DNA of 64,000 nucleotides, from the NCBI GenBank assembly GCA_047967505.1, contig CM106538.1; one strand, 5' to 3'. How positions within the stretch are numbered: position 1 is the stretch's first letter; each line of letters starts with the position of its first letter. Position numbers and translations under genes: made by a program. The notes under the pieces were generated by a model, which saw only the letters and a list, made by a program, of their open reading frames with translations, made no database searches and was not told where the DNA came from. The stretch comes from Dipteris shenzhenensis. Lineage: Eukaryota. Positions 1 through 64,000 of the stretch are shown one piece after another.

Positions 1-479
1 AGCCACTGCCTCAGTTCTGTACAGCGTCCTCCATCCAGCCATACTGCTTGCATGGCATCTTCGAGCTGTTGCAGTCCACCAATGCTCCACTAACCTACCA
101 GGTAAGTTCACCTTTGTGCTGCCCACATGGCAGCTCGTGCTGTCCATGTGGCAGCCCCATGTGATCTCTTTTGATTGCTTGTATGCTGCCCACATGGCAA
201 CCAAAGTGCTGCCCATGTGGCAGCCACATTGCTTCATCCTGCCCCCGCCCCTTCCGCCCCCCCCCCCCCCCCCCCCCCCCGCCGCCCCCCTTTTCTCTCC
301 CAAAAAACTAGAAAACTCTCCTCATATGGGAGGTCACAGATGGGGAGGTGACCATACAATCTCCAAGGAGGGGGGGGAACAAGAGCCACACCAAACAAAC
401 TCAAAAAAAAAAAGGGGAGAAAAAAAGGAACTAAAAAAAATTGTTTGGAAGTGGGCCGTTTTTGTTTGACACCTTTCAA

Positions 480-2171
480 CCCTTGGGAAACATGTTTTGT
501 GGTCACTATGTGCGTATTGCTCTCGCAGCATCATTTTATTAACTTTGTTTGCCAACAAACTATCCCTTTGGCATACTCTTTTGATTTGTTTGTTTACTAT
601 GGATTACAATCCTTGATGTGAGTGAATTTTCCGAGTATTTGAGAATAAACTTATAAATCAAAGGGTTTCAATTAGTCAATTGTTTTAGAGAATGTAAATG
701 CTTTATTGTAGGAGGATGATAAAATAAGAAATAAATCTCACCATCTCAAAGTGGAAGTCGTATTCTATCCGTTGCTTTGTGAGATCAATGTTGCAAGTTT
801 TAAACCAACCATGTGAGACCCCTATTGGACTTGTTGGGCCCTCTTCTTTCTTTCTTGTGCTAGTAGGCAGCGCTTTTGTTTGACAAAGGGGTAGAGATTT
901 AGAAGCTAACCTTTTGGTGTCGCCAAGAGGGGTTCATATGCTAGCATCCTTGATACCCTCAACCATCTGGATCTCTTTGTCCCCAGAGGACAAACAATAG
1001 GTATAGAAAGCTTCTCTCTTCCTTCAAGATTGAGAAAGAGGCATGGTGGTGGAGCACATTTGTGTGCCTTACCCCCACGCAACCACAGGTTTGAGATTGG
1101 GTCTAGTCGTCTTGGTGAATCAGAGCCTAGTTTACCTTGGACCTCATTAGGTTTTTTCATCCCACCTTTTCATACTGGATGATATTAGATGATGCATCAT
1201 CACACACTAAGCCTTAAGGTATCCCCATTATGTTGTGCTTCCTAGGCCTCCCCAAGGAGTATAGAGCCATTTTGTCTTTCATGGGGCCGCGCTCGAGACA
1301 TTGACATCAGCCTCGGTGACGTCAGACAGTGGAGTCCCGAAGGTGTGGTTTACTGTAGACAACTTGGATATCCTACGAGAGTAGGTACTTCTAGAGACCT
1401 TGGGAGATGTCTTCAGACACCAGGCTGAGGTTTCAAGTCTACCAGGGTAGTTTATACGTTATAGATGGATGAGCCACCTGTGCCCATGCTTCGTGAGCGG
1501 TCTGTCTTGTTTGCCTAGGGTCCCGTGCATAATCAACAACAGGACATGGGACACAGGACCCTGTCCCCACCTAGTTGAGAGCCAAAGACGTCTTGGTTTA
1601 AACCCCCTGGGTCATCCTGTGGGAGGGGGTTTGGAGTCTGGACTAGAAAGAAAAAGTTTATTAAAATTATTCGAAAAACCAAGGGGTCAATGAGACTAAA
1701 AGAACGTAGTGAGCTGAGGGGTGGAGCCACTAAGCCAAAACCAACACCCATGAAGAAGGCCAAAGGGTCTATGAGACTAAAGGAACTGATACAATGAATT
1801 CTAGTCTTGTTCTCTACCATCTCGGACAAAGTCGCCATGTCGGAATGAAGAGGACGATGAACTGAAAGAGAAAATGGATGGGATAGAAGGGAACCAAGGG
1901 TTGAAGAAAGGAGAAGGCGGAAGAAGAGGATGAAGGAGCTGAGAGCCCAATGTACCTTCACACCTCACTTTCCGACCCTTGGAAACACCTCCTCTCTGAT
2001 CTGAAAACACTCTTCAAAGTCACCCCTTTGCTGGTCACCCGAACAATCCACTCCTCGAACACCCTCCTCCTCAAAGACATCTCCGAACAGCACCCTAATC
2101 CTCCTGTGTGTGTGTTGGCTCAACACTCCCTCCGCTCCTTGGGTCTCATGCCAACCGTGGCTCTGATACCA
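480..2171 (-). mobile_element. Degenerate internal (leader/gag) region of an LTR retrotransposon, probably Gypsy
   Basis: tRNA-iMet PBS (TGGTATCAGAGC) on the minus strand at 2160-2171, abutting the LTR; downstream only broken frames; left boundary approximate. Confidence 0.5.
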
Positions 2172-3843
2172 TGTGAGAAGTGCAGTGGAAATGAACGGAA
2201 GAGCGAGAGAGAGAGAGAGAGAAAGAAAGAAAGAAAGAAACAAAGTGTATTATTGTCCACTAAAGGCCAAAATGGGCCCATGGGACATCAAGAACTCTGC
2301 GTACAAGATAGCACAAAATCTACGTGCCACAAAGAAGAGGCATTGTCGAATATCATCTAAGTGCTACGCAATACAATGCAAGTGAAAGTACATAATGTCA
2401 AATCCGAGCCTAAGTACAAAGTAAGCTAGATGCAAGGAAACCGCCCCTGGGTGCAAAATGGGGGGATGAGTACAATATGTCAATGCAAAGATACAAGTCC
2501 ATGTATCACGGAGTCTGAGAACCAAAATAATACTGGAAATCCTGTCCATCGACTCTGCCTTCTGCTATGAGAGTACAAATCTGAGCAAAAGTGAGGTGAG
2601 AGAGAGAGAGAGAGAGCACGCCTCACACACACACATTGAGAAGGAGGGAAAGGAGAGAGGAAGGCACAAGAGAACTGCAAGTGATCTCTGGAGAAAACCC
2701 CGCTACATCTGGGGGAAAACCTTGGAAACAACGGGCTGTTCGAGAGCTCAGAACACACAGCTCAACAGCCAAGTGAAGGGAGCACTAGGGAGTGGATGAA
2801 TCGCTCCACTACCATGCTCCTTTGGTGCACAACAGGGCTGGCTCTGCTCCTCTGTCAGGCCCTCCAAAAGACGTGATCTGCTGCTCCAGAAGATGGAAAC
2901 AAATGAGGGGAGGGGGCCCTATAAATAGGGTCAGCTCCTGCCTCATACAACCGACCAGCAGGGGGGGTGGGCCGACCCACCTTTGCCCTCTAGAAAGGGC
3001 TGGCACACAGCCCTATTGCACCTCTAGGGGGTACCCCCTCTTCCTTGGGACCAGCCACAAGAAAGGCTGCCACGCAGCCATATAGAGGCTGCTGAGTGGC
3101 CGACCAGCAGGTCGGACCACCTCAGCAAAGAACGCGTCTGCTGGGGCCTGCCAAACTGACCAGGCAGTCGGATATGCTGCCCCAAAGGACTAAGGCCACC
3201 TCTCTTGGCCAACCAAGGGCGCCTCCACAGCTAGGCACCATGGCATACATACGGGCCATATTATACTTGATCTGAGCTGCCCTGGTCTGCTCCTACTCTA
3301 TCCTCACGGAGGGTGGGCACACGTGCAACAAGGCCCTGTCTTTGGACTAGCCTAGCCTCACGGGGGGCGGGCACACCCACAAGCACTGGCCCTCTCTCAC
3401 TAAGGTGACATCAGGAGATGTTGACCTCCAACAGGAGCCACTAAGCGGGCATTGACATCCATGATGAATAAAAAAAGAAAACCCATAGTCATGACACAAC
3501 GACACCAATACATATTGAGAACTTTTCAAGCTCAGAGGATGGAAGTTGTCGGGGCATTAATCTTGAGAGGGGGCGGCTTTGTGAGGCTATTGTGGTGGCA
3601 TAAAACTTGGATGGTGGCTGTCGCCACGTGTGGTCTACTGTGGTCCCTTGGCTATGACCCTGCGGCGAACAAGCACCATTGTCACTCCTATAGGAGTGAA
3701 AGTTTTGGCTCCAAGCTTCTTAGGAACATGCTCCGCGCAAGAGGTCAATGGAAACAATCTCATCCATGGATCTTCAGGACAGCCTCCCTCATAGAGCTTG
3801 ATGAGAGTGGCGTGGCATCTCTCAAGCAGCCTCATCTATGACA
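2172..3843 (-). mobile_element. Long LTR (about 1.67 kb)
   Basis: TG...CA ends (TGTCA / TCACA on minus); PBS immediately 3', PPT-like GGGGGGGA immediately 5' (3844-3851). Confidence 0.7.
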
Positions 3844-4820
3844 TCCCCCCCAGAGCAAAGATGAGTTTAAGAGGCAGCCCTTGATTTGGCATCTGGATGT
3901 TGGAGACTAGGAGGGCTAGGGAAGCACATGCACATTGGGTGGGTACAATGGGACAATGGGTCGGCAAGATCCATGTGGGTATGGAATCGACTTCTCTAAC
4001 ACATTTTGGAGAGGCTGAGTGTTCTTGCCCACCTGAGAGGGGCCAGTAGTAGCAGGATGCAAGACATTGAGGAGGCCATCCCGGAGACGTGGCAGGAGGG
4101 GTTTGACCGGACCCGAATGCCATAGGCTCTCCAGGACAAGGGTTCCTCTCAGAGCCGGTTTACTTAACTATGGGCTTGAGTACGGAATGTTGAGAGGTTT
4201 AGCACCATTTCTGACTTGCATATGGAGAAAGGCAAGTATTGTATGTATGCGTGGTTTTAGCTTAAAGTATCCTTACTACCAAAACCGTTGGTTAAGAAGC
4301 TCAATGTAGACAACAGTGGCATTGGGTGAAACGATATGTTGAAACCTATAGGTTTACATTATTACGTGGCTTTAGCTTTTAGATCCTGTAGACCAGTCTT
4401 TATACTGGTATTCTGAGAAGGAACCACCATAAGATATATACCATCGTTTTCATTGTATGAGTGATGGTGATCGATTTTTTAAATGGTTGTATCGTGGGGC
4501 ATGAGGGTGGATGAATCTAGAATCAAAGGAGGTGTCATCGCTTGGATATAGTGTGAACAAAAAAATGAGTATCAGAAAATGTATCACGACTAGACAAGTT
4601 TGAGAACAGTGACTTGTGTGCCTGCAGCTTGGTGGCCCAGATTCTGTTGCTGAAATTACAGGTCGCCGTGGTTTTTTGGTTCGTGCTGCAAGTGGAAAGG
4701 GTGTTGTTTATCAGTCTCGCAATACGTAAGGTTACACTCAAGTGTGCCCTTTTTAAGTTTAATTCTCAGCTACTTTTGTTTTGTTGATAATTCTACTTGA
4801 ATTTGGATGCATTTCAACAG

Positions 4821-4956
4821 GAAAGAGATTGCCATGGAGATGGTTAATATGCATGAAAAACAGCAATTTATGGATGGGAAGAAACTTGTTGCAATTATTT
4901 CTGAGGCTGGATCGGCAGGTGTGTCATTACAAGCAGACAGACGAGTCATTAACCAG
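4821..4956 (+). CDS. FGT1: FGT1-like exon ([45 protein letters not shown])
   Basis: ttcaacAG acceptor; Strawberry-notch [15 protein letters not shown] motif; donor appears to be GC (CAG|GCATAT). Confidence 0.9.
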
Positions 4957-7900
4957 GCATATACATGACTCTTAAACTTGTCTTGCTATCAGTGAGTAAA
5001 TGTGATGAGTAGTCTTCTGCTGCGGGATAATTTTATAACTAGTACTACTGTGGACGTCCATGCCATGGTGGAAACATGTGCAATCTATTGTAGTATCAAA
5101 TAGAAGCTATAACATGATGTTAGGTGGCTCTTCAGTTTAAAGAGGTACACTATCCTTCAGAATCTCGCTCTACAGAACGAGAACTGAGATCCTGATTGAG
5201 ATTGGCTGTTTAATGGATCTAAGCATTGGGTATTTCTGTCAAAATATTTCTCGTTTCCTTTACTTTGTACTGTAGGTTTTGATCAACCAACCCACCTCAG
5301 AGTCCTTTTATGCAAGAGATCAATAGTTATAAGAACCCCCCGCATGTCCCTCTCTTTGAATGAGATTAGTCATGCGATGTAGCTCATCTGTTTATTATAC
5401 AGAGAAGGAGAGTACATATTACTTTAGAGCTGCCTTGGAGCGCTGATCGTGCAATTCAACAGTTTGGAAGAACTCATCGTTCGAATCAAGCATGTGCTCC
5501 TGAGTACAGGTACATGCTGAGTCTCAGCTGTGTAAGGGAGTTTGTGAATGGTTGAGAGCTTGCTCAGTAAGAAAAAATTCTCATTTTGCCTGGGCTATGG
5601 TGAGACTATTTGTATGTGGTTTCTGTCTTTTTATAGTAATTTTGAAAAACAACTGGTAAAATTCATGCTTTTGCAGCACTTGTTGAAAGTAAATCCATGA
5701 TTTTCTTGTGTTCAAGTTGAGGATGATGCCTCCTACTGCCTTTGGGAATATCATCATCTACTACCTTGGGAATACATTATAAATTATCATTTGGTATTAT
5801 GGTGTCTGTGCAAAATAAGTTTGTTATTGGGAACCTAGTCTGGATGTCGCTTTATGTAAATGCGGTTTCCCTCAGATTTTTATTTGTCAGTATCATTTTG
5901 ATCCTCCATCTGATTCTTTCCTCCCCTTTCTAAAAGGAACGATGGATTATTTTTTTCTAAATAGTGATAATGGCATTTCTATTTCCTCTGTATATTTAAA
6001 GAAGTTGAAAGGTCTTGTACAGTTTGGGAAGATGCAGATTCCTGGTATCTTTATTGAAATGAGGTTGATTTTTCAAATTTCTGTGCTCATCAAGCATGAC
6101 AGAAAAGATGATGAAGCGGGACAGGACTGGCTAGTTTAGAATATGTTTTTAAATTTATATGACTTTTCTAGAGATGTTCTCAAGATTTTAAATCACTTCC
6201 CTCGCTCTTTGATAAAAATTCAGTTGGTTTTAAAAAAACTCTCTCTGAATGAGTGAGAGGATGAATTTGTATGTGTGCGCGGGTGCGCATATGCGTGCAG
6301 TGTGAGCTGACAATGTGTATCATACATATGAGCTACGGTACTGTCTGAATTGCACCACTAATGGAGTTTGCCAGAACTTGTTATTTACATGCTGCATGCA
6401 GCATGCAATTAGAAAGGGATCCTGTCAGAAGAATGAGCTGATTGACGAGGAGTTTTTGTTTAGGCTGTTGTTTACGAATCTTGGCGGCGAGCGTCGGTTT
6501 GCATCCATTGTAGCAAAACGCCTAGAAACCCTTGGAGCCCTGACTCAGGGTGACCGCAGGTGAGGAAACCAAATGCATGCTTCCTTTTTGAGGCATGAGA
6601 ATTGTCAGGATGTGGGGTTTTTGTCCATTTTAGCCTGAAATCACCTTACATGCAGAATGGCATGGTCATTGATAAAATTAGTTCTGGGATGTGGCAGGGC
6701 TGGCCCATCTTTAAGTGCCTACAATTATGACAGTGTTTATGGCAAGAAGGCCCTTGCTTTGATGTACCGATCAATAATGGAGCAGGTCAGCATACCAAGC
6801 TCCTTTCTTGCTTTGAATTCTTTTTTGTACCTGACCTGATCTGCAATGCCACCTGTGATTGTGTCTGCAACTAATGAAACTAGTTTTTATTCTGCACAGT
6901 GTGATTCTCCAGTTCTGCCTCCTGGTTCTACCAGCGATGGTGATGGGTCATCTCGAGATTTTTTAAAGTTTGCAAGAGCTGCGTTATTGGCAGTGGGAAT
7001 CATTAGAGATGCAGTTCCTGGTATATTCACTAGGCATTTCTAGCTGTTTTGATCTTTAAATTAAAGATTGTCTAGCAGCCTTGGATATTTGTGATGTGTA
7101 GTGTAAAGCTGATTTTTGACTTTCATCGGAACGTTTCTGTTGATTGGTCAAGCTACGTGTAAAGCACTCAAACTTGTATTAAAACTACTCTTTCAAACGT
7201 CAAAGATCGGGATTTGAATTTGACTCTGGGTGTGAACCCAAAATTTCAAAGCCAGGAGGTTGCTTGACATAAACCTCTTCCAACAAGTCTCCATTAATAA
7301 AAGCGGTTTTTATGTCCAACTCATGAACATTCCAATAAAAATGTGCAGCCATAGCAATAACTGATCTAATAGTGGTCATTGTGGAAGTAGGAGCAAATGT
7401 CTCCTCATAATCAATGACCTTCTTTTGAGCATAGCCTTTTGCAACCAGTCATGCCTTGTACCTGTCAATGGACCCATCTGACTTTCTTTTTACTTCGAAA
7501 ACCCATATGGTACCTATGGCATTCTTTCCTAAAGGCAAATCCACAAGATTCCAGGTCTGATTTTTGTCAATAGATTGCAACTCATCTTGCATGGCTTGCA
7601 TCCAATGCACATTATTCTTGGCTTCTTCAAAAGTATCAGGCTCTTCCGCATCAAGAAGAGTACCTGCATAAGCTGATTCAACAGAAAGAGCCCCCCTTTG
7701 TGCCTTGCTGCACCAGCAGTTCTGCCAGGCAAAGGAGCATCAAGCCTACTCTCCTTGAGAGTTTGGAGCAGCCAATTCGGGACAGTTTTGGCTGTGTGTA
7801 TTTCTGTAATCTCTTGCTTGACAACATCTTCCATTGCCTGTGGAGGAACCAAATCAGCCTGTGGCTGAATCGGGGCATGTGGAATGTAGGCCATCTTTTG

Positions 7901-10900
7901 GTGGTTCTAGTGATGCCCTATAGGCCATGGTATGTGCCTTGTAGGCATAAGTGTAGGCACTTATAGTGTTAGTGCCTTCTATGCCACATAGGACACTTAG
8001 TCCTATGTGACACCTAGGACACTTAGTCCTAGGCCTAGGTACAAGTACTTTGTACTTGTGTTTTTCAACCTTATCTAAGTTTGACGTGACTTCTCTTTCG
8101 ACTCGTCTTGTACCTGCACTCTCTCTCTCTCTCTGACCCGTACCTTAAGTGGTATCAGAGCAGGTATTGCTCTAGCCCTCCAGCTCTCCTCAGCCCCGAG
8201 CCCTCCATAGCTTATTGGAAGTTTTCTGCCCTGCTGGTCGACACATTCCCAGGCTGTTCGAGGTGTATCTTCAGTGGCTGCGTCCGTACTGCACGAAGCT
8301 GTACCTGCGCGTTGCATCGTTGTACTGAAATCCTGCATCGCCGTACTTTGCGTCGTACCTTCCGTACGTGTAACGTACACTGCGCAGTACCTTCCGTACG
8401 TGAGCATACCTGCGCCGTACTCGTACTCTGCGCCGTACATCAGTCGTCAACTGTACTTGCGCCGTTGTACTGTACCGTACATGAGCAGACCTGCGTCGTA
8501 CTCGTACTCTGCGCCGTACATCCGTCGTCAATTGTACCTTCAGTCGTCAACTGTACCTGCGTGGTACCGTACGATGCGCTGTACTCCATCCGTACGTTGT
8601 AGTGTACCGTACGCCGTTTGGTACCTTCGCTGTACAAGGTCCTTGGTCTCACTGCAGTCATCTACAGATTTGGGGCTTTTGCAGGACATTGGCAAATTTG
8701 GGGTTTTCATTTCCTTTCACCTCCTTTAATTGCAATTTCTTGCAAGAAATTGGAGTTTTGGGATTTGTTCTGCAATTTCTTGTTTAGATTGCAGTACATT
8801 GGGTCAGATTGCAGGACATTCAGTTACATTTGCAGGATATTGAGTCAGACTTCCATACATTGGGTCACATTTGCAAAATTTCAGCAAAATTTGGGACTTT
8901 TCTGAATTTGCCCTCTTTTTGGCCTATTTGCCTTCAATAAATTTGGGGCTTTTGCCAAATTTGCTGTTTTTGCAGTGAACATTGCCTGTCACAGTCACAT
9001 TTGGGTCAGATCTGCATTTGCCCTTTGATTTGGGTCAGAAATTTGCAGATATTTGCTGTCATTTTTGGGACAGCCAGCTTTTTGTAGTGATAGCCTTGAG
9101 GCTTTTGGGTTTTCAGGTCTTTTACAGGTTATCACAGTTGCTATGGCTGGGAACAATCAAGATTTATTTGGAGTTCTTCGTGGAATATTGTTTCTGGGGT
9201 TGATCTGAGCACAGCAGCTGCAATTCCTCTACGCATAGCAGCTGCAATTCCTCTACGCATAGCAGCTGCAATTCCTCCCATGCATCTGCGCACAGCAGCT
9301 GCAATTCCTCTACGCATAGCAGCTGCAATTCCTCCCATGCTCTTTTTGTGCCTGGCATTGAAGTCAACTTGATTTCAATTTCAGCAATTGCTACTTCAGG
9401 TTTCAGAGTGATTTTTGATGGCTACAGATGCCTAGTATATGATCTTCGTGATGACAATGCCATAGTTGTCACTGGCACTTTGCAAAAAGGGCTTTATCAC
9501 CTTGATCATCATTCAGCTGCACTTTCTACTGAAGCATTAGCTATTTCAGATTCACAGCTTGCTGAAACTCATCTTTGGCATGAGAGAATGGGCCATCTCA
9601 ATTATAGAGCTCTTGCAAAGCTACATTCACAGCAAATGGCAAATGATGTACCTCAGACTCACACAGTTTCTAAACATGCGTGAGGGTTGTCTTTTGGGTA
9701 AGATGCATCGATTTCCTTTTCAAAAGAATTGTCTAAAACTCTCACAAAGGAAATTGCAGGTAGTACACAGTGATGTCTGTGGCCCAATGAGGACAAATGC
9801 CATTGGAGGATACAAGTATTTCATGACTCTCATTGATGATTTCACAAGGTATTGCTGGGTATATCCTTTAAAGGCCAAATCTGAAGTTTTCTTATGCTTT
9901 CAGAGATGGCTGAATATGGTTGAGAATGAATCAGGATGCAAGCTTGTCACCCTCAACACAGGTAGGGGGGGTGAGTATATGTCAAAGGAGTTTGATGCAT
10001 TTCTATCCTCATGGGGCATTATTCACTTATGCACTACTCCTTACACTCCTCAGCAGAATCCTGTTTCTGAAAGGAAAAACAGGTCCACAATGGAGATGGC
10101 CAGATGCATGCTTAAGGCCAAGTCTTTGCGCAATAAATTTTGGCTTGATGCAGTAATGTGTGCCAACTATGTGCTGAATAGATCACCTACACGGGCATTA
10201 AAGACTATTATACCTTATGAAGCATGGAAAGGCAGGAAGCCTTCACTTTCACACATGAAAGTTTTTGGGTCTCTTGCATATGTTCATGTACCATCTCAGC
10301 TGAGACATAAGCTTGATGACAAGGCAATCAAATGCATATTCATTGGTTACAGCCAAGAGAGCAGAGGGTATCGGTTATATCAACCAAATACTGGGAAGAT
10401 TATTGTCAGTAGAGATGTGATCTTTGCTGAACATTCAGCTTCTCCTCTTGTGGACTGCAAAGCAAAGCCAGATATTGACATGTTTGATGCCTTTGAATCT
10501 TGGTTACCTCTACCATCATCAGAAGAGGATTTTGAGCAGCCTCCTGCAGGCCCTCCACGAAGCAATAATCAGCCCCTACCTCATGCTGATTTGCAAGTTT
10601 CTCTTCCGGCACAAAATGGTCCCACTACTCATGATGCAGTCATTTAAGAAAGAGTTGTCAATAGACAGCAAAGGCAAGTTCCCAGATGGCTTCTTGACAC
10701 ATTGAGGGACAGCAAACAAGATCAGCCTTTTGCTGCCCGGACAAGATCAGGGAATAGACAGCATGGTCACTTTCTTGAGTTTGCACTCCTTGCTACAGCT
10801 TGCAATGAAGAGCCTTTGTGCCATAAAGATGCTTTTGACAGCAAAGAGTGGATGCATGCAATGAAAGCTGAGTTACAATCTATTCGATTGCCAAAAATGA

Positions 10901-13900
10901 CACTTGGGAATTAGTAGATCTCCCACCTGGCAAGCATGCCATTTGAACGCGGTTAGTCTTTAAATTAAAAAGGAAATCTGATGGAAGCATAGAATGATAC
11001 AAAGCCCGTCTTGTTGCAAAAGGGTATGCCCAACAACAAGGCATTGACTTTGAGGAGACATTTGCTCCCACATCTAGGATTACCATTCGATGTGTCATTG
11101 CCATTGCAGCCTATCATCATTGGCAAGTGCACCAACTTGACATCAAGACTGCCTTTCTTCATGGGGATCTGCAGGAAGAAGTCTATGTCACACAACCTCC
11201 TGGCTTTGAGGTTGTTAATTTTGAAAATAAGGTATGCCGGCTTAGAAAAGCCCTTTATGGTTTAAAGCAGGCACCCAGGGCATGGTATGCCAAAATTCAT
11301 GCACTCTTTCAGAATAGTCCCACAGAACCCACTCTTTATTTCCGTGGGAGTGGATCTGATTTTTTAGTGCTGATTTTATATGTGGATGATATGCTTATCA
11401 CGGGCCCAGATACTCAGCAGATTGCAGCTTTCAAGGCTGATTTGCAGCAGATTTTTGACATGTCAGACATGGGACAGCTCCATTATTATTTGGGCATTCA
11501 GTTTGCTCATGTTGAGGGGGGTATCATGATGTCTCAGTCCAAGTATATTGGACAGCTCCTTGATCGTTGTCAGTTTGAGGATTGCAAGCCAATCTCTACT
11601 CCAGTGGACCCTGGCTTCAAATTCTCAGCTCATGATGGGAGCCCACCATGTAATATCACTCTTTATCAGCAGGCTGTTGGATGCCTTATTTATTTATGTC
11701 ACACGAGACCTGACTTGCAGTATGCAGTATCTCAGCTCAGCAGATTCATGCACATGCCCAGTTCACAGCATTGGCAGGCAGTGAAGAGAGTCGTCAGATA
11801 TCTCAGAGGCACTCAGGATTTAGCCCTCTTCTATGGTGATCAGGGTTCACTTACCATGCATGCTTACACGGATAGTGACTGGGCAGGATGTTCCGACACC
11901 AGAGTGTAACATACTGGCAATTGTTTTTTGCTTGGCAATTCATGTATTTTTTGGCTCAGCAAGAAGCAACCGACAGTTGCCACGTCTAGTTGTGAGGCTG
12001 AGTACAGGGCAGCCTTCACCGCTACAGTAGAGTGTGTTTGGCTTCGACAGTTACTTACAGATCTTGGTATTTGCCAGACATCCTCCACTATTGTCTACAC
12101 TGATAGCCAGAGTGCTTTGGCCAATGCGCGTAACCCAGTGTTTCATGTGCGTACCAAGCATATTGAAGTTCACTATCATTATGTTTGGGAGCGGTTGTCA
12201 GCAGGAGACGTAGAGTTGTCCTATCTTCCCACATAGGACAACATCGCAGATATGTTTACAAAGGCACTTCCTCGTCCCAAGTTCGAAGTCTTCCGACAGG
12301 CTTTACACTTGGTTCCCTTTGTTACATGATCTGACATTCCTTGTACATTCATAGGTGGCTATATCCTTTTGGATGAACATGTGCCACCATGACCAGAAAC
12401 TACCAGGTATTCTGAGACGTTTCCAGAGTACTTCAGCCCATTTCATGGAGGGGGGTTTGTAGGCCATCTTTTGGTGGTTCTAGTGATGCCCTATAGGCCA
12501 TGGTATGTGCCTTGTAGGCATAAGTGTAGGCACTTATAGTGTTAGTGCCTTCTATGCCACATAGGACACTTAGTCCTATGTGACACCTAGGACACTTAGT
12601 CCTAGGCCTAGGTACAAGTACTTTGTACTTGTGTTTTTCAACCTTATCTAAGTTTGACGTGACTTCTCTTTCGACTCGTCTTGTACCTGCACTCTCTGTC
12701 TCTCTTTGACCCGTACCTTCATGGAATAGGAGGAACTTGCTGTAAATCCTGATTTTCAGCAGGGACGTCATATGCGGAACCCAAAGCAATGGGTAGTAAT
12801 CCCTCAAAAACATCATCTGATGTAGAAGAAGCTGGCACATTAAATCCAGCTTGTGTATGTGCTGAAGTTTCTGAAAAGATCTGTCACGGGGGCGTGAAAT
12901 TCTAATTACTTTAATGTGCTACGAGGCTGTGACAAATTTGGCTTTAAAAGTCCAAGTGTGGGCTTAATAATGTGAATTTAAATGTGGCATGGTACCTAGC
13001 ACATAAGTGTAATTAATCCGTAGGCCCAAGGGCATTCAAAGGATTTAAAGGGTGGTTTGATGGAAATGATGTGGCAACTTTAGTGGTTTGGCCTCTCCCA
13101 AAACCAATCTAGCCCAGTCTAGAGCATTCAAGAGGTGGTTTTTGAGTTTTCTAGATGGGTTTGGTTATTTCTAGTGTTTTTGAGGCTTCTCTTCCAAGAA
13201 CTGGAATTTCTTCGTGCTTTTGCAACCCTCACAAAGCTGAGTGACGAATTTTGCCATAGCTCCTCACCCGTTGGATTCCGCGATCTTTGTTTGTCCCAAT
13301 GGCTTCCCCTCTACCTCCCCTACGCACTTATACCCTTTTCTTGAAAGGCGCTTTGTAGATTTGGCTGAGTAGTACAGCCAGAGTGAGGAAGGTAACTAGA
13401 GGAGGTAAGGCAAGATGAAAGGAGTATGCTTGAGAAGAGGATGTAAGGCTGCGGGCAAGATGGAAGGAGCAAGCTTGAGGAGAGGAGTAAGGTAAGAAGA
13501 GCAAAGTGGAAGAAGTGTTTGTTGCGGGTGAGATATAGAAGACGAACGACTACTAGGGGATTTATAGAACTGCAGACTCATAATGTGGGATAAGATTTAG
13601 AATAAAGAATTGGTAGAGGCTGAGATGATTAGATTATCTGAAGTAACAGATGCAAGACCGTAATGCGAGACGTGTGAGACATGTAAGATAGTGAGTACAT
13701 TGAAATCTATAAAATAAAATGATGGGATGCAAGACCGTAATGCGAGACATTTGAGACATGGTGAGCATTCATAAACAAGAGAGCTCCATAACTCTTCAAA
13801 GGAGAAGGCAGGCACGCCTTGAAGAACAAGCTAGTGTACAGTCACATGGAGTTCATCAAATGCCTATGGAGCAGGCCACAGATGAAGCCACACGTCAGCT

Positions 13901-16900
13901 CAACATTGTTAGTAGTTCTAGTAGTGATTCAGAGGATGCTACAATGTTGAATGCACAACTTGCAAGTGTGGTTACTGCTTTGAATCAATTGGCTCAGAAC
14001 TTAGCTCTTGTAGTTCGAAGTAATGCCAAGAAGAAGGAATCGAAGAAGCATAAGCATGGAAAGAGTGAACACACTCATGCATTAGCTTCTCATAGTGGAC
14101 AGCCATCAAGAATGACACAAAAGGTTACTTGTAAGGAGGAAGAACCTCCCAAAAGAGCTCCAGAGATTGATGTACAAAACGTACAGCCAATGCAACAGCT
14201 AGAACAGCCAGTACAGGGTCTTGGTTTGGGTACCTCCACTCTCAAAACAATAATGTATAGTACATAAATGTAGCTCAGCCATCACAACCATATTCGAGGG
14301 AGCGACCTGGGTATTTTGGCTTAGATTCTATCTTTGATGCTATGCTGATTCAGCCAGCAGCTGCTCCCAAAAAGCAAGTGATGTAAGACAATGTTGGCAT
14401 GCAGCCATGTATGCAACCCACAATACTTGTTGCCGTGCCTATTGTTGAGCCAAGCATGGCTATCCCTAGTAAAGGGAATACTGCAAATGTACAGCCACCA
14501 TTTGGACAGCCAACATCCAGTGTTTATAAGGAATTCAAGGATGGTGGTTCTCATGTCAAGTTTGAGTCATATAATGGAGTACAAGATAGGTACAAAGCCC
14601 TCACATTTCTTCAACAGTTTGATGTTGCATTTCTTGGTGGTTTGTTTACGGAGGCATCTAAGATCAGAAAGGTTGTCACGGGGGCGTGAAATTCTAATTG
14701 CTTCAATGTGCTACGAGACAGTGACAAATTTGGCTTTAAAGGCATTCAAAGGAATTAAAGAGTGGGTTGATGGAAATGATGACATGGCAGGGTCACCCTG
14801 ACATGTGGCAACTTCAGTGGCCACCCTAGAGGGCCAGGTCGTTTGGCCTCTCCCAAAACCGCTCTAGGCCACTCTAGAGCATTCAGGAGGTGGTTTTTGA
14901 CTTTTCTAGATGGGTTTGGTTATTTCTAGTGTTTTTGAGGCTTCTCTTCCAAGAACTGAAATTTCTTCATGCTTTTGTAACCCTCACACAGCTGAGTGAC
15001 GAATTTTTCCATACCTCCTCACCCACTTGGATTCCACGATCTCTGTTTGTCCCAATGGCTTCCCCTCTGCCTCCCCTACGCACTTATACCCTTTTCTTGA
15101 AAGGTGTTTTGTAGATTTGGATGCTCCTAGCACATTTCCTGCTGGTCGATTTTTCTGAGCAGCACTTTTTCGCATCTCTCCACTCCCTCAGCCCCCTGGA
15201 TCCTTCTTGTTGGGGGCCTACTTTTTGCTACATTTGGAGCATTCCTTCTTGCTGGTCGACTGTTTTGCTCAGTTTTGGAGCACTTTCCGGTGATGAAATT
15301 CTCCCAACAGCTGCGCAACGCATCCTCTCTGAAGCACACTATTTAAGACCAAGATCTCCAACTTCTTCGCGACGAGTGTTCCAATTTGGCTTTTTTGACT
15401 GAATTCTTGCTGGTCGACTTTTTTGATTGCTTCCTCTTCATGTATTTGCACTTCTCTTTGGCTGAGAATGCAAATGGACATTGGCTACAGCATGCTTTTC
15501 ATGTTTGAAGATTTGGTTCAAGCTTTTAGTGCTTGGTGAGTGGTATTTGGGTTATTGCAATCTCTTTCTATTGCAATCTTTTGGTGGCTGGCCTCGTGTG
15601 CAGCCCTTTCTTTGGCACCTTGGTAGTGTCACAATGGTCTCTCTGTGATTGGGTACTGTGCTGGTTTTTCTCTCTTGATGCTTTGGTGAGCACTATTGGT
15701 TGCCTATGGATGCCACTCAGTGAGTGTAGCTAGGGTGCAGAGTGTTTATGCATCTAGACAGCTATTGGAATGCACTCAGAGACAAGAATGCCTTTGGTAT
15801 ATGCCTATGGATTAACTGTACTTATGTGATGGTATTTGATGTCTGAAAGCCTTGTGAAGGCTTATTGAATCAAACTCCAGTTTCAATGTTGCAAGGAAGG
15901 TCTCCCCGATGCAACTTGTAAAAGATTCATTATGAAATATAAAGAAATACTAAAAGGGGTGCCATAGGATTTGGGGCCAATCGTGTGCACTTGTGTATGT
16001 TTTGTTGAGTAGGGGCATTCTAGCCTCCATCAATTTCAGTTATTTCTTTTATTATCAAATGGGTGAATGTTTAACAACGGTCATGCAACGGATAATGGCT
16101 GTGATAAATGCTATGTGAGCTGTAATTAAGTGCATAAGTGGTCTAAAGATTGGTTTCATTGCCCTCTGAGTGTTTGGAGGCCGGTTTCAAGATCACATCT
16201 CTGGTGACAAAAATCTTGCGTGAAGCAGGACTGTAGGGATGGTAAACTTTGCTCTCTGAAGTATACCCAACTAATATGCATTTAAGTGCCTTGTCTGACA
16301 GCTTATGTCGAAACTCAACAAGCACTTGGGCATATGCAATGCATCCAAAGACACCATAATGTTTCATTGAAGTCTTTCTCTCATGCCAAACTTCATAAGG
16401 AGTCTTTGTTTTCAAGGCCTTAGTGGGAGCCCGATTCAAAACATAGTTGGCACACATGAGAGCCTCAAGCCAAAACCTGTGAGGCAACCTTTTGCTTTTG
16501 AGCATGCATCTATCCATCTCCATAAGAGTTCGATTCTTATGCTCAGCTTTGCCATTTTGCTGAGGCGTGAGCCTCACTGTAAGCTGATGTGTGATGCCTT
16601 TCTCTTTCAAATAAGCCTCGAACGACACCCCGGATTGGGATAATGATATTGCCTTCACTTGGGTACAGAGGGGCATCTCTGTTAGATATTTGGGCTGCCA
16701 GGTTGGAGTGGGCATCTCTCCCTCACAACAGTTTGCTCCGGTGTTGGAGAGCATAAGAAGAAAGCTCCTTTTTTGGAGCTCAGCCAAACTTGACTTGGCT
16801 TCCAGGGTGGTGGTGGTTAATCAGGTTCTTCTAGCCACAGCGTAGTTTGTTTGCTCTTGTTGGTGCCACTCTAGGGATTGTATCACTCAGCTTAAGAGGC

Positions 16901-19140
16901 TCGTACAAAACTTTTTATGGAGTGGTCTAGATGGCACAACTGATGTTACAGCCAGGGTGGCTTGGGAGACCTTGATTCTTCCTACAAGAGAAGGGGGTTT
17001 GAATATCATCGACCCGGATCTACACTGCAGAGACTTACTTTGCAAGGTCGTTGTGAGAGGACTTATGCCAGGGCAAGAGCCTTGGAAGGATTTCTTTATC
17101 AGATGCATACAGTCTCGCACGCCCACTTCAGGAGAGGATTGGACGCATAGCACCAGATGGGTTTTCACCACAGCCCACCTCAGATCTCCCTCTTCCCCTC
17201 TTATGGTTGCTATCCTGAAAGCATGGGCCAGCTTCAGGAGTACACTTCGCAAGATTCCCCCATCCACCCGTGAAGAGATTGAAAGGCAGCCTATCATGTG
17301 GAATGACAGTATTTTGGATGAGCATGGCAGACCACTTGGAGCTTCTCCTTACATGCAGTGGCCAAGATGGGAGAGGGGCCCTGCTTCTACCGTGGGAGCA
17401 TGGAAAGCATTCAGGAAGCTTCTTGCAGGCCCACAGGCACAGATGGTTCTTAATCTGAGAGGAAGTGTAGGGAGAGTCCAGCAGATTGATGCAGCCTTGC
17501 CCTTGGATTGGGTGGACACAGATGACGTGCCTATTTCTTGCTCCACCTGGATGGGGGCATTTTTCAGATTGGGAGTTTCTTTACAGGTGATTGCTTTTCA
17601 TGACACACATGAGGATGCCTTAGTCTTTGATGTTTCTTCAGGGGGTAGGCTGTCCAAATCCACAGAAGATATGTTGTTGGAGGTACCGTTTCAGCCAGTC
17701 AGGATAGTGGGCTTCATGGAGCATGGCTCTCTTTCACAGTGGTACTTGGATCGTGACCCGCTTCTCATTGCCCTGGGCTCATGGAGGCTGTGGCTGTATG
17801 GAGGTTTTTGCAGTGGGACCCTGGGAATGGGAATGGATAGATGAAGGGCACCGAAAGAAGGGCATCCCCTTCTTTCGTTACACGGTCAGTAATGCCAGGA
17901 AATTCCAGCTCAGCTCTAGGGGTTGGAGGCCTACCAGAGCTCCTCATTGGGTGAACTTTCAGATTTCTGCTGACTTGCAGAGAATTTTTTGGCAGAGGCT
18001 CTAGGAATCCCACCGGAAAAGAAAAATCACTTTCTTCTTTTGGCTTTCTATTCATGGTGGGATAGCAGTGAATCATTGGAGATCCAGGTTTGGGGCTGAC
18101 CCTACGTGCCCTCATTGCCTTTCTGCTTCGGAGACAATACAACACTGCCTTTGGGATTGCAGACAGGTGAGAACCATATGGAAGGGGATTGCAAGACTTT
18201 CAGCTTTTTTGTTCGCCTCCCCTTCTATATGACCCGGGGATTAGTGGATTGGCTCACTCTTTTAGGGCCGCAGGTTTTCTTTGAGAGACATGACTCCTCT
18301 TGGGCTCTTCACATCCGACGATACCTTATGGAGTCGTGCTCTCTAGAGGATGTTCCGGCCACTTTCTTCAGGGCTGCTCATTCCTCGGTTGACTCTCCAT
18401 GGGAGATCTTAGCTAGCATTGTAGCATGGCACATTTGGAGAGCGAGATGCACTGAGGCTTTAGAGGGTTCTCAGGTTCACCCTTCTCAGATCTTGGCCAG
18501 TACTTGGACAGATACGGTACACACTCTGATGGCCATTTGGGCGACCATGCAGGGATCCTCTCGAGCAGCCTCCTCCAGGAGAGTTGCTTTTCTCAAAGAT
18601 TGGAGAGACTCTCCCTTCTTTGTTGAGACTTCTACAGGGTTGAGTTGGCATTTTCATGTTGGAATCGAAGTCCTAGTGTGTGTGGTCCTAGAGTCCTAGG
18701 AGTGTCCTACAGTTGTGTGTGTGAAGAGTCTTGAGGCCACTTATGCCACCTCATGTGGTAGGTGTGATTCCTCCCCTAGATTATAGGATCTAGATTCTCT
18801 TGTGTGTGACCTCATCTATGAGGTGTCTGTGTGGGAAGATAAGGCTTGCCCAGCCTATAAACGAGGCTGTGTACTTGCTGTGAATATACCATCTATCAAT
18901 CTATCAACATCAGTTCGTGCCTCAGATCTTGTCTCTCACCCTCTCCCCATTTTCAACAGTTGGTATCAGAGCAGGTCTTCCCTGACTGAGCCTTGCCTCA
19001 TCGCCATGTCTGTGTGATAACATTACCACACGTCGCCATGTCTACGTTGCTGACCAGCAGGCCGTTCCGAATCCGCCCAAAGAGGGGCTTGCGTCTGATT
19101 AGCTAGTTGGTGAGGCAACGGCTTACCAAGGCGACGATGA

Positions 19141-19176
<36 letters not shown>

Positions 19177-19177
19177 T

Positions 19178-19216
<39 letters not shown>

Positions 19217-22200
19217 AAATCTTCCGCAATGGGCGAAAGCCTGACGGAGCAATGCCGCGTGGAGGAGAATGCCCGCTATCTTCCCTGATGCTGCGTCATT
19301 CTGCCCGTCCTCCCTCGCAGTTTGCTCATGCCTCCCTCGCAATCTGCTCACGCATCCTTCGTAATCCTACCCGCTACCTCTCTCCTCCGCTGGGCCACTC
19401 TAGTTCCACATGAGCTCCTACCCAAGCCTCATCATCGACTGCTCTTTAGCATCAGCTCAGTATGACACTATTCTGCCTACGTGGTTCACCTCTCTTGATG
19501 CTGCAACTACTTGTTTCCTCACCGAATCTGCATCCACAAGAGGATATGTATGCCGATTCTTCCTAGTACTTGGACAGGGCGTATCCTGCCATTTGCTGTT
19601 CACGATCTGTTGTCCATGATTCGGCTCATTGATTCCTTGCTGCCTCCCTGTCTCTTGAGGATGCCTTGATGCAGTAGCAGCCCTGCTCTATCTCTATTCA
19701 GACCGACTTGAACCCTGCTCTAAGTTGAAGCTCGCAGCAATTCAGTCGTCATTTTGACTGCCTCAGGCCCTGTTCGTGACCCATTTCCTGCCCGAAACCC
19801 TAATTTTCGCCCCTTTACAATTTATGCTCAACTTCTCGAATTTTTTGGGTGTTTTCATGATGTGAGGGTTCCCAACTGTTGAACGAGAACTCTTCTGTCA
19901 GAAATTTAGAAAAGCCCCAATTTTCTGCAAACCCTAATTTTGCAGCAACCCTAACCCTAAAATTTAGGGCTTTTCTGTTTTGTGTCTTCCTTTGGCATAA
20001 TTGAAGCTTCTTTTTGCCAAATTCATGTAATTTCATCACCATTTGGTACATTCATTTGGGAATTTTGCCCCCCTCCTTGGGCCTAATTGCTCAAACTTGA
20101 GATTCTTCTCCGACATTTGGTGACTCTCACTCTGTCACTTTGAGAGTCATGGGCTGATTGTCCCATGTAGCTGCTCCCATGGCCGACATCGACATATCTT
20201 CCGGGCATTCCCGTTATGCGCTTCATCGACACTTCATCGATACGGGGGAATGTGCACACTCTTGAGCAAGCAGCTACTTCGGACTTATGCGGGTTCTCCG
20301 CCCTTGCTATGCATAAAATGAATATATATTTTCTATATTCCTCATGTGTGTTAGGTACTCTGCCTTGGGTAGTCCCCCTAAAATGATGTAATAATTTGTC
20401 ATTTTGTGTGCCTTGTCCTATAAAAGACTCCACTTATTTCCATGTACCCAGTTAGGAGACAGGGGGGGTTGTTGTGTCTTTCCTTTATCAGGCCTGGCCG
20501 AGTTCCAGGATGTTGGTGTACTCCCTAGACCTATGAGTTGGTCATGCATCCATGCTCAGATTTGAGTCTCTGATCACGTTGACACCTAAGCCATGAGAGT
20601 GCTTGGTTCAACCTCTGAATTATGCTCAGCTGTTAGCCTCTGAGATTGCCTGGGATGCACAGTTTGGATGATGTCATAATTTCCCACCCTAGCTCCGAAG
20701 GGGGGTTTGTTGGAATCGGAGTCCTAGTATGTGTGGTCCTAGTGTGTGTGGTCCTAGAGTCCTAGGAGTGTCCTATAGTTGTGTGAGTGTGAAGAGTCTT
20801 GAGGCCACTTATGCCACCTCATGTGGTAGGTGTGATTCCTCCCCTAGATTATAGGATCTAGATTCTCTTGTGTGTGACCTCATCTATGAGGTGTCTGTGT
20901 GGGAAGATAAGGCTTGCCCAGCCTATAAAAGAGGCTGTGTACTTGCTGTGAATATACCATCTATCAATCTATCAACATCAGTTCGTGCCTCATATCTTGT
21001 CTCTGACCCTCTCCCCATTTTCAACATTTCAGCCTCAGCGTTGGTTTGTTTCTGCCTCATTCTTCTGAGGTGTTTTTTATTACATGCTCAGCATGTTGTA
21101 TTTCCGCACAGAGCTTGTTGTAGCGAGTTTCTTTCTTACTTAATAGAAGTCTCTTTTTTGCAAAAAAAAAAAAAAAAGGCCTCAAATTCCTGAGACATAT
21201 ATTGCCTCCTCTATCTGTGCGTAGAATCTGAACTGTGAGTCGTGTTTCATTTTCAACCTCTGCCACAAAGTGTCGATAACACTTAAACACATCTGATTTT
21301 TTCTTTTAACCATAGACCCAAGTGTAGTTTGAGTAGTCATCAATGAATGTGACATAATAGAGATAACCACCCAATGCAGGAGTCCTCATGGGACCACAGA
21401 CATCACTATGAATGAGCTGTAATTTTCAAACTGCTCGTACTGCATCATCCTTCTTGAAGGGAAATCTGTGCATCTTTCCAAGCATCCACCCTTCACAAGC
21501 ATGAGGGTGAGGTGACTCCAAGGGAGGCAAAGCATCAACCATAGAATGCTTTTTCTAGATACGGTCATAACTCATATGCCCATATTTAGCATGCCATAAT
21601 TCTGTATTCTGCATAGCAACAGTGGGAGAAGAAATTGCATGTGCATCATCTAGTCTTTTCTAAAAAACATCAAGCTAAAAAAGACCACGAAACAGCATGC
21701 CATATAGCCTCAAGGCCCTCAAGGCATAATCATCTTCTCTATCTCGAACTGCACACTTGTCATCTTCAAAGAGAACCAGAATTCCTCTTTTATTGAGAGA
21801 GGACACTGAAAGCAAAATCTTCTTGATTCCAGGTACATAAAGCACATCATGAATTCTGAAATTTGTGCCATCTGTGGCTGTAAGTACAATCTCACCAATA
21901 CTTTTTCCAGCGGGTGATGGATGCAGAGAATCAAACAAACACTTCCTGGAAGTGATATGTTTGGTGGCACCATTATCAAAGTACCAATTATTCAATGTCT
22001 CATTGACATTGAAAGTGCATGAATCCTTAGAAGGATCATAACTGCAAGTCAGAAAAGCATAAGTGTCATCCTCAGATGTGGCTGTAATTTCCGGAGCAGC
22101 CATCTGAAAATCAGAAATGCAAGTAAAAAAGGCATAGTCTTCTTCCACTAAGTTGGCTGAAGCATCACCATCATGTGCTTGAGGAGCTGAATCTGTGACA

Positions 22201-25200
22201 GCCATACTTGAATCCTTTTTCTTTTCCTTGGCAATTCTTTTCTGCATTCTCCTATGTAGTGACCCGGCTTCTTACAATAACGACAAATGCCCTTTCTTTT
22301 GGGCTTCTCTGCATTACTCTTAGCCTTGTGAGACGCCTGTCCAGGATCAGTTTTATGCTGATGTGTAGGCTGATTTGCATGCTACTTATGCTGCCCCTTA
22401 CCTTTGGGCTTGAATTTTGAAAGCATGGCATGCTCACCAGCCTGTGAAGCCATGTTCTTCTTGGTTTGTTCTTCGTGCAAAAAATCTCTATCAACTCATA
22501 AAAGGTGAGAGGATGGCCACCCCCCCCTCAAAGACAGGTTCAATGAGGTGTGAAAACCAAGATAAGACTCAAGAAGAATATTCAAAGTGGTAGTAACCAT
22601 CTGTGAATTTGGAATGATCTCATCAATATTCAACAATTGGTCTCGCAAATCCTGAAGTTTAGTGAGGTGCTCAGACATAGAGTCACCCTCATCCATATGA
22701 GTACGAGTCAACTCTCTCTTCAAGATAGAGACCCTGGCATCATTGTGGGCTGAAAACATACTCTCCATAACATCCCAAGCTGCCTTTGAGGTTTTGCATG
22801 ACCGAATGTGCGGAATAAGAAACCTTTTGACAGAAAGAGAGATTACTATAAGTGGTTGTGCATCACGTGAATCCCACCTTTTCTATTCCTGTGTGGGAGG
22901 CACCACTGCAGCAGCTACTGCACCTAGCACTTAACCTGCACCTTGAGCTTGTCCTCTACCCCTTCCTCTACCTTGTTGAGGAGTGGTAGGTGCAACCACA
23001 TTCTTTGGCCGTGTCTCATCCCCATCGACATAATCCCACAAATGTTTGGCAACTAGAAATTGGTACCATCCAACTTATCCTCCTGTGTGAGGACGCCAAA
23101 CATTTCATTGGGATTGTTCTGGGACATAATTGCCAAAGAAAACAAAATTTAGCAAATGTGATAGGAATATCCCTTCGGATTTCCAATGCACAACCCAAAA
23201 TTGCCAAAAAACCTGTCAACAAAGGCAACTTATTGTCAAAGCCAATCAAAGGCTCAAAATGCACCCAAAATGTCCAATGTCTGCAATTTCACTCAAACTA
23301 AGTCCAAAAGTGCCTGCAACAGTCCCAAACAGATAGAACATTGTCAAATTGCATCCGAATGCCAAAAGCCCCAAATTTATCAGGGAAATTGCATCCAAAA
23401 GAGTGCACATTAATGGAAAGCTGCAAATTTGGAGACAATTGCAAGGCAAAACCAAAAGCCCCAAATTTTGTGGGTAGATTGGGTTGAAATTGGGGCAATT
23501 TCACTCAAACTAAGTCCAAAAGTGCCTGCAACAGTCCCAAACAGATAGAACATTGTCAAATTGCATCCGAATGCCAAAAGCCCCAAATTTATCAGGGAAA
23601 TTGCATCCAAAAGAGTGCACATTAATGGAAAGCTGCAAATTTGGAGACAATTGCAAGGCAAAACCAAAAGCCCCAAATTTTGTGGGTAGATTGGGTTGAA
23701 ATTGGGGCGAATCATGTCATTTCAGTACTGTGGACCATACAGAATACACATCTCAGACTGTAGAGGACGAAGAGGAGCTGCTGCTCCTCCCCGTTCCCCT
23801 GCTGCTCCCCCTCCCTCAGCCCGTCCCTCCCTTCTCCCCTCAGCCTGTCCCTCGCCCCCTCCCTGCTGCTCCGCCCCCTCCCCCCTCCTGCTGCTCCGCC
23901 CCCTCCCCCTGCCTGTCCCTCGTCCCCTCCCCCCTGCTGTTCCGCACCCTCTCCCTGTTCCGCCCCCTCTCCCTGCTTCCGCCCCCTCCCCCCTGCTGTT
24001 CCGCCCCTTCTCCCTGCTTCCGCCCCCTCCCCCCTGCTGTTCCGCCCCCTCCCTGCTGTTCCGCCCCCTCCCTGCCTGCTCTCCCGCCCCCTCTCTTCCT
24101 CTCAGCCCTCTCCCTACCTCTCAGCCTGCTCCCCCCCGCCTCTTCCCTGCTTCTCCGCCCCCTCCCCCCCCCCCTCTCCTCCCCTTCCCTTCTCTCCTTC
24201 CTCTCCCTCTCCCTCTCCTTCTTCTCCACTCCCTCTCAGCCCTCCCCTCCAGTGCCCCCTCCCTCCCTCTCAGCCTGCCCGTTTCCCCCCTCAACCCCTC
24301 TCCTCCTCCCCTTGCCCCCTGCTTCCTCCTGGCCTCCTTTCCCCTCCTTCTCCCCCCTTTTCTCCCGCAGCTTATTTGGAACGGAAGGAGCATTTATTTT
24401 GTTAGAGTCGGCCTCCCCACCTTGATTGGCGATGGATACCCCGTCAGCCAATCCTACTCCACCTCCACTGGCCGTGAAAACTATCACTTTCTCTAAAGAC
24501 GAGTTGCAGCAGCTCAAGAAGGATGTAGAGATTGAATGCTCTACCACGTTGTTAGCACGCATCTTCGGGTCTCACCCCTCCAGATCCCAAGCCAGAGACT
24601 GGATGCTTGCGGCTCTCCCCCTAGACCTCACTCCACGATTGTTAGATGTCCGTCTTCTGGGACGAGGTTTTTTCTAGGTTGTTTTTGACACTCCAGAGGC
24701 TGCGAGCACTGTGCTCAAGGCTGAGTTTTTACTCCTGGGACACAGGAAGATTTTCTTTGAAGCCTTTCACATTGGTTTCGACCCAGTAGAGGCAGATAAG
24801 AAAATCTTCTCGCTCTTCATCAGTTTCCCGGGCTTCCCCAGGTTTACCATCGACTTCTTTCTGTTATTGGGGAGCATTTTGGCGCAGTTGCTGAGATCCC
24901 ACCCCTTCCTGGGTTGCCATTGACTGCAGCAGAGGCAACCAAGGCTGATGGGGTTCCTAGAGTTAGGGTCCTTTGCAAGGATTCTAACCTCAAGATGGAT
25001 CACGTTATGATCCAGCGCCCGGATGGTTTCTTTTTTCGCCAGAGAGTGGAGATTTCAGGCAGGCAGGACCAGTGCAGGATTTGCAGGACCTCGGGACACT
25101 TTGCCAGGGATTGCCCCAGGAAGAAGAAAAGGCCCAAGAAGCCCTCTGGTACAGCTACCGTCCCAGGACATCGACAGGGGGGACAGGGGGGTGGATTAGA

Positions 25201-28200
25201 CCCTGCACTTGCCCCTCGACCTCGACAGAGGGGTGGTACAGGTCCAGCTTCTGCTCCTCGTCCTTCGCTTGGCGGTCCTCCTCAGTTAGGTGGTGGTACA
25301 GGTCCAGCACCTATTCCTCGGCCTCGACAGGGGGATGGTACAGGTCCTTCACCTGCTCCTCGACCCCCACCTCCCTCAGGCACACGCGACGCTCTACAAT
25401 GGATTCCAGTACGTGTGCAGGTCCCTCCTTCAGTTCACGAGGGTACCTTAGTAGACTCTGCTTCACCTCGAGCTGTCCCTCCTGTCTCACCCTGCACAGT
25501 CCGAGACGCTGAAGCTTCGACCTCCTCCCCAGTTGCAGCTTCTTCCTTAGATCCAGCAGTGCCAGATGCTCCTTTTGAGGCAGGAGAGATCTCCGCGGCT
25601 GGGCAGACACATGATAGAGAGCATTCCTCACTTCCTCCCTTGGATAGGGGGAAGGGGATAGCTTACACTTTTGATCCTCTTCCCTCACAAGGGATCCTTC
25701 GCACTCCGGTGTCTGGCTTGCTCCACAGGAACTCGTTTTCAGCCTTGGCAGAGAGTTCAGATTTCCCAGAGGAGGAGTTTGTGCCTGCTACTTTTGGGGA
25801 GCTAGTGGTTAGGTTTCCTATTGACAGGGCTTCTTCTTCAGGTGCCAGGATTCTTTCCCGTGTTGATTTTCCACCACTTGGTTCCATCCCTCCCTCCTCG
25901 AGCAGGAGGTCTTCCCCTGTTGAGGGGTTTGTTTCCGCCACTAGGTCGGGTAAGGTGTTCCACTCTACATCCTCCCGTCGATGAGGATTATTAGTTGGAA
26001 CATACAGGGCCTAGGTGGCGTCCCACATCGCCGTCGTAGACAGCTGATCCGGGATCAGCTTCATCCAGGTGTTACTGGGGGTTCCATTGATATATTATTT
26101 ATTCAAGAGCACAAGCTGGATTATAGAGATTGTGCCAAGTCAGGCAAGTTGCTTTCTGGCCATACTTTTTGGTCGCCTGCCTTGGGCACCAGGGGAGGCA
26201 CTTCTATTTCAGTTTCGCAGTCGGTTTTCCCCTTAGTTGTTGGGCACGGAGTCATTATCCCCTCTAGAGCTCAGTGGATTATTCTTTTGATTGGAGGACG
26301 TAAGGTTGGCTTCCTTAACCTATATGCCTCTAACATTAGAGGGGAACGTGTCCTTATGTGGAAGACTTTGCTCTCCTGGGCCCCCATTGTGGATTCATGG
26401 GTGATTGGAGGTGACTTTAACATGGTCGAGTTACCGTCAGACAAAAAAGGGGTAGAGAAGGCGGACTTCACTCTTTGGAGAGAGCAGTTTGGGATGCCTT
26501 CCTTTTCCATTTCTGTGGCAGAGATACTTGGTGTGATGATGCCTTTCTTATTCAGCCACAGTCCCTCCTGTTCTCTTGGTCGAACAGGAGGCAACAGATG
26601 CCTATTCATGCACGCATTGACAGATTTTATGTAGATGACTGGGCACTAGATAGAGGTGGATCAGTATGCATTGCTGCGGGGGTTTCCACTTCAGATCACT
26701 TCCCTGTTGTGCTGGCTATCTTGGAGCCTCACTTGAGAGGCCGGTCTACCAGCGTCAGGATTCCATATGCCTTTTACACAGAGGAGGACCTTACAGAGGC
26801 AGCCCTATAGATATGGTTTGCTCATGTCCAGGGTGGGCAGCCACATCCATCACATGTAGCCGCTGCCCTTTCTGGTATTAGCGACTTTTACTGCTCAGTT
26901 GCTTGTACCAGGAGACGAGATATTCTCAGACGTGAGATTGGTGTTCGCCAGCAGTTGGCAGCTTTGCAGAGGGAAGAGTAGAAACGGCCTTCAGATGCTT
27001 GGATTCAGGAGCGCCTTGCTGCAGCAAGGGCTCATCTGTAGTTATTGCTTGATCAGAGAGCAGAGTATGCCTTTCATGCACGGGAGTCCTTCTGGATTCA
27101 GATGGGTGGTAGAGTCAATAAACACTTTTTCTCTACTCTTGGCCCTAGACATAGTAGAGAGAGTGTATCCCAGCTTATTGACTCACATGCGGTTTTACAG
27201 ACAGAGCCTGATGACGTCTTACACAGCTTCAGATTTCTATGCCACCCTTCTTACTGCTGATCCTGAGACACACGATAGAGAGGATGCTAGACAGGCTATT
27301 TGGCAGAGTATCCCTGTGTTGGTGAATCCGGATATGCATGTTCTACTCGACGCACCTTTCACCAACACAGAGTTCAGGACTGCACTTTCAGCCCTTCACA
27401 AGGGCAAGTGCCCAGGTTTAGATGGCCTCACCCCGCCTTTTTTCATTGCAGTTTGGGATATGATTGGGGACTATATTACTTCAGCCTTGCAGGCCATTTG
27501 GGACTCTGGCGAGATGCCTGGGTCGCTTACAGAGGGTCTCATCCACCTTATCCCAAAAGGAGGTAGCAGAAATTTATTGTCCCAGTGGAGGCCTATTACA
27601 CTTCTGGGGACTTGTTACAAGATTCTGGCCAAGGCTATCAGCCTCCGTTTGCAGCCACTTCTCCCTGATCTTATTCATGACACTCAGACGGGTTTTGTGC
27701 ATGGCAGAAGTATTTTTGATAACATTTTTTCTTTCTGGGAAGCTTCAGAGTGGGCCATGCAGAGTGGCCAGAATCTTGCCATTCTACTATTGGATTTTGA
27801 AAAAGCTTATGACAGAGTAGATTGGAGTTTTTTGGAGGGCACCCTTCTTCGCTTTGGATTCACTGATGTTTGGATCAGAGGTGTTTCCTCTTTGTACAGA
27901 TCAGCCCATAGCCAGGTTTTCTATGAGGGAGTTGACTCCTCTCGGGCCATTTCGGTTCGACGTCATCGGGTTGAGTTCTGTTCGTTGGATGTGGTACCAC
28001 ACCGTCCTTTTACAGCTGTACATGCCTCTGTGGATACTTCTTGGGAGATTCTAGCGAGCATAGCAGCCTGGCATTTCTGGAGAGCCAGATGCACAGAGGC
28101 TATGGAGGGTACTCAGGTTCATCCCTCGCACACATTGGCTAGTATCTGGACAGACATCGTACACACTCTGATGGCCGTTTGGACGGGTATGCAGGGGGAC

Positions 28201-31200
28201 TCCCGCGCAGCCTCAGCTAGGAGGGCTTCTTTCCTCAGGGAATGGAAGGATTCTCCTTTCTTCTCTGAATCTACTACAGGGTTGAGATGGCACTTTCAGC
28301 CTCAGCCTTGGCTTCTTTCCACCTCACTCTGAGGGGGTTTTTTATTATCCTCATGATTTCATGATGTATTCCGCTTTGAGCTTGCTCTCGCGGGTTTTTG
28401 TTCTTACTTAATAGAAGTCTTTTTCATGGAAAATTCCCCAAATTTTCTTGAATCCTCGTGCAAAGAAGACATGTGCACCACAGAACCTACAAAATGAGCA
28501 GATGTGGGCTGTTGCAAGTACACTTGTACGGCGAGGTACTAGTACAAGCAAGCTAGCTGTACGATGTACGGGCAAGAACAATATGACAGCCCGTACTGTA
28601 CGGAATGTATGGTCAGGGTACATATTGCTATATGGTTTTGATGGCGTTGGTACGGATATGCAGTATTGTACTGTGTACGGCCAAACCGACCTGTACGGTG
28701 CATAGCAGTTCAGTCGTCGTACATCGTACTGACTGATAGGCTTGGACGGACGGAGATGTGCAGGACTTGTACGAACAGGCTTGTACAGATGGAGAGCGCG
28801 GGGTGTGTATGGACATATACGGACGAAATGCGCATGGGTTGTGTATGGACGGCAAACAATACGACTCCGTACTATTGTACGGATGAGCAGGTTGACGGAG
28901 CAGCACACACGCTATGCTGAGTTGCTTTCCTGGCTGGAGCAGGAGATGGACAGAAGTAGGAGCAGGTCCAGGAGCTGTGCTCTGATACCAAATGAAGGAA
29001 ATCAAGAGATGGAGAGCAAGCCACACAAAACGTACTGAATAAGAGATAGAAAGAACATACAAAGGAGAAGGTTTTGTCTAAGTGACAATACCTTATCCTA
29101 TCCACTAACCGTAGTTAGGGATCCTACTTGTGGCTAGGGGGAAAAGTCTCTAATGAGGGAAAAGTGCTCCTAACTCACTTATTGACCATACATTGGTCAT
29201 TGCGATGAATTATGGCGATAATTCCAACAGCTGTTGGTTGGTGCAAGTAGACCTGTACAGCGAGGTACCTAGTACGGATGAGTTGGCTATACGATGTACG
29301 TATATGAACAGTACGGACAGTCCGTAAACTGTGTACAACGTTGGCGGCACTGGCACTGTACGACGCGTACCATTACGGAATGAACGACTTGCATCAGTAG
29401 GGCATGTAGCTGGTACGTAGTTGTACGGCCACCGTACTGGCGAGCTGGACACGAAGCTATACGGTTAGCAGGTACGTCAACTGTACATGCGAATCTGTCT
29501 GTACTATTGTACGGCAGATGTGCTGTAGGGGCAACGCAGTTGATTATTCCAACATATGTGGTGTTGGCGTGTTCTTGTGACTTAGTCTATTGAACATAGG
29601 GATGGAATTTCAAACTCTTTATGTTTCAACTTTGATATGCTGCACATTGACATGCACATGAATGCCATGCCATCTTTTTCTACTATGTTTTATTTTAAAA
29701 CATTACAAATCAATACTTTGTGGCTTTATTGTTTATACATTGACTAAGACTAAATGTTATTTAGGCTATCATCTCCAAACGTCAACTTGCTGAACTCCAC
29801 AAAATCCAACGCAGAAACCACTTTGGATATCCTAGCCATGGGGACCTTTTAGTCAAAGTGGCAAGGGGGTGTTCAAACTTGTTTGCTTCTTTTTGATGCC
29901 CAAAATACTGGAAGTTCAAGCTTGTGAAAATTTCCAATTGAAAAAACTATGGAACATTGTCACCAAATCATAGAAAAGACTCAAACCTTCTGCACAAGTT
30001 AACAACATCCTTGACAGTTGATGAAACTAAAGAGCTCAATGAACAACAAGAACATGGAAAATTTCCAATTGAAAAAACTATGAAACATTGTCACCAAATC
30101 ATAGAAAAGACTCAAACCTCCTAAACAAGTTAACAACAGCCTTGACAGCTGATGAAACTAAAGAGCTCAATGAACAATGAGCACATTATGATGAACAAGC
30201 TCATTTAGCACTTAATCTCTTGTCAAGGATGCCATGATTCCAAGGATTAGAGAACAAACATTTGGTGTGCATGCATGCATTGGAGAATAGATTCAATTCT
30301 TAGAACATCTCCAAAACATCATGCTTGAAAATCAACTCAATAATGGCAAGGAGTTACAGTTCGAGACATGTACATACTACTTAGTCCGTCTTAAAGAGCT
30401 TGCAAATCAATTGTCATCCATTGGATAGGAAATTATGAGAATTGCATTGAATCATCTAGGCCAGGATTACAAGTAGTTTGTGACAACTATGGTTACTAGA
30501 GCATTATGATGAACAAGCTCATTTAGCAATTAATCTCTTGTCAAGGATGCCATGATTCCAAGGATTAGAGAACATACATTTGGTGTGAATGCATGCATTG
30601 GAGAATAGATTCAATTCTTAGAACATGTCCAAAAAATCATGCTTGAAAATCAACTCAATAATGGCAAAGAGTTATAGTCCGACACATGTACAAATTACTT
30701 AGTCCGTCTTAAAGAGCTTGTAGATCAATTGGCATCCATTGGATAGGAAATTATGAGAATGACTTTTTCAAATTGCATTGAATCATCTAGGCAAGGATTA
30801 CAGGTAGTTTGTGACAACTATGGTTACTAGAGCTGCTCACTATCTTTTGCGGCCATGTTTAACATTCCTATGCAAGAGAAAATGAGGAGAAGCTCCACCA
30901 TATATTCATAGAATCATGAACAAGTATTCCTACTAAATGCATGAATTTCCAAAGAGGGAACTCCAATAGAGGCAAAAATAATTACAAGAAAGAACCGTCA
31001 AGACAAAGGTGACTATATACATAGTCATAGGAGACATTTGCAAAATTATCAAGCAACACCATCTTCCACATTTCAGCACCTTCCCTCTAATTAGAGTCAG
31101 AGATGGAATCCTAGAAACAAAGCTAATTTCAATAGAGGGGGTCATCAATTTAGTGCTCCAAAGAGAACCGGCAATGGTAATTAGTGTGGTATAGCAGTTG

Positions 31201-34200
31201 GGAACTCGAATGCATGGAAAGGTAGAGAGACAAATTTATCAAAATGGAAGGCAAAATGCCAAATTTGGCAATGGTGAATATCAAAATGAGTCCCAAGTGG
31301 CTTTCTCTTACAGGACCTCAGGTTTTCTATGAGGGAGTTGACTCCTCTCGAGCCATTTCGGTTCGACGTCATCAGATTGAGTCCTGTTCGTTGGATGTGG
31401 TACCACACCTTCCTTTTACAGCTGTACATGCCTCTGTGGATACTTCTTGGGAGATTCTAGCGAGCATAGCATCCTGGCATATCTGGAGAGCCAGATGCAC
31501 AGAGGCTTTGGACGGTACTCAGGTTCATCCCTCGCACACATTGGCTAGTATCTGGACAGACATCGTACATACTTTGATGGCCGTATGGACGGGTGTGCAG
31601 GGGGACTCCCGTGCAGCCTCAACTAGGAGGGCTTCTTTCTTCAGGGAATGGAAGGATTCTCCTTTCTTCTCTGAAACTACTACAGGGTTGAGATGGCACT
31701 TTCAGCCTCAGCCTTGGTTGTTTTCCACCTCACTCTGAGGGGGTTTTTTATTTATCCTCATGATTTCATGATGTATTCCGCTTTGAGCTTGTACATCATG
31801 AATGTATTCATGATGTCAAGGCGGAATACATCATGAATTCCGCCTTTTCTTACCTAATAGAAGTCTTTTTCTTGGAAAAAAAAAATGAGTCCCAAGGCAT
31901 AGGTCAACATCAAGTCCTTATTTCTCATCATTCAAATGTAGTAAGTCCAATGCACTTGGACAATGATGACAATATTTGGTGGCTTGATTCTAGGGAAGAA
32001 TGGTTTCAAGGTGCATCCGAACAAAAATGCAAAGGAGAATGCAATTATGTGTGATAATACCCCAAAGGACATAGTAGGAATTGGCGATATTCCTCTATAT
32101 AGTTATAAAGGCAATAACACAAGGGATAGGAAATACTCTTATTGTCCCAACTATGACACAAAACCTTGTTTCAGTTGGTTGAACGACTAAAGAGACATGG
32201 AGTTAGTCTTCAACAAGTTTTGGTTGCATGGTTTGAGAGTTGAGAACAATCCAAATAAAGTCATAGCAAAAGGTGCTAAGATGGGAAGAATTTTTAAACT
32301 TTCTTCATTAGTGCTTATTCAGAGAGCTTTGATAGGTTCTCACAAGTCCCAAGATGCTTATTTAAGCACATTATGGCACAGAGGTTCAAGGCCTTCTATA
32401 GATCTACCTCCATAAGATATTTATGAATCATGTAGCATGCAACAACAGCACCATCAATCTTTTTCCACTTCATGCTCTAGGCATTGACAAATTTAGATCA
32501 TACACTCAGTTATTTGGCTTATGCCTCTGTTCAATCATGGAACAAAGCCTTATATTTCATCACTTTACTGATGATTACTCCAAAAAGACTTGAATCTATT
32601 TTTAAAGATCAAATGCTATCAATGCATTTAAAGAGTTCAATGCTTCGATAGAAAAGCAAACTGGAAAGAATATAAAGAGCCTCTACAATGTGACAACGGG
32701 GGAGAGGTAGAATATAGCTTAGATGAGTTCAATAAGTTCTATACACAACATTGCATAAAGACGCTATATACATGCAGCTATGCAAGATGAAAGAACAGAG
32801 TCATAGGAGGGTCGGCCAGATGCATGCTATATGAGAACAATGCTCCCCATCCTTATCGGTATGAAGTGTGTGAAATTGTAGTCCATCTCATGAATAGAAG
32901 TCCAACAACCATCTTGCAAAATGTGATACTAGGATAATTTTTCTTAGGTGTAAAGCCTTCTCTTTGAGAGTTTTTTGCTCTCTTGCATATGCACACATTC
33001 CGGATGGACTCTGTAACAAGCCCCCCAGAGTTTGTCACTCTCTTGCATATGCAAACATTCTAGATGGACTCCGTAACTAGGGCCCCCCCCTCCCCTCCCC
33101 CCCCCCCGGACACCCACCCACCCACCCACACATCCCCATCCACCCCCACATGCATCCAAAGGAAAAGACTTCTATTAAGTATGAGAAAGAAAGAAAGAAA
33201 GTCTATTAACGTCCACTGGAGATGGGACAGCAAGAAACCCTCTAGTACATCTGCTTTAGGGAGGGCACATGGCAGCTCCTAAGGAGTGCAAAAGCAACCC
33301 CAAGAGCAAATCTCATGGTAGAGATATAGCAAAAGAAACCAAATACCAAAAGGGCAAATAAAGTGATCAGCCAAGAGACTAGCAAAAATCCACGGTTGAG
33401 GCTGAAAGTGCCATCTCAACTCTATAGAGGATTCACTGAAAAACTGGGAGCCACTCCACTCTCTAAGTAAAACAGTCCTCTTGGCAGAAGCTCCTCGGGT
33501 AAAACCCTCCATGCTCACTTAAATGGGTATCAAGGTGTATACAATATTTGTCCATATACTAGCCAATGTGTGTGAAGGGTGCCAATGTCTGTGAAGGGTG
33601 AACCTTGGAGCCATCCAAAGCCTCTGTGCATCTGGTTCTCCCAATAGACTCTTGAACAGCGTGACAATGAGAACAAATAGAGGTTGCCCTGAAAATGCAC
33701 CTCCATTGGTTCGTGTGTTCCCTCTTTGAATAGAAAGCCAAAAGAAAATACTGATTTATCTATTCTTGAAGGATTTACGGACTCTCTTCCAATTGTGGGG
33801 TCAAGGGCCCATAGTAGTGTTTAAGGTGGCTCCCATTGAAAAGCCATCCATTTCAACTCGATCAAGGGTCGCAATGCGGCATGTCCCCTGTAGCATGATC
33901 TTTACAACCCGGTTTGGACCCATACCACGATACTTTAGTTTTTGCTTGGTGTTCTCACACTATACAATAGTTAAAGTTGCTTTCGCTAAGGTTCTTATTT
34001 TTAAAGTTGCGGTCATCAACTTTCATGCCGTATGCTGCTCTAAGCCTGGTCTCATCAAAATTTATCAAGTTCAATCAGCCTCTAAGGGATGGCGTCTTCG
34101 GATACTTTTTCTTGAACTGCCACCCTTACACTTGGTACTATGAATACAATGGACATTACCACCCTTATCTCGAAGACAAGGCTAAATGGGATGCAATTAG

Positions 34201-37200
34201 TTGCAACCTTGTATGTGGTGTGGTATACCCATAATACAACAGTGAGCTTATGTTCCTAGTCATTTCGGCTGGCCTCTACCGTGCATGTCATAGTGTTACA
34301 CAAGGTCTCTTTGGTCTTAACCAGCCTATGAAAATAATCCCATTTGTGAGCCCTTGGTGAAGAAGAAATTTTCAAGAGAGAATTACAAATAAGTTTAAGA
34401 GCTAGGAACATTTTCAAGAGAGAATTATATACCTGCTAAGAACCAGAAAAATATAGCCAAAGCGTGTCTTCGAGTGTCTCACAAGCTCTCACTTGCACTC
34501 CCTTCTAAATAGGGCCAGTGCCTGTGGCTTACAAGTGATGAAAGACACCCAAGGCAGCTTTCTAGTATCCTTCATCATCAAGTCAAGGGAGTGTGAAGCA
34601 CAAGGAGTCCATACAATCTTGGGATACTTCTCCTCAAGAAGACTTCTCGATTTCCTGCAATTGGAGCCATTGTTGGTGATGACTTGCACGACGTTGTCTT
34701 CACCAACCTCCTTGATGACTGCCTCAATGTGACCGCATATCCACTTTCCAGTGATGTGAAGGCTGGCATGTGAAGCATCAACCACCTCAAAAAGATACTG
34801 CCCACACAATAAGTGACCAAAATATCAATCATGTGTCTCTTCTTTGTGTCACTCCATCTGTCGAAAACTATGGTATCCATACCGACTCGAGGCTTCCTTG
34901 AGTCCCTCCATGTCTTTGTGAATTAATCAAACCTGCTTCTTCAGACGTATGGTGTAGAGAGTGTCAGAATTGGTAGGTGTAAGGGGTGATGCTCCTGCTC
35001 TACCAATAGCTACATGTGCATGGTAAAACTTCTTGTAGGCAGGAGTCCTTGCAACATGGAAGGGAATATTGCAAGCGTAGAAGAACTACTCCTCTGCAAT
35101 TTTAGCCTCTTGCTTCAAGTATGGTGCCCAAGCAGCCTATATAGGAGTAACTCTCGGAGTGACAGTTGTTGGACCATGTGTCCTCTTTACAGGAAGCCGT
35201 GGAGGAGCTGATGGCATAGTGGACAGCCCAACTGACACGGATGTCGATGGAGTGGTGCCATGTAGACGCTGAGCAGAGACACTCCCATGCACGTGTGATG
35301 TCGATGTAGATGGGCCTCCGTGCTGTTGTAAGAGAGAGATACTCGAACCCTCCACATCCCCGGTATCTGATTGGGATGATGTGACGGTTGCCTCAATGCC
35401 CAACTTCTGCTGCTCAATCCACACCTTATCTTGAAGAATATGATCTGTGACCATAGGATGGAGGAGGCGTCGAATCTCAGGAAATTTGGTAGAGGTACCT
35501 TCATATGCTAAGAAGATCCGCTCTGTAATGGCATGGCATGGACCTTTACCCCTTGGCCTCCCTCCCATAAGAAATGCGCTCGAACTTGAGGGGCAGATCC
35601 TGTCAATGTGTCACCACAAAACTTGCACAGTGAGCTCTTTGTGCCAGATGTGCCATATCTCTTAATAAAAATGGTATCTTGCTGCACATCTTGCCTTGTG
35701 CTTGCAATGGCACATCTTGAGGTCATGGGACAGAGAGGAGAGACTCGAGAGGTTGAAACTTGGAGAGCATACAGCTAAGAGGATAGAGGAGAGGTTTGAG
35801 AGGAGAGAGGTTGTAGAGGCAAGTAGAGGTTGGAGAGGATAGAGGAGAGCTGGGCTAGAGGAGAGGTTGGAGAGGTAGGAGAAAGTTAGAAGTAGAGGGT
35901 CTAGGCTAGGATAGCAAGGGGTTTAGCAAGGGAGGGTAGAGTATGGAGCTATGGAGGCAAGCAAGGAGCTGCTGCAGCAGCAAAACCCGAGCACCTTTGG
36001 TGCAAAAAACCAAGCAAAAATGTCCCGTTGCATCGTTGTTTGTGCCAGACGTTTTGCCCTAGTCGTCGCGTTTCGTAGAAACGTTTATAGCAGAAATGTT
36101 TCTTCGCGTTTCGGTGCCTCAAAACGCATTTTTGGGTCACACTGGGACTTAGCCTTTTGTGGGGGCTCTTCTTTTGCCTTTATAAATCCTAATGGGGCCT
36201 TTAGCCTAGGAAGAGAACTCGCGGTGTGCGGTAACAACACCGACATATCTTAGCCAATGTAGATCGGACTTAACCTTCCTTACTACTGTTTCCTCCTCAG
36301 GTGCCCTTATATATTAATCATGTTCAAGGGGACTATAGTCCTGAGCACCTTGGTATCATAAGCGGCCATTAGTGTTCCTCTTTTCTCAGGCATGTCTTTG
36401 GTTGCAAGGATGTGCATCCAGTTGTGGGAGAACTCGGGTTTTTGGCAACAGAGCATACCAATGTTCATCCTGGTTCTCTCCTGCATCCTTTTTGTTACGG
36501 GCTTGGAACACGTTCACGGAAGTGGTCTGTTGGGCAGTGTCTGACGTGGCTGCAAGTAAGTTACCGGACATGGGATGGGCTTTCCAAGTTTGAAGGTCGA
36601 CCCCCATGACCTGCTCGCCCTTGTGTAGATATATTCGGTTTGAGGACTAGCCACGGACCAATCCTGCAGCGCACATGAAGGGTATTTCCAATATAATGTC
36701 ATAACCGGGAGGCCCCAATTCTAAGTTGATTCTGCTTCGATGCGGGATCAAGGGGTGGCAGCCCCTTGTGGCTTCCCTACGCCACAGCAGGGCAGGGTTT
36801 GAAAAATGGCCTTTATTTCAATGCAAATTTGCATGCGAATTTCATCATTTCCTAGGAGAGGCTAGAAAGAATTGAATGGCAACTAGGAGGGAGGAAGTAA
36901 GCTTTGGGGAGGGAAGGGGCTGAGAGAGGGAGATGGAGGAGAGGGAGAGGGAGAGGGAGGGGCTGAATGGGGAGAGGCTGAGAGGTTGAGAGAGGGACCT
37001 AGAGGGGAGAGGCTGAGAGGGGGCGAGGCTGGGGCTGAGAGGGGAGAGGTTTAGGGAGAGGTAGAGAGGGGAAAGGTGATGAAGGAAAAACTTTAGGTGC
37101 TGCTACCTGCAAAAAGGAGCTGTTCCAGGAAAATCTTTGATGGCAAAAATGGGACCAGCAGGTTGAAGGCGAATTGAGGCTGTTAGAGCTGAACCTTGCT

Positions 37201-40200
37201 CCAAAAAAATCGAATTTGAATCTGAAGAAGGCCCAAGACTTGAGAGTAGATGAACCATTGAAGGAGCAGGTCTTTACAAAATCATAGCAGCTAAAAGGCA
37301 GGAAAGGAACTGAGTGGTCTGTTTGTGGGATCTCCTGGCTGCAGTTTGGAGCAGCAGCTAGTCACAAATTAGCCCGGGAGATCAGCAACGAAATGCATAG
37401 ATGCAGCTACAATTTGAAACAGGTCGAGGGGGAGAGGGAGGAAGGAAGTGTGGGGCTGAGAGGCTGGCAGAGGGGTGGGAGAAGAAGCTATGAGAGCAGG
37501 AAGGGGTTCACGGTGGGGAGCCTTGGCTGCAGCTCGTTTTTTTTGTTTTTTTTGGGGAATGGTCACTGTCTCGATTGCATGGAGACGTTCTATCTTTTAA
37601 GGTTTACATCGTCTCCTCTGAGCAAGTCTATGCTGGCGTGGTTCCACTCTTTCGAATTGCTTAACTGATAGAGCTACATTGAGAAATTGCAATTAAGGAG
37701 GTTCTGAAGTACTACAGCTGTTGGGTCTGGTGGGGGGGAAACTGCTAATGTTGGAGATAAGTTGGTAATGAGCCTACAGAATCCTTCAAGCTATGATATA
37801 GTATATTGGTGTTGTTGGCTTGATGCATGCATTAAGTATTTTGGATGTTTATCTATACCTGCTTTTACAGTCTTACAATTACCAGAGCTTTTATCACTGA
37901 TATAATAATCTCTGCTGCGATAAATACTTTTCTCTTTATGTGAGTCAATTTTTCTGGTGATTCGTATTGTTCAAATGTTGGGGGCTCAAATGCCAGGTTA
38001 TCGAAGTGAGGATGCTGAAAGAGAGACTGGCAAGCCTTCTGGAAGAATTCTGGAAGCAGATACTCATGATGTGGCACGCTTTTTGAATCGCATTTTGGGT
38101 TTACCACCTGATGTGCAGAACAGGTACTCTACTTTGAACTGATTCAGCTCATTTTAGGAAGTGATTTCTCTTTAATATGGTGCAGTGATGCAAAAGACAC
38201 GTTTGGATCCTCTTGATACGGCCCACAATATTTCCAAATGTCTGGACATCTCTTGAGATGTCCTCATAAAGTGCCAGAAATGGTGGTATACTCTGATGTT
38301 TGTGGGGAGAAGTAGCAAGCTGTGATGTGAAGCTATCGAGCACTTGACTTGGGTGCCTCTATGAGTCCTTGCCTAAGTTTCTAGACTTCCAGTTCAAGTG
38401 CATTGGTATTGGAATCTTGTTCTACCAATATGTTTTTGTATAGTACTTTTTCCTTTTACATTTTGTGACTCAATGTGGCCCTTTTTAAGCATTTGCATTT
38501 CCTCTTGTATTACGTCTTGATCCACTTCTTGTGAAGTTGTTTCCCCATGTAGAAAGTAAATCATTCCTTCATCCTTGTGATGAACTCTCTCAATGGAGCA
38601 GAGAAGGCATCCAACGTGGGAAATTTTTGAAGCAATTTTCATCCCCTTTACTGCATCCCCCTTTTGGCAGTTTTCACAATCTTGCAACGTGAGTAGCTAC
38701 AGAGTATCCATCAAATTTAAAATTGAAAATTGAAATTTAAAAATATTATGTCCAAAATGGGCATAAAGCCACATTTTTCATTTTCATTCAACTCTTGGTA
38801 GAAATATTTTGATGGAATTCCGTAGGCTACTTCACCCTTGGTATTGTTAAATTCTTGGTAGAGTTAGCCGTACTCTCTTTCCACCCATGCTGACAACCCT
38901 TAATACTTTCTGCCTCAACAGTATAAATCTTTATACGAGAAGTGCAAGGGTTACTTGATATTTTGAGGCTCTACTCCAAAGGTTACCCAATGCTATCTTT
39001 TTCACAAAACTTCGAGATAGATGACTGAGGCTGCAAGTAATGTTAACTTAGGTTGTCCTTTCTTGCTTGGGTGAACCATGAAGCCATCCTATTCACTTAG
39101 CTTCACCTTAGGCGCCTTGAACCTAATATATGGATGTGGATCAATTTGGACAACAGATGATGAATGATTTGTTTCGTCCATATCTAAGAAATTTTCTTGT
39201 GGTGTTTCTAGATGACATCTTGATTCACAGCAGGACTCTTTTAGAGCGTGGAGGCGATAGTGCTATCGATAGTTTGAAAAGAGCACCTTTTGTGAAAGAG
39301 AGCAAATATGAATTCTTAAAACATGAACTCACTTACCTTGAGCACGTCATTTTGGTTGATGGTATCAACCGAAATGACGTGCCCAAGGTATTGAGTAGCT
39401 TATTTTATGAAAGATTACTGAGGACAAATCTCTTCTTGGAGAGTTGGAGAGCTGAAATAGTGAGCTCCCTGCTCCTTCCCATCATAGTACCTCCCGCCCG
39501 TACGCTTCTCGCTCCCTCTTGCTTCCCCCCCCGTTTGGGTAGCTCCCTTCTCCACCTTCAGCCGCTCCTTTGACAGGGTTTCCGCCTCCAGACCATGAGC
39601 TGCTTGCAGCACCTTCAGTGCCCCTCCAGCTGGGCATGGCATTCGTTCAGCAGCCTCCAAGGCTCTTGGAAGGTCCAGGCCCCCTCCAGACAGGCGCGGC
39701 AGCTTGAAAGCATGCTGGCGCCTCGTTTTCTTTGGTCGTGGCAGTTTTGAGAGCAGTGGGGGACTTCTTTAAGCCCCCCATGAGCTCTCTTGGTACGAGG
39801 CTTAAAGCTGCTGGCACACCCAGCAGCAGTTTCGTCCTTACAAGGAGTGCTCAGTTTTCGTACCAGCCCTGGGTTCCTTTGCAGTCCCATTCTCGCTTGG
39901 GTTTGGGGCAGCTTCTTTGGTTGCTCTCGGAGATCATCAAAGTCCTAGGCCCTTGCTCTTTGGCTCAGCTTTTGAGCTTTGCTTGGGATTGTATGTACAT
40001 TCGGGAAGTCACCATCTATGGAAGAGGGGTTTTCCTTCTTCAATTGAGCTCACTCGATACCACTCTAGCACTAATGGAGCAAAGTCCCATATACCTAGGC
40101 CATCAACTGGTTATCTTTTTTTGTGGTACCATGGATTTACCATGGAGAATATGGATACGACTTATCATGTGCCATGCTTCCCGGTGGCGCTCCGCTTCTT

Positions 40201-43200
40201 GGGGCTCCGGAGAGAGTTCTGGGCCATCCTTCCCTCCATTGGTTGCTCCTTTGGCATAGTTTTAGAGGCTCCACCAGGCACAACAGCCTCTGTTGTGTAG
40301 ATGACGGGGTTCTTAGACTCAGATTGGTGGTTGAGAGTCTAGAATCCCTTCCAGAGCTTTTGAGTTCTTGATCCTTTGTAGGTAAACTGTTTGTAGTAGT
40401 AAATGCTGCCTCAGTACTCACAAAATAGAAGTGACTCTTCCTATACAGCAGCAACCTCTTTAATGGCGACGGTCAAAATCCAATAGATCCACCCACAATG
40501 GCATGAGTAGAATTCGAGAGCATGAGGGGAAGGAGATGGGATTGAGGTGGATGTAGTTGATCAACACAGCTCTCAAGCTGAAGAAAAAGGACAAGGGGAT
40601 GGATGAAGAAGATTCCTTGTTTAAGAAGGACAAGCTAACTTCCAAGCTCAAGAAGGCCTTGAAGGAACTAGGTATATGAAGTAAACTGGTCTAGATGAGA
40701 AATGGTGCAACAAGTGTTCTCAACAAGGACACATTGAAGATGAATGCTGGGCCAAGTGTAACAAAAACAACGCTATGGATGTAACCGAGATGGCATAGGA
40801 TACCAAGCCCAAATATGGTTTCCCACTGAGGCCCGAGACCCTCGATGGGGGCTAGGACAGTCCCTATGGTGTTGACATGTGGACCATCTAGCTCGTGATT
40901 GCGCCCGAGGACAGCGATGGGCCCCTCCACCCTCCCACAAGATTGACAAAGACAAAAGAGGGAGCCTCAAGCATATAGGGCTCAACATGCCCCCCGGCAG
41001 CATCAACATTAGCAATAGCAGCAACAACAGGAGTCCCAGACCCCTTGGGTGGAGCCCTCCAATGGGAGATGGGCCAAGGTTAAAGAGAAAAAGAAGTCGG
41101 GCAAGAAGGCTACAAAGAACCTCAGGCGGAAAGCTAGACTTAGGGAGAAGGTGCGAGCCGAGTGCGAGGCAGCCTCCCAGACTCGAGGAGAATAGTTTGG
41201 GAGTGTCCCTCGGACGTCGCAAGACGAGACCTTCTTCGATGTTCCGATATATCTCCTCGTGATGGTAGGGCCCAGAGTACACATACCTGCATAGCAGTAG
41301 GAAGTAGGGGCTCTTGCATCTTTGGTGGCCGTTGACCCTTCCGCCCTCCCTCCGAGGCACCCAGGGCTAGGGAATGGAGCACTCAGGTACCTACACAACA
41401 GAGAGGCACTGGAGCTCCCGTTTCTTGGGCGGTGGATTCCTTCCTTCTCTCTCCCTCCTGTCCGGCCCTGTTGTCCGGCCCTGTTGTAGTCATTGTCTCC
41501 ACCTGTCCCTGCCCTCTTCCTCTTCGACGCCTTCCTCTTCCCCTCCTGCTACAGCAAGTCCGATTGCCTCTTCCACTTCTTTTGCTCCCTGCTCTCCTTC
41601 TAGACTCGATCCTCCTCCCAAGCCTTTGGGAAAGGGATAGCCCCCCCCCCCCCCCCCCCCCCCGCCCTCTAGACTCCTCTCACCCGCAGTTCGGCTCTCT
41701 AGGACTGGGCCTCCTCGACATCAGGGAATTGATTTTGTCCTCCCAGTTTCTAGGCCCAAGACCTCACCGAGGGCAGCCCCTACCGTGTGCGTTTCGGAGG
41801 CTCGGGCCTTGAAACCTTCTAGAGATTCCAGATGTGTATCCCTTGGCGCTAGAGGGGACAATGTTGACCTTGTAGTCCCGAAAAGGGGCTGTGGCTCACT
41901 CATAGTGCTTCACCTATCTACCAGCTCCACTTTACCGCAGAGAGGCCAGGTGCATGCATGGCAGTAGTTATTTTTTGTTTGGGACCGGAGGTGGAGCTCA
42001 TGCATTCGGCTTACTGGACGCTTTAGCAATGCGCCTAGATGTTTGGGGCTGATGCCTCTTATATGATGCATAGGGCAGGGAAGATAGGCTTGGAGCTTGT
42101 CATGCCCTTGGTGGACTTCCACATTGATGAGGTCTTCCCAGCACAAGATACATGGATAGAGCATCCACATGATTGAGCTACATGAGGCGATCCCACCTAC
42201 TTGGCATCGTACTCTTTCTTCTCCAGAGGACGGCGTGTGGGAGACAATGGCCAGCATCACTGCGTGGAATAGGTGGATTGCGCGCTACAACCTAGTGATG
42301 GGTGAGCAACGAGCCCCACTACTTTCCAACCACTCTATAGAGATTGTGGCATTGGCCATGCTTGTATGGATTGTCCCATGAAAATAAGATCCCACAACAA
42401 AATGAGGCTAAGCCTGACGTCCCAATTGGCATTATTGGGGTGGACCATCAAATTCTAGGGCTCGCAAGCATATTGGAGTGGACCATCAAAGTCTAGGGCC
42501 CGCAAGCATATTATCACAACCTGTGAATGTGCTTACATGCCAATAAGTGAAGAGTGAATAGGAGGTGGAAGGAGGTAACTGTGGGAGGCCTGGGGTAGGC
42601 TGGTTGGGGACGTTATAAAGGGTGTGCGCATGAGTGTGCCAAACGACTAGGTCTCTGAAAGGGGATGTGGACCTCCACTCAAGAAACATATGCCAAAAGT
42701 CCTTCGAGTTATTACTACATAGAATGCTTAGTAATTCTTCCTCATTTTGATGGATAAAGTCTCTTTTCTTTTGACAAACCAAATGGTGATACTTCCGTTT
42801 GGTCTCTGTCTCAATAAGATGTTGCTCGGTCTCGAGTCCATGGTCTCGAGTCCCCGATTTGATGGTGCAAGGTCTTAGACTCGTCATTGTACTAGCTAGT
42901 GCAGGGAACCGGTTGATGGGCAAGTAGATCTGCTGGTGTGAAGGAAAGATTGGAGATCAACATTATGTAGGGAAAGGGTGAGAAGGGTGGCTCTATCCTC
43001 TACTAGCGGGATATCATCGAGGTCTTGAGGCACAGTGGAAAGACGGGTGGTACAAGTGGAGGCTAGTCTGTGATTAAAGGGGATCTCTTAGAAGGTGGTC
43101 TAAGTAGGATGGGCTATGCTCGGTGGTATAAGTGGGAGGGATAAGATAAAGAAAAGGTATATGTGGCCAGCTATAGGTGGAGGTGGGGGGATGGAGAAGT

Positions 43201-46200
43201 GGACTTAAGCCATCTCTCTAGATCATTATAGATGATCAAATCATGGATCCTGCCCATATCTATGAAGGTGTGCTTGCAACCTTCAACGCTCACAATCCTT
43301 CAGCATAGCTCATTTCTTGGCGACATGCCAATTGTCAAATTTTAAACTGCTTTCCTAATTACATGGCACCTAAGGGCAACTCTGGAGTCTTCGAAGCACT
43401 TGGTCACGGGGTGACTAGTTGCTTGCTAAGCTCCATATTGCTTGGGTCTGCAATCCCTCTTAGTACCAGCAACAATTAACTAAAGCGCACAACCATGGCA
43501 CCCATTCATGGTTAGCGCTTTGTAAGCAAATAATAATCTGTGGGCTAATATCCTTTCACTAAGAATGTCCCCACCAAGCAAACATGTGCACATAATATAC
43601 AACAATTTCTCTTGTTGACCAAGGTCAACTCTCTTGATCATAGTTAAGGGGTTGGACTGACAGTCGAAGCGCCTTAATTATGGCCAAGTCTCTCCAACCG
43701 AAGTTGGCACATCTTGGTTAACCGTAGTTAACCCTCTTGGCGTAAGCCAAGTCTCGTTGATTGAAGTCAACACTCTTTGACCGAAGTTAACGATGTGGTT
43801 CTTTGGCTAACCGTAGTTAAGCCTCTTGGCCTAGACCAAGTCTTCGTAATCGGGGTTAGGGTTACTTAACCAGAGTTAAGTATCTTTGACCGAAGTCAAT
43901 ACTTTGATTAATAAAAGATAACTCTTTGAACATATTTAAATAAATGAAGAACTCTTTAATTATGATCAAATAAATGATCAACTAGAACTATGACTTGGAG
44001 TATTTACAATTTGGTGACATTCCCTCGACTTCTATTTAGTTGACCTCAAATGAAAAGCTTCCTTGTAAATATCCAAAAGCTCGAGATGATGAGAGAACAT
44101 GTTTGCATCCATCCACTTGGCTGAATAGTTCTTGAATCCTGTAAAATTCCTTGCCCAGGAGGCCTTTGCGTACAATATGGTACACAATCTGCTCTAGCTG
44201 AAGGCCCTCCTCCAGCTCAGTCACTTCCAGTTGCTTTTGTTATTGCCTCTGTAGGCTCCGGTTCCTGATATTTCTTTAAAAGACTCACATGAAAGGCATT
44301 GTGAATTCTCCAATGCTCTGGCAGTGCCAATTTGTATGCAACCTCATTAATGTCATATGTACCCTGAAAGGGCCATAATACCTGCGAGATAACTTTGCAT
44401 ACACTTTTTCTTTGCCTTGAAGCTTGTGGAGCCTAGTTTTTGAACTTCAAAAGTACCAAATCCCCTCGCTTAAGATCTAGCTGTCTCCTGGGCTTATCTA
44501 CAGCCTTCTCATGCTTTTCTTAAGATCTTTCTATTGCTGTCCGAACCTGGCTGAAAGCTGTCTGGAGGTTTCAGACATACTGATCACCTGCAAAAATCTC
44601 ATCTTTAGTCCTCAGGATAGGTGGCAGAATCACCTTTCCATAAATGACCTCAAAGGGGGCTTTTCCTGTGGAGGTGTGAACAATATTATTATATGTGAAC
44701 TCCACGGTGGAAGGTACTTGTCCCAGTTGATTTTTGATCAGCCACGTAGTATTTCAATAGCTCCAACACTGTCAACGCTACTCTGCTTTGACCATCTGTT
44801 TGGGGATGGAAAGAAGAATAAAAATTCAGATTCGTCCCTATATTATAAAAAAGGGTTCTCTAGAATAGACTGGGCATTATAGGATCTCGGTTACTGACAA
44901 TGGACTTAGGCATACCATGGTGCTTAAAGATCTGTGCCATGAAAAGTTTAGCCATATGATATGTCTTTATAGTTTTGCGTACTAGAATGAAATGAGCTTG
45001 CTTGCTGAATCTATCAATGATAGTCCAAATCCCAGATTTTGATCTTGGTAAATAAAAAATGAAGTCCATTGAGATACTTTCCTAGGTGCCTTCCGCCTGT
45101 CATGTTTGACCTTTAGACAAGTGAGGCATTCTGTAACAAATTGATGTATATCCTTTTTTTTTTTCCCAAGAAAAAGACCTCTATTAAGTAAGAGAAAAAA
45201 CCCGCGAGAGCAAGCTCAAAGCGGAATACATCATGAAATCATAAGGATAAATAAAAACCCCCTTAGAGTGAGGTGGAAAACAACCAAGGCTGAGGCTGAA
45301 AGTGCCACCTCAACCCTATAGTAGTTTCAGAGAAGAAAGGAGAATCCTTCCATTCCATGAAGAAAAAAGCCCTCCTAGCTGAGGCTGCACGGGAGTCTCC
45401 CTGCATACCCGTCCATATGGCCATCAAAGTATGTACGATGTCTGTCCAGATACTAGCCAATGTGTGCGAGGGATGAACCTGAGTACCCTCCAAAGCCTCT
45501 GTGCATCTGGCTCTCCAGATATGCCAGGATGCTATGCTCGCTAGAATCTCCCAAGAAGTATCCACAGAGGCATGTACAGCTGTAAAAGGAAGGTGTGGTA
45601 CCACATCCAACGAACAGGACTCAATCCGATGACGTCGAACCGAAATGGCACGAGAGGAGTCAACTCTCTCATAGAAAACCTGAGGTCCTGTAAGAGAAAG
45701 CCAAGCCACTGAGCCCCATGTCATAAAAAATGGAGAATGGGCAAAGTGACTGAAAATCCTGGCTACCCCCATCGAAATCATCCTCGCCTGTCTGCAATCC
45801 CATAAGCAATGCTGAATAGACTCCGAAGCAGAAAGACATCGAGGGCATGTAGGGTCGGCTCCGAACCTGGACCTCCAAAGGTTCACTGCAATCCCTCCAT
45901 GGATAGAAAGCCAAAAGAAGATAGTGATCTTTCTATTCCTGTGGGATTTCCAGAGTCTCCTCCAGAAGCACCTCTGTAGATCCGCAGTAATATCAAAAGT
46001 CTCCCAATGAGGAACTCTGGAAGGTCTCCAACCTCTACTACTGAGCTGATATCTCCTGGCATTACTGACCGTGTAATGAAAGAAGGGGATGCTCTTCTCT
46101 CGATGCCCTGCGTCAATCCACTCCCACTCTTCGGGGTCCCACTGCAAATACCTGATGGGAACTCCCCCATAGAGCCAGAGCCTCCAAGACCCGGTGGAGA

Positions 46201-49200
46201 GTAGCCGGGGGTCTGGGTCTAGGAACCACTCTGAATCTGATCCCTGCATCAAAAGACCTACAACCCTGATAGGCTGAAAAGCAGACTCAAGCAAGATGTC
46301 CTCTGTGGACCTGAGCAATCTGCCACCATCCTGGACACTAAAAACCAAAGCATCGTCATGTGCATCTCGAAAGGCCAAAACTTGAAGCGGAACCCCACCT
46401 CTCGAAAAAGTACCTGCCCAAGTGGAGGAAGTGAGTGGCATATCATCTGTGCCTACCCAAACCTCTGGAAGGGCTGCCTCAATCTGCAAGATCCTCCCTG
46501 CACTCCCTCTAAGATGTCCTGTCAACCTTGATTTGGTCTCCTCTCGAAGCCTGCGGAAAGCTTTCCAAGACCCCATAGAAGATGCAGGTCCCCTCTCCCA
46601 CCTGGACCACTGCATGTAGAGTGAGGCACCCAGTGGTCTGCCATGATCGTCTAAAATACTGTCATTCCACATGATGGGTTGCCTATCAATCTCTTCCCGA
46701 GAGGAAGGAGGAATCCTCCGAAGAGTGCTTCTGAAACTGGCCCAAGCTTTCAGAATGGCAACCATGAGAGGGGACGAAGGTGATCTGAGGTGTGCTGTGG
46801 TGAAGATTCATCTAACAGTGCTCATCCAGTCTCCTCTTGAAGAAGGTGTGCACCTCTGTATGCTGCTGATAAGAAAGTCCTTCCACGGTTCTTGCCCTGG
46901 CATAAGTCCCCGCACCACCATCTTGCAAAGTAAAGCTCTGCACTGTAAATCTGGATCAATAATATTGAGACCCCCTTCCTGTGTAGGGAGGATGAGGGTC
47001 TCCCAAGCCACCCTGGCTAAGGCATCTGCTGTGCCATCAAGCCCACTCCAGAGAAAGTTTCTGATCGGTCTTCTGAGCTGAATGATGCAGTCCCTAGAAC
47101 GGCACCAACATGAACAAACAAACCAGGCTGTGGCCAAGAGGACCTAGTTGACCACCACAACTCTAGAGGCAAGATCCAGCTTGGGTGAGCTCCAAAAAAG
47201 AAGCTTCCTTCTGATGCTCTCCAAAACGGAAGCAAACTGCTGCGTGGTAGAAATATCCAAGCCGACCTGGCAGCCCAAATACCTGATAGGCTCACCCCTC
47301 TGAACCCAAGTGAATCCTATGTCAAGCCCCCAAACTGGAGTGTCCTCATCACTGATCCAAAAGCCATTGGATTTATGCGAATTTAACTGTGCCCCTGCCG
47401 CCAAGCAAAATAAATCCAATGCTGTCCTGAAAGAAGTGAGCGTCTGTGGAGTGGCATCCAAGTAAACTGCTGTGTCATCTGCCAACTCACTGTCAAGAAG
47501 CTCCTCTTCCCTTCTGATGGGAAGTCTCAGCCCAAAGATGTCAGCTTGAGATCTAACATATATACTCATAGCTTCGGCCACGAACAAAAAAAGGAAAGGA
47601 GCAAGGGGGCATCCCTGACGGACTGATCTCGAAATCTGAAATCTCTTACCCCTTACCCCACCAATAAGTACCTAGCTGTGGGCTGATCTGTACAAAGAGG
47701 AAACACCTCTGATCCAAGCATCAGTAAAGCCAAAGCGTAGAAGGGTGCCCTCCAAAAAACCCCAATCTACTCTGTCATAAGCTTTTTCAAAATCCAATAG
47801 TAGAATGGCAAGATTCTGGCCACTCTGAAGCTTCCTAGAAAGAAAAAATGTTATAAAAAATGCTTCTGCCATGCACAAATCCCATCTGAGTGTCATGAAT
47901 GAGATCAGGGAGAAGTGGCTGCAATCGGAGGCTGATAGCCTTGGCCAGAATCTTGTAACAAGTCCCCAGAAGTATGATAGGCCTGAAAGGGACTGAAGGG
48001 GGAAGAAGAGCAAGAGGGAGAGAGTGAGAGAGAGAGAAGACTCAAGGTGTGTGGGTGTGAAGTGATGAGCCACACCACAAACTCATTTGTTTTATTAGGA
48101 TTAGGTTTGCCCTATGACTTTCTTAAGACAGTCATAGGTGTCCTATCTTTAATGAAGGGTTGGCAATGTGCCTTTACCCCAACAACCTCCCACCTAAAGG
48201 CCAATGTGCCTAAAGGGGAGAAAAGAATAAAAATTACAGCAATATACAGTTACTGTATACAAGACCATAAAATAAGAATGGTCTCATCCTAATCCCATGA
48301 TGTGGCGGCAATGTGCAAACCGCTCTGTAGGCAAGCTCTTAGTGAGCAAATCTGCAGGATTATCATCAGTATGCACCTTCACAAGCTCAAGTCGCTTGTC
48401 TTCCAGTACCTCCCTGATGAAATGATATTTCACTTCTATGTGCTTGGTCTTCTGATGAAAGACCGGATTCTTTGGCAACACGGACGAGTGGCAACCATGG
48501 CATACATCAAAGAACCAACTGCAGATGCATACGGAACCTTGGCCATTTCAGCCTTATCATCATCTGATCTGGGGCTGTCCTTACTGCTGAGTTTTAAATG
48601 TGGAGGCAACGGGGTACTAATAGACTTCCCCCCCTCCATTTTAAACCTCTGCAGTACTTTGTCAATATACTCCTTTTGTGACAGAAACAAAAGTCCCTTG
48701 GACCTGTCACGAGTAATCCGCATGCCAAGAATATGATTTGCATCACCCAAGTCTTTCATGTCAAAAGACTTATGCAGTTGTTTCTTCAAAGCACTAATCT
48801 CATGCTGAGATTTACTGGCAATAAGCATGTCATCCACATATAGAATGAGTAGCATCAAACTGCCATCCTTTGCCCGTTTGGTGTACAAGCAATGATCGGT
48901 CTCACACCTATGATACCCTTGGGACTGCATGAAGGCATCAAACTTCCTGTACCATTCTCTTGGCGCCTGCTTGAGTCCATACAAGCTCCTCTTGAGCTTA
49001 CACACAAGCTGCTCTTTCCCTTTAACAGCATATCCCTCTGGCTGACTCATATAGATCTCATCATGGAGATCTCCGTGAAGAAAGGCTGTCTTCACATCCA
49101 TCTGACATAAATCCATGTCGTCATGAGCAACAAGAGCTAACACTGCTCTCAAAGTAGTCATCTTGACTACAGGGGAAAAGATCTCATCAAAGTCAATGCC

Positions 49201-52200
49201 CTTCTCCTGCTTCAATCCCTTGGCAACCAATCTGGCCTTATACCTAGGTAAAGCATTTGAATCCACTTTGACTTTGTAAACCCACTTGCATGGCAAAACC
49301 TTTCTGCCTGCAGGTAACTGCACCAAGTCCCATGTATCATTCTGAAGTAGGGAGTCCATTTCTGACTGCATGGCTTTCTCCCACTTCTTTTTCTCCGTTC
49401 TTCCCATAGCTTCCTTGAAGCTGGAAGGCTCACCACAATCTGTCAGCATGATAAAATCAGCCACATTATTGGCTCCTGGAACAAACCTGGCAGGAGGCCG
49501 TTGTACACGGGTGCTCCTTCTAACAAAATGTTCCGGATTAGGCTGCTGTCCAACCTGTTCTTCATGCATGACGGGTGGCTGTACCACCATATCTGGCTGT
49601 TCTACAGCCCCATCTGCTGGCACATCCAGTGGTGCATCATTGGCAAAATTATCTGGCTGATTGTCAGCCTGTATACCCTCTTGAACAGGGTGATCTGCAG
49701 CAGCCTGCTGCTGCATATAAATGGGCATTCTTTGCTGTCCAACATCATCATAAATAACCCTCCTGTATTCCACAGGTTGCACGGGTTCCTTGTGTACACT
49801 ATCCTCTTTAAAGATGACATCATTGCTGCGTATAATCTTCCGTTTAACGGGATCCCATAACCTGTACCCCATTTCACCTTCGTCACCATAACCCATAAAG
49901 ATGCATCTGATAGACTTTGGATCCAGTTTGGTGCGCAGTTCTTTGCGTACATGAGCAAAACACTCGCAGCCAAATACACGTAAGTGCTTATATGAAGGTG
50001 GCTTGCCAGACCACACCTCCTCTGACACTTTCAACTCCAAAGCCTTGTTTGGCGACCTGTTAATAATGTGAACTGCTGTTTGCACGGCTTCTGCCCTAAA
50101 ACCATGGGGTAATGCAGCATAAGACAACATACATCGAACCTTCTCCTGAATAGTTCGATTCATACGCTCACTTGCACCATTTTGAGATGCATTATGAGGG
50201 GCTGTGAGTTCCTGTTTGATGCCCTTAGCTTGGCAAAACTGCACAAAAGCATGTGACACATACTCACCCCCATTATCGGATCTGAGGCATTTCAGCCTGC
50301 GACCTGTCCGATTCTCAACCTGAGCGACAAACTTCTTGAAAGCATCTAAGGCATCTCCCTTATGCTTCAAGAAATAGACCCACACTTTGCGTGTGGCATT
50401 ATCAATGAAAGTAATAAAATATTTTGCACCCCCTAGTGATAACTGTGGCATCTCACACAAATCAGTGTGCACTAGATCAAGTGGTGCTCTATTCTGAGGA
50501 GTTCTCCTCTTATGAGGAGTCACAGAATGCTTGCCAAATATACAATGATCACAAGTAGGCAAATCTGAAAAAGAAAGAGGCGGCAGATAACCCAAACGTG
50601 ATAGTTCTCTGATCAAGCAATAATTGCATATGAGCCCTTGCTGCAGCAAGGCGCTCCTGAATCCAAGCATCCCTCTGCAAAGCTGCCAACTGCTGGCGAA
50701 CACCAATCTCACGTCTGAGAATATCTTGTCTCCTGGTACAAGCAATTGAGCGGTAGAAGTCGCTAATACCAGAAAGGGCAGCGGCTACATGTGATGGATA
50801 TGGCTGCCCACCCTGGACATGAGCAACCCATATCTGCAGGGCTGCCTCTGTAAGGTCCTCCTCTGTGTAAAAGGCATCTGGAATCCTGATGCTGGCAGAC
50901 CGGCCTCTCAAGTGAGGCTCTGAGATAGCCAGCACAACAGGAAAGTGGTCTGAAGTGGAAACCCTAGCAGCAATGCATACCGATCCACCTCTGTCTAGTG
51001 CCCAGTCATCTACATAGAATCTGTCAATGCGTGCATGAATAGGCATTTGTTGCCTCCTGTTCGACCAAGAGAACAGGAGGGACTGTGGCTGAATAAGAAA
51101 GGCATCATCACACCAAGTATCTCTGCCACAGAAGTGAAAAAGGAAGGCATCCCAAGCTGCTCTCTCCAAAGAGTGAAGTCCGTCTTCTCTACCCCTTTTT
51201 TGTCTGACGGTAACTCGACCATGTTAAAGTCACCTCCAATCACCCATGAATCCACAATGGGGGCCGAGGAGAGCAAAGTCTTCCACATAAGGACACGTTC
51301 CCCTCTAATGTTGGAGGCATACAGGTTAAGGAAACCAACCTTACGCCCTCCAATCAAAAGAATAATCCACTGAGCTCTAGAGGGAATAATGACTCCGTGC
51401 CCAACAACTAAGGGGAGAACCGACTGCGAAACTGAAATAGAAGTGCCCCCCCTGGTGCCCAAGGCAGGCGACCAAAAGGTATGGCCAGAAAGCAACTTGC
51501 CTGACTTGGCACAATCTCTAGAATCCAGCTTGTGCTCTTGAATAAATAATATATCAATGGAACCCCCAGTAACACCTGGATGAAGCTGATCCCGGATCAG
51601 CTGTCTACGGCGGCGATGTGGGACGCCACCTAGGCCCTGTATGTTCCAACTAATAATCCTCATCGACGGGAGGATGTAGAGTGGAACACCTTACCCGACC
51701 TAGTGGCAGAAACAAACGTCTCAACAGGGGAAGACCTCCTACTCGAGGAGGGAGGGATGGAACCAAGGAGGGATGGAACCAAGTGGCGGAAAATCAACAG
51801 GGGAAAGAACCCTGGCACCTAAATGAAATACCTCTCTAAAGCCTGAGTGGTAGCTGCAATTCCTCTATGCCCAGCATATGTAGGTGCATGGCATTCCTCT
51901 AGAATCTTTTGCCTCATCTCTCTGATGATGCATAAGCAGTCATCTTTCATTAGGTATTCATCTTTTAGGGAATAGTGACTGGTGGACTGCCCCTCTTGCA
52001 CTTGCTGAGAAATTTCACCATAATCTACGTCATTGTCATATTGCTCTCTCATACCTTCCAGATCCCTATGATAGCCAATAGTTACATTATTCACCTGGGG
52101 TCTTTGAGACAAAGCATTTGCCACTTTGTTTTGTATATTTGCCCATTTCATGCGCTTCTTGGAGAGCTTAGTCTGAGTCAAGAAATATCGGAGATTTTGG

Positions 52201-52246
52201 TGATCAGACTTTACAGTAAAGTCTGCACCCAAAAGATAGTGTTTCC

Positions 52247-52302
<56 letters not shown>

Positions 52303-52356
52303 AGGGAGGGAGGGAGGAGAGAGGGGGGGGGGGGGGGGGGGGGAGGGAGGGAGTAC

Positions 52357-52405
<49 letters not shown>

Positions 52406-55272
52406 GTGTATAAGAGTATGTCAATGTTATGTATGTGTGCGGAGAGCTAGTAAGCCGATTTCTAGATTGTGTTGCTTTTGTATTATGTGCGACGAGGCAA
52501 CACAAATTTTTTATTAGTAGCGTTCAATAACTTTGGTACCACTTGCTCGATCTGTGGTAGTAAAAAAGAGCACAGGGCAAGATATTTTGTAGTTAGTGTA
52601 CTTAATGATGAAGAGAATTGACAGGGATCTGTTATCCTCAAAAGTATTTTACCCGAACCATGGATTGACTTTTAAGCTGAGATGTGACCCTTAATATATT
52701 CCACGTCTTCGTATTGCAGGCTCTTTGAATACTTTGTGGGGATTTTCGATCTCTTGATATTCGATGCACGTAGAGATGGTCAATTTGATTGTGGGATTGT
52801 GGACATAAAAGCTAACTCTATTGAGCTACAGCACACACCAAAGGTTGGTGTTTGTTTACCAAGCCTTAAAAATTTAATGCTTGTCACTTGGATATAGAAG
52901 CAGATGTTACTGGATAGGTTGCATGGTGTGTACTGCTTTCCTCAGTCAAACACTTTGAAGAACTACAGGCACTGCACATGTTTGTTCAATACATTCATAT
53001 GATTAACCTGATAACCGAGTTTATAGTCCCAAGGTTAAAGATGATAATTTATTTATGGATATAATCTGCAGACTGTGCATATAGATCCAATGTCTGGAGC
53101 ATCAACAACTCTTTTTGTCTTAACAGTAGACCGAGGTCTAACATGGGAGGTAAGAAATTGGTTTTGGTTGGTTTTTTCCTCAGTGCTGAGATATTGGAAT
53201 TCTATCATGGATGTCCATAGTTCTTGATATGATGTGATTAATCTGTACAGGCTGCTGCAAAAATTTTAGAGCAAAGTACAAAGGATGGAGAAAATGAGCC
53301 CAATAATGGATTTTATGAATCAAAACGAGAATGGCTTGGTAGAACACACTATTTGCTAGCGATCAAATGGTATGCATAAGTGTGGGTGGCTATGTTTCTT
53401 TGTCTTGCATTTGATTCCAGAGAATTTTTAGGTGGGACTACAGAATACTCCATAATGGGTTTGAGACAAGCTGCTTGAGGCTTGCTTATTACTTCGTTTC
53501 ATTTTTTTTATAGAGATATTTTCACTACTTTACCCGTGAAGAAATGTATGCATTATTCATGATCTTTGAGGGCTGGGGTCTCTTCACAAGTTGTGGCCTG
53601 CTGGTATTGTGATAATTCTTTCTATCTTAAATGGTGTGTTGCCCTATCAGCTAGATTTAGATGCTCGTTTAGGAGAGACTAAAATGAAATCGTTTAGAAT
53701 TCACAAGCAGTTGTAGCTTGAATGAAGAGATTTTGGACTACTTTTTGATCAACCTTCTCCTTTAGTGCTAGCTTTTGTCATGGCTGAGTCTGCCCTTCAC
53801 CTCCGGAGTGCCAACAGAAATTGAGTACGGAGACTTTGAATAAATGGATGCTCAAGTATGTGTGGGTGTGTGGATTTGTATGTGTGAGAGCATATTTTTA
53901 TACTATGGTCTATACCCACTGTTGGGCGCTGATGACGTCAGTGGGGATGTCATAGTAGCTAGTCCCTGCTATGCGTGATGGAGTTTATGGTTTTCAATCT
54001 TATGAGTGACTATATTGAGATTGAAACTGCACTATGTTGTGTTTTTAGAGGATGAGTTTGGGAATGTTCCTGGATTCATCTAGGTATATATGATCTTTGA
54101 GGGCTGGGGTCTCTTCACCTTTAATGCGAAGGGCTATTGTAGGTCTTGCGGAGCTGATGCCTCCATAACTGTCTGGTAATGGTGTCATGACTACATGCCC
54201 ACCTTCGATAGTTGAAGATGATGATTGTTGCCATTCCAGGGAGCACTGTTCATGAGGGCAGCCAGGTTGTATCCACTTTGTGGAGCTGATGGTCAGCAGG
54301 ACTTCCCTGTTGGTTACTTTATCTTATTCTGTACTTCACGCTGTTCTGCTGCTTAGTGCAAGGAAAAATGGTCTTTTGCTGGACCCAGAGGAAGTTTTCT
54401 TCCTTGTCTTAGTGTCTGCAATTTTAAGGCCTTTCTGCTGCTTTTCATCGAGTTCAAGGACTGGGGAAGGATCTCATGTTTATTCTGCTACAAGGTAGTG
54501 TCCTCCACAGTTCATCCTTATCCGATCAATATAAACTATTCATCATCTTCCAAGAGCCTTTAATGACTAGTAAGTTTGTAGTGAGATATTCAGATAGCCA
54601 AGAGGAATGTATGCAATAATTCATCAGTATACACCAGTAATATGCATTTGGTGTTGGTCAGCCAGTGCTTATAAGGAGTGGTGATGCAAAGTAGATCTTT
54701 CTCATGGTTGAGCCAAAGACTTGGAAGGACATAATTGCTATATCAGTTTGAATCCTGATTCCTGTTGGCCAGTAGATGAAAGGGGGAGGGGATAATGGGA
54801 GGTGAAGGGAAGCAGTATCGAATTGTGGGGAGGATGGCACCTTTTATGGAGGGGGTAGAAAGATTTGTGCTCAATTAGAGAGGTTGCAGTAAAGGGTAGA
54901 TGCTTGATATTTGTGTGCTGTATTGAAGGCAACCAGCAAAGACAGGTTTTCATGATATTCTTGTCAAGGTTTTTTGTTTTCATTTTGCAGGCCAAGCTCA
55001 GGTGCCCAAGCTTTTCGCATTTTTAGATCACCCAATGGGGAAGCTTTAAGGTCTGCAAAAAGTTTTGAATGTTCATTTGATGTTGCATGCCATGTGCAAA
55101 GTCTATAAACAGTAGGCTCATGTGAGCTCTCCACTAGCTTGAATTGTCATTACCATTGTAATATACCAGGGAAATGTCTGAAGTGGAGCTTCTTAGCAAG
55201 TATGCAAAAGTAACATCAATGGAGCTTGCTAAGGAAAGGTGGCAGGAGGAGTATAAACTTGCAGCCGATCAG
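4821..55272 (+). CDS. FGT1: FORGETTER1 / EMB1135-like Strawberry-notch (SBNO) protein, C-terminal helicase-like half; 11 exons in window, gene continues beyond both window edges
   Basis: Manually spliced exons 4821-4956, 5403-5509, 6464-6559, 6698-6785, 6900-7020, 37997-38123, 52720-52843, 53072-53149, 53251-53369, 54991-55050 and 55170-55272 join in frame without stops. They give [127 protein letters not shown], collinear with Arabidopsis FGT1 as I recall it. Confidence 0.95.
5403..5509 (+). CDS. FGT1: FGT1-like exon ([35 protein letters not shown])
   Basis: AG/GT flanks; conserved SBNO helicase-C motif [22 protein letters not shown]. Confidence 0.96.
6464..6559 (+). CDS. FGT1: FGT1-like exon ([31 protein letters not shown])
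   Basis: tttAG / GTGAG flanks; phase fits both neighbours. Confidence 0.96.
6698..6785 (+). CDS. FGT1: FGT1-like exon ([29 protein letters not shown])
   Basis: cAG / GTCAG flanks; homologous to FGT1. Confidence 0.94.
6900..7020 (+). CDS. FGT1: FGT1-like exon ([10 protein letters not shown]...[16 protein letters not shown])
   Basis: gcacAG / GTATA flanks; homologous PVLPPG..ARAAL.AVGI.RD. Confidence 0.93.
7885..12721 (+). mobile_element. Ty1/Copia element with intact ends, gag-protease largely deleted, pol with stops and frameshifts
   Basis: 264-bp LTRs 7885-8148 and 12458-12721 (3 differences by eye), TSD TGGAA, PBS 8150-8161, PPT GGAGGGGGG before the 3' LTR; integrase (HSDVCGP, TPQQN), RT (LYVDDML), RNase H (DSDWAG, RTKHIEV). 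Confidence 0.95.
9209..9340 (+). repeat. Minisatellite, 5 copies of a 24-33 nt unit (core AGCAGCTGCAATTCCTC)
   Basis: Directly visible tandem repeat at the gag deletion junction. Confidence 0.9.
12882..16189 (+). mobile_element. Truncated Ty3/Gypsy element: partial LTR (12882-about 13363), gag fragment, complete 1.5-kb LTR (14674-16189)
   Basis: Both LTRs start TGTCACGGGGGCGTGAAATTCTAATT; element ends ..GTTTCA; TSD AGATC at 12877-12881 and 16190-16194; gag-like [24 protein letters not shown] resembles the gag at about 57.7 kb. Confidence 0.85.
18657..21026 (+). mobile_element. Non-autonomous, non-coding LTR retrotransposon (TRIM/LARD-like, 2.37 kb)
   Basis: LTRs 18657-18958 and 20708-21026 (TGTTG..CAACA; about 5 substitutions and 2 indels), TSD TTTCA, PBS 18961-18972, PPT about 20697-20705; no recognisable gag/pol. 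Confidence 0.93.
19069..19265 (+). pseudogene. rrn16: Plastid-derived 16S rRNA fragment (NUPT, about 200 bp, V2-V3 flank region)
   Basis: GATTAGCTAGTTGGTGAGG..GAGAGGATGATCAGCCACACTGGGA..ACTCCTACGGGAGGCAGCAGTGG..TTCCGCAATGGGCGAAAGCCTGACGGAGCAATGCCGCGTGGAGG. The TTCCGCAATGGGCGAAAGCCTGACGGAGCAA and GAATCCGCCC..GGGGCT.GCGTCTGATTAG segments are plastid/cyanobacterial-type. Confidence 0.93.
23283..23708. repeat. 212-bp tandem duplication in the Copia leader
   Basis: Two apparently identical adjacent copies starting at 23283 and 23495. Confidence 0.9.
23760..28432 (+). mobile_element. L1-type LINE with 5' UTR, ORF1 (about 24431-25984, CCHC knuckle) and ORF2 (25981-28332; APE endonuclease, partial RT, in-frame internal deletion)
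   Basis: C-rich 5' [76 protein letters not shown]; 3' motif CTTACTTAATAGAAGTC. Several stops and frameshifts; 5' boundary approximate. Confidence 0.92.
23770..24365 (+). repeat. Pyrimidine-rich tandem repeats (TCCGCCCCCTCCCCCTGCTG-like) of the LINE 5' UTR
   Basis: Directly visible ~20-nt units and an almost pure C/T tract. Confidence 0.85.
29900..33080 (+). mobile_element. Highly degenerate Ty1/Copia remnant (gag, protease, integrase) with 131-bp and about 318-bp tandem duplications
   Basis: WWLDS (protease), [24 protein letters not shown]; duplicated blocks at about 29927/30058 and about 30184/30502. Boundaries approximate. Confidence 0.7.
31298..31881 (+). mobile_element. Short 5'-truncated LINE 3' end
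   Basis: Near-identical to 27916-28432 and 45153-45710; poly(A); 15-bp TSD AAAATGAGTCCCAAG (31283-31297 and 31882-31896). Confidence 0.95.
33158..33660 (-). mobile_element. Diverged LINE 3' fragment
   Basis: [24 protein letters not shown] and the TACTTAATAGAAGTC terminal motif on the minus strand. Confidence 0.8.
33760..34300 (-). mobile_element. Degenerate Gypsy-type integrase C-terminal fragment
   Basis: Broken frames give GP..VVKI...[18 protein letters not shown], resembling the Gypsy integrase tail. Confidence 0.45.
34330..36144 (-). mobile_element. hAT DNA transposon remnant (BED finger + DUF659-type transposase), one terminus
   Basis: [20 protein letters not shown] (BED); [45 protein letters not shown]; candidate TIR CAGTGTGACC ending at 36144 with AAACG-like subterminal motifs; other end not found. 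Confidence 0.85.
37997..38123 (+). CDS. FGT1: FGT1-like isolated exon ([41 protein letters not shown])
   Basis: ccAG / GTACT flanks; phase-1 start and phase-2 end fit the exons 31 kb upstream and 14.6 kb downstream; SBNO motif FLNRILGL. Confidence 0.92.
39150..39400 (+). mobile_element. Gypsy reverse transcriptase fragment
   Basis: [42 protein letters not shown]. Confidence 0.8.
39470..42400 (+). mobile_element. Degenerate LINE remnant(s) (ORF1-like and ORF2 C-terminal pieces), with a gag-type CCHC fragment near 40.7 kb
   Basis: [10 protein letters not shown] and HLARDC resemble ORF1 at 24.6-25.1 kb; [17 protein letters not shown] resembles the ORF2 tail; [14 protein letters not shown] at about 40705-40750. 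Confidence 0.55.
42490..43260 (-). mobile_element. Probable fragment of a different LINE (EN-RT linker)
   Basis: [22 protein letters not shown] resembles a non-LTR linker; weak. Confidence 0.4.
45153..51819 (-). mobile_element. L1-type LINE, 5'-truncated within ORF1, same family as 23760-28432, interrupted by a Copia remnant
   Basis: ORF2 start 51663 ([11 protein letters not shown]), [10 protein letters not shown] and ELADD, zf-RVT, stop at 45263, poly(A) seen as a T-run at about 45154-45164. Confidence 0.92.
47984..50606 (-). mobile_element. Ty1/Copia 3' half (integrase, RT, partial RNase H, 201-bp 3' LTR 47984-48184)
   Basis: [69 protein letters not shown] before TGTTGG. The 5' half was deleted together with about 530 bp of the host LINE. 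Confidence 0.92.
52247..52400. repeat. Compound microsatellite (TA)n(GA)n(G)n, with the (TA)n(GA)n block occurring twice
   Basis: Directly visible. Confidence 0.9.
52720..52843 (+). CDS. FGT1: FGT1-like exon ([41 protein letters not shown])
   Basis: ttgcAG / GTTGG flanks; in frame. Confidence 0.93.
53072..53149 (+). CDS. FGT1: FGT1-like exon ([26 protein letters not shown])
   Basis: tgcAG / GTAAG flanks; DRG.TWE motif. Confidence 0.94.
53251..53369 (+). CDS. FGT1: FGT1-like exon (AAAKILEQ...[20 protein letters not shown])
   Basis: tacAG / GTATG flanks; [11 protein letters not shown] motif. Confidence 0.93.
54991..55050 (+). CDS. FGT1: FGT1-like exon ([19 protein letters not shown])
   Basis: Strong T-rich tttgcAG acceptor, GT donor; phases fit. 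Confidence 0.85.
55170..55272 (+). CDS. FGT1: FGT1-like exon ([34 protein letters not shown])
   Basis: ccAG / GTATG flanks; matches the EMS..EL..KY.K...W..EY region. Confidence 0.9.
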
Positions 55273-55801
55273 GTATGCCCATTCAAAACTGTGCATCCAT
55301 TATTGTAATATGAAAAGATTAGTTACGTTGTTTATATATATGCCTTCTGGTTCTGCAATCCATCTGTTTGTACTCTTCGGTAGTCTTATCTCCTGCAGGC
55401 AAGTCTTTCATGCTGCCTAGTGGCTGCTTAGTGGAGCCAATTACATGTTTAGTGGAGCCAATTACTACATGCTAGCATATCAAGTAGAATGTAGAGAGAT
55501 GATTGGAAGACAGTTTTAAAACTTGTATATTTATGAGCCTTCTTCAACTAGTGCGGCATGGTTGGCCAAATTGGTCTCTTGGTTCACGAGGAGATGAACA
55601 TCCTGGCGATCTCATTATATTGTGTTGTTACCTCTTATTGATTATTGTTAGCTAACAAGCTTCTGGGAAGAACTTTATTAGATCCTGGTCCAGTTAGGGG
55701 TCATCTGGCTTTGGACTGCTACTTCACCCTGAGTTCTGAAGGACTTCACTAAATTCGTCAGGCCAATCATTGATGGTCAAGTGAATTGAGGATTAAATAT
55801 A

Positions 55802-58800
55802 TGTATCAACCTAAATTAGTAGGCGTTAGGGTGTGTTAAAAGGCAAGGGATTAACAAGGAGATTAGCTAGTGAGCACCTTTCACCATTTGGGACTTCTCC
55901 TAAGAAAACAAAGAGTAATCTTTATTAGAATTGACTTCGGTCAAAGAATGGTGAAGTTGGTTAACTAGGAATAAGTTTTATTGTTTTACTTTTGCCTTGC
56001 ATTTGTAAAAAGAGAACTGTGGGGACGCCCACAAGAGACTAGATATAGTCAAAGAACTAGGAATGCATGCATTTCGCTAACCTCTAATGGGTTAAAGTGT
56101 TAGAATTTGTTTGTGCGATGTGTAGGACCCAAGAGAGTGCGAAAAGGACCAAAGATTGGGGAGAAAAGCACAAAAAGTAGGTCCCACAAGGCTCTTAAGC
56201 AAGGGCAAGGGGGCACCTCTTTAAAAGAGGGCCCACAAGACTAAAAAGGCACCTAAAGCCTCCAATTTAGGAAGAAAATCCTGAAAGCTTAGCTTTTATG
56301 AAAAAGTAGCTTTTAGAAAGCAAGCCCTAGTTTTTTGCTAGGCCTAGTCTATAAAAGAAAGGCCTCTGGCCTCCCAGATGTATTCAGAATTGTACTCAGC
56401 TCTATGCTCTTTCAAGAGCCAGAATGTATAAAGATTATTGTATAGCAATAAAGACCTTCGGGGGGTCCAGCCCTTATTTCTTGACCCTAGTGCTTTGTTT
56501 TGCTCCTTACCCTTCTCTCCCAGCACTCTAATTGGCAATTCAACTTCCACAACTCCAACACGTATCTTGAGAAGTGTACCGATTTTCCAGTGCCAAGTTA
56601 CAGTGGTATCAGAGCGTGGTTTTGCTACTTTTCTTGGTAGCAACGGTTCATAGACCTCAGTAAAGACGTCCGACAGGTGCATATCGGGAGACATTGAAAA
56701 TCGCACTGGTTTGCAGGCGTAAATCGAAGATCGCGTGGACGAAACATCTGCACACAGCAGACGGAGCGGGCGGAAGAAATACATCCGCGGCGGATGGAGC
56801 GGACGGAATACATTCGCGCAAGCGTAGGCGACTAGAACATCATCTTCTGCAGGCGGACGGAACATCATTCCGCAGGCGCTCAGGCGAACGGAACCGCTGA
56901 CGGACGGAACATCATCCGTAGGTGGACTAACGGACCAGTGGAACTTAGAGCAAGCTTGGAGACGTGGGGTTTGCATAAACATGCATATAATATTTTATAT
57001 TTTGGCCCATATGCCGGACTAGTGGTTCAACCATACAACCAAGAGCCATGCCCTCCCATACTTCATCGCGCATTGGGTTGGCTCCCGTCTTCACCGTAAG
57101 CATTTCCCTCCTTGAAAGGACTAGGGGCTTTGCAGTGGATTGCTTTAGGTCCAGTTAAGTTGATTCAGTGGGTTCAATTCTCCATCTCCCACATCATGGT
57201 TTCGGAGCACGGGGGTTCAGCTACCAAAAGGCCCAGTTCAGGCTCTAGACGATCCAGTAAGAAGCATTCTAAGGGATCTGAAGGCAACCTTAGTGAAGGA
57301 TTTGTGAAAGCAAAGATCAAGGAGCGGCAGCTTCAGTCTCTGAAGCAAAAGCCTCGATTTCAGCATCTATTCGAGGAAATGATGACCAAGCAAGTTTCAA
57401 CATTGCCAAAAGAAAAGGGAGATCAAGAGCTTTCTCTCACCCCTCTATCAAAAGACCTCTCTAAGCATTCACATACTTCAAGGAAGTGTTCCTAGAGTCT
57501 TACATTGCACCAGGAGCATCATACTTCAAGAAAAAGAGGGAGGAGCTCAAAGCCTTACGGGAGACAAAGTTGAAAGCATGGAAGGAGATCTCCCGGTTCA
57601 AGCCCATCCTCTTCTAGTTCTTCTTCCTCCTCTTCTTCCTCTTCCTCATCTTCTTCTGTATCTCGGGGACGCTCTCGCCATAAGCGCAAGAGAAGGAGAT
57701 CCAGATCTCGAAGCAGAGACTTCAAGGAAGGTGGTAAGTCGGTCAAGTTCACTACTTTTAATGGAAAGTATGGAGCCACTCAAAATGCTTTGCAGTTCAT
57801 TCGTTAGTTTGATATAGCCTTCAAAACAGGGCACTATCGTGAGAAGTCCAAGTTAAAGATTGTAAGTCTTCACCTGACAAACAGTGCCGTGCTTGGTGGG
57901 GAGCTCTTCTAGTTGCAGAAGAGGCTCCAAAGACATGAAAAGACTTTAAGAAGCAATTTGATGAGCAGTTTTTGCCCAAGAATTTCTTTGATGATGTTCA
58001 TGCAGCCTGGAAAGTATGTGCATGGAAGCCTTTGACACCATCGAGACATATAGTCAAAAGTTTTGGACAACTTATTTGCAGATTACACCCTTCAAAGAAA
58101 TTTCAGAAAAGACGAAGCTTCAGAAGTATTGAGCATGATTGCTTCCCAACATATGAACTCAAGTAAACATTGATTCAAAGAAAACGAAGCTTTGAGATTT
58201 GATGCATTCAGCTTCCGTGGTTGAACTGTTAAAGGAAGATCTCCTTCACACTATGGAAGAAAAAGGGAAGGGTGTGGATACTAGCAAGAGGGTTGTGGCA
58301 CCAACCCAAGGCTCAAAGAGATTTCAGCCTCAGAAGCCGAGGGGCCCATTCAAGCCCTTCAAAGGAAAGTCAAAGTTTACTCCAGAATAGATTGAAACCT
58401 TCTGAAAGGAGGGTAAGTGTTTCCATTGTGGAAAAAAAGGACAGATGGCTGCCCAGTGCCCCAAAAGGCCTGCGGGCCCAAGGGAGCATAAAACACCAAG
58501 AGAACCGCTAAATCTTGTTGCGGGAGGAGTCCCAGATATGTTGGACAGAACCATAGAACCAGGAAATCGAGAACTTTGCCTCGCGTGGGGTAAAATAAGA
58601 GATCAAAATGCCTTAATTCTTTTTGAACCACGAGCTACCGATAATTTCATTTTAGAAGACCTAGCTTTGAGGCTAGGAATTAAGACGGAAGAATTAGGAT
58701 TGTCTTTGGATGTTGAGCATGTTTTTGAAGGGGATCCAGTCAAAGTCACACCTTTGATTGGAAAGCTCAGAATTCATGTATATGACTATGTAGACCATAA

Positions 58801-61800
58801 AGAGTATTATGTTTCACCACTCAAACATGATGCTATTTTGGGTATGCCATGATTCCATAGAAAGGAGGTAGCTCTTGATTCTAAAGCAAGAACCCTCAGT
58901 TTTGTGCATTGGAATTGTAGGCTCACGGAAGCAAAAGGATGCACAAGAGTGGAGCAAGAAGTGGTAGCCGTCACATCAACTAGTAGACTGAAAATGAAAG
59001 CACAAAGTTCTATAAAAGAGGACCCTAGGACCTTGTGTCCTAGTGGTATACCCAACAATATCTTGTGAAGTCATCAATTAAAGTCATGAAATATTTGTAC
59101 CCCCCAATGGCATTTGTCCTCATTGGGCCACAGACATCACTGTGCACTAGCTGCAATTTCCTTTGTGAGAGTTTTGGACAATTCTTTTGAAAAGGAAACC
59201 AATGCATCTTACCCAAAAGACAACCCTCACACACATGTTTGAAAACTGTGTGAGTTTGAGGTACATCATTTGCCATGCCCTGTGAATGTAACTTGGCAAG
59301 AGCTCTATAATTGAGATGACCCATTCTCTCATGCCAAAGATGAGTATCAGCAAGCTGTGAATTTGAAATAGCAAATGCTTCAATAGAAAGTGCAGTTGAG
59401 TGATGATCAAGGTGATAAAGCCCCTTTTGCAAAGTGCCAGTGAGAACTATGGCATTGTCATCACGAAGATCATATACTAAGCATCTGTATCCATCAAATA
59501 TCACTTTGAAACCTGAAGTGGCAATTGCTGAAATTGAAATCAAAGGTGACTTCAATTCCAGGCGCAAAAGGAACATTTGTCAAAGTGATAGGATGGCTTG
59601 AAATGGATGTGAGCTGCACATCTCCAATTCCTTTTACAGCATAGGAAGCATTATTAACACATGTGACAGTCCCCCCTCGAGGTGCATTACTTAAGGAATG
59701 AAACAACTGCCTGCAAGATGTGACGTGCTTGGAAGCACCACTATCAAAATACCAGCAATAAAGAATGCATCAACTTTGGAGGGATCAAAGGAGCAATGGA
59801 CAGCCCATGCCGAATCATCATGGAGAGCATGTGCATGTGAGGCATCTGCTGGCTTGTGGGATTCAATTGCATGTGAGGCATTGACTGTCAATCCTGCTTT
59901 CTTTTTCTTCGAAGCAATGTGCTTCCTGCATTCTGAAATCTCATGCCCTGGGTTGCGACAATAGTTGCATCTTTTCTTCTTTGACTTATTTGCTGTATTT
60001 TGAGATGCATTGGAGGAATTGCCAGCATTAGGCGCATATTTAGGCTTGCCCATAGGCTTGGAAGCCTTGCCTTTCCCTGTCTGCTGTGAAGCAAATGCAT
60101 GATCAGGAATAGTAGCTTGCCTGTTAGCACGACTTTGCTCTTCCTGCAAAAGCAAAGTGACTAATCGATCAAAGGAGTAGTGGTCTTGATTACCCATGGC
60201 CACTAGTCGAAGGGTTGTAGCAAACCCTTGATATGTATCTGGCAGCCCATTCAATGTGCTACTGACAAGCTGTGAATTTGGCACCACCTCATCAATATTG
60301 GCAAGTTGTTCCATGAGGTCCTTGACCTTTGTCAAGTATGCATCTATAGAGTCACCTTCATTCATGGTGACTTCCTACAATTGCCTTCCTAAATATGCAA
60401 CACATGCCTCATTGCGAATCTGATAAAGAGAAGCCAATTTGTCCCAAGCATCCTTTGCTGTCCTGCATGGCCGGATGTGTGGAATAATGATTCTCTTGCA
60501 TGATAAAGCAATACAGGAATGTGCATTTGCATCTCTTGCATCCCATCTTATTTGTTCCTAAGTTGGAGGAGCAGCAACAGGGGTGCTAGAGGATAAAGCA
60601 TCAGGAGGAGTACCCTCTGCAGAGGGACCAGCAGTAGGGGCAGCCACTGTAGCATTGGCTGTGGCCTCAAATCAACCCTAGAAACAATGTTCTAAAAAGC
60701 CTTGCAACAAGAATATGTTTCATGAGACATCGGATAGTTGGTGCCATCCAACTTATCATCTTCACGAAGACTGCCAAATAAATCATGATTGTTGCCAACC
60801 ATTGCAAATGGCACAAGTCAAAAAGCACTGACAAAGTGACCCAAAAGATAGCCTCAAGGTTTGCAACTGCAAAAAATAAGACTTGTTGTCCAAATCTGAA
60901 AAAGCTCCAAAATAAGCTGTTATTTGCAAATGTGATCAAATGGCTTGCAATTTCTTGCCAAATTCACAATGGCATGCCTAGGGATTGACTAGTATTGGTG
61001 AGATTGGTTGACGGGAGATATGGAGAAGACTATCACACATATGTATGGACCTCTCCTATAGGCTGCTACCACTAAACTTAAGCTTATGAGAGCCATCCCT
61101 TAGTCATGGGAGAGATTCTCACTGAGCCTCTGGAGAGATTCAATTGGTCTAGATGCTTCAATGAGCTTGGCATATGTTTGGGTTTGAGAGTGGGGCCAAC
61201 ACCTTTCTTATATTATTTTGCAGATACTTCTTACAATCATACACCTATAATCAGTTGGTCTTGATGCTTTTTTTTTTTGCAAAGCAAATTTGAAAGTATG
61301 GTGCAATCTGCCTGCAAAATCATAGCCCGAATGCAAAAGCCCGAACTGTATGGACGTCGAAGTATGAAAATGTACGAAAATAACAAATTGTACAGAAATC
61401 TGTAAAACTGTATAGACAATACGAAAATCTGTACACTTGTATGGACAGGTTTTGAAGCGTTGTACAAACGGCCGTACGGAAATCCGTACAATTGTACGGA
61501 ATCGTACGGACAGCAGGTCGCGGGGTCGCGTCGGAGCTATGTAGGACGTCTGGTAGCTGAGCTTGATGATGGAGCTGAAGTGCGGGAGCTGGAGCTGGAA
61601 GTAGGAAGCTAGGAGAAGGGAGCAAGTTCGGGAAGGAACTGCTCTGATACCACTGTAGGCTCACGGAAGCAAAAGGATGCACAAGAGTGGAGCAAGAAGT
61701 GGAAGCCGTCACATCAACTAGTAGACTGAAAATGAAAGTACAAAGTACTATACAAGAGAACCCTAGGACCTAGTGTCCTAGTGGTACCACTAGTACTAGG

Positions 61801-62130
61801 TGTCATAAGACACTAAAAGTACTAGGTGACCTAAGTCAAGAATAGGTTTTCAATCCCTCGCATAGATGATATTTTGTTCACATTGAAAGGGGCCACTATT
61901 TTCAGCCGTATTGATTTAAAAAGTGGATATCATCAGATAAGGATCCACCCACAAGATGTCCATAAGACAGCTTTTCGAACCACTTTTGGACTTTATGAGT
62001 TTTTGGTGATGCCTTTTGGGCTTACCAATGCACCAATCGTATGATGGACATAATTTTCAGATCCTACAGCACTTTCTTTGATGATATTTTGGTCTTTTCT
62101 AAGACAGAAGAAGAGCACAAAGAGCACTTC
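55802..62130 (+). mobile_element. Gypsy element 5' half (LTR about 55802-56602, PBS 56604-56615, gag, protease, RT fragment 61846-62130), interrupted by a Copia
   Basis: LTR end GTTACA + [84 protein letters not shown] start approximate. Confidence 0.85.
58916..61845 (-). mobile_element. Ty1/Copia remnant (partial LTRs 61654-about 61845 and 58916-about 59046, PBS 61641-61652, gag, protease, N-terminal integrase)
   Basis: Repeated LTR end TGTAGGCTCACGGAAGC at 58916 and 61654; gag MNEGDSIDAYL..CNYCRNPGHEISEC; integrase near-identical to 9360-9865; RT and RNase H deleted. Confidence 0.9.
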
Positions 62131-63465
62131 TTTTTGCCCAAAAAAAAAAAGACTTCTATTTAGTAAGAAAGAAACTCGCTAGAGCAAGCTCTGTGTGGAA
62201 ATACAACATGCTAAGCATGTAATAAAAAACACCTCAGAAGAATGAGGTAGACAGAAACCAAGGCTGCGGCTGAAAATGCCAACTCAACCCTGTAGAAGTC
62301 TCAGCAAAGAAGGGAGAGTCTCTCCAATCTATGAGTAAAGCAACTCTCCTGGAGGAGGCTGCTCGAGAGGATCCCTGCATGGTCGCCCAAATGGCCATCA
62401 GAGAGTGTACCGTATCTGTCCAAGTACTGGCCAAGATCTGAGAAGGGTGAACCTGAGAATCCCCAGGTCATATAGAAGGGGAGGCTAACAAAAGTGCTAA
62501 AAAGTCTTGCAATCCCCTTTCATATGATTCTCGCCTGTCTGCAATCCCAAAGGCAGTGCTGTATTGTCTCCGAAGCAGAAAGGCAACGAGTGCAAGTAGG
62601 GTCAGCCTCAAACCTGGATCTCCAATGGTTCACTGCTATCCCACCATGAATAGAAAGCCAAAAGAAGAGAGTGATGTTTCTTTTCCGGTGGGATTTCCAG
62701 AGCCTCTGCCAAAAAATTTTCTGCAAGTCAATAGAAATCTGAAAGTTCTCCCAATGAGGAGCTCCGGTAGGCCTCCAACCCCTAGAGCTGAGCTGGAATT
62801 TCCTGACATTACTAACCGTGTAACAAAAGAAGGGGATGCCCTTCTCTCGGTGCCCTTCATCTATCCATTCCCATTCCCCAGGGTCCCACTGCAAAAACTT
62901 AATTGGGACACCTCCATAGAGCCATAGCCTCCATGAGCCCAGGGCAATGAGAAGCTCGGGTCAGGATCCAAGTACCAGTGTGAAAGAGAGCCATGCTCCA
63001 TGAAGCCCACTATCCTGACTGGCTGAAACGGTACCTCTAACAAGATATCTTCTATGGATCTGGACAGCCTGCCCCCCGAAGAAACATCAAAGACTAAGGC
63101 ATCCTCATGTGTGTCATGAAAAGCAATCACCTGTAAAGGAACTCCCAATCCGGAAAATGCCCCCATCCAGGTGGAGCAAGAAATAGGCATGTCATCGGTG
63201 TCCACCCAATCCAAGGGCAAGGCTGCATCAATTTGTTGGACTCTCCCTGCACTTCCTATGAGATTAAGAACCATCTGTGCTTGTTGGTCTGCAGGAAGCT
63301 TCCTGAATGCTTTCCATGCTCCCACGGTAGAAGCAGGGCCCCTCTCCCATCTTGGCCACTGCATGTAAGGAGAAGCTCCAAGTGGTCTGCCATGCTCATC
63401 CAAAATACTGTCATTCCACATGATAGGCTTCCTTTCAATCTCTTCACAGGTGGATGGGGGAATCT
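62130..63465 (-). mobile_element. 5'-truncated LINE 3' part (same subfamily as 16620-21177) with a small internal deletion
   Basis: Near-identical ORF2 tail ([15 protein letters not shown].., [23 protein letters not shown]) and 3' UTR. Confidence 0.9.
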
Positions 63466-64000
63466 ATCATCCTGCTTCAACATGTATCCACTTGCTTGGT
63501 ACTATTTCTTTTGGTTTTTCAATAGTATGCTTATTAAGAAATGAAATGTTTTCCTACTGTTCAGTTACGGACAATGGGGACTAGGTCTAGCATTTGAGGG
63601 TGGACCCCCTTGCTTGGGGTTATGGGCATTAGTGATCCACAAGAGTTATGGCCTCTCTTTGAGAGGGACATCTGGAAACCACACCCCACCTGAGTACCCA
63701 AACATGGGACCAATCAAATGCACAGATAGCATACCGACCTAGGAACCATTCAAGAAAATGTTCCCTGAGCTGTGGGTGTGGGCTTGGCAGCATGCCAAGA
63801 GTAATGGAGATACAAGATAAGACGACAAACAAATGAGCTCAGTATGGCTCAATTATGACCTTAGAGTACGTCAATAGATAGTCGAAGCTGTTAGGAACCC
63901 GTGGGTGCGATCAGAATTGAATTCTAACAACTTTGAAATTTTAGGGTTTTTGGGAGTGACACGTGGCAGACTGCCACATGGAATCTGAGCTGGCAGGTCA

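What the first reader, a model, noticed from the sequence alone, without database searches (positions are those of the whole stretch)
18657..21026. Non-coding LTR retroelement carrying a plastid 16S rRNA fragment just behind its PBS
Seen: a complete 2.37-kb element (near-identical LTRs, iMet PBS, PPT, TTTCA TSD, no gag/pol). About 100 nt after the PBS it holds about 200 nt of plastid-type 16S rRNA in sense orientation (19069-19265), including the 341F site CCTACGGGAGGCAGCAG at 19196-19212. Known: Cassandra TRIMs carry 5S rRNA sequence, and LTR elements can capture co-packaged RNA by template switching; the post-PBS leader is where packaging/dimerisation structures sit. Inference: if the fragment is a fixed part of a multicopy family, this is an organellar-rRNA-bearing retroelement that amplifies a NUPT. 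It could use rRNA helices as a structural module or produce siRNAs matching rRNA. I am not aware of a described family like this, but I cannot search.
Basis: partly seen in the sequence, partly recalled or inferred. Interest (0 to 1): 0.78.

Follow-up and report, generated by a model that had tools for sequence, protein, structure and literature searches.

The report
Plastid 16S scrap inside small retrotransposon
A small non-coding plant retrotransposon really does carry a decayed 195-base piece of chloroplast 16S rRNA gene, but what could be checked suggests passive cargo of this copy or a small sublineage, an ordinary kind of event.

Summary
Window 18657-21026 is a complete non-coding LTR retrotransposon with 302 and 319 nt LTRs, an iMet-type PBS, a PPT and a TTTCA target duplication. 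It sits in the 3' end of a LINE, and two uninterrupted paralogous sites confirm its ends. Bases 19071-19265 are plastid-type 16S rDNA in sense orientation (Rfam 148 bits).

The exciting reading, a fixed rRNA module of a multicopy family, is not supported. No host genome was held. Contigs of four public runs from four studies show that the LTR, the leader up to 18999, 19783-20037 and 20342-20707 recur in related plants. One contig joins 18999 directly to 19783, skipping or replacing the block that holds the 16S piece. Another sibling contig appears to match only up to 19067, three bases before the piece. No listed contig bridges either 16S junction.

The piece differs from the plastid contigs at 4 of 195 sites, including universally conserved ones, so it is a decaying nuclear copy and not an assembly chimera. 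The age comparison with the LTRs is inconclusive (P = 0.15). The leader does not fold better than shuffles (z = -0.83).

Plastid DNA riding with retrotransposons is already in print. Interest is low.

The parts
18100..18656 (+). Host sequence: C-terminal part of a LINE ORF2-like frame into which the element inserted. The last 5 bases (18652-18656, TTTCA) are the left copy of the target duplication.
   Evidence: The 185-aa translation is 59% identical (E = 1e-70) to the C-terminus of the zf-RVT-bearing ORF at 45263-46807(-). That paralogue reads straight through a single TTTCA at 45297-45301(-).
18657..18958 (+). 5' LTR, 302 nt, TG...CA ends, TATAAA at 18856-18861.
   Evidence: It is covered by contigs in X1, X2, X4 and X3. 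One example is a 311-nt X2 contig that spans exactly 18657-18958 (table 8). That the TATAAA is the promoter is inference.
18959..19070 (+). PBS (18961-18972) and leader. 19000-19028 is a 29-nt local duplication that is missing in one X1 contig.
   Evidence: table 5, shows the joint 18999->19029 (X1, depth 27). By my arithmetic that contig matches 19029-19067.
19071..19265 (+). Plastid-type 16S rDNA fragment (NUPT) in sense orientation. It matches Rfam model positions about 226-396.
   Evidence: The deepest contigs of X1, X2 and X4 match with 3, 3 and 2 other letters over 119, 119 and 100 nt, and they run on unlike the window before 19071 and behind 19265. The best bacterial matches are cyanobacterial: 92.9% over 182 nt and 94.4% over 162 nt.
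19266..19782 (+). Non-coding stretch of unknown origin to the right of the 16S piece. Together with 19000-19265 it forms the block that one X2 contig skips or replaces. It contains a 22-nt tandem pair at 19309-19352.
   Evidence: Joint 18999->19783 in X2 (table 5). There is no similarity elsewhere in the window, no Pfam match and no further Rfam match.
19783..20341 (+). Internal non-coding region. 19783-20037 is shared with contigs of X1, X2 and X4.
   Evidence: table 8: X2 covers 19783-20007 with 10 other letters, X1 covers 19853-19976 with 6, and X4 covers 19901-20011 with 5.
20342..20707 (+). Conserved 3' internal module ending in the PPT (20697-20705).
   Evidence: X4 covers 20497-20649 with 0 other letters in 153, and X3 covers 20491-20714 with 3 in 224. 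Contigs in X1 and X2 join 20707 to 18657, which is the PPT-to-LTR junction of siblings. The X1 contig runs on unlike the window before 20342.
20708..21026 (+). 3' LTR, 319 nt.
21027..21177 (+). Right copy of the TSD (21027-21031), followed by the LINE 3' end with an A16 tail at 21162-21177.
   Evidence: The same layout, with a poly(A) run, is seen in the paralogue. An X4 contig continues from 18656 into letters that agree with 21032-21061 at 26 of 30 positions, counted by eye (table 7).

Best explanation
This is a nested, non-autonomous LTR retrotransposon of 2.37 kb. It falls in the TRIM class by Wicker's size rule, which I recall and did not check. It has no gag or pol, so proteins of an autonomous iMet-PBS element must move it in trans. 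It inserted into the 3' end of a LINE.

The 195-nt plastid 16S rDNA fragment is passive, decaying cargo. It lies at the left edge of a 0.7-0.8 kb block of the internal region (about 19000/19068 to 19782). The commonly assembled siblings in related plants do not share this block. So the fragment belongs to this copy or to a small sublineage and is not part of the family's design.

The most likely origin is capture of plastid DNA as filler when a break or deletion in the internal region of a genomic copy was repaired by end joining. That is the usual route for nuclear plastid DNA.

Shown: the anatomy, the plastid origin, the decay, the nesting, the existence of the family, and one sibling contig that lacks or replaces the block. 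Inferred: the capture route, its timing and trans-mobilisation.
For: - The element's ends are proven by two uninterrupted paralogous sites: window 45297-45301(-) and an X4 contig (table 7).
- The family modules (LTR, leader to 18999, 19783-20037, 20342-20707) are covered by contigs in runs from four studies, at roughly 95-100% identity (table 8).
- One X2 contig (818 nt, depth 14.6) joins 18999 to 19783, across the block that holds the 16S piece (table 5).
- One X1 contig (depth 27) skips 19000-19028. By my arithmetic on table 2 it matches only 39 letters beyond that, to 19067. The bin sum equals 31 positions at the plastid contig's depth of 1582.2 plus 38.9 positions at depth 27. That puts the 16S piece at a structural breakpoint between siblings.
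- The piece differs from the plastid contigs at 19139, 19177 and 19217, plus one unlisted site within 19071-19170 (tables 3 and 8). 19177 and 19217 fall on capital-letter consensus positions of the Rfam bacterial model. This is pseudogene decay.
- The piece starts and ends inside strands of long-range helices whose partners are absent (structure line).
- The leader with the piece folds no better than shuffles: z = -0.83, and 21 of 100 shuffles fold at least as well.
- Nuclear plastid DNA is reported to overlap retrotransposons preferentially (passages of PMC12863932 and PMC11110229).
Against: - The host genome could not be searched, and the four runs may come from other species. No listed run holds half or more of the element's sampled words (best share 0.23).
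- For the X2 joint the tool says 'between: not known', so the block may be replaced and not simply absent.
- Contigs drop rare variants and break at repeats, so a low-copy sublineage with the piece could go unseen.
- Tables 7 and 8 were truncated (198 and 364 rows not shown). A junction-bridging contig could be among the hidden rows.
- The piece is nominally more diverged from the plastid (4 of 195 sites, 2.05%) than one LTR lineage is expected to be (0.83%). That hints it predates this insertion and was carried in by retrotransposition, but the test gives P = 0.15.
- Sense orientation fits RNA-level capture as well as a 50:50 chance at DNA level.
Confidence: 0.52

Rival explanations
1. The piece is retrotransposed cargo of a sublineage. 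Reverse transcriptase switched templates from the element's RNA to a co-packaged RNA and back. The foreign RNA could be plastid 16S rRNA, or more plausibly a nuclear transcript that already held a plastid-derived stretch and now forms 19071-19782. The resulting chimera has since been copied, so several copies in the host genome would share both junctions. This is the reader's 'NUPT-amplifying element' in a modest form, with the piece still neutral cargo.
For: - The piece is in sense orientation relative to the element.
- It sits exactly where sibling similarity ends, at 19067 versus 19071.
- Its divergence from the plastid contigs (2.05%) is nominally above half the LTR divergence (0.83%).
- Contigs of X1 and X2 cover part of the block (bins 19336-19491, depths 5.7/5.4 and 3.05/1.7, table 2), so some of the block recurs in relatives.
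- Abnormal template switching that adds foreign sequence to non-autonomous LTR elements is documented, for example the long Veju TRIM and BARE-2 (passages of PMC13317346).
Against: - The age test is not significant (P = 0.15).
- One X2 contig joins across the block (table 5).
- No listed contig bridges a 16S junction.
- Plastid rRNA is not normally in the compartment where virus-like particles assemble (established knowledge, not tested here).
Confidence: 0.3
2. The piece is a functional rRNA-derived module. The 16S helices would serve the element as a packaging or dimerisation structure, or the piece would yield small RNAs against plastid rRNA, and would therefore be kept by selection.
For: It lies in the post-PBS leader. 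Five local 16S hairpins are still intact in the Rfam alignment.
Against: - The hairpins are intact because the piece is still about 98% identical to its source, not through compensatory change. With one copy no covariation can be measured.
- The fold z-score is -0.83.
- The piece's ends cut through long-range helices.
- There are substitutions at universally conserved sites.
- One sibling contig does without the block.
Confidence: 0.04
3. It is an assembly chimera: plastid reads were wrongly joined into a nuclear repeat.
For: Plastid reads are very abundant in plant libraries, and the piece sits in a repeat-rich region.
Against: - The piece differs from the plastid contigs of X1, X2 and X4 at 4 of 195 sites, including universally conserved positions. 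A mis-joined plastid read would be identical.
- It is embedded in an element with intact LTRs, PBS, PPT and TSD.
Confidence: 0.03

Closest known systems
Nuclear plastid DNA (NUPTs) associated or co-amplified with LTR retrotransposons. Examples are the papaya rps15-containing plastid fragment present 23 times in the male-specific region (PMC3661139, passages read) and the plastid-rDNA NUPTs co-located with Ty3-gypsy-like elements in Copaifera langsdorffii (Gaeta et al. 2010, seen only as cited in passages of PMC12863932 and PMC11110229).
   Same: A short piece of plastid DNA, here plastid rDNA, is physically tied to an LTR retrotransposon in a plant nuclear genome. Retrotransposition is the proposed means of spread.
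   Different: Here the piece lies inside a complete, TSD-flanked, non-autonomous element with defined junctions, and not merely nearby. Only one copy has been seen, and no amplification is shown.
Cassandra TRIMs (abstracts in the listing: bioRxiv 10.1101/2023.07.14.548913 and PMC7215508).
   Same: A non-autonomous LTR retrotransposon that carries rRNA-derived sequence.
   Different: Cassandra carries nuclear 5S rDNA with its internal promoter inside both LTRs, in every member. Here the sequence is plastid 16S, in the internal region. No 5S match was found, and at least one sibling contig lacks the block.
Chimeric non-autonomous LTR elements made by abnormal template switching, such as the long form of the Veju TRIM and BARE-2 (passages of PMC13317346).
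   Same: A foreign block of sequence sits in the interior of a small non-coding LTR element, and the siblings differ by that block.
   Different: In those cases the added block defines a subfamily with many members. That is not shown here, and DNA-level capture is at least as likely.
Helenus and Ajax, non-autonomous LTR retrotransposons derived from small RNA genes (PMC10886601, abstract in the listing only).
   Same: LTR elements that contain sequence of structural RNA genes.
   Different: By the abstract these derive from small RNA genes, which are nuclear (my understanding). No organellar rRNA is mentioned in the abstract I saw.

Membership tests
LTR retrotransposon, non-autonomous (TRIM/LARD class) | Two direct long terminal repeats with TG...CA ends | tested here: met
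   The LTRs are 302 and 319 nt, with 5 substitutions in 302 sites and TG...CA ends.
LTR retrotransposon, non-autonomous (TRIM/LARD class) | Primer binding site next to the 5' LTR and polypurine tract next to the 3' LTR | tested here: met
   TGGTATCAGAGC at 18961-18972 and GAAGGGGGG at 20697-20705. The motif occurs 6 times in the window against 0.01 expected. That it complements the initiator tRNA-Met is recalled. No tRNA gene is in the window to check this.
LTR retrotransposon, non-autonomous (TRIM/LARD class) | Target site duplication and a precise empty site | tested here: met
   TTTCA lies on both sides. Uninterrupted paralogous sites exist at 45297-45301(-) and in an X4 contig (table 7).
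LTR retrotransposon, non-autonomous (TRIM/LARD class) | No gag or pol coding capacity | tested here: met
   The longest stop-to-stop frame is 116 aa. None of 10 frames reaches a Pfam cut-off; the best is DUF6895 at E = 0.13.
LTR retrotransposon, non-autonomous (TRIM/LARD class) | Related copies elsewhere | tested here: met
   The LTR and three internal modules are found in contigs of X1, X2, X4 and X3, which come from four studies. There is no second copy in the window.
Nuclear plastid DNA (NUPT) | Closer to plastid DNA than to any free-living bacterium | tested here: met
   There are 2-3 other letters per 100-119 nt against the deepest contigs of three plant runs. Identity to the best of 120 bacterial 16S loci is at most 94.4%. 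Calling those contigs plastid is inference from their depth and from the cyanobacterial affinity.
Nuclear plastid DNA (NUPT) | Embedded in nuclear sequence and decaying | tested here: met
   It lies inside an LTR element that is nested in a LINE. It has substitutions at conserved 16S sites.
Cassandra TRIM | 5S rDNA-derived sequence with a pol III promoter inside the LTRs | tested here: not met
   No Rfam match other than the 16S piece was found in 18600-21100 at E up to 1. The rRNA piece is internal and plastid-derived.
   No genome was held. One X2 contig joins across the block, and no listed contig bridges a junction, but the tables were truncated and the runs may be from other species.
   The piece has 4 substitutions in 195 sites, against 5 in 2 x 302 sites for the LTR pair. 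The binomial P is 0.15.

The most novel reading that the evidence does not exclude
A young sublineage of this small non-coding LTR element acquired a plastid-16S-containing block by reverse-transcriptase template switching. It is now copying that block around the host genome with fixed junctions. This would be a defined retroelement lineage that multiplies an organellar rRNA fragment.
Probability: 0.25. Interest if true: 0.45.

Novelty: new member of a known kind. Interest (0 to 1): 0.2.

Why it matters
As it stands this is a clean, well-delimited example of plastid DNA lodged inside a mobile element. It is useful mainly as a test case for a question that recent NUPT reviews pose: do retrotransposons spread plastid-derived DNA (PMC12863932, Box 2 passage)?

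The piece has exact junctions and three diagnostic substitutions. A single search of the host assembly would therefore show whether it has been copied. If it has, it would be one of the few cases where carriage of a NUPT inside the transposing unit itself is shown, and not merely inferred from proximity. If not, it is an ordinary one-off insertion.

Tried and rejected
- **Earlier findings.** A sequence search returned only bacterial rRNA loci that share 16S words. Searches with the LTR and 3' region, by place and by words returned nothing.
- **Collection scans for siblings.**
  - A 20-nt leader pattern in metagenome contigs gave 3 loci that match over 23 nt only, which is chance. It gave 0 in prokaryote genomes.
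  - A 28-nt LTR pattern gave 0 in viral contigs and 0 in prokaryote genomes.
  - A 26-nt left-junction pattern gave 0 in viral contigs.
  - These collections hold little plant DNA, so the blanks mean nothing.
- **Protein route to siblings.** The frame across the right junction (residues 36-83) found no candidate. The control frame from the LTR and leader found none either. The library therefore does not hold this family's frames, and one search is uninformative.
- **Parts without contig cover (table 2).**
  - 19492-19725 has depth 0 in X1, X2 and X4.
  - By my arithmetic, bin 19258-19335 in X1 exceeds what the rRNA contigs ending at 19261-19266 should give by only about 30 depth-positions; in X2 and X4 the observed sums are below my estimate, so nothing extra is needed.
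  - In X2 and X4, bin 19024-19101 equals the plastid contig alone.
  - At 19139, 19177 and 19217, all contig depth in X1, X2 and X4 reads the plastid letter.
  - Contigs show presence and not absence, so none of this counts as evidence.
- **Unlaid runs.** Small word shares (0.11-0.14) in runs that I did not lay, including air and plant metagenomes, give no evidence of habitat or host.
- **Expression.** The RNA status of X1 and X2 is a guess, and X3 may contain DNA. No claim is made.
- **Age test.** The comparison of the piece with the LTRs was inconclusive (P = 0.15). If 19266-19276 is counted as decayed 16S, P = 0.037, but that extension is doubtful (30 of 121 bacterial alignments reach 19273 with one gap).
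- **Origin of 19266-19782.** A sensitive search of the internal region against the rest of the window found only PBS matches and noise, so the origin stays unknown.
- **Structure idea.** The fold z-score is -0.83.
- **Host lineage.** I considered naming it from recalled plastid 16S signatures. I rejected this as unreliable recall.
- **Supplements.** Supplementary tables of the NUPT papers were not seen. They may list NUPTs inside LTR elements.
Full report
**What is there.**
- Two direct repeats, 18657-18958 and 20708-21026, begin with TG and end with CA. A global alignment gives 302 against 319 nt, with 5 substitutions (1.66%), a 15-nt tandem duplication and a 2-nt indel.
- TGGTATCAGAGC lies two bases behind the 5' LTR (18961-18972). 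This motif occurs 6 times in the window against 0.01 expected from shuffles. That fits a window full of LTR elements: Copia-type RVT_2 and rve frames at 9541-11909 and 48436-50784(-), and gypsy-type and LINE frames elsewhere. That the motif complements the initiator tRNA-Met is my recollection.
- A purine run, GAAGGGGGG, ends two bases before the 3' LTR.
- TTTCA flanks both ends.
- The interior has no frame above 116 aa. None of its 10 longest frames reaches a Pfam cut-off.

**Where it sits.** The left flank translates to the C-terminus of a LINE ORF2-like protein. It is 59% identical (E = 1e-70) to the zf-RVT-bearing frame at 45263-46807(-).
- The right flank continues that LINE to an A16 tail at 21162-21177.
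- The in-window paralogue reads straight through a single TTTCA and ends in its own poly(A).
- A contig of run X4 likewise continues from 18656 into letters that agree at 26 of 30 positions, counted by eye, with the window after 21031 (table 7).

So the element's ends and its 5-bp duplication are proven by two empty paralogous sites.

**The 16S piece.** Rfam finds one match in the whole window: SSU_rRNA_bacteria, 148.1 bits, E = 8.3e-43.
- The alignment is of high confidence only from about 19068 on. Its left part (18992-19067) has low posterior probabilities and bridges a 96-position model gap.
- When contigs of four public runs were laid on the stretch, the deepest contigs covered 19071-19189 or 19071-19170 with 3, 3 and 2 other letters. 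Their depths were 1582 in X1, 577 in X2 and 2427 in X4.
- In all four runs a contig ran on unlike the window, with one and the same consensus, before 19071 and behind 19265 (tables 7 and 8).
- As a control I fetched 120 prokaryote loci with a conserved 27-nt 16S motif. There were 121 alignments to the 123 loci then held. The best were cyanobacterial (92.9% over 182 nt, 94.4% over 162 nt), and none began left of 19071.

The piece is therefore 19071-19265, plastid-type, on the same strand as the element. That the deep contigs are the plastid gene is an inference from depth and cyanobacterial affinity.

The piece is not identical to them. All contig depth in X1, X2 and X4 reads another letter at 19139, 19177 and 19217 (table 3). 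The per-contig counts imply one more difference within 19071-19170. Two of these sites are capital-letter consensus positions of the Rfam bacterial model. This decay argues against an assembly chimera.

No genome is held, there is no second copy in the window, and the run search listed no run with half or more of the element's words (best 0.23; 20 rows in 12 studies). I laid X1, X2, X4 and X3, which come from four studies. These are contigs only, and it was the single call allowed.

What contigs cover:
- The LTR. An X2 contig of 311 nt spans exactly 18657-18958, and X1 and X4 contigs cover its first 170 nt with 5 and 3 other letters.
- The leader.
- 19783-20037, in X1, X2 and X4.
- 20342-20707. 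X4 shows 0 other letters in 153 and X3 shows 3 in 224.
- In X1 and X2 a contig joins 20707 back to 18657, which is a sibling's PPT-to-LTR junction. The X1 contig then runs on unlike the window before 20342.

So the family is real, and its members share modules but not the whole interior.

Two joints matter:
- In X2 a contig of 818 nt (depth 14.6) joins 18999 to 19783. It skips or replaces 783 nt that include the 16S piece; the tool says 'between: not known'.
- In X1 a contig (depth 27) joins 18999 to 19029, so 19000-19028 is a local duplication in our copy. My arithmetic on table 2 reproduces the X1 bin 19024-19101 as 31 positions of the plastid contig plus 38.9 positions at depth 27. That sibling therefore matches 19029-19067 and no further, three bases short of the piece.

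No listed contig bridges 19070/19071 or 19265/19266. Tables 7 and 8 were cut (198 and 364 rows hidden), and contigs break at repeats and drop rare variants. Uncovered parts are therefore listed only under Tried and rejected.

**Age test.** The LTR pair has 5 substitutions over 2 x 302 site-lineages. The piece has 4 over 195, taking the plastid as unchanged.
- The expected number for equal age is 1.6, and the binomial P is 0.15.
- The excess hints that the piece was already in the RNA that made this copy, but it is not significant.
- The reference contigs may come from another species.
- Counting 19266-19276 as decayed 16S lowers P to 0.037, but that extension is doubtful.

**Function.** Nothing supports a role for the piece.
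- Its ends fall inside strands of long-range 16S helices whose partners are absent. The five local hairpins are intact simply because the copy is still about 98% like its source.
- RNA 18959-19330 folds at -136.8 kcal/mol, z = -0.83, and 21 of 100 shuffles fold at least as well.
- Small RNAs could not be examined.

**Mechanism.** The piece lies at a breakpoint between sibling-shared and unshared sequence. It is followed by 517 nt of unknown, non-coding sequence with no match in the window. Two routes fit:
- End-joining repair of a break or deletion in a genomic copy, with plastid DNA as filler. This is the usual origin of nuclear plastid DNA. I rate it somewhat more likely.
- Template switching by reverse transcriptase to a co-packaged foreign RNA, as described for the long Veju TRIM and BARE-2 (passages of PMC13317346).

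Sense orientation favours the second route only by a factor of two. Access of virus-like particles to plastid rRNA is doubtful, though a nuclear transcript that already held the plastid-derived stretch would do.

**What is known.**
- A plastid fragment with rps15 occurs 23 times in the papaya male-specific region, probably carried by retrotransposons (PMC3661139).
- Plastid-rDNA NUPTs co-locate with Ty3-gypsy-like elements in Copaifera (PMC12863932 and PMC11110229; the original paper was not seen).
- NUPTs preferentially overlap retrotransposons (same reviews).
- A review of rDNA-TE interplay has no occurrence of plastid, chloroplast or organell- (PMC10946416).
- My full-text searches for an LTR element with captured plastid 16S returned no such family.
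- Cassandra differs in every defining respect: 5S rDNA, inside the LTRs, family-wide (abstracts).

**Verdict.** This is a NUPT inside a nested non-autonomous LTR retrotransposon, which is a new instance of a known kind. The bold reading survives only as a 0.25 possibility that a small sublineage carries and copies the piece. One search of the host assembly with the two junctions would settle it.

Noticed in passing
window 18100-18656 and 21027-21177; paralogue 45150-46807(-): The element is nested in the last codons of a LINE ORF2-like frame. With the element and one TSD copy removed, the frame continues for about 12 codons and the LINE ends in an A16 tail. A 59%-identical paralogue elsewhere in the window is uninterrupted.
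   Followed up: yes
window 2160, 8150, 28979, 56604, 61641: Five further exact iMet-type PBS motifs occur in 64 kb against 0.01 expected. This points to at least five more LTR elements with the same primer, among them Copia-type frames at 9541-11909 and 48436-50784(-).
   Followed up: partly
window 20721-20735: A 15-nt tandem duplication (GTCCTAGT[A/G]TGTGTG unit) is present near the start of the 3' LTR only, so it arose after insertion.
   Followed up: partly
window 19000-19043: A 29-nt local duplication in the leader (an 11-nt direct repeat starting at 19001 and 19034) is missing in one contig of run X1.
   Followed up: partly
window 19309-19352: Two tandem 22-nt units, 86% alike, lie just right of the 16S piece. 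Their origin is unknown.
   Followed up: no
window 19795-19967: The internal module shared with siblings holds repeated AAACCCTAATTTT motifs and a telomere-repeat-like AACCCTAACCCTAAAA run. That run ends in the palindrome CCCTAAAATTTAGGG.
   Followed up: no
window 19196-19212: The common bacterial 16S primer site 341F is intact in this nuclear copy, but the piece ends at 19265. The usual reverse sites further down the 16S gene (recalled) would lie beyond that end, so it should not amplify in amplicon surveys.
   Followed up: no
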